Below are positions 1 through 24,422 of a stretch of 24,422 nucleotides of DNA, one piece after another. A program made the translations under genes and the position numbers. Below the pieces are notes generated by a model. The model had not been told where the DNA came from and made no database searches. It worked only from the letters and a program-made list of their open reading frames with translations. Within the stretch, counting starts at the first letter, position 1; each line of letters starts with the position of its first letter. The DNA comes from a virus (lineage: Duplodnaviria; Caudoviricetes), in the IMG/VR virus record IMGVR_UViG_3300020045_004810, positions 1 to 24,422 of that record, one strand, 5' to 3'.

Positions 1-1
1 G

Positions 2-394
2 GCTGTATTAAAATCAAAGCTTGATGCTGCGATACTTATTCCAGGGGCAGGGATATTCGCTGGGGCTGCTGCTATTGCGGCTGGTATTGCCTTACAGATC
101 GCTGCTGGCGCAATTGGTAGTCTGGCATCTGGTAAATCACAAGGTGGTAATAAAGGCAAGAATAGTCAACCTACTGCATTCGCTAACGGTGGAGTTGTAT
201 TTGGCCCTACAAACGCTTTAATAGGCGAGTATGCAGGGGCAAGAAATAACCCTGAGGTAGTAGCGCCATTAAGTAAATTGAAATCAATGATTGGCGGTGG
301 CGAACAAGTATACATTGCGGAAAACGTTATCAGAGGTCAGGATATAGTAACAATATACAAGAAAGCATCATCAACACTTAGAAGGGTTAACTAA
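2..394 (+). CDS. Tail tape measure protein, C-terminal fragment (5' truncated by the window)
   Basis: Open frame 2, absent from the ORF track: Ala/Gly-rich ...AAAIAAGIALQIAAGAIG...FANGGVVFGPTNALIGEYAGARNNPEVVAPLSKLK..., a typical Bacteroidota phage TMP C-terminus. TAA 392-394 overlaps the next ATG (TAATG). Confidence 0.85.
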   Translation, partial: AVLKSKLDAAILIPGAGIFAGAAAIAAGIALQIAAGAIGSLASGKSQGGNKGKNSQPTAFANGGVVFGPTNALIGEYAGARNNPEVVAPLSKLKSMIGGGEQVYIAENVIRGQDIVTIYKKASSTLRRVN

Positions 395-2613
395 TGGCTA
401 TTACTTTAGAAGGATCAGGAACAAACGAAACTAGCATACCAGCTAATGACGGAACAATTACGTTAACAGCGACTCAGACGCCTAGTATCCCAGGTTCTAA
501 CTTTATATTCTCAATATCTCGGAATGGTGGTACTGCTGTAACTGAAACTACTACCGCAACTACGGTTACATTTGATAGCTTGGATGCTGGATCTTATTCA
601 TGCGGCTGTCGTGTTGGTACTGATATAGCAAAGGTTATTTATATCCCTATTTCTACTGCTTCACCAACTCCAGACCCTGACCCACCTACCCCACCTATTC
701 CTGTACCAATGGAGTATAGAGAAAGGTACCAAGGTAGTTTCTGCGATAAATTAGGCAATAACATTATAATTACTTTTCTCCAAAACGTTCCTGTAGCTAG
801 TATTATATTCCCTGTAGTGTCTATTCAATTTGCAGGCGAACAAGATGGCCCTGTAGTAGTTGATTATCCCGACAACGGAGAGTATAAGTTAACGCCAATT
901 AACGGTAGTCAATGCGAGATTAGAATTAAAGCAGAAGGGGACTTCGAGTTATCAAGTATGTACACTGCCGATGAAAAGGAATGGCGTGTTGTAATCTCAG
1001 GAGCATGGAAATGGACTGGATATTTAATCCCCGATAGCTGTATTGAGCCGTTTGCTTCTAAGCCCTATGATGTATCAGTTAGGGCTACGGATGCATTAGG
1101 ATTACTTAAAGACGTGCCATTTCAAAGGGATGATTTAACGAAGTATAAAGGTTTCTATTCGGATAAGGAAGTTATTCGGTTGTGCCTTTTAAAGACAGGC
1201 CTTAGTTTGAATATGCTAGTCGGGGTGAATACCTATGAAGCGTTAATGCAAGTTGGGAATAATCGTTCTCCTTTAGGTCAATCCTATATTAACGTCGAAC
1301 CATTTCTAAACGATGATGGAACGGCTATGGATTGTTATACAGTGATCGAATCAATATTAAGGCGATGGTCTGCAAGGTTACATCAATTCAATGGTGTATG
1401 GCAGATTGTGAATGTAATGGAGAAATCACTTGGTAATGTATTCGCTTATAACTTCAATCCTGATGGAGGTCATGAAAGTCCTGATGTTACTTTAGGTAAT
1501 TCACTAATTGCAGGTGGTCAGAATAGGTTATTAAAACCTGTCGGTAATACTTCATTTGCAAAGGCATTTAAACAGTCAGAGGCTTATTATGAGTACGGGT
1601 ATATATCGAACGCCTTGTTTAACGGAGACTTCGATACTTGGACTACTAAGCCTAACGGGTTACCTGATGGCTGGGAAATGACAGGAGGCACAAGTGGTAC
1701 GACTATGATTAGGTATCAAGATGGCTATGCTACATCAGATTACTTTATAGAAATAGGTAATGGTGGTACAGGCGGCATTAAGCCTATTACTCCAGTGCAG
1801 ATCAGACAATATGATTTCCCAACTATTACTTTTGATTTATACGCCATTGAGTCGATAGCTTACGGCGGGACAGGTAGAGGCCGTTATATATCTGTATTCA
1901 TTAGCAATAGCAATGGATTTTGGTACACCGCTGATGGATGGAAACAGACTAATCAAGCCTATGTTATAAAGAAAGATTCTGGTGATTTCTTAAAACAGAT
2001 GCGTATTGAAATTAAAGTCGATCCATTAGAGGATGATTACTTAATGAGTATTACTATACTTGCAGTCGGGCTAGCTAACGGTGTTCACTTTAAAACAAGC
2101 ATCAATAACGTAAATATTTCGGCCGGATTTGGGACAGGTAGAGAGAAAAACGCAATAGCTGAAAGCAACTTACAAGTGTTATTGACTAAGCAATCTTTCG
2201 TTCCTGACAGACTAGATATTTCGCATTCAGATGATAGTAACCCGACTAGGACTTCTGGAATTCGTATAAACAGCACTAATGATTTCTTTCCTTTAGTTAA
2301 CCCTAACGATGCTCCTTTTAGTTCGCTATGGAAACGTGCGGGTATAACAGAGTATTTACCATTATTAAGTACCGTAGCTAATACCGAATTAAGATTACAT
2401 CAAAGGGCGTATAGGATTATAGATTTCGAATATTACGGTGATCAGCCTTTGGATATAAATACTTTGCTTAGTGTTGACCTATTGGAGGGTACTTATATAT
2501 TCCTATCCGGTTCATTCGATTTGAAATCTGGAATACCTAGATTGAAGTTTGCGCAAGTGTTGACTGAAGCTGTGTTAGTGAATGAAACGCTTAAGATGGA
2601 TTATGGGGATTAA
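394..2613 (+). CDS. Tail tip/baseplate-region structural protein with an appended N-terminal beta-rich (Ig-like) domain
   Basis: 739 aa, translationally coupled to TMP. A Thr-rich N-terminal domain and a Pro-Thr linker (TASPTPDPDPPTPPIPVP) precede a core with WTGYLIPD...EPF...PYDVSVRATDALGLLKD, characteristic of post-TMP tail proteins of Bacteroidota phages. Confidence 0.75.
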   Translation: MAITLEGSGTNETSIPANDGTITLTATQTPSIPGSNFIFSISRNGGTAVTETTTATTVTFDSLDAGSYSCGCRVGTDIAKVIYIPISTASPTPDPDPPTPPIPVPMEYRERYQGSFCDKLGNNIIITFLQNVPVASIIFPVVSIQFAGEQDGPVVVDYPDNGEYKLTPINGSQCEIRIKAEGDFELSSMYTADEKEWRVVISGAWKWTGYLIPDSCIEPFASKPYDVSVRATDALGLLKDVPFQRDDLTKYKGFYSDKEVIRLCLLKTGLSLNMLVGVNTYEALMQVGNNRSPLGQSYINVEPFLNDDGTAMDCYTVIESILRRWSARLHQFNGVWQIVNVMEKSLGNVFAYNFNPDGGHESPDVTLGNSLIAGGQNRLLKPVGNTSFAKAFKQSEAYYEYGYISNALFNGDFDTWTTKPNGLPDGWEMTGGTSGTTMIRYQDGYATSDYFIEIGNGGTGGIKPITPVQIRQYDFPTITFDLYAIESIAYGGTGRGRYISVFISNSNGFWYTADGWKQTNQAYVIKKDSGDFLKQMRIEIKVDPLEDDYLMSITILAVGLANGVHFKTSINNVNISAGFGTGREKNAIAESNLQVLLTKQSFVPDRLDISHSDDSNPTRTSGIRINSTNDFFPLVNPNDAPFSSLWKRAGITEYLPLLSTVANTELRLHQRAYRIIDFEYYGDQPLDINTLLSVDLLEGTYIFLSGSFDLKSGIPRLKFAQVLTEAVLVNETLKMDYGD

Positions 2614-2643
2614 AAAGCCCCTACCAAATTAATGATAGAGGCT
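2612..2643 (-). terminator. Intrinsic terminator of the first leftward cassette
   Basis: Minus strand AGCCTCTATCA-TTAATT-TGGTAGGGGCT-TTTT: 11-bp stem, fully paired only on the minus strand (two G-U pairs), followed by a U-tract. It lies between convergent units. Confidence 0.8.
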
Positions 2644-2705
2644 AATCGATACCGGACTTGAACCGGTGGCCTCTAACGCGCTCTAGCTAACTGAGCTAAT
2701 CGAAT
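2643..2705 (-). ncRNA. tRNA-like element 1 (63 nt), anticodon arm missing
   Basis: ATTCGAT-TA-GCTC AGTTAGCTA GAGC-GCGTTAGAGGCC-ACCGG TTCAAGT CCGGT-ATCGATT-A. Acceptor stem 6/7 bp, D-arm, perfect T-arm, only 12 nt between the D- and T-arms, no encoded CCA. Confidence 0.75.
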
Positions 2706-2717
2706 AAAATTATTTAA

Positions 2718-2918
2718 TTAACCATCCCACTCGCTTAAGCTATTATAATCTTTTATAGTCATTTGATCATTCACGACCTCTTGTATGTCTAAACTAGAAA
2801 TACTATTATCCTTTAAAAAACCTTTATATCCCCCTTGATCTATCCAGTCTTTTGTTGACATAATAAAGTCAGCAGCTCCAGTATTAAATTTAACTTTTTT
2901 AATTGATATATTTTCCAT
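2718..2918 (-). CDS. Hypothetical protein (66 aa)
   Basis: ATG ORF in the leftward cassette. Confidence 0.6.
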   Translation of the reverse strand: MENISIKKVKFNTGAADFIMSTKDWIDQGGYKGFLKDNSISSLDIQEVVNDQMTIKDYNSLSEWDG

Positions 2919-2995
2919 TATCTATTAGATTATTTTAGTTATTATTTCTTCTTTTTTCATTTCCCGTTTGCTGTATTCATTTGTTCTTCAGTTAA

Positions 2996-3145
2996 TTATA
3001 ACTCTATGCAGTTTTTTAAATAAACCCAGCCTTCACTATAAGTTATAGCATAATCCCCGCAGTGTGGATGAATACCCAATACCTCAATAATACCCTTTTC
3101 TTTATGCCTAATTAACAAGCCTATATGTATAAATAATGCGTTCAT
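2996..3145 (-). CDS. Hypothetical protein (49 aa, MNALFIHIGLLIRHKEKG...)
   Basis: Translated by hand; fills the gap in the leftward cassette. Confidence 0.5.
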   Translation of the reverse strand: MNALFIHIGLLIRHKEKGIIEVLGIHPHCGDYAITYSEGWVYLKNCIEL

Positions 3146-3148
3146 AAT

Positions 3149-3256
3149 CTAATAAGGGCTATAATTCCAATAAATACCAGCAAAAAACGCTATGCCAGTT
3201 ATAAAGATTAACGCTAAGATGATTGTTGCGGTTGGTGTTCCTTCGATGTTTTGCAT
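3149..3256 (-). CDS. Small single-pass membrane protein (35 aa)
   Basis: MQNIEGTPTATIILALIFITGIAFFAGIYWNYSPY; ATG overlaps the upstream stop (TAATG). Confidence 0.55.
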   Translation of the reverse strand: MQNIEGTPTATIILALIFITGIAFFAGIYWNYSPY

Positions 3257-3594
3257 TATGATCTGTGGTTAGTTAATCGGTGAGAGAAAGCTAATACTCT
3301 TATTTGAATTTTATATTCAACATTAGCTTTCATTATTCCAGAAAATATTAATTCGTCATTTGATGACTCAGTAAGCCTAGATACATATCCGCTTCCTTCT
3401 CCTGTTACAATTGGATAGTAACATAAAAAAGTTTCTAAATCAGTATCTTTTTTAGGGGTATAAAAGACAACAATAGAGTCTATTGTTTTAAGCACATCTA
3501 TAGGTGCGTTGACTTTTGAGTTAATAATAGCTATTGCTCTATCGTGTATTTTCTTTTCTAAAGTACCCATATTATTTAATTCTAAAATATTCAT
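3256..3594 (-). CDS. Hypothetical protein (start may be the internal ATG at 3570)
   Basis: ORF track; tightly packed in the cassette. Confidence 0.6.
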   Translation of the reverse strand: MNILELNNMGTLEKKIHDRAIAIINSKVNAPIDVLKTIDSIVVFYTPKKDTDLETFLCYYPIVTGEGSGYVSRLTESSNDELIFSGIMKANVEYKIQIRVLAFSHRLTNHRS

Positions 3595-3892
3595 CCAAAA
3601 CTATTCTCTGTTCGTAAATTAAAAGCTCTTTAGGAAATATTGCATATCCGTCAAGATTAACCTCCATAGACTTTTTACTTGCTACAAACATGTATTCATT
3701 TGAAGATACTCTGGGGTTGTCATTGTGGAAACTAATGGAATTACCGGTGAATTCATCCGTTATAACGGAGTCGCTTTTAGCTTTTAAAATACCTTTTAAT
3801 GTATTTTTTCTAACCAGAATGTTGCAGTTTTTTACAACTAACTTATTTTTTGGTTTTTGGATTTTGAAGTTCATTCTTCTTTTATTTAACAC
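3572..3892 (-). CDS. Hypothetical protein (start uncertain)
   Basis: ORF track; first long ORF after the leftward promoter. Confidence 0.6.
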   Translation of the reverse strand: MLNKRRMNFKIQKPKNKLVVKNCNILVRKNTLKGILKAKSDSVITDEFTGNSISFHNDNPRVSSNEYMFVASKKSMEVNLDGYAIFPKELLIYEQRIVLDEYFRIK

Positions 3893-3911
3893 AGCTTCAT
3901 TGCTGATATAA

Positions 3912-3944
3912 CAAACGTAAGCATAGTTAGATTTGTATCCTAAA
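3912..3944 (-). promoter_or_regulatory. Bacteroidota-type promoter of the first leftward cassette
   Basis: Minus strand TTTA-N21-TACGTTTG matches the TTTG-N19-21-TAnnTTTG consensus. Confidence 0.6.
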
Positions 3945-3949
3945 TTTCA

Positions 3950-3982
3950 ACGTATCAATGTTGTTACAATTCATTATATTTG
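3950..3982 (+). promoter_or_regulatory. Promoter (-7 element TATATTTG at 3975-3982) with an upstream dyad site (3950-3969)
   Basis: Perfect TAnnTTTG 4 nt before ATG 3987; dyad ACGTATC-N6-GTTACAA. A second TAGATTTG lies at 3928-3935. Confidence 0.55.
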
Positions 3983-3986
3983 GGAT

Positions 3987-4775
3987 ATGTATAACGGAAC
4001 GGACATAATAATTTTTGTAGACACTTTAACGCCTTTGACAGCCGCTTCTGGGACTACAGCTAACTACAGGCCGTTGGTTTGTGGTACATCCAATGGTTTT
4101 CAAATGGAAGGTGAGTCTATTGTGTTTAGAAATAAATGCGATGGCGGGTTTGAAAATAGTGTTACAGGTTATATTACATGGGATTTTAATGTAGATGGCC
4201 ATGCTTATGCACTGAAAAGTAGTGAGAAACTATTAAAAGCTAATTTCAATGAGGTGGCTTCTTTAATGGTTGAAAAACAAGTATTCTGGGCTAGGATGGC
4301 AAGTTTAGATAATAGCGTAAGGAGAGAAGGGAAAGTAAGAATCTCGTCCTATAAGGAAACAGCAGACATGGATAATCCTTATAGTTTCAATGTAAGTTTT
4401 ACTGGCATAGGTAAACCAATAATAGAAGCAACCCCAGCCCCTCCAACTCCAGGGCTTTTACAAGCACGTTACGGAACAATTGCGGAGGGGATAACATTAA
4501 CTGAGGCTATCATTAATGCAGGGGCTATAGTTGAGTTTAGCAACAATGGATCGGTTACAGTTCCTTACAACTTCAGTACGTTCCTTATACCTTGGCTTGC
4601 TTTACCAGACGGGCAACCGAATAAGCTAACGGTAACAGATTTATCAGACGACCAAGAAACACCAATAGGGCCAACAGGGACATTTGGATCAGAAACGGAT
4701 ATAGGCGCTTACGATACTTACTTAGGAAATTTCCCCACTATTTACACAGGTTTAGGATTAAGATTTAACAACTAA
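3987..4775 (+). CDS. Tail tube-like protein with a C-terminal accessory domain
   Basis: Start moved to ATG 3987 (MYNGTDIIIFVD). LVCGTSNGFQM...RNKCDGGF...WDFNVDG...GKVRISSYKETADMDNPYSFNVSFTGIG is a siphophage tail-tube pattern. It is followed by an ATPAPPTPG linker and about 105 extra aa. Confidence 0.75.
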   Translation: MYNGTDIIIFVDTLTPLTAASGTTANYRPLVCGTSNGFQMEGESIVFRNKCDGGFENSVTGYITWDFNVDGHAYALKSSEKLLKANFNEVASLMVEKQVFWARMASLDNSVRREGKVRISSYKETADMDNPYSFNVSFTGIGKPIIEATPAPPTPGLLQARYGTIAEGITLTEAIINAGAIVEFSNNGSVTVPYNFSTFLIPWLALPDGQPNKLTVTDLSDDQETPIGPTGTFGSETDIGAYDTYLGNFPTIYTGLGLRFNN

Positions 4776-4779
4776 TAAT

Positions 4780-7143
4780 ATGGCATTTAATGCAATTGAT
4801 AACACACGAGTAAACGCGGCTAAGTTCCCAGATGATTGGTATGCAGCAGAAGTAGTAGCTGGGAAAGAAATTCCTTATGCGAGTATTGAAGCGGCTAAGA
4901 CTGCTATACCGAGCGCTGTAAGAATGAAAGGCCGTGCATTTTTAGTTACCATAAATGGTATCACTCAGGAATATTGGTGGAAAGATGATTTAATAGAACC
5001 AATACCTAAACGTGGTGATAAAAACTATACAAGTCTTGATTCTTTGGGTGTTAAAGGCGATGGAACTACAGATTATACAGATATCATTAATACAGCTATT
5101 AACGATTTAGCGGTGTTAGGGGGCGGTACTTTATTTGCACCTGTAGGAACTTATATTTGTAGAACAATAACCTTATTAGTTGGTGTTCAAATTATAGGTG
5201 AAAACAAACGGAAAACAGAGTTTAAACTAAAATCTGGTTATACAGGGGATTTATTTAATTGCTATAATTACACTAGAGGCGGCTTAACTAACTTTACCTG
5301 TAATGGCAACCGATCAGGAGGCGCAAGTGGTAGCGCTATTCATATCGCAGCAGATTTAGATAATACAGGAGCTAAAAGTACCGCTTCAGTTATCGAGAAC
5401 TTATTTATTGGTGATTTCACTAAAAATGGAATTGAAGCTATTGCTGTTGCTTGGATATTCGTTGTAAGGAATAACTATATTCAGTTCTGCGATGGGCATG
5501 GTATTTATAACACAACAACCGACAACGGATTTTATAACAACGATATATCTAATTGTGGCAAAAACGGGTTTTATAACTTTGGTGGTGCAAATACCAGGAT
5601 AACAGGAGGTAAAATTATTTCTTGTGGTAAGTCTGGTACTGATGCTACATTTGCTGGAGTTTACTTTGAAAGTAGTAATAGATGTATTATTACAAGTGTA
5701 GAATGTCAGGATAATTATTATTCAGGGTTTTATATATCCAACTCAGAACAAAACTCTTTTATAGGCGTATTGTCTGATGGTAATAACGCACATTCTAGAC
5801 CGGGCGCGACAACTTCAACTGGCACAACAACATGGGCTACAGGAAACGGATATGGATTTGATCTCTACAGGTGTAAACAATCTTTGTTTTATGGGCTTGC
5901 CACAAACTACTCAATTAGCACCCCCTCGCAGACTGCTGGTAGTAGGATTGTAGATTCTCAGAATATAGATTTTCAAATTAGAGAAACAAATCAATTAACT
6001 ACGTCAACTGTTACTAATTCATTTAATATTAAAAAACCAGATCCAGATTTAAATCCTAACAACTTTACAGCTTCTGCGCTTCTTACTTGGACAGCAGACC
6101 AAGCTAACATAAAAGTAGGCGGATCTGGTGCCGGGGCTGCTAATGGACTCGAAATAATTGGAGTTGCAAGTGCGAAACTCGCTAAATTTAATCAAGACCG
6201 ATCTACTTTAACGGGTAGCCTAGCTTTGGATTTAGCGGCAGGACTAATTATAGCTAACTCAAATAATATAGCTGCATCTGTACAATTAAACTTCTTCACT
6301 GATAGAGCACGAATTAGACTAAGTGGTACTGGGGCAGGTGCTGGGAATGGATTTTCTATTCAAGCTGCTGGTAATACTGAATTATGGGGTGTAGATGGCA
6401 ACGGTAAAGCTAGTTCCCCTAAGTTGGCAATAACAAATCCTGTCAACGGTGTTGTTGCTGATTTGATGTTAATATGGGATGCTACAAGTAAAGAGGTTAA
6501 AACAGCTAGACAATTAACTACAGATGATTATAGATTTAAGTATACCGTTAAAACCGGATCAACAAGTATAACTCCTGGATTTGCTAATGAGTTTATAGAA
6601 GCCAATACGACTGCTGCGCAAACTCAAACATTAGCTGTTGATGCCACTACCACTGTCGGGACAATTAAAGTATTTAAAAATAACGGCACATTCCCTTTAA
6701 CTATAACGCCTGCTTCAGGGGTGCTAATTGAAAGCGGTACAAGTTCAATTCAATTACCTTACTTTGGGGATACTTTATGGATATTAGCTTCATCGGCTAA
6801 TACTTGGAGGATAATAAACAAAAGCAGCTTAATTAGTAATAGAGGCTTAAGCAGAGTACTAACAACAACTTCAAGTATTTTAGCCACGGAATATGGCGCT
6901 AATGGGCAATTAACTATTTATGCTGATGCTTCTGGCGGACCGTTCACTATTACATTACCATTAGCCGCTACGGATCAAGGATTAACTACTAAGATTGTTA
7001 AAACAGATGCAAGCGCGAATACTATTACTGTTAGGGGTAATGGAACTGAGTTAATCAACAACGCTAACACCGATACTACATTAAGCACACAAAACGCATC
7101 ATTTATATTAGAATCAAACGGAACGAAACACTTTAAATTTTAA
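4780..7143 (+). CDS. Tail spike/fibre with a right-handed beta-helix (pectate lyase-like, putative depolymerase)
   Basis: SLGVKGDGTTDYTDIINTAI...GGGTLFAPVGTYI is the Pectate_lyase_3-type N-terminal motif. Asn/Gly-rich beta-helix rungs follow, then two C-terminal beta modules (...TITLPLAA...KIVKTDASANTITV). Confidence 0.8.
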   Translation: MAFNAIDNTRVNAAKFPDDWYAAEVVAGKEIPYASIEAAKTAIPSAVRMKGRAFLVTINGITQEYWWKDDLIEPIPKRGDKNYTSLDSLGVKGDGTTDYTDIINTAINDLAVLGGGTLFAPVGTYICRTITLLVGVQIIGENKRKTEFKLKSGYTGDLFNCYNYTRGGLTNFTCNGNRSGGASGSAIHIAADLDNTGAKSTASVIENLFIGDFTKNGIEAIAVAWIFVVRNNYIQFCDGHGIYNTTTDNGFYNNDISNCGKNGFYNFGGANTRITGGKIISCGKSGTDATFAGVYFESSNRCIITSVECQDNYYSGFYISNSEQNSFIGVLSDGNNAHSRPGATTSTGTTTWATGNGYGFDLYRCKQSLFYGLATNYSISTPSQTAGSRIVDSQNIDFQIRETNQLTTSTVTNSFNIKKPDPDLNPNNFTASALLTWTADQANIKVGGSGAGAANGLEIIGVASAKLAKFNQDRSTLTGSLALDLAAGLIIANSNNIAASVQLNFFTDRARIRLSGTGAGAGNGFSIQAAGNTELWGVDGNGKASSPKLAITNPVNGVVADLMLIWDATSKEVKTARQLTTDDYRFKYTVKTGSTSITPGFANEFIEANTTAAQTQTLAVDATTTVGTIKVFKNNGTFPLTITPASGVLIESGTSSIQLPYFGDTLWILASSANTWRIINKSSLISNRGLSRVLTTTSSILATEYGANGQLTIYADASGGPFTITLPLAATDQGLTTKIVKTDASANTITVRGNGTELINNANTDTTLSTQNASFILESNGTKHFKF

Positions 7144-7149
7144 CCCCTC

Positions 7150-7680
7150 ATGTACAACGAAATACAACCTAGACTCAGGGTAAACAGAACTAGCACAATG
7201 AATATAACAACGAGTTGGCAGAAGATCGACTTTAATGGCACTTCAATTACTAACGCTAATACATTCGGGAAAGATCCTTTAAGCGGTAATAATATGGTCT
7301 GGTGGGATTCGTCCGGCAAGCTGTTTAAGTTCTATGAACAGAACGATCAAAACTACGATTGTACGATGTTCTTATCAACTACGACTAATTTAATAACGGT
7401 TAAGGCTACTTTGCAATACCGTTGTGTTATACCTAACGCTGGAGGTGCTGGAGTTAATAAGTACTTCCCTTTTCCCGATGATGCTAGTCCTTATGTAGAT
7501 ATGGCAGATGCTACCTTACTAGCAACTCAGGTTAACCATAAAGCAGAAAAGATCCCATTGTATTTGGAATCTAGTATTAGGGCTAATGGGTTTTGGATAG
7601 AGATTAAGCTAAGTAATTCGCTAATTACTTTAGGAACTTGTACGTTGAATAACGCTGCGGTGTTAATACAAGGCAAGTAA
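7150..7680 (+). CDS. Putative tail-associated structural protein (176 aa)
   Basis: Beta-rich, directly after the spike and last gene before the terminator. Confidence 0.55.
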   Translation: MYNEIQPRLRVNRTSTMNITTSWQKIDFNGTSITNANTFGKDPLSGNNMVWWDSSGKLFKFYEQNDQNYDCTMFLSTTTNLITVKATLQYRCVIPNAGGAGVNKYFPFPDDASPYVDMADATLLATQVNHKAEKIPLYLESSIRANGFWIEIKLSNSLITLGTCTLNNAAVLIQGK

Positions 7681-7713
7681 AAGAAACTCACACAAACGAT
7701 ACAAGCACAAAGC

Positions 7714-7750
7714 AAAAAAGGCTATTAGAATCAAACCTAATAGCCTTAAT
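7714..7750. terminator. Terminator between the convergent tail and leftward units (probably bidirectional)
   Basis: Perfect 11-bp stem AAGGCTATTAG-N8-CTAATAGCCTT; the A-tract on the left gives a U-tract on the minus strand. Confidence 0.8.
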
Positions 7751-7751
7751 A

Positions 7752-7943
7752 TTATATTACCGATTCTAAGCATTGAAGTAGAAATATGAACAGATAAGCG
7801 CACACAGCTATTGATCCATATTTTATTATTGATTCTGGCAAAGTATTTTTAGTAAAGTTAATTTCCTTTGAATACCCATTATAATAAGCCTCTGAGTTTA
7901 CAATTGTGCAGTTTTTAGACATATAAAATCTTTCTATTTCCAT
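7752..7943 (-). CDS. Hypothetical protein with a C-terminal hydrophobic segment
   Basis: ORF track. Confidence 0.55.
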   Translation of the reverse strand: MEIERFYMSKNCTIVNSEAYYNGYSKEINFTKNTLPESIIKYGSIAVCAYLFIFLLQCLESVI

Positions 7944-7944
7944 G

Positions 7945-8121
7945 CTAATTGTTTTTTACAATATTAATAATCTCCCTAAAGGCTAATAAATATTCTTCAT
8001 CAGTTTTCACTAAATTACCTTTATGGTAAACTTTCCCTTCTTTTGTTATTTTAACCAATACCTCATTTACATTTGTTACTACCTGTAAAGAGTTTTCTTG
8101 TTGTGTTTCTATGTGTTTCAT
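7945..8121 (-). CDS. Hypothetical protein (58 aa, MKHIETQQENSLQ...)
   Basis: Translated by hand; ATGA overlap with the upstream gene. Confidence 0.6.
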   Translation of the reverse strand: MKHIETQQENSLQVVTNVNEVLVKITKEGKVYHKGNLVKTDEEYLLAFREIINIVKNN

Positions 8122-8309
8122 TTTTTATTGTTTTTATCACTTTCTATTGAATCAATTGATAATGGAATGAAGCTTAGTATCATAACTAAAACCATAACAT
8201 ATCTAGCCCATTCTTCCCAGTCAGTTATATATTTTAACCCGCTCCCTAGCCAAAATGCTAAATATATTAAAATCCAAACCATTACAACTTTTAATAACCA
8301 ATTTTTCAT
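8118..8309 (-). CDS. Small 2-TM membrane protein
   Basis: Two hydrophobic segments; coupled to both neighbours. Confidence 0.65.
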   Translation of the reverse strand: MKNWLLKVVMVWILIYLAFWLGSGLKYITDWEEWARYVMVLVMILSFIPLSIDSIESDKNNKK

Positions 8310-8680
8310 TACTTTTTATATTTAGAATAAGCAATCATACAGTTTTTAATTGATTCCATTAGTTCTGATACTTCATAATCTGTATAAGCCTCAATCCCCA
8401 TTGAGAAATCTGTGTTGTTTTTGATTATTTCTTTAAGCATAATTTCATCTTCTGAGTCTTTCGTGTTTACTGACCATTTTGAGTTAAATTCTTCTTTCGT
8501 CATTTCATTGTACAAATCTTTAGTTTTTATTTCCCATCCACATTTTGAACAGGTAAAAATAGAATCAGTATATACAATAACATAATTTCCAGGATGAAGA
8601 AATACCATTGTATTTTTACATTTATGGCAATAAATATTTTTAATTATTGTTGTATAAGCCGAATCATAAAATGTATTCAT
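8309..8680 (-). CDS. Zinc-ribbon hypothetical protein
   Basis: CHKC-x22-CSKC motif. Confidence 0.65.
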   Translation of the reverse strand: MNTFYDSAYTTIIKNIYCHKCKNTMVFLHPGNYVIVYTDSIFTCSKCGWEIKTKDLYNEMTKEEFNSKWSVNTKDSEDEIMLKEIIKNNTDFSMGIEAYTDYEVSELMESIKNCMIAYSKYKK

Positions 8681-8681
8681 C

Positions 8682-8861
8682 TTAAAACTGTATCGCTAGT
8701 TTCTTCCCCTTGTTCATTAACACCCATTCGTAAATCGCTTTACGGTCATTGGTCTGCAATTGATGTTTAGCCAGATGTATTACATAAGCTGGCACATCAC
8801 ATTTTTTAGCTGCGTACTGGATATCAGTATTCGAGTTGGAGATTTTAGTTTGATCTTTCAT
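8682..8861 (-). CDS. Hypothetical protein (59 aa), weak resemblance to DUF3606
   Basis: Hand translation MKDQTKISNSNTDIQYAAKKCDVPAYVIHLAKHQLQTNDRKAIYEWVLMNKGKKLAIQF. Confidence 0.55.
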   Translation of the reverse strand: MKDQTKISNSNTDIQYAAKKCDVPAYVIHLAKHQLQTNDRKAIYEWVLMNKGKKLAIQF

Positions 8862-8867
8862 ATTGAT

Positions 8868-9062
8868 TCAATTAAAAAATATATCGTTAAATTTTTTTTG
8901 CTCCGTTAGATCCGCCACCTTAATTTCGCTAACTTTAAACATTTCTATATCTGGATAATTCGGTACTATCACCATGCAAAAAATTTCTTTTATTATTGGA
9001 TCAAATATATAACTATCTATATATCCTATTTTTGGGCTATCTAAAATTACTATTGTTTTCAT
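8868..9062 (-). CDS. Hypothetical protein (64 aa)
   Basis: ORF track; operon packing. Confidence 0.6.
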   Translation of the reverse strand: MKTIVILDSPKIGYIDSYIFDPIIKEIFCMVIVPNYPDIEMFKVSEIKVADLTEQKKFNDIFFN

Positions 9063-9063
9063 A

Positions 9064-9390
9064 TTAAAGGCTATTTAAGTATGTATTGATCTGGTTGCTT
9101 ACATCTAATACTGATGTGCCATTAAACTCTTTCTCGGCTTTACAATCGGTTGTTTTAAATCTAGCGTATCCCCAATATTTCATACCCGCAGACATCATCG
9201 ACGAAAGTATTGATACACGTTCTAAGTTTGCTACATCAAAAATGCAGTCTTGTTTTTCTTTAGTTAAGTTCATGTTTTCTAGTTTATTGTATTTATCTAT
9301 TACTGATTGGTCTATTATTACCCTATCTTCAAATTTACCGAATAGCGTGTAACCCCAATATTGAATAAAACTATCGAGGCTGAATCTCAT
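9064..9390 (-). CDS. Hypothetical protein (108 aa)
   Basis: ORF track; operon packing. Confidence 0.65.
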   Translation of the reverse strand: MRFSLDSFIQYWGYTLFGKFEDRVIIDQSVIDKYNKLENMNLTKEKQDCIFDVANLERVSILSSMMSAGMKYWGYARFKTTDCKAEKEFNGTSVLDVSNQINTYLNSL

Positions 9391-9515
9391 ATAAACCGAT
9401 CTAAATCATCATCGTTTTCATTGCCGTTATTAATGTAACGGGTGTATTTGTGTGAGGCCCAGACTAGCACGATCACGGCTAGTATTGAAAGCAGGCAGGT
9501 TAAGAATGGGTTCAT
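9387..9515 (-). CDS. Small single-pass membrane protein (42 aa)
   Basis: MNPFLTCLLSILAVIVLVWASHKYTRYINNGNENDDDLDRFI; ATGA overlaps at both ends. Confidence 0.6.
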   Translation of the reverse strand: MNPFLTCLLSILAVIVLVWASHKYTRYINNGNENDDDLDRFI

Positions 9516-9718
9516 ATCAAGTTCTCTAAGTTAATTCCTTCAATTCTTGCTATCTCTCTAGCCTCGTATTCTTTTTTTCGGTTAATTGTGAAATGCAACG
9601 TTACAAAGCACTTCTCTATATCTAACGTTGGATTAGTCCTAGACCGAACGAAACGCATTTCCGGTACAGCATGATGGCAGATTACTTTGGTGCCGTTGGT
9701 GAATGTTATTTGGGTCAT
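9512..9718 (-). CDS. Hypothetical protein (68 aa)
   Basis: ORF track; ATGA coupling. Confidence 0.65.
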   Translation of the reverse strand: MTQITFTNGTKVICHHAVPEMRFVRSRTNPTLDIEKCFVTLHFTINRKKEYEAREIARIEGINLENLI

Positions 9719-10026
9719 ACCGTGCGTAGTGATTTAAGGTAGTGAACTACACGTTGTTTTGGGCTGCTATCCCCTCTTTTTAATTCGCCTATAAATCCAT
9801 CATTAACCTCACCTATTATAGGTAATACACCGTCTTTAGATCCACCGGTTATCCTAATAAGTTCTTGAACTTCTAACGGATGGTTTTTAAATGTTGGGCT
9901 ACAAGTTGTCGCTCCACAATGACCTAAAGCACAACTCCTGTTCAATGACCTCAAAACACCAGTACACCACTTATCTTCTGGTATCGCCTCAAACTTTGCT
10001 ATAAAGTATTCTAAATCGTATTCCAT
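9715..10026 (-). CDS. Hypothetical phage protein (CALGHCG motif)
   Basis: Start moved to ATG 10026 (MEYDLEYFIAKFEAIPEDKWCTG) because the upstream GTG lies inside a terminator hairpin. Confidence 0.7.
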   Translation of the reverse strand: MEYDLEYFIAKFEAIPEDKWCTGVLRSLNRSCALGHCGATTCSPTFKNHPLEVQELIRITGGSKDGVLPIIGEVNDGFIGELKRGDSSPKQRVVHYLKSLRTV

Positions 10027-10042
10027 TTCTTTTCTCTCTTTT

Positions 10043-10071
10043 AAAAACGGGTAGGGAACCACACCTACCCG
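10043..10071 (-). terminator. Intrinsic terminator/attenuator after the tRNA-like pair
   Basis: Minus strand CGGGTAGG-TGTGGTTC-CCTACCCG-TTTTT. Confidence 0.75.
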
Positions 10072-10094
10072 CCAACCTTAAACCTAAACTATTG

Positions 10095-10206
10095 TGAACA
10101 AAGAAGGGATCGAACCTTCATACTTTCTTAGTAATTACTAATTATGCTATACCCTCGAAGGGATCGTTTTGCATATACGCGCGTCTACCAATTCCGCCAT
10201 CTGTTC
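10095..10206 (-). ncRNA. tRNA-like element 2 (112 nt), Leu-type scaffold with an expanded non-canonical anticodon/variable region
   Basis: GAACAGA-TG-GCGGAATTGGTAGACGC-[about 61 nt]-GAAGG TTCGATC CCTTC-TTTGTTC-A-CAA. 7-bp acceptor stem, tRNA-Leu-type D-arm and perfect T-arm. Confidence 0.8.
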
Positions 10207-10297
10207 ATTTTGCCTTGCGTTACAACTACTGACTATTGTTTAATATCGCTGTGTACCTAATCGAATTAAATCAGCATCGTTATTAACAAGGACTTTG

Positions 10298-10344
10298 AGC
10301 CAAGTAAGGGATTCGAACCCTCATACATCCGGTTATGCTTGGCT
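10298..10344 (-). ncRNA. tRNA-like element 3 (47 nt), minihelix-like with acceptor stem and T-arm only
   Basis: AGCCAAG-CATAACCGGATGTAT-GAGGG TTCGAAT CCCTT-A-CTTGGCT; no D-arm or anticodon arm. Confidence 0.65.
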
Positions 10345-10403
10345 ACATTCACGAAAACCTAACTCCATAGTATTTACGATCACTAAACTAACGCTCTCTG
10401 GTA

Positions 10404-10435
10404 CAAGTATAGGGAGTTATTTTTAGCGTTGCAAC
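10404..10435 (-). promoter_or_regulatory. Leftward promoter for the tRNA-like unit
   Basis: Minus strand GTTG-N20-TATACTTG, one mismatch in each box of the Bacteroidota consensus. Confidence 0.5.
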
Positions 10436-10436
10436 T

Positions 10437-10474
10437 TTGTATCATGAACGTTACAAAACTTATTACTATCTTAG
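10437..10474 (+). promoter_or_regulatory. Dyad site (10437-10456) and -7-like element (TATCTTAG, 10467-10474) of the lysis cassette
   Basis: TTGTATC-N6-GTTACAA inverted repeat; the -7-like box ends 20 nt before ATG 10495. Confidence 0.5.
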
Positions 10475-10494
10475 CACAACTAAGAATATCTATC

Positions 10495-10653
10495 ATGGCA
10501 AAAGAAAAGAAAGAAGAACCAAAGTCTAAAACTAAATTAAAAGTTGCTGGCGAAAATTGCGGCCCTACACCTAAAAACCCAGGCGGCCCAGGTGCTGGAG
10601 ATTGGCAATGTAGAGACGGTAAATGGGAGTGGATAACTGAGATTGGAGGTTAA
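10495..10653 (+). CDS. Small peptide (52 aa) with a charged N-terminal half and a Cys-pair, Gly/Pro/Trp-rich C-terminal half
   Basis: MAKEKKEEPKSKTKLKVAGENCGPTPKNPGGPGAGDWQCRDGKWEWITEIGG; ATG 10495 chosen because it follows the promoter. Confidence 0.75.
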   Translation: MAKEKKEEPKSKTKLKVAGENCGPTPKNPGGPGAGDWQCRDGKWEWITEIGG

Positions 10654-11031
10654 TTGAATAATCGATCTATAATCACAGCGTTACTCCTTATTTGCTTTGT
10701 GTGCAGTCATAATCTGTTTTTATACTGCGCACATAATTTCATTATCGACAAACTCGACGCTAAATGTTGGTACAGCGCCGAACTGCTTTTCTTTGCTATG
10801 CCTTTAGTCTTTATGGGAAACCGTAACGATAAGTCACAAGGTGAAATTCAGCTTAGAAAAATATTTGGGTTGTTCTTATGTCTTATTATGGGCTTAATTG
10901 CATTTAATAACTTCAGGTTTGCTCCATTTGTAATTAGTGGCATACTTTTACAGGTGATTCTACTCAATGGGATAACTTTTGGATATGCTATATTTTCACT
11001 TATTTTTTCAGATAAAAACGGGGACATATAA
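10654..11031 (+). CDS. Polytopic membrane protein (about 4 TM)
   Basis: TTG start abutting the peptide stop codon; four hydrophobic segments. Confidence 0.7.
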   Translation: MNNRSIITALLLICFVCSHNLFLYCAHNFIIDKLDAKCWYSAELLFFAMPLVFMGNRNDKSQGEIQLRKIFGLFLCLIMGLIAFNNFRFAPFVISGILLQVILLNGITFGYAIFSLIFSDKNGDI

Positions 11032-11032
11032 C

Positions 11033-11473
11033 ATGGTCGGATATGTAGTCAAAGCGTTGTACGTATTTGCCATAGAACTGCTTATAATGGCATCTTTTTT
11101 CGCAGGCTTTGATAATGCAGATCTAGCCCAGGTATTAGCGTGTACAGTTTCTATTATATGCGGTTTCGGACTACGAATGGTTATGATGGCGGCCAATGAT
11201 ATTCCTTTAACCAAAAAAGTAATTACCATTCATGGGTTTGCGACTATATTTATCGCTTGGCTAGCATGGAACGTTTGGGAACAAGGCACGAAAAATGTGT
11301 GGTTGTTTACTATGATCGGATTACAGCCTTATTTGATCTTTTGTAGTTTTATGTCGGTTTACCTTATACAAACCTTAAACGGATTGTTAGAAAAAATTAG
11401 CAAGTTCTCAGCAAAGCAAATTTTAACTAAATACTTCCTTTCGGAGGATAAAGATAAGGAGGACAAAGTATAA
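11033..11473 (+). CDS. Polytopic membrane protein (about 4 TM), holin candidate
   Basis: Start moved to ATG 11033; several TM segments and a highly charged C-terminal tail (SEDKDKEDKV), as in holins. Confidence 0.65.
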   Translation: MVGYVVKALYVFAIELLIMASFFAGFDNADLAQVLACTVSIICGFGLRMVMMAANDIPLTKKVITIHGFATIFIAWLAWNVWEQGTKNVWLFTMIGLQPYLIFCSFMSVYLIQTLNGLLEKISKFSAKQILTKYFLSEDKDKEDKV

Positions 11474-11853
11474 TGGAACAATTCTTATTAATAGTATGCT
11501 CCGCTTTCACAATGATACTTCTGGTATTACTTACATGCATTTTAATGTACTTTACATGCAAGCTTAAGATGAAGTACAGAATACTTAAAATAATCATCCG
11601 TACGCTATTCTTTTGGGACTTCTGGTATATATGCTGGTTATACAGGTGGTTCGGTTTAAATCGCCTTGCGATATGGTCAGTACCGGCGATGATTTGTTTA
11701 GTATTCCTTATATCTCAGTTATCAGGGCTATTGTATAGTAAGGAGATACTGAAAAGAACTACTGAAATAATCATATTAACGCCTGTTCTTTGGGTATCTC
11801 TTACGGGGCTTATTTATCACTTATTGAATAAGGGTTATAAATTAGTAAATTAA
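11473..11853 (+). CDS. Polytopic membrane protein (about 4 TM)
   Basis: TAATG-coupled; hydrophobic segments with basic loops. Confidence 0.7.
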   Translation: MEQFLLIVCSAFTMILLVLLTCILMYFTCKLKMKYRILKIIIRTLFFWDFWYICWLYRWFGLNRLAIWSVPAMICLVFLISQLSGLLYSKEILKRTTEIIILTPVLWVSLTGLIYHLLNKGYKLVN

Positions 11854-11881
11854 TACCTAACTTAGTGGAAAACAAATCTAT

Positions 11882-12481
11882 ATGGCTAAGTTCGAAATAG
11901 CAGAATCAATTACAGGCCGAAATGAGGGAGGTTACGCAAATAATCCGGCAGATACTGGGGGCGAAACATACGCTGGTATAGCTCGTAATTATTGGCCTAA
12001 ATGGGAAGGGTGGAAGTATATCGATAAGTATAAAGCCGATTACGCAAAATCAGATAAAAAACTTTCACTTGCTAAATGGGTAAATGGATCCGCTAAAGTA
12101 ACAAGCGAACCCTTACATTTCATGGTATCTGCTTTCTACAAACAAAATTTTTGGGATGTAAATAAGCTTGATCTTATTAAAGATCAGCAGCTGGCTAATA
12201 CAGTTTATGATTTTGGTGTCAATTCCGGTACAGGCAGAGCGGCCAAATTTCTACAGTGGGCTTATAATAATGAGCAAGCGTTTAATGAAACGCATAAAAA
12301 GATTGTTGAAGATGGCAAAATTGGGCCAAAAACATTAGAGGCTATTAACGCTGAAGATCCGGCTGAAGTTTATAATTGCTTTAATACCTTAAGAGAGACT
12401 TTTTACCGTTCAATAGCTAAAGGCAATCAATCTCAATTCCTTAAATCATGGTTAAGCAGATTAAAACCTTATAAAAAATGA
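11882..12481 (+). CDS. Endolysin, glycoside hydrolase family 108 with a C-terminal peptidoglycan-binding region
   Basis: EGGYANNPADTGGETYAGI, YDFGVNSG, DGKIGPKTL and FLKSWLSR are GH108/PG_binding_3 hallmarks. Confidence 0.93.
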   Translation: MAKFEIAESITGRNEGGYANNPADTGGETYAGIARNYWPKWEGWKYIDKYKADYAKSDKKLSLAKWVNGSAKVTSEPLHFMVSAFYKQNFWDVNKLDLIKDQQLANTVYDFGVNSGTGRAAKFLQWAYNNEQAFNETHKKIVEDGKIGPKTLEAINAEDPAEVYNCFNTLRETFYRSIAKGNQSQFLKSWLSRLKPYKK

Positions 12482-12741
12482 AATGGGCAGCAGACAATCT
12501 TAAAGGCTTAATGGCAATATTCGTTTTAGCCTGTTCGTTCGGTTACTTCTTTGTGATTACATTCTTTGAGAAAAAAGCAGACCCACAAGTTATAATTGCT
12601 ATCGTATCGGCGAACTCTACCGTATTAGGTTACTATTTCGGTTCATCCCAGGGGAGTAATAAGAAAGATGAACTATTAGCGACAATGAATACCCCTAATG
12701 CAACGACTACCACTGGAGACATTAATCTAGAATCAAAATGA
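12478..12741 (+). CDS. 2-TM holin-like protein
   Basis: Two TM segments ending VLGYYFGSSQGS, a motif common in phage lysis-cassette membrane proteins; ATGA overlap with the endolysin. Confidence 0.7.
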   Translation: MKWAADNLKGLMAIFVLACSFGYFFVITFFEKKADPQVIIAIVSANSTVLGYYFGSSQGSNKKDELLATMNTPNATTTTGDINLESK

Positions 12742-13220
12742 AATACACAGCCCTAATACTATTCATCTTGTTAACTATTGGCTGCGGGACTCGTAAAGCT
12801 GTAGTAGACTTGCAAACAGTTAAAACTAAAGATGAGGCTAAAACTGAGGCTACAGGATCGGTAAGTAAGCAATCTGAAGCTAACAAACAATCTGGCACCG
12901 ATGAACAGTTAGCTAAAACAGATGAAAAGCAAGAAAGCCGGACACGCGAGTTGTTTGATGAGAACGGTAAGCTAAAAGAGCGTATTACAGAGCTTATTAA
13001 TTCTAAGTCGGTTGATAACTCGAAACGAAATACTTATAACCGTGAGATTATTACTACGAGGTCTGACAGCGCATTTAAAGTTACTACATACCGATTGGTT
13101 ACGATTACTAGTAAAGATAAAAAAAAGACCACTACTACTGATAGAAATGGCCTTTACTGGCTTATAGGGGCTGTATGCGTTATTGGGTTAGCTTTCTGGT
13201 TGAAGCCGTGGGTTAAGTAG
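12738..13220 (+). CDS. Unimolecular spanin-like lipoprotein
   Basis: Lipoprotein signal MKYTALILFILLTIG-C, a Thr/Ser/Lys-rich periplasmic part and a C-terminal TM segment (LYWLIGAVCVIGLAFWL). Confidence 0.75.
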   Translation: MKYTALILFILLTIGCGTRKAVVDLQTVKTKDEAKTEATGSVSKQSEANKQSGTDEQLAKTDEKQESRTRELFDENGKLKERITELINSKSVDNSKRNTYNREIITTRSDSAFKVTTYRLVTITSKDKKKTTTTDRNGLYWLIGAVCVIGLAFWLKPWVK

Positions 13221-13617
13221 ATAGCTTTAAAACAATCCAATTACCGGCATCTATTTTATTAGCGTAAAGGAGGGAAGCAAAAGATTCTTTAGCTGTGTTT
13301 GTAAAAAAATCCCAATTATAGTTTCTGCTACATCTTGATTTAACAAAATAATTTTTAAAAACTCTGTTAAGGTCTATGGGTGGTTTCATCACCAATTCTC
13401 TACATTGTTCCTCTGTCAATTCAAATACATTCCCTATAAGATCCAATTTTTCTTTATATACGTTAAGTTTTATATATTCGTATTCTTTGCCAAATACTAC
13501 ATCTCCTAATATAATCTCTAATTCATTTATTGTTTGTAATAAACGAACTTTACTATAATTCTCTGGTACTTTAACAAGTATAATCTTAGCTTTACCAGTA
13601 TCAATTTCTATTTTCAT
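13213..13617 (-). CDS. Hypothetical protein (134 aa)
   Basis: ORF track; last gene of the third leftward cassette. Confidence 0.7.
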   Translation of the reverse strand: MKIEIDTGKAKIILVKVPENYSKVRLLQTINELEIILGDVVFGKEYEYIKLNVYKEKLDLIGNVFELTEEQCRELVMKPPIDLNRVFKNYFVKSRCSRNYNWDFFTNTAKESFASLLYANKIDAGNWIVLKLST

Positions 13618-13703
13618 ATTCTATTTTGTTTAAAACCGTTCATCATTTGGATCTAATGCCTCAACGTCCTGAGAGATTAGAAGTATTATTAGGAGGTATG
13701 CGC

Positions 13704-13919
13704 TTATGTAGCGCATGGCTGATTCGGGTTAACTATTGCCGTAAAGCCTTTATACAACAAGTAATGCACGAAACTTTTAGAAGTAAACTCTTTAGTTCTA
13801 GCCGACCAACAAGTAAAAGCGTCTTCAATTGATAACCCTTTAGTTTCCGGTAAATCATGTATTACGTTGATTTCTTTATCTATTCCATTTACTTGGAATG
13901 TTATTTTACATTCTTTCAT
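13704..13919 (-). CDS. Hypothetical protein (71 aa)
   Basis: ORF track. Confidence 0.6.
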   Translation of the reverse strand: MKECKITFQVNGIDKEINVIHDLPETKGLSIEDAFTCWSARTKEFTSKSFVHYLLYKGFTAIVNPNQPCAT

Positions 13920-13983
13920 ATCTCACTTATTGCTTTAAATAATTTGTAACATACCCATAGCCATAATAGGCAGAGTCCGGTGG

Positions 13984-14364
13984 CTAACATATTGTTAGTT
14001 CTTCGTTGTGGAAAAAGTAGTATAAGTTTTGTAATCTATGAACAGGCATCTCTTTAACTGAAAATTCATTATTGCTTAAATACATACGATCACCACAAAT
14101 CATCATATCGCCATTCTCATGAATAAACCATATGTCATCGGCTATAATGTCTTTTACAAACCCAAACTTCAATAACCATTGCTCGGTTAAAGGTATCGAA
14201 TCATAAGAATCTTGAACGTTGTAAGTGTTAATTAAGTTGTTAACCGAATCAGAACAACCTATATAAAACTGGCTATTTTCTTTAGCTATTTTTATTACTG
14301 TTCTTTGCTTACCAAAATAATTAATATAGTTTCCGATACGCACTTCTTTTGCTTCTATCATCAC
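13984..14364 (-). CDS. Conserved hypothetical Bacteroidota phage protein
   Basis: AKEVRIGNY...IPLTEQWLLKFGF...VHRLQNLYYF is a recurrent family signature. Confidence 0.8.
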   Translation of the reverse strand: MMIEAKEVRIGNYINYFGKQRTVIKIAKENSQFYIGCSDSVNNLINTYNVQDSYDSIPLTEQWLLKFGFVKDIIADDIWFIHENGDMMICGDRMYLSNNEFSVKEMPVHRLQNLYYFFHNEELTIC

Positions 14365-14434
14365 GCCGTATATTTAACAAACCACACCGCTATTGCCAGG
14401 AAAATGGTTAGTAGTAAAATTGATAGTTTCATAG

Positions 14435-14587
14435 TTAGTCGATTTTAAACTGTTCCTTTAGGTGATTAATTAATTCAACAGCTTGTTCTTTATTAATCCA
14501 CTCCATACCATGATCAGATTTAATAATAATCATTATTTGATTTTCTTCATCTTTAATGTCTACTTCTAAATATCTGCTAATTTCCAT
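14435..14587 (-). CDS. Hypothetical protein (50 aa, MEISRYLEVDIKDEENQ...)
   Basis: Hand translation; TAATG-coupled to the upstream gene. Confidence 0.6.
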   Translation of the reverse strand: MEISRYLEVDIKDEENQIMIIIKSDHGMEWINKEQAVELINHLKEQFKID

Positions 14588-14781
14588 TATTTATCCTCCG
14601 ATTTGTAAATGTTGATAATTGAGTAAACTGTTGGCGGTGTCATTCGGTACGATTTGCAGATGCCATTAATGATAGCTGACTTCATGCCACCCGCTTGTAA
14701 TTCTTGTTGATACCTTGTTTTTATTCGCTCATTACGTTCTAAACGTTTTCGCTTGTTTTCTGTAATTGTTTCTCTTGACAT
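14587..14781 (-). CDS. Small HTH regulator (64 aa)
   Basis: Start moved to ATG 14781. ERNERIKTRY...KSAIINGICKSYRMTPPTVYSII has an HTH pattern; first gene of a divergent unit. Confidence 0.7.
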   Translation of the reverse strand: MSRETITENKRKRLERNERIKTRYQQELQAGGMKSAIINGICKSYRMTPPTVYSIINIYKSEDK

Positions 14782-14784
14782 ATT

Positions 14785-14891
14785 CAAAGGTAATACAAAT
14801 ATTAATATGTTGTATATAATATCTTATAAAATATTTAATAAACAAAAAAGTAAAATAAATTTGCATGATAAATATATAGTCCGTACTATTG
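14785..14891. promoter_or_regulatory. Divergent promoter pair (early control region)
   Basis: Minus: TACCTTTG (14785-14792). Plus: TTTG(14860-14863)-N20-TACTATTG(14884-14891). Confidence 0.65.
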
Positions 14892-14913
14892 TGAACACTT
14901 AAACAAAAACATT

Positions 14914-15216
14914 ATGTCAACAAAACACACTAAAGGAGAATGGAGATTGGTTCACGTAGTTGACCACCCAACAGAAAGTAATATGCAGATAGGTTTTATA
15001 CAAACCGACAAAACATGTTTTGATTTTAGCGCAATTGAATCTGATACAATGCCTAGATTAGAATTTGAAGCTAATGCAAAGTTAATTTCTGCTGCACCTG
15101 AATTACTAGAAAACCTTATCAGATTAGTTGATAGGTTAGAGGAAAATGGGTTAGGGCATTTATCTGCCACAACAAGAGCTAAAGAATGTATCACTAAAGC
15201 TACAGGAGGAAACTAA
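14914..15216 (+). CDS. Conserved hypothetical phage protein (HTKGEW...ANAKLISAAPELLE family)
   Basis: Widespread phage early-gene signature. Confidence 0.8.
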   Translation: MSTKHTKGEWRLVHVVDHPTESNMQIGFIQTDKTCFDFSAIESDTMPRLEFEANAKLISAAPELLENLIRLVDRLEENGLGHLSATTRAKECITKATGGN

Positions 15217-15218
15217 CA

Positions 15219-15542
15219 ATGTCAACAAAACACAAATCGATCAATCCCGAAACTATCGACTTTAGTGCGACTAGCTTGGACACACACAATTCATTTAAGA
15301 TATATGATATAGAAGCCTGTAATGATATTGAATGGCTGTCTAAATCTGGTGAATGTGTACTTAAACTAAGGGTTATGACAGTCCTTAAATGGATCGAAGC
15401 AAATAAACTACACGTACCAGAAGATATGGAAGCTCACGAATGCGATTCACTTAAATGGCTGGATGATAACTTTGGCTCGGCGACTAAGGCTTATTTTATG
15501 GACGTTTATGCGATGGAAGAAAGTGAGGTGAGGAATGACTAA
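15219..15542 (+). CDS. Hypothetical protein (107 aa)
   Basis: ORF track; operon packing. Confidence 0.7.
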   Translation: MSTKHKSINPETIDFSATSLDTHNSFKIYDIEACNDIEWLSKSGECVLKLRVMTVLKWIEANKLHVPEDMEAHECDSLKWLDDNFGSATKAYFMDVYAMEESEVRND

Positions 15543-15786
15543 AGGAGAAGATATAGTAACACCCGTAGAGGTTTTCTGGGGTGACGGAAGTAGCCAAATA
15601 GAGAATAAAGGTTTAACTAAAAGAGAACACTTCGCTTCAATGGCAATGCAGGGTTGGATATCTGCAACTAACTTAGAAAATGTATCAATGAGTGATGCGG
15701 AAAATTTACCGATTGCATCAGCCAACTGGGCGGTTGCTTATGCAGACGCATTAATTAACGCTTTAAACAAAACTAAAAATGACTAA
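15535..15786 (+). CDS. Conserved hypothetical phage protein (GLTKREHFASMAMQG...AVAYADALI family)
   Basis: Recurrent phage family signature. Confidence 0.8.
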   Translation: MTKGEDIVTPVEVFWGDGSSQIENKGLTKREHFASMAMQGWISATNLENVSMSDAENLPIASANWAVAYADALINALNKTKND

Positions 15787-15964
15787 CACCGAATTATTAA
15801 ACGCTATCGACAGTCGAATAGCTAACTTGCAGATGAGTACTGCTAAGGTCAGTAAAATGACTCAAGATACAGAAGAATACCTAATGTGCCTATCGCGTGA
15901 AATAGCGTACCAAGAATGCCGTAATATTGTTTTATCTGTTTTAGGGGAGGCTGAAGAATGTTAA
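15779..15964 (+). CDS. Hypothetical protein (61 aa)
   Basis: Overlap-coupled ORF. Confidence 0.65.
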   Translation: MTNTELLNAIDSRIANLQMSTAKVSKMTQDTEEYLMCLSREIAYQECRNIVLSVLGEAEEC

Positions 15965-16176
15965 GTGCGGAGGAAATATTAATGGATAATTTGAACGCTT
16001 ATCAAGCTAATCATTTAGAGGAGATCACAATGTTTAAAGAATGGGTTATTCAGGCTATGAAGATCTACCGCAACCAAGGCATTCAACAAGCATCAGAGGT
16101 TTGCTCGGAAATGTTAACCGATGGATTTAGAATTAGTAATGTACCAGTCGTTTTGGCTTTAAAGGAGGAAATTTAA
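15958..16176 (+). CDS. Hypothetical protein (72 aa)
   Basis: Overlap-coupled ORF. Confidence 0.65.
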   Translation: MLSAEEILMDNLNAYQANHLEEITMFKEWVIQAMKIYRNQGIQQASEVCSEMLTDGFRISNVPVVLALKEEI

Positions 16177-16177
16177 G

Positions 16178-16405
16178 ATGGGAATACCTAGTAAAGAGCA
16201 AATAGAAGAAGCAGCCGAACAAGCTGGCACTAACCGTTTCAGTAAAATAAGTGGCAATACGTATCGGGACTTAGCTAACGAAGAACACTATTTCGTTGAA
16301 GGATTCACCGCTGGCGCAGCTTATATGGAACAACAACTAGAACCTATCATCACAGACTTAGAAATGCAAATCGTTAACCTTAAAAAACAATTAAATGAAA
16401 ACTAA
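16178..16405 (+). CDS. Hypothetical protein (75 aa; IEEAAE...GFTAGAAY motif)
   Basis: ORF track; the motif is common in Bacteroidota phage small proteins. Confidence 0.7.
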   Translation: MGIPSKEQIEEAAEQAGTNRFSKISGNTYRDLANEEHYFVEGFTAGAAYMEQQLEPIITDLEMQIVNLKKQLNEN

Positions 16406-16535
16406 CGACAATAAACCGAAAGTATGGCCTTTCGTTCAAGGCTGGGTATTATTAATGCTGCTGATATTCTTCTGCTTGGTAGCTTTTCATTACATGGGCT
16501 TGATTCATCCGACTAATGTATCAGGTGTTGAGTAA
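16395..16535 (+). CDS. Small single-pass membrane protein (46 aa)
   Basis: Hand translation MKTNDNKPKVWPFVQGWVLLMLLIFFCLVAFHYMGLIHPTNVSGVE. Confidence 0.55.
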   Translation: MKTNDNKPKVWPFVQGWVLLMLLIFFCLVAFHYMGLIHPTNVSGVE

Positions 16536-16557
16536 CAACAATGTGGCAAAAACTAAC

Positions 16558-16743
16558 ATGGATAATAACGAACTTCACAACGAAAAATTAAGGTTTAAGC
16601 TGCTACTTGAAATGATCGATCGGATCCAAGGAATACCGTTTCAATCTGAAGTAGGCAAATCTTTACAAGCAGATATGAAAGTTTGCTATGGCGAGATTAT
16701 AAGGCCGATCATAGTTGAAAAAATGAAAGAACTAGTAAAATAA
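16558..16743 (+). CDS. Hypothetical protein (61 aa)
   Basis: Start moved to ATG 16558, which has an A-rich context and no overlap. Confidence 0.6.
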   Translation: MDNNELHNEKLRFKLLLEMIDRIQGIPFQSEVGKSLQADMKVCYGEIIRPIIVEKMKELVK

Positions 16744-16745
16744 AT

Positions 16746-17417
16746 ATGAGTACAGAAATTCAAATATCAGAAACTAAAATGCCAACTATTCAGGAGTTAT
16801 ACACTAACCCTGAATTAGCGTTAAAACAAGATCAGGTTATGCATTACTTGAACCAGCAACCACCTGTTAAATGGGTCAAAGAACATCCATACATTAAAGG
16901 CTATAAATACCTTCCTATTGAAAAGATTGAGTTTTTACTTAAAAAGATTTACAAAAAATACCGTATTGAGATTCTTAGAGAAGGTACTTCCTTTAATGGT
17001 GTTTACGTTGTAGTTAGATTATGGTATCAGGATCTTATCTCTGGTGAAATGGACTGGCAAGATGGAATAGGCGCAATTCAACTACAAACAGCGAAAGGCA
17101 CTTCTCCTGCTGATCTTGCTAACATCAATAATGGTGCTTTGTCTATGGCCTTTCCGTTGGCTAAGACGATAGCTATTAAAGATGCTGCTGATTTATTAGG
17201 TGATATATTCGGGGCCAACTTGAATCGGAAGGATGTATTAGCATTCCAAATGGACACTAAGCTAACCGAATTAGTAAGAACTAAAGAGGAAGAAAGGGTA
17301 ATTCGTTTAATTGATAACTGCGAAACACTGGAGGAAATAGAAAGATATAAGAAACATTTAACCGAAAACATTCAACACTTTTACGAAGAAAAATGGAACG
17401 ATTTGCAAGAGAAATAG
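16746..17417 (+). CDS. Single-strand annealing protein, Rad52/Sak-like
   Basis: YKYLPIEKIEFLLKKIY...DGIGA...AKTIAIKDAADLLGDIFGANLNRK resembles the Rad52/22 fold signature; paired with an exonuclease. Confidence 0.75.
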   Translation: MSTEIQISETKMPTIQELYTNPELALKQDQVMHYLNQQPPVKWVKEHPYIKGYKYLPIEKIEFLLKKIYKKYRIEILREGTSFNGVYVVVRLWYQDLISGEMDWQDGIGAIQLQTAKGTSPADLANINNGALSMAFPLAKTIAIKDAADLLGDIFGANLNRKDVLAFQMDTKLTELVRTKEEERVIRLIDNCETLEEIERYKKHLTENIQHFYEEKWNDLQEK

Positions 17418-18259
17418 CCGATTCATTTAGAATCAGATGTAGTGCTACAAGTGATATTGTTGCTGGCGAAATTGGTTTATCTGAAAAACAACAAGCAAAG
17501 TTAACTGAGTTTAAAGATCGTTCGATTGGAATTGGCAGACCTTTAACTGCTAATATGAAAGCTGAAATGATTGAGCTTAAGATCAAAGAAGCTAATCCGG
17601 AATTACCTGAAGGAGCTAAAACTCATTGTAAGAAATGGCTTAAATCTTACTTATTCAATCGCCGTGAAGAACTGAAAAATAAGTACGTCAATAAAGGCAA
17701 TGAAGGTGAGGAAGATGGATTTACTTTAATGGCATTGCAACTTAAGCTGGGGATGGTCTATAAAAATACTGAGCGTAAACGTAATGAGTTTTCAGAAGGT
17801 GAATGCGACCTTAATCATAATCAAGTTATATTCGACAACAAATGCTCCTGGTCACTTGATACATTCCCAATGTTTGAAACTGAAATACCAGACCAAAAAT
17901 ATTGGTGGCAGTTACAGAACTATAGCACTCTTTGGACTGCTGAGAAACTTTGTCTTTGTTATACGCTTATAAATTCCAGCTACGAAGCAGTTGAGCAAGC
18001 TATTAAATGGGTAGATTCGCCAAATGAGAAATACAAAATAGCCGAGCGAATGGTCTACACTCAAAAAGAATTTGATGTTTTGAAAGATCATTTCTTCGCA
18101 ACATCCGATCTAAATACATTTGTTGAAATACCAGAAAAGAAGCGAATTAAAGCATTTTACTTTGATGTTGATACTAATGCTCATTCAGTAATTAAAACCC
18201 GCTCACAGATGTGCAAAGAATACATTTACCGCTTACTAATAGAGGCTGGATATAATTAA
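17393..18259 (+). CDS. Lambda-exo/YqaJ-like PD-(D/E)xK exonuclease
   Basis: IRCS...KGNEGEE...GECD...DNKCSW...YWWQLQNY motifs. Confidence 0.8.
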   Translation: MERFAREIADSFRIRCSATSDIVAGEIGLSEKQQAKLTEFKDRSIGIGRPLTANMKAEMIELKIKEANPELPEGAKTHCKKWLKSYLFNRREELKNKYVNKGNEGEEDGFTLMALQLKLGMVYKNTERKRNEFSEGECDLNHNQVIFDNKCSWSLDTFPMFETEIPDQKYWWQLQNYSTLWTAEKLCLCYTLINSSYEAVEQAIKWVDSPNEKYKIAERMVYTQKEFDVLKDHFFATSDLNTFVEIPEKKRIKAFYFDVDTNAHSVIKTRSQMCKEYIYRLLIEAGYN

Positions 18260-18347
18260 CCCCTATCCGTTGCAGGGTGAATAGCAACGTAAAAAAATCT
18301 ACTGCGAGAACGGAGGTAATTTAGCCTCCGTTGTAGAAAATATTAAT

Positions 18348-18692
18348 ATGCAAAGAATATCAACAGCAGATAAGCTAGTCTACATAAGAGAAAACTGGCG
18401 AACAATGACAGATCCTGCGATGGGGTTACATCTAGGTATAAGCGAAAAGAGAATATTCCAGCTTCGCAAAGAAATGGGATTAATGAAGTTTAAAGGCAGA
18501 CCGATGAATAATAAAATGATAGCCAATATTTTAGAGGCTTATTGTTCAGGGTATACAATTAGAAGAATATCAAAGAAGTTCGCCATTAAAGAACAATCAA
18601 TATTTAACTTAGTGGATACTCATTTGCAAACTTTAGACAGATCAATTAACACAATGGTTTTAGTATTAGAAAGCAAACTTAACTACGTGTAA
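18348..18692 (+). CDS. Tandem-HTH DNA-binding protein
   Basis: MTDPAMGLHLGISEKRIFQLRKEMGL and GYTIRRISKKFAIKEQSIFNLV. Confidence 0.7.
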   Translation: MQRISTADKLVYIRENWRTMTDPAMGLHLGISEKRIFQLRKEMGLMKFKGRPMNNKMIANILEAYCSGYTIRRISKKFAIKEQSIFNLVDTHLQTLDRSINTMVLVLESKLNYV

Positions 18693-18905
18693 ATGTACCC
18701 ACCCTACCAAAACACAGGAACACCAGTCAGATTAGATACGCTTAAACCTGGAGCTAAATATCGTTGCAATGGTTTCCCCTCGCAAAACACAATCATGGCA
18801 GAAATGGATACTTACCTTAAGATACAACGCCAAGATGGCTGGATTATTAATCTCAGCAAAGAGAATCCATTATACAAACAGATAGTTTATATCGACGCTA
18901 TATGA
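18693..18905 (+). CDS. Hypothetical protein (70 aa)
   Basis: ORF track. Confidence 0.65.
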   Translation: MYPPYQNTGTPVRLDTLKPGAKYRCNGFPSQNTIMAEMDTYLKIQRQDGWIINLSKENPLYKQIVYIDAI

Positions 18906-19006
18906 CCCCAGTAGAACTCGAATTCCACAACTGGCAAGATGGGTTAGATTGGGATTACAGTAACAGCATTGATACAAAAAGTGTGGTTCAATTAACGTTA
19001 TTTTGA
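18902..19006 (+). CDS. 34-aa acidic peptide ending in QLTLF (beta-clamp-binding-like motif)
   Basis: MTPVELEFHNWQDGLDWDYSNSIDTKSVVQLTLF; ATGA-coupled and fills the gap. Confidence 0.6.
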   Translation: MTPVELEFHNWQDGLDWDYSNSIDTKSVVQLTLF

Positions 19007-19009
19007 AAT

Positions 19010-19162
19010 ATGAAAAAGAAAGAATTCAATATAGATGAATATTTCTCTAAGCAGCTTGGAGGAATGACAGTTATTACAATTACGTTTTTATTAGCTATGG
19101 CGTTTATAAAACTATTAGCATGGTCAGGATTGTTAGGTGCTTATTTCTTTTATACATCATGA
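19010..19162 (+). CDS. Small membrane protein (50 aa)
   Basis: Hand translation MKKKEFNIDEYFSKQLGGMTVITITFLLAMAFIKLLAWSGLLGAYFFYTS. Confidence 0.55.
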   Translation: MKKKEFNIDEYFSKQLGGMTVITITFLLAMAFIKLLAWSGLLGAYFFYTS

Positions 19163-19323
19163 ACAAAATAGAACAATTAATAAACGACCTATATGATAGG
19201 TTAATGGATTTATCAACAATGCTAGTTAACACATATTGGTTTATGTTTAAGAAGCGTTGGGAATTATCTGCATACATCAAGCAAATAAAAGCATTACTAG
19301 AAGTAGCAACAAGTTATTTATAA
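19159..19323 (+). CDS. Hypothetical protein (54 aa)
   Basis: Start moved to ATG 19159 (ATGA overlap). Confidence 0.55.
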   Translation: MNKIEQLINDLYDRLMDLSTMLVNTYWFMFKKRWELSAYIKQIKALLEVATSYL

Positions 19324-19327
19324 TAAA

Positions 19328-19762
19328 ATGGAAAAGACTATAACATTACCATTAAAGGAATATGAGCAACTTATTGAAGATGCAAATATTAAGGATTTAA
19401 TATTTAAAGGAAAATCTGTTTTCTTAGATTTCAGTCAGCCATATCACCAACTAGATCAATATGGTTGGCGTAAAATGAATCGAGGATTCTATGTAAGGGT
19501 TATGAATCCAGATGAATGTATTAGGGCAATGGAAAGACGAATTCATGATATACACCAAGAAAACGAAAAGTTAAATACGGCCCTACAAGCTTTTGCCGAC
19601 AAAAAAGATCGAGAATGGTCAGATAAACAGGTTAAAATAGAATCAAAGCATTTATTAAAAAGACTTAAAATTACTCCGTTAGATATTCTAAGTTATTTAA
19701 TTTCTTTATTCATTCTATGGGGTTTTTTACAGGCATTAATTGAATTATCTAAATTACTATAA
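19328..19762 (+). CDS. Hypothetical protein with a coiled coil and C-terminal TM segment
   Basis: ORF track; hydrophobic C-terminus. Confidence 0.7.
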   Translation: MEKTITLPLKEYEQLIEDANIKDLIFKGKSVFLDFSQPYHQLDQYGWRKMNRGFYVRVMNPDECIRAMERRIHDIHQENEKLNTALQAFADKKDREWSDKQVKIESKHLLKRLKITPLDILSYLISLFILWGFLQALIELSKLL

Positions 19763-19763
19763 T

Positions 19764-19955
19764 ATGAAAACAGAAAGAGAAGTACAATATATCTTTAATA
19801 CACATCTTCAAATACAAAAGATGTTAAATGAAGATTTTGAAAAGAATAAAAGCCAAGATAGATTAGTAGCTATGGAAAAGAACGCTGCCATATTATCTAT
19901 GATAAGAAATATTTTAGGCTACTATAGTAATAAACCATTTGAATTTACACCATGA
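19764..19955 (+). CDS. Hypothetical protein
   Basis: Start moved to ATG 19764 (MKTEREVQ). Confidence 0.6.
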   Translation: MKTEREVQYIFNTHLQIQKMLNEDFEKNKSQDRLVAMEKNAAILSMIRNILGYYSNKPFEFTP

Positions 19956-20140
19956 AAATAGAAATAGATTACAGCGATTATATCACAATTACTAAGTTGA
20001 TAGATAAAGAGATTAACGTCTTATCTGATACGATTTCTAACAATAAGAATAGTTTCTTGGAAGATATATTAAGTAGAACTCAAAGGGAACTGCAGGAATT
20101 AAGTAATACTTTACATAAAGCACAACAGGAGGAATTTTAA
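19952..20140 (+). CDS. Hypothetical coiled-coil protein (62 aa)
   Basis: ATGA-coupled ORF. Confidence 0.65.
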   Translation: MKIEIDYSDYITITKLIDKEINVLSDTISNNKNSFLEDILSRTQRELQELSNTLHKAQQEEF

Positions 20141-20142
20141 TC

Positions 20143-20502
20143 ATGACAAAAGACTATTTAAATCTATTAAAAGAATCATTGAATATATTATTAGATGTAA
20201 TATATGAAATAGATGAAGGCAAAATTACAACAGGGGAAACTACACTTAGATATAAGTTAGTAACTGTTCAGAACTTATTAAGAGCAATAAATGAAAAGGA
20301 AATGAAAGATCTAATACTGATGGAAGAACAAAATAAACCACATACATTAAATTTCGAGTATTCTACTTCAAATAAACTACCTTTACAAAACGACTTACCA
20401 AATAATCAAAAAATAAGTTCAATAAGAGGTATTAAAGAAATACATTATGACGGCTTTTCTTTTAGAGTAACATTTAATCCCAACGCTGCCGGTACTGAAT
20501 AA
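20143..20502 (+). CDS. Hypothetical protein (119 aa)
   Basis: ORF track; last gene before the terminator. Confidence 0.65.
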   Translation: MTKDYLNLLKESLNILLDVIYEIDEGKITTGETTLRYKLVTVQNLLRAINEKEMKDLILMEEQNKPHTLNFEYSTSNKLPLQNDLPNNQKISSIRGIKEIHYDGFSFRVTFNPNAAGTE

Positions 20503-20520
20503 CTATCCCAGCCTCTTGGT

Positions 20521-20556
20521 AGCCTGTCACCAACTAATCGACAGGCTTTTTATTTT
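20521..20556 (+). terminator. Intrinsic terminator of the early rightward operon
   Basis: AGCCTGTC-N11-GACAGGCT-TTTTATTTT. Confidence 0.8.
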
Positions 20557-20562
20557 GATAAA

Positions 20563-20594
20563 ATTGTTAATTATAATTAATAATACTATATTTA
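20563..20594 (+). promoter_or_regulatory. Promoter with an embedded palindromic operator
   Basis: ATTG-N20-TATATTTA; TTGTTAATTATAATTAATAA (20564-20583) is 18/20 self-complementary. Confidence 0.5.
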
Positions 20595-20598
20595 CAAC

Positions 20599-20775
20599 AT
20601 GGATGTACAACTAAAAAACAAGGTAGAAAAGCGCATAAGATTGCTTGGATACAAAAAAGAGTTTGTAGCTAAACAGATAGGTTTAGATAAGGTTAGGTTC
20701 TCTCAAACATTATCAGGGGTAAGAAAAATTACTGCTGATGAGCAATTTTTATTGCTTAAATTTTTAGGTTTATAG
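20599..20775 (+). CDS. Cro/XRE-family HTH regulator (58 aa)
   Basis: Absent from the ORF track; MDVQLKNKVEKRIRLLGYKKEFVAKQIGLDKVRFSQTLSGVRKITADEQFLLLKFLGL has a classic XRE HTH pattern. Confidence 0.8.
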   Translation: MDVQLKNKVEKRIRLLGYKKEFVAKQIGLDKVRFSQTLSGVRKITADEQFLLLKFLGL

Positions 20776-20812
20776 GCTTTTTTGGCTAACAACTTTTTAA
20801 CAAAAATTAATT

Positions 20813-22096
20813 ATGCAACAAGAAAAGTTTCCATTAAAGTTCTTCCCAAAGCAAATGAAAGCAATCATATTAGAAGTATGCGACGTATTTCAGTTTAACC
20901 CTGATTTCTTAGCTTCATCTATATTATTAGCTTCATCTACCGCGATAGGAAATACCTTTCATATAACCGTTAAAGATGGATGGATAGAGCGAAACTCTTT
21001 ATTCTTAGCTATTGTAGCTTCTCCAGGTATAAATAAGTCGGCCCCTTTATCATGGGCTTTAAAACCTTTGGAAAATAAAGAAAAAGAATTATTTAAGAAA
21101 TATAAGGAATATCTGAAAGAATTTGAAGCAGATCCTGAGAACAAAGATAAGCCATCACCTACTTTAATTAAGACCATTGTATCAGATGCAACACCTGAAG
21201 CAGTAGTTCAGCAGCTAGATAAGAATGAGCGCGGAATATTGATCTATAATGACGAGTTGTCAGGATTTCTAAATACTTTCCAGCGTTACAGCAAAGGAAA
21301 TGACGAACAGTTTTATTTATCTGTATGGTCGGGGAAGCCCGTAGTTGTCGATCGTAAGACTTCTGCATCTATTCGTATAAATGAACCTGTTTTAAACATC
21401 GTAGGTACTATACAGCCATCTGTATTTGATAAGTCTTTCAATACTAAAGAAGATAGTGGATTCTTCGACAGGTGGTTAATCGTAAATCCTAAAAATGCTA
21501 AAAAAATGGCATGGACTGATGAGCAAATAAATCCTTTTACTTATGATGCCTACCATCGTGTTATAAATAACCTTTGTGATCTTAGGTTCCATGAAAATCA
21601 ATGGGGAGAAATGGAAAGCCAAAATCTGACATATTCTAGTGAGGCGTGGGAGCTTATAAAGCAATGGCAGTTCAACAACACCACTTCAATAAATAAAACC
21701 GATATGGATCATATTAGGGCTATCAGAGCAAAGATGGAAATATATGTACATAGATTTTGTACAGTAGCTCACCTTATACAATTTGCAGTAGATGAAAAAG
21801 CATTTGTAGATGCTAAGATTAATGAAGAATCGGCAGCTAAAGGAATTATGCTTTGTGATTACTTTATATCAAACGCGATAACTGCAAGATCAATGGATGA
21901 TAGTAATAATCTGCAAGATAATTGGAAAGAGTTATATGATAGATTGCCTAATGATGAAAAACAATTCACTTATGCTGACTTCGCTCAATATGCCGAATTT
22001 TTACAGATACCGGAAACATCTGCTAAACGATGGCTTAAATCACAAATTGGTAAAACTATAGTAAAAATCAAACATGGCACGTACGCTAAGAAGTAA
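20813..22096 (+). CDS. DUF3987 (YfjI-like) P-loop ATPase, putative replication helicase/initiator with a C-terminal wHTH-like tail
   Basis: FPLKFFP, Walker A-like ASPGINKS, SDATPEA, Walker B-like LIYNDELSGF, IVGTIQP and SGFFDRWL. Confidence 0.88.
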   Translation: MQQEKFPLKFFPKQMKAIILEVCDVFQFNPDFLASSILLASSTAIGNTFHITVKDGWIERNSLFLAIVASPGINKSAPLSWALKPLENKEKELFKKYKEYLKEFEADPENKDKPSPTLIKTIVSDATPEAVVQQLDKNERGILIYNDELSGFLNTFQRYSKGNDEQFYLSVWSGKPVVVDRKTSASIRINEPVLNIVGTIQPSVFDKSFNTKEDSGFFDRWLIVNPKNAKKMAWTDEQINPFTYDAYHRVINNLCDLRFHENQWGEMESQNLTYSSEAWELIKQWQFNNTTSINKTDMDHIRAIRAKMEIYVHRFCTVAHLIQFAVDEKAFVDAKINEESAAKGIMLCDYFISNAITARSMDDSNNLQDNWKELYDRLPNDEKQFTYADFAQYAEFLQIPETSAKRWLKSQIGKTIVKIKHGTYAKK

Positions 22097-22430
22097 ATAC
22101 CTTTCATTATTCATCGCGGTAATGGAATCAGATCCTAAGCATGAGTTCGAGATATATTATAAGTCATTTGGATACATTGATTCGGAATGGGAATGGTGCG
22201 CGGAAAAATTAGAAAGGTTAAAGCAATTAGTGGATTCGGATCTTACGGCCGACTTTAATAAAATAGCTGGTGTATTAATAGCTTACATCAGGTACAGGTT
22301 AAAAAATCCAGCACCTAAATATCAATACCCAATACCAGAATACAAACTTTCAGTTAATAAACCGATAAATAATCACAACTGGATAGGCTACAAATTGGAA
22401 GAATTAGATGTTTTTCTGTCTTATTTTTGA
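22074..22430 (+). CDS. Hypothetical protein between the DUF3987 gene and the origin
   Basis: ORF track; overlaps the DUF3987 stop. Confidence 0.7.
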   Translation: MARTLRSKYLSLFIAVMESDPKHEFEIYYKSFGYIDSEWEWCAEKLERLKQLVDSDLTADFNKIAGVLIAYIRYRLKNPAPKYQYPIPEYKLSVNKPINNHNWIGYKLEELDVFLSYF

Positions 22431-22758
22431 ACATTTGGACATTTGTGAACATTTTAAAACCGCATTATCAATATAATAAACGCAGAAAACACTATGAAAA
22501 GTCCAAATGTCCAAAATGTTCACTATAGAGAATATCGGTTAAAAAGATAGGTTGAACATGTTATATATATACATTATATATTAATTATTAATTAATATAT
22601 ATAATATAAAAGATATAATAACTTTAAATAAAAAAATATAGATTGTATTAAAAGCCTTTATTTGGACATTTTGAACATTTGGACATTTGACCCCATAATC
22701 GCAGTCTAATACTATTTAAACCCATAAAACAAAAGTTCATCAAAAGTCCAAAAGTCCA
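22428..22758. repeat. Putative replication origin: 13 TGRACWTT-type octamers in two inverted triplet pairs around an AT-rich core
   Basis: 3 forward copies (22428-22453), 44 nt, 3 reverse (22498-22522), 1 degenerate forward (22553), AT-rich core about 22561-22640, 3 forward (22663-22687), 44 nt, 3 reverse (22732-22758). Non-coding and downstream of the replication ATPase. Confidence 0.8.
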
Positions 22759-22764
22759 CTAATT

Positions 22765-22977
22765 ATGAAAACAATCTTACAATGGATGCAAGAGCTTCCA
22801 GAAACACAAAGAAAACAGGCACTACACAACATGACGTTATATCCCTATATGCCACACTCAACACAGGTCGGAAATTTAAAGTCTGCACTACTAAGAGCAT
22901 TTGTCTGGGGTAGAGGAAATGGTACTGCTCAATATTGGTCAGAGGTTTATAATGGCAATAATATTCAACTATTCTAA
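22765..22977 (+). CDS. Hypothetical protein (70 aa)
   Basis: ORF track; TAATG-coupled to the next gene. Confidence 0.7.
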   Translation: MKTILQWMQELPETQRKQALHNMTLYPYMPHSTQVGNLKSALLRAFVWGRGNGTAQYWSEVYNGNNIQLF

Positions 22978-23495
22978 TGGCTAAGAAGAAACCCATCACC
23001 CCCCTAAACGTCCTATCCGAAATGGACGCTATACAACGTAGGTTAGACTCGCCATCTATACCTGAGCATTACATCGTAGGTACTAAGTACACCGAGAAGA
23101 ATGCCAACGACATTGAGAAAGCTATTGAACGGTTTGCACGCATTACAGGCTTCTTAGCTGAACGAACTAAGACCCAGGGTAGACTTATGTCAGCTACATA
23201 CAAAGATACCCCTAATGGAAGATTAACGGTTAGTAAAGAAAAGTTCGTAACTTCGACTAGTAGGAAAGGATCTTCAGATATGAAGCTGCTTATACAGGGT
23301 AAGCCAATCTATTGTGAAATTAAGTTTGGTAAAGATACCCAGAAAGCAGATCAGAAGAAATATCAGCAAGATGTAGAACGAAATGGAGGGATTTACATTA
23401 TTGTTAAGACCTTTGAAGATTTCCTGATTTGGTATGTTAAACAATATGGCCGCCCAGAAGTAATGCAGATGGCTATTGATAAAATGAGATTATAA
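22977..23495 (+). CDS. VRR-NUC-like PD-(D/E)xK nuclease (probable junction resolvase)
   Basis: KGSSDM...YCEIKFGKDTQKADQKKYQQDVERNGGIYIIVKTFEDF. Confidence 0.82.
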   Translation: MAKKKPITPLNVLSEMDAIQRRLDSPSIPEHYIVGTKYTEKNANDIEKAIERFARITGFLAERTKTQGRLMSATYKDTPNGRLTVSKEKFVTSTSRKGSSDMKLLIQGKPIYCEIKFGKDTQKADQKKYQQDVERNGGIYIIVKTFEDFLIWYVKQYGRPEVMQMAIDKMRL

Positions 23496-23498
23496 ATT

Positions 23499-23717
23499 AT
23501 GTTAACATTCGAACAAATATCATTTTCGGCAAGTGGAAAGACTAAAATATTTGAAGTCAAGTCTGGGGGACTAATATTAGGTAAAATATCTTTCTTTGGT
23601 AGATGGCGCAAATATTGTTTTTATCCAGATAACGATACGCTATTCGATCATTTATGTTTAACTGAAATAGCAGAGTTTTGCAAGAAAGAAACTAATGTGG
23701 TATTTAAAAGGAATTAA
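23499..23717 (+). CDS. Conserved hypothetical phage protein (LGKISFFGRWRKYCFYP...FDHLCLTEIAEFC)
   Basis: Recurrent small phage family signature. Confidence 0.75.
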   Translation: MLTFEQISFSASGKTKIFEVKSGGLILGKISFFGRWRKYCFYPDNDTLFDHLCLTEIAEFCKKETNVVFKRN

Positions 23718-23718
23718 C

Positions 23719-23726
23719 TATATTTG
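23719..23726 (+). promoter_or_regulatory. -7 element of the packaging operon promoter
   Basis: TATATTTG in the gap, ending 18 nt before the terS ATG; no clear -33 box. Confidence 0.5.
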
Positions 23727-23744
23727 GATTTACAATAATTAACA

Positions 23745-24257
23745 ATGACTGAGCAGAGAAAGAGATTTGCAGATAAGTATTTTGAGACTTTAAACGGTTC
23801 TCAGTCAGCTATTTATGCTGGTTATTCAGAAGCTACATCAAGACAGAAAGCATATGAGATTCTTAATGATCCAGAAGTTGAAGAGTATTTATCCAATCTC
23901 AGAGCTAAGGAGGCAGCTAAACACGGCATATCAAAAGATAGATGGCTTTCTGAATTAGAGAATATAGGTTTTAGTAATATTCAAGATTTCATTGAAACAG
24001 GTAATACAATTAAAGATATTTCTCAAATTGATGAAAATAAAGCTAGGGCGGTTTCATCAGTAAAGAAAACTGTTACTGAAAGCGAATACGGTACCAAAGA
24101 AGTCGTAGAGTTTAAACTACATGACAAATTAAATGCTCTTGATAAAATTGGTAGGCACTTAGGTTATTTCGAGAAAGACAATGACCAATCTAAGCCTAAA
24201 ACAACAAACATCATTAACTTAGGTGGAGGCGTTAAACCTGATGAACCTACTACCTAA
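23745..24257 (+). CDS. terS: Terminase small subunit
   Basis: MTEQRKRFADKY...NGSQSAIYAGYSEATSRQKAYEIL...KLHDKLNALDKIGRHLGYF is the Terminase_2-type signature. Confidence 0.92.
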   Translation: MTEQRKRFADKYFETLNGSQSAIYAGYSEATSRQKAYEILNDPEVEEYLSNLRAKEAAKHGISKDRWLSELENIGFSNIQDFIETGNTIKDISQIDENKARAVSSVKKTVTESEYGTKEVVEFKLHDKLNALDKIGRHLGYFEKDNDQSKPKTTNIINLGGGVKPDEPTT

Positions 24258-24375
24258 ACAAGAAAACGCTGTCTATTACCTAAAAGATTCTATAACAGAG
24301 GAATTACTTTCCAGCGTTACAGCAAAGGAAATGACGAACAGTTTTATTTATCTGTATGGTCGGGGAAGCCCGTAG
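24241..24375 (+). pseudogene. terL: Terminase large subunit N-terminus, interrupted after about 23 codons by a duplicated segment
   Basis: MNLLPKQENAVYYLKDSITEELL overlaps the terS end and stops just short of the expected Walker A. The frame then enters the duplicated sequence and ends at TAG 24373-24375. Confidence 0.65.
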
Positions 24376-24422
24376 TTGTCGATCGTAAGACTTCTGCATC
24401 TATTCGTATAAATGAACCTGTT
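24305..24422 (+). repeat. Exact 118-bp direct copy of 21274-21391, running off the window end
   Basis: Base-by-base identity from TACTTTCCAGCG to AATGAACCTGTT; offset 3031 bp. Confidence 0.97.

What the first reader, a model, noticed from the sequence alone, without database searches (positions are those of the whole stretch)
2643..10344. Three tRNA-shaped RNAs that all lack a normal anticodon arm: candidate non-decoding tRNA-mimic system
Seen: every tRNA-like sequence in the window keeps a paired acceptor stem and an intact T-arm. The anticodon arm is deleted (2643-2705), replaced by a larger structured insert (10095-10206), or removed together with the D-arm (10298-10344). None encodes CCA. 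All lie on the coding strand of leftward cassettes. Known: RNase P, RNase Z, CCA-adding enzyme and EF-Tu read mainly the acceptor/T-arm half, whereas anticodon nucleases (PrrC, RloC, VapC, PARIS AriB) cut the anticodon arm. Inference: three different lesions that spare the same half suggest selection for a non-decoding role. Options include decoys for tRNA-targeting defences or sensors, amino-acid carriers, or processing/stability modules.
Basis: partly seen in the sequence, partly recalled or inferred. Interest (0 to 1): 0.82.

Follow-up and report, generated by a model that had tools for sequence, protein, structure and literature searches.

The report
Phage array of anticodon-less tRNA shells
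This phage carries three tRNA-shaped sequences that cannot read codons; two of them sit in a swappable small-RNA array that related phages keep, and they are likely cut out by the host's tRNA-maturation enzymes as stable RNAs whose final job is untested.

Summary
All three elements are real: the window has three perfect T-arms, shuffles average 0.04. They are not one system.

Relatives keep this frame and swap the cargo: the same E2, intact or odd tRNAs, a permuted tmRNA, or nothing. E3 and H show compensatory changes.

E2 has the design of phage T5 RNA1 (function unknown) and all listed E. coli leucine-identity elements. About 860 viral stretches match its pattern.

E1 (2643-2705) belongs to a widespread armless class (about 670 stretches). 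It is absent from 3 of 3 relatives and has two lesions rare in that class, so it may be decaying.

Best reading (0.5): shells that host RNase P and RNase Z likely cut out, giving stable non-decoding RNAs and ends for H. Decoys for acceptor-end toxins remain possible; decoys for anticodon nucleases are unlikely. No expression data. This scan noted the armless and Leu-shell classes on other DNA many times; ten paper searches found no description of them as classes.

The parts
10404..10435 (-). Predicted promoter of the RNA array: GTTG, 20 nt, TATACTTG (Bacteroidota -33/-7 type; consensus recalled). Predicted start near 10399.
   Evidence: Sequence; the same site scores as TTGCAA/TATACT; a similar -7 box precedes the leader in L407 and L408. 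Function inferred.
10352..10399 (-). Conserved leader; hairpin at 10352-10378 with invariant CTATGGAGTTAG loop region
   Evidence: Invariant in window, L406, L407, L408, L440; 6 predicted pairs, 2 with a change on both sides
10298..10344 (-). E3: minimal tRNA-shaped element with 7-bp acceptor-like stem, 3-bp D-like hairpin with GG loop (10326-10337) and T-arm; no anticodon arm
   Evidence: fold; orthologues in L406/L407 and L408 with compensatory changes in 3 of 7 acceptor pairs and 3 of 4 T-stem pairs; its 3' part matches a D-armless phage tRNA-like class in 10 of 11 viral hits plus A3Wally
10212..10293 (-). Hairpin H: long bulged stem-loop with conserved base and variable top, starting 4 nt after E3's last paired base and ending 5 nt before E2.
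   Evidence: 9 copies in 6 phages; 93.6% of 141 cells paired, 7 of 16 pairs with double changes, 0 of 500 shuffles reach the covariation score, slid controls 33-48%; no Rfam match
10095..10206 (-). E2: tRNA-Leu-type shell (7-bp acceptor, Leu D-arm, T-arm, A73) with a 61-nt two-hairpin region between D- and T-arm; no 7-nt anticodon loop
   Evidence: RF00005 34.6 bits; orthologue in L406 with 5 substitutions and 1 insertion, none breaking a pair; same design as T5 RNA1
10043..10071 (-). Terminator-like hairpin (8-bp stem, then T5) closing the array upstream of the leftward ORF cassette
   Evidence: Sequence; conserved in L406, L407, L408, L411, L440; not listed by the simple scan; function inferred
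2643..2705 (-). E1: armless tRNA-like element (acceptor 6 of 7, D-arm without G18G19, 12-nt linker in place of the usual 22-23, T-arm)
   Evidence: RF00005 38.3 bits; matches the class pattern; no orthologue in 3 of 3 relatives
2612..2643 (-). Intrinsic-terminator-like hairpin abutting E1's 3' end, convergent with the virion protein gene 394-2613
   Evidence: 11 pairs plus T run; L408 has a terminator-like hairpin at the same place without E1
2718..2918 (-). 66-aa ORF ending 12 nt upstream of E1; no family
9512..9718 (-). 68-aa ORF downstream of the array, conserved in L406, L407, L408, L411; no family, no evidence that it binds the RNAs

Best explanation
E2 and E3 are tRNA-shaped modules without an anticodon in a conserved, cargo-swapping phage small-RNA array, and the host's tRNA-maturation enzymes likely cut them out of one predicted transcript, which would give stable non-decoding RNAs and set the ends of hairpin H between them. 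Steps. (1) Shown: the frame leader-E3-H-cargo-terminator is kept by relatives while the cargo changes. (2) Shown: acceptor stem, T-stem and elbow contacts are conserved or covary while the anticodon region is free. (3) Inferred: transcription from about 10399 to about 10043. (4) Inferred: RNase P cuts 5' and RNase Z or exonucleases trim 3' of each shell, then CCA is added. (5) Inferred: E2 would be chargeable by LeuRS but could not decode, so the shell protects and presents its insert. (6) Unknown: the targets of the insert and of H. E1 is a separate, accessory copy of a related armless class at the 3' end of another cassette and may be decaying.
For: Relatives at 63-64% tail-protein identity keep the slot. 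Cargo after H: E2 in the window; an E2 orthologue, a second H and a tRNA-Arg-like gene in L406; intact tRNA-Ser in L411; none in L407 and L408. L440 has a shrunken-arm tRNA-like element after the leader, a permuted tmRNA and another acceptor-like stem just before H. So the shells share slots with known RNase P substrates. H ends 4-5 nt before the next tRNA-shaped gene in 4 of 4 cases. E3 stems and H covary. Class evidence from positions not in the search pattern: armless class acceptor >=6/7 in 98 of 112 against 819 of 20000 cross-paired; 15:48 pair G:C 66, A:U 25, other 7; Leu-shell class 74 of 89 paired, U48 72 of 74, A73 60 of 74. RNase P reads the acceptor/T stack and elbow (PMC4919913, passages). 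LeuRS needs A73, A15-U48, G18G19 and A20a but not the anticodon arm (PMC9976931, passages of the leucine section); E2 has all of them.
Against: Expression, processing and charging are untested. L407 and L408 have H-H in tandem with no shell between them, so H does not always need tRNA-like flanks. L408's E3 has a non-canonical 9-nt T-loop. Two complete, more distant relatives (G003, G005) have no RF00005 hit and no real match to the leader or H, so the array is dispensable. E2's near-identity to L406 could reflect recent exchange and not constraint. Linker lengths run on from 6 to 21 nt, with about 2100 stretches at 14-21, which stepwise decay would also give. Pairing among unrelated class members may be partly inherited from the ancestral tRNAs. 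H could be an RNase III-type spacer and not a product.
Confidence: 0.5

Rival explanations
1. The mature shells are themselves decoys: non-decoding competitors that soak up host defence enzymes that read the acceptor end or elbow of tRNA (toxSAS, GNAT or nucleotidyltransferase toxins). Compatible with the processing step of the best explanation.
For: The spared half is what these enzymes read: toxSAS and GNAT toxins bind CCA and read the acceptor stem (10.1101/2024.07.05.602228, listing and passages). Acceptor sequences are very diverse (75 distinct 5' strands in 95). Shells swap with real tRNAs. The armless class is rare in cells (about 150 stretches in 185,579 genomes) and often next to prophage genes (14 of 39 loci tested lie beside terminase, portal, head or tail genes).
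Against: No defence or anti-defence gene is a recurring neighbour (121 flanking ORFs). A normal tRNA would titrate as well and also decode. It does not explain the large variable insert of E2 or hairpin H.
Confidence: 0.22
2. Decaying tRNA pseudogenes with no present function.
For: E1 lacks G18G19, mispairs position 2 and has no orthologue. L408's E3 T-loop is degraded. Anticodon-arm lengths form a continuum. E3 looks like an internal deletion of a D-armless tRNA-like class. For E1 alone I put decay at about 0.35.
Against: E3 orthologues show compensatory changes with no anticodon arm in any copy. E2's insert is kept in L406. The same armless element with an identical 9-nt linker occurs in 12 copies from 10 Levilactobacillus species with at least 5 different upstream flanks. 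8-nt linkers pair their first and fourth base in 16 of 19 lineages (shuffle mean 11.5, p 0.003 before correction for 6 tests).
Confidence: 0.12
3. The leader, E3 and H act in cis on the nascent transcript (put-like antitermination or attenuation) to let RNA polymerase pass the terminator into the leftward ORF cassette; the tRNA shapes are passengers.
For: H and the terminator are the most constant parts and H is always upstream of it; ten small ORFs follow; H has a conserved bulged base.
Against: H-to-terminator distance varies from about 20 to over 300 nt; H is duplicated in some relatives; no Rfam match; it does not explain the class-wide covariation of the shells.
Confidence: 0.08
4. E2 is a dedicated leucine carrier for a non-ribosomal reaction.
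For: A73 and U48 are kept in the class; tRNA-Leu variants without an anticodon arm are still charged (PMC9976931).
Against: 14 of 74 class members lack A73; no aminoacyl-transferase appears among flanking ORFs or window ORFs; covers E2 only.
Confidence: 0.05
5. Decoys for anticodon nucleases (PrrC, RloC, VapC, AriB).
For: They could not be cut at an anticodon loop; arrays mix them with real tRNAs.
Against: They lack the loop these enzymes recognise (recalled for PrrC and VapC); anticodon change abolished rescue by phage tRNA-Tyr against retron Ec78.
Confidence: 0.03

Closest known systems
Phage T5 RNA1 (GenBank AY543070, 30501-30644, 'tRNA-like stable RNA with unknown functions')
   Same: Leu-type D-arm, two-hairpin insert in place of anticodon and variable arms, the same GAAGG/CCTTC T-stem as E2, paired acceptor, no encoded CCA, position in a phage tRNA/small-RNA cluster
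   Different: T5 RNA1 has a 6-bp acceptor-like stem followed by UUG and an unrelated insert. It is annotated as a stable RNA, whereas E2 is untested. T5 is a large enterobacterial phage; this is a roughly 40-kb siphovirus.
Phage T4 rnaC and rnaD (species 1 and 2 RNAs; AF158101 70908-71046, 71053-71171)
   Same: Stable non-decoding RNAs in a phage tRNA cluster, roles unknown (PMC3014915, one passage); rnaC ends in a T-arm
   Different: No Leu D-arm seen in rnaC and no canonical T-loop seen in rnaD; no similarity to E1-E3 or H noticed by eye (not aligned)
Canonical bacterial/phage tRNA (Rfam RF00005), class II tRNA-Leu for E2
   Same: Acceptor, D- and T-arms and elbow contacts; E1 and E2 pass the gathering score
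   Different: No 5-bp stem with a 7-nt anticodon loop in any of the three
Oversized 'intron-containing' pseudo-tRNAs of Lak megaphages (bioRxiv 10.1101/356790, passages)
   Same: Phage tRNA frames larger than expected, with conserved inserts
   Different: Read there as introns in decoding tRNAs with assigned anticodons; megaphages; the passages seen do not treat armless forms or a spacer hairpin
tmRNA tRNA-like domain and mascRNA/menRNA
   Same: tRNA-shaped modules without a decoding anticodon that RNase P processes (PMC4919913, passages); permuted tmRNAs occupy the same arrays in L440 and G004
   Different: No tag reading frame and no tmRNA hit in the window; mascRNA is eukaryotic

Membership tests
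Decoding tRNA (RF00005) | 7-bp acceptor stem and 5-bp T-arm with TTCRA loop | tested here: met
   E1 6 of 7, E2 7 of 7, E3 7 of 7; 3 perfect T-arms
Decoding tRNA (RF00005) | 5-bp anticodon stem with 7-nt loop | tested here: not met
   Unaligned in Rfam, ARAGORN 0 genes, no such arm in the folds
T5 RNA1-like Leu shell (E2) | Leu-type D-arm with A15, G18G19, plus U48, T-arm and paired acceptor | tested here: met
T5 RNA1-like Leu shell (E2) | Structured insert without an anticodon loop between D- and T-arm | tested here: met
   Two hairpins, 61-nt linker; insert unrelated to T5's
T5 RNA1-like Leu shell (E2) | Accumulates as a discrete stable RNA | not testable with these tools
   Needs expression data
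Leucine-accepting RNA (E. coli identity rules) | A73, A15-U48, G18G19, A20a, U54-A58 | tested here: met
   All present in E2 against the list in PMC9976931; rules come from E. coli, not the likely host; charging not tested
Armless phage tRNA-like class (E1) | D-arm joined to T-arm by 13 nt or fewer, acceptor at least 6 of 7, 15:48 pair | tested here: met
   12-nt linker, 6 of 7 pairs, G15:C48
Armless phage tRNA-like class (E1) | G18G19 in the D-loop for the elbow | tested here: not met
   E1 has A-G; 97 of 98 class members have GG
tmRNA | tRNA-like domain plus tag reading frame | tested here: not met
   No tmRNA by ARAGORN or Rfam in the window
Y RNA (YrlA type) | Permuted order T-arm, closed acceptor, D-arm, and an Rfam match (order recalled) | tested here: not met
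   Normal arm order; no Rfam hit at E<=10
tRNA remnant at an integration site | Only the 3' half of a tRNA, beside an integrase | tested here: not met
   Both acceptor strands present; no PF00589 in 5 of 5 relatives; serine recombinases not tested
RNase P / RNase Z substrate | Cleavage at the ends of the acceptor stem | not testable with these tools
   Structure fits; needs an assay

The most novel reading that the evidence does not exclude
Phages carry a large, uncatalogued arsenal of anticodon-less tRNA shells, deployed from swappable arrays, that act as RNA anti-defence factors: chargeable but non-decoding decoys for enzymes that attack the tRNA acceptor end, with the shell also releasing and protecting passenger RNAs such as hairpin H.
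Probability: 0.2. Interest if true: 0.88.

Novelty: new variant of a known kind. Interest (0 to 1): 0.6.

Why it matters
The stable tRNA-like RNAs of T4 and T5 have no known role (GenBank notes). This locus shows the T5 RNA1 design in a small, unrelated phage, inside an array whose slots are exchanged among shells, real tRNAs and tmRNA. Pattern scans suggest hundreds of viral copies of each design, which ARAGORN misses. A 360-nt cassette with natural gain and loss variants makes the old question directly testable. If the shells are decoys or carriers, they would be a new RNA-based arm of phage counter-defence and a natural version of the engineered tRNA scaffold.

Tried and rejected
- Direct search for relatives with the single tail protein found none; the 15-sequence alignment worked.
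- BLAST of the array and of E1 against cultured phages gave only short or gapped tRNA matches.
- Sequencing runs: none was listed, so no RNA holder was available; not used as evidence.
- Rfam on 20 class loci found no recurring partner RNA.
- Naive ORF-distance and terminator statistics were too noisy to use. tRNAs within 400 nt: 8 of 64 armless loci and 10 of 46 Leu-shell loci; no second class member was found in the same locus.
- No fixed protein partner: 121 of 149 picked flanking ORFs were scanned.
- Cassette ORFs have no Pfam, PHROG or Atlas assignment.
- H pattern in IMG/VR gave 6 hits: 3 known relatives, 1 new relative (L440), 2 chance (L441, L445). H is so far confined to this phage group.
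- A longer D-arm and acceptor upstream of E3 (10399-10352) was considered and rejected: that stretch is the conserved leader hairpin.
- attP remnant, tmRNA and YrlA readings were rejected (membership table).
- Paper searches found no description of the armless or Leu-shell classes. The review of non-canonical tRNAs PMC7609411 has 0 occurrences of 'phage'. The library lacks most subscription and older papers, including the original T4/T5 work, and Lak supplements (bioRxiv) were not seen, so absence from print is not established.


Full report
Setting. The window is a whole 24.4-kb contig. PHROG hits run from tape measure, virion protein, major tail, tail fibre and endolysin to recombination, helicase and small terminase, so it is part of a tailed phage; complete relatives are 40-42 kb. 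A Bacteroidota host is inferred from the promoter motif and A-rich starts (consensus recalled, not tested). Leftward cassettes of small unassigned ORFs interrupt the rightward structural genes.

Observation. ARAGORN finds nothing. Rfam RF00005 hits E1 (2643-2705, 38.3 bits) and E2 (10095-10206, 34.6 bits) without an anticodon arm and misses E3. Three perfect T-arms occur against a shuffle mean of 0.04. Acceptor stems pair 6, 7 and 7 of 7 and none is followed by CCA. Single-sequence folding z-scores are weak (-1.1, -0.5, -2.1).

E1's class. A pattern demanding a D-arm and a T-arm with a short linker, and saying nothing about the acceptor, hit 122 stretches in 12 of 64 parts of IMG/VR (about 670 estimated). 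Pooled with the 28 stretches, 98 of 112 distinct elements pair at least 6 of 7 acceptor positions, against 819 of 20000 when strands are cross-paired. The 15:48 pair is G:C in 66, A:U in 25 and other in 7. CCA is encoded in 7 of 95. In 60 lineage representatives the linker peaks at 8-9 nt (19 and 14). In the 8-nt group the first and fourth bases pair in 16 of 19 (shuffle mean 11.5; p 0.003 uncorrected), as if the stump is capped by a CUUG-type tetraloop (motif name recalled). On an alignment of those 19 plus E1, 97.1% of cells pair and slid controls give 30-44%; the D-stem and part of the T-stem were fixed by the pattern.

The control with 14-21-nt linkers gave about 2100 stretches. Of 111 distinct, 11 had 14-17 nt and 100 had 18-21 nt, mostly shrunken hairpins. 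So there is a peak and a trough but also a continuum.

In 185,579 cellular genomes only about 150 stretches match the 7-10-nt form. My script re-located 106 matches in the 120 loci, 69 of them well paired. I tested 39 of the 69 (those with long flanks, thinning the Levilactobacillus copies) with 76 of 116 picked ORFs: 14 lie beside terminase, portal, head or tail genes, 3 beside phage recombination genes, 11 beside other PHROG families and 11 had no hit. Twelve copies in 10 Levilactobacillus species keep one linker with at least 5 different upstream flanks. E1 itself is atypical: no G18G19 (97 of 98 have GG) and a mismatch at position 2 (0 of 98). Its slot holds other ORFs and no element in L406, L407 and L408.

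E2's class. A Leu D-arm with a 45-75-nt linker hit 120 stretches in 9 of 64 parts (about 860). Of 92 distinct, 68 pair 7 of 7 and 75 at least 6; CCA follows in 3 of 75; inserts are unrelated between lineages. U48 (72 of 74) and A73 (60 of 74) were not in the pattern. T5 RNA1, annotated as a tRNA-like stable RNA of unknown function, has the same design. E2 carries every leucine identity element listed for E. coli in PMC9976931 (passages), which also says that variants without an anticodon arm stay chargeable. L406 has an orthologue differing by 5 substitutions and 1 insertion, all in loops except G.U to G-C, and it encodes CCA. G004 has another Leu shell beside a tRNA-Tyr-like gene and a permuted tmRNA.

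E3. Its 3' part matched an unannotated element in the tRNA cluster of Microbacterium phage A3Wally. Ten of 11 viral hits are D-armless tRNA-like genes with an intact anticodon arm; E3 looks like that design with the middle removed. Orthologues sit after the same leader in L406/L407 and L408, with 3 of 7 acceptor pairs and 3 of 4 T-stem pairs compensated (only 3 distinct sequences). L408's T-loop is non-canonical. In L440 this position holds a tRNA-like element with a 6-nt loop on a shortened anticodon stem.

The array. H occurs in 9 copies; 93.6% of 141 cells pair, 7 of 16 pairs show double changes, and 0 of 500 shuffles reach the covariation score. That structure was derived from the alignment of 8 of these copies and the copies are related, so the controls overstate it. 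H begins a few bases after the acceptor stem of the element upstream and ends 4-5 nt before the next one. Cargo is E2 (window), E2 plus H plus tRNA-Arg-like (L406), tRNA-Ser (L411), or nothing (L407, L408, and after H in L440). G003 and G005, complete but more distant, lack the array. No tyrosine integrase was found in 5 of 5 relatives.

Mechanism. What is kept is what RNase P, RNase Z and the CCA enzyme measure (PMC4919913, passages), and the shells share slots with tRNA and tmRNA. I therefore read E2 and E3 as processing and stability modules in a polycistronic small-RNA transcript (0.5). Tandem H copies without shells, L408's T-loop and the lack of expression data hold this down. A decoy role against acceptor-end toxins (0.22) fits the spared half (10.1101/2024.07.05.602228, passages; PMC10435456 seen as a listing only), but no defence gene recurs nearby. 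A decoy role against anticodon nucleases is unlikely. Decay is 0.12 overall and about 0.35 for E1 alone.

Novelty. E2 works like, and by design belongs with, T5 RNA1. T4 rnaC and rnaD are looser precedents. Oversized phage pseudo-tRNAs are in print for Lak phages, read as introns (10.1101/356790 and PMC8346664, passages). Ten searches found no paper on the armless or Leu-shell classes or on H. PMC13434031 uses 'anticodon-less' only for a nuclease product; PMC4810235 and PMC2610378 passages were not relevant; PMC5389517 was seen as a listing only. Earlier notes of this scan report the armless and Leu-shell designs, and tRNA-anchored hairpins, on other DNA, but no look-alike of this stretch. Verdict: a real, selected, non-decoding RNA array plus one possibly decaying stray copy; a new variant of a known but unexplained kind; interest 0.6.

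Noticed in passing
window 10212-10293 (-); L406, L407, L408, L411, L440: Hairpin H: repeated, covarying, uncatalogued stem-loop with a conserved bulged base, found so far only in this phage group
   Followed up: partly
window 10352-10378 (-): Leader hairpin with an invariant GGAG-containing loop, which resembles a CsrA-type site (recalled, untested)
   Followed up: partly
L440 1163-1405 (+); L446 1276-1497 (-): Permuted tmRNA genes (RF04321, 64 and 55 bits, above the gathering score) in the small-RNA arrays of two roughly 40-kb relatives
   Followed up: no
L001 2463-2538; L274-L279, L281-L284: D-armless phage tRNA-like class with an intact anticodon arm placed before a D-loop-like segment ending in GGATRCAT; unannotated in A3Wally
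   Followed up: partly
L153-L273: About 2100 viral stretches of tRNA-like genes with shrunken anticodon hairpins (3-6-nt loops) and mostly perfect acceptor stems
   Followed up: partly
L467, L470, L474, L486, L491, L499, L500, L510, L524, L536, L574, L584: One armless element conserved in 10 Levilactobacillus species with changing flanks, beside terminase genes in 2 of 3 loci tested; cultured hosts, so a practical test system
   Followed up: partly
L511, L512, L513, L540, L548, L484 (around the match): Cytophagales-type genomes share a D-arm/T-arm fragment with a poorly paired acceptor, often right after another T-arm; possibly a conserved chromosomal tRNA-operon remnant
   Followed up: no
window 10420-10480; L406 16920-16960; L408 17750-17830: Repeated TGTWAC/TGATAC-like motifs around the array promoter, possibly operator sites; H contains a similar word
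   Followed up: no
L001 (MZ150783.1 91162-94785): Several GenBank tRNA labels in A3Wally disagree with ARAGORN because the anticodon was read as a codon (for example tgt labelled Cys, called Thr)
   Followed up: no
L112, L113, L114: Three armless paralogues in one 180-kb contig with different linkers and a compensatory change at acceptor position 2
   Followed up: no
window 2718-3892, 7752-10026, 13213-14787 (-): Three leftward cassettes of small unassigned ORFs inserted among late genes; content differs between relatives
   Followed up: partly
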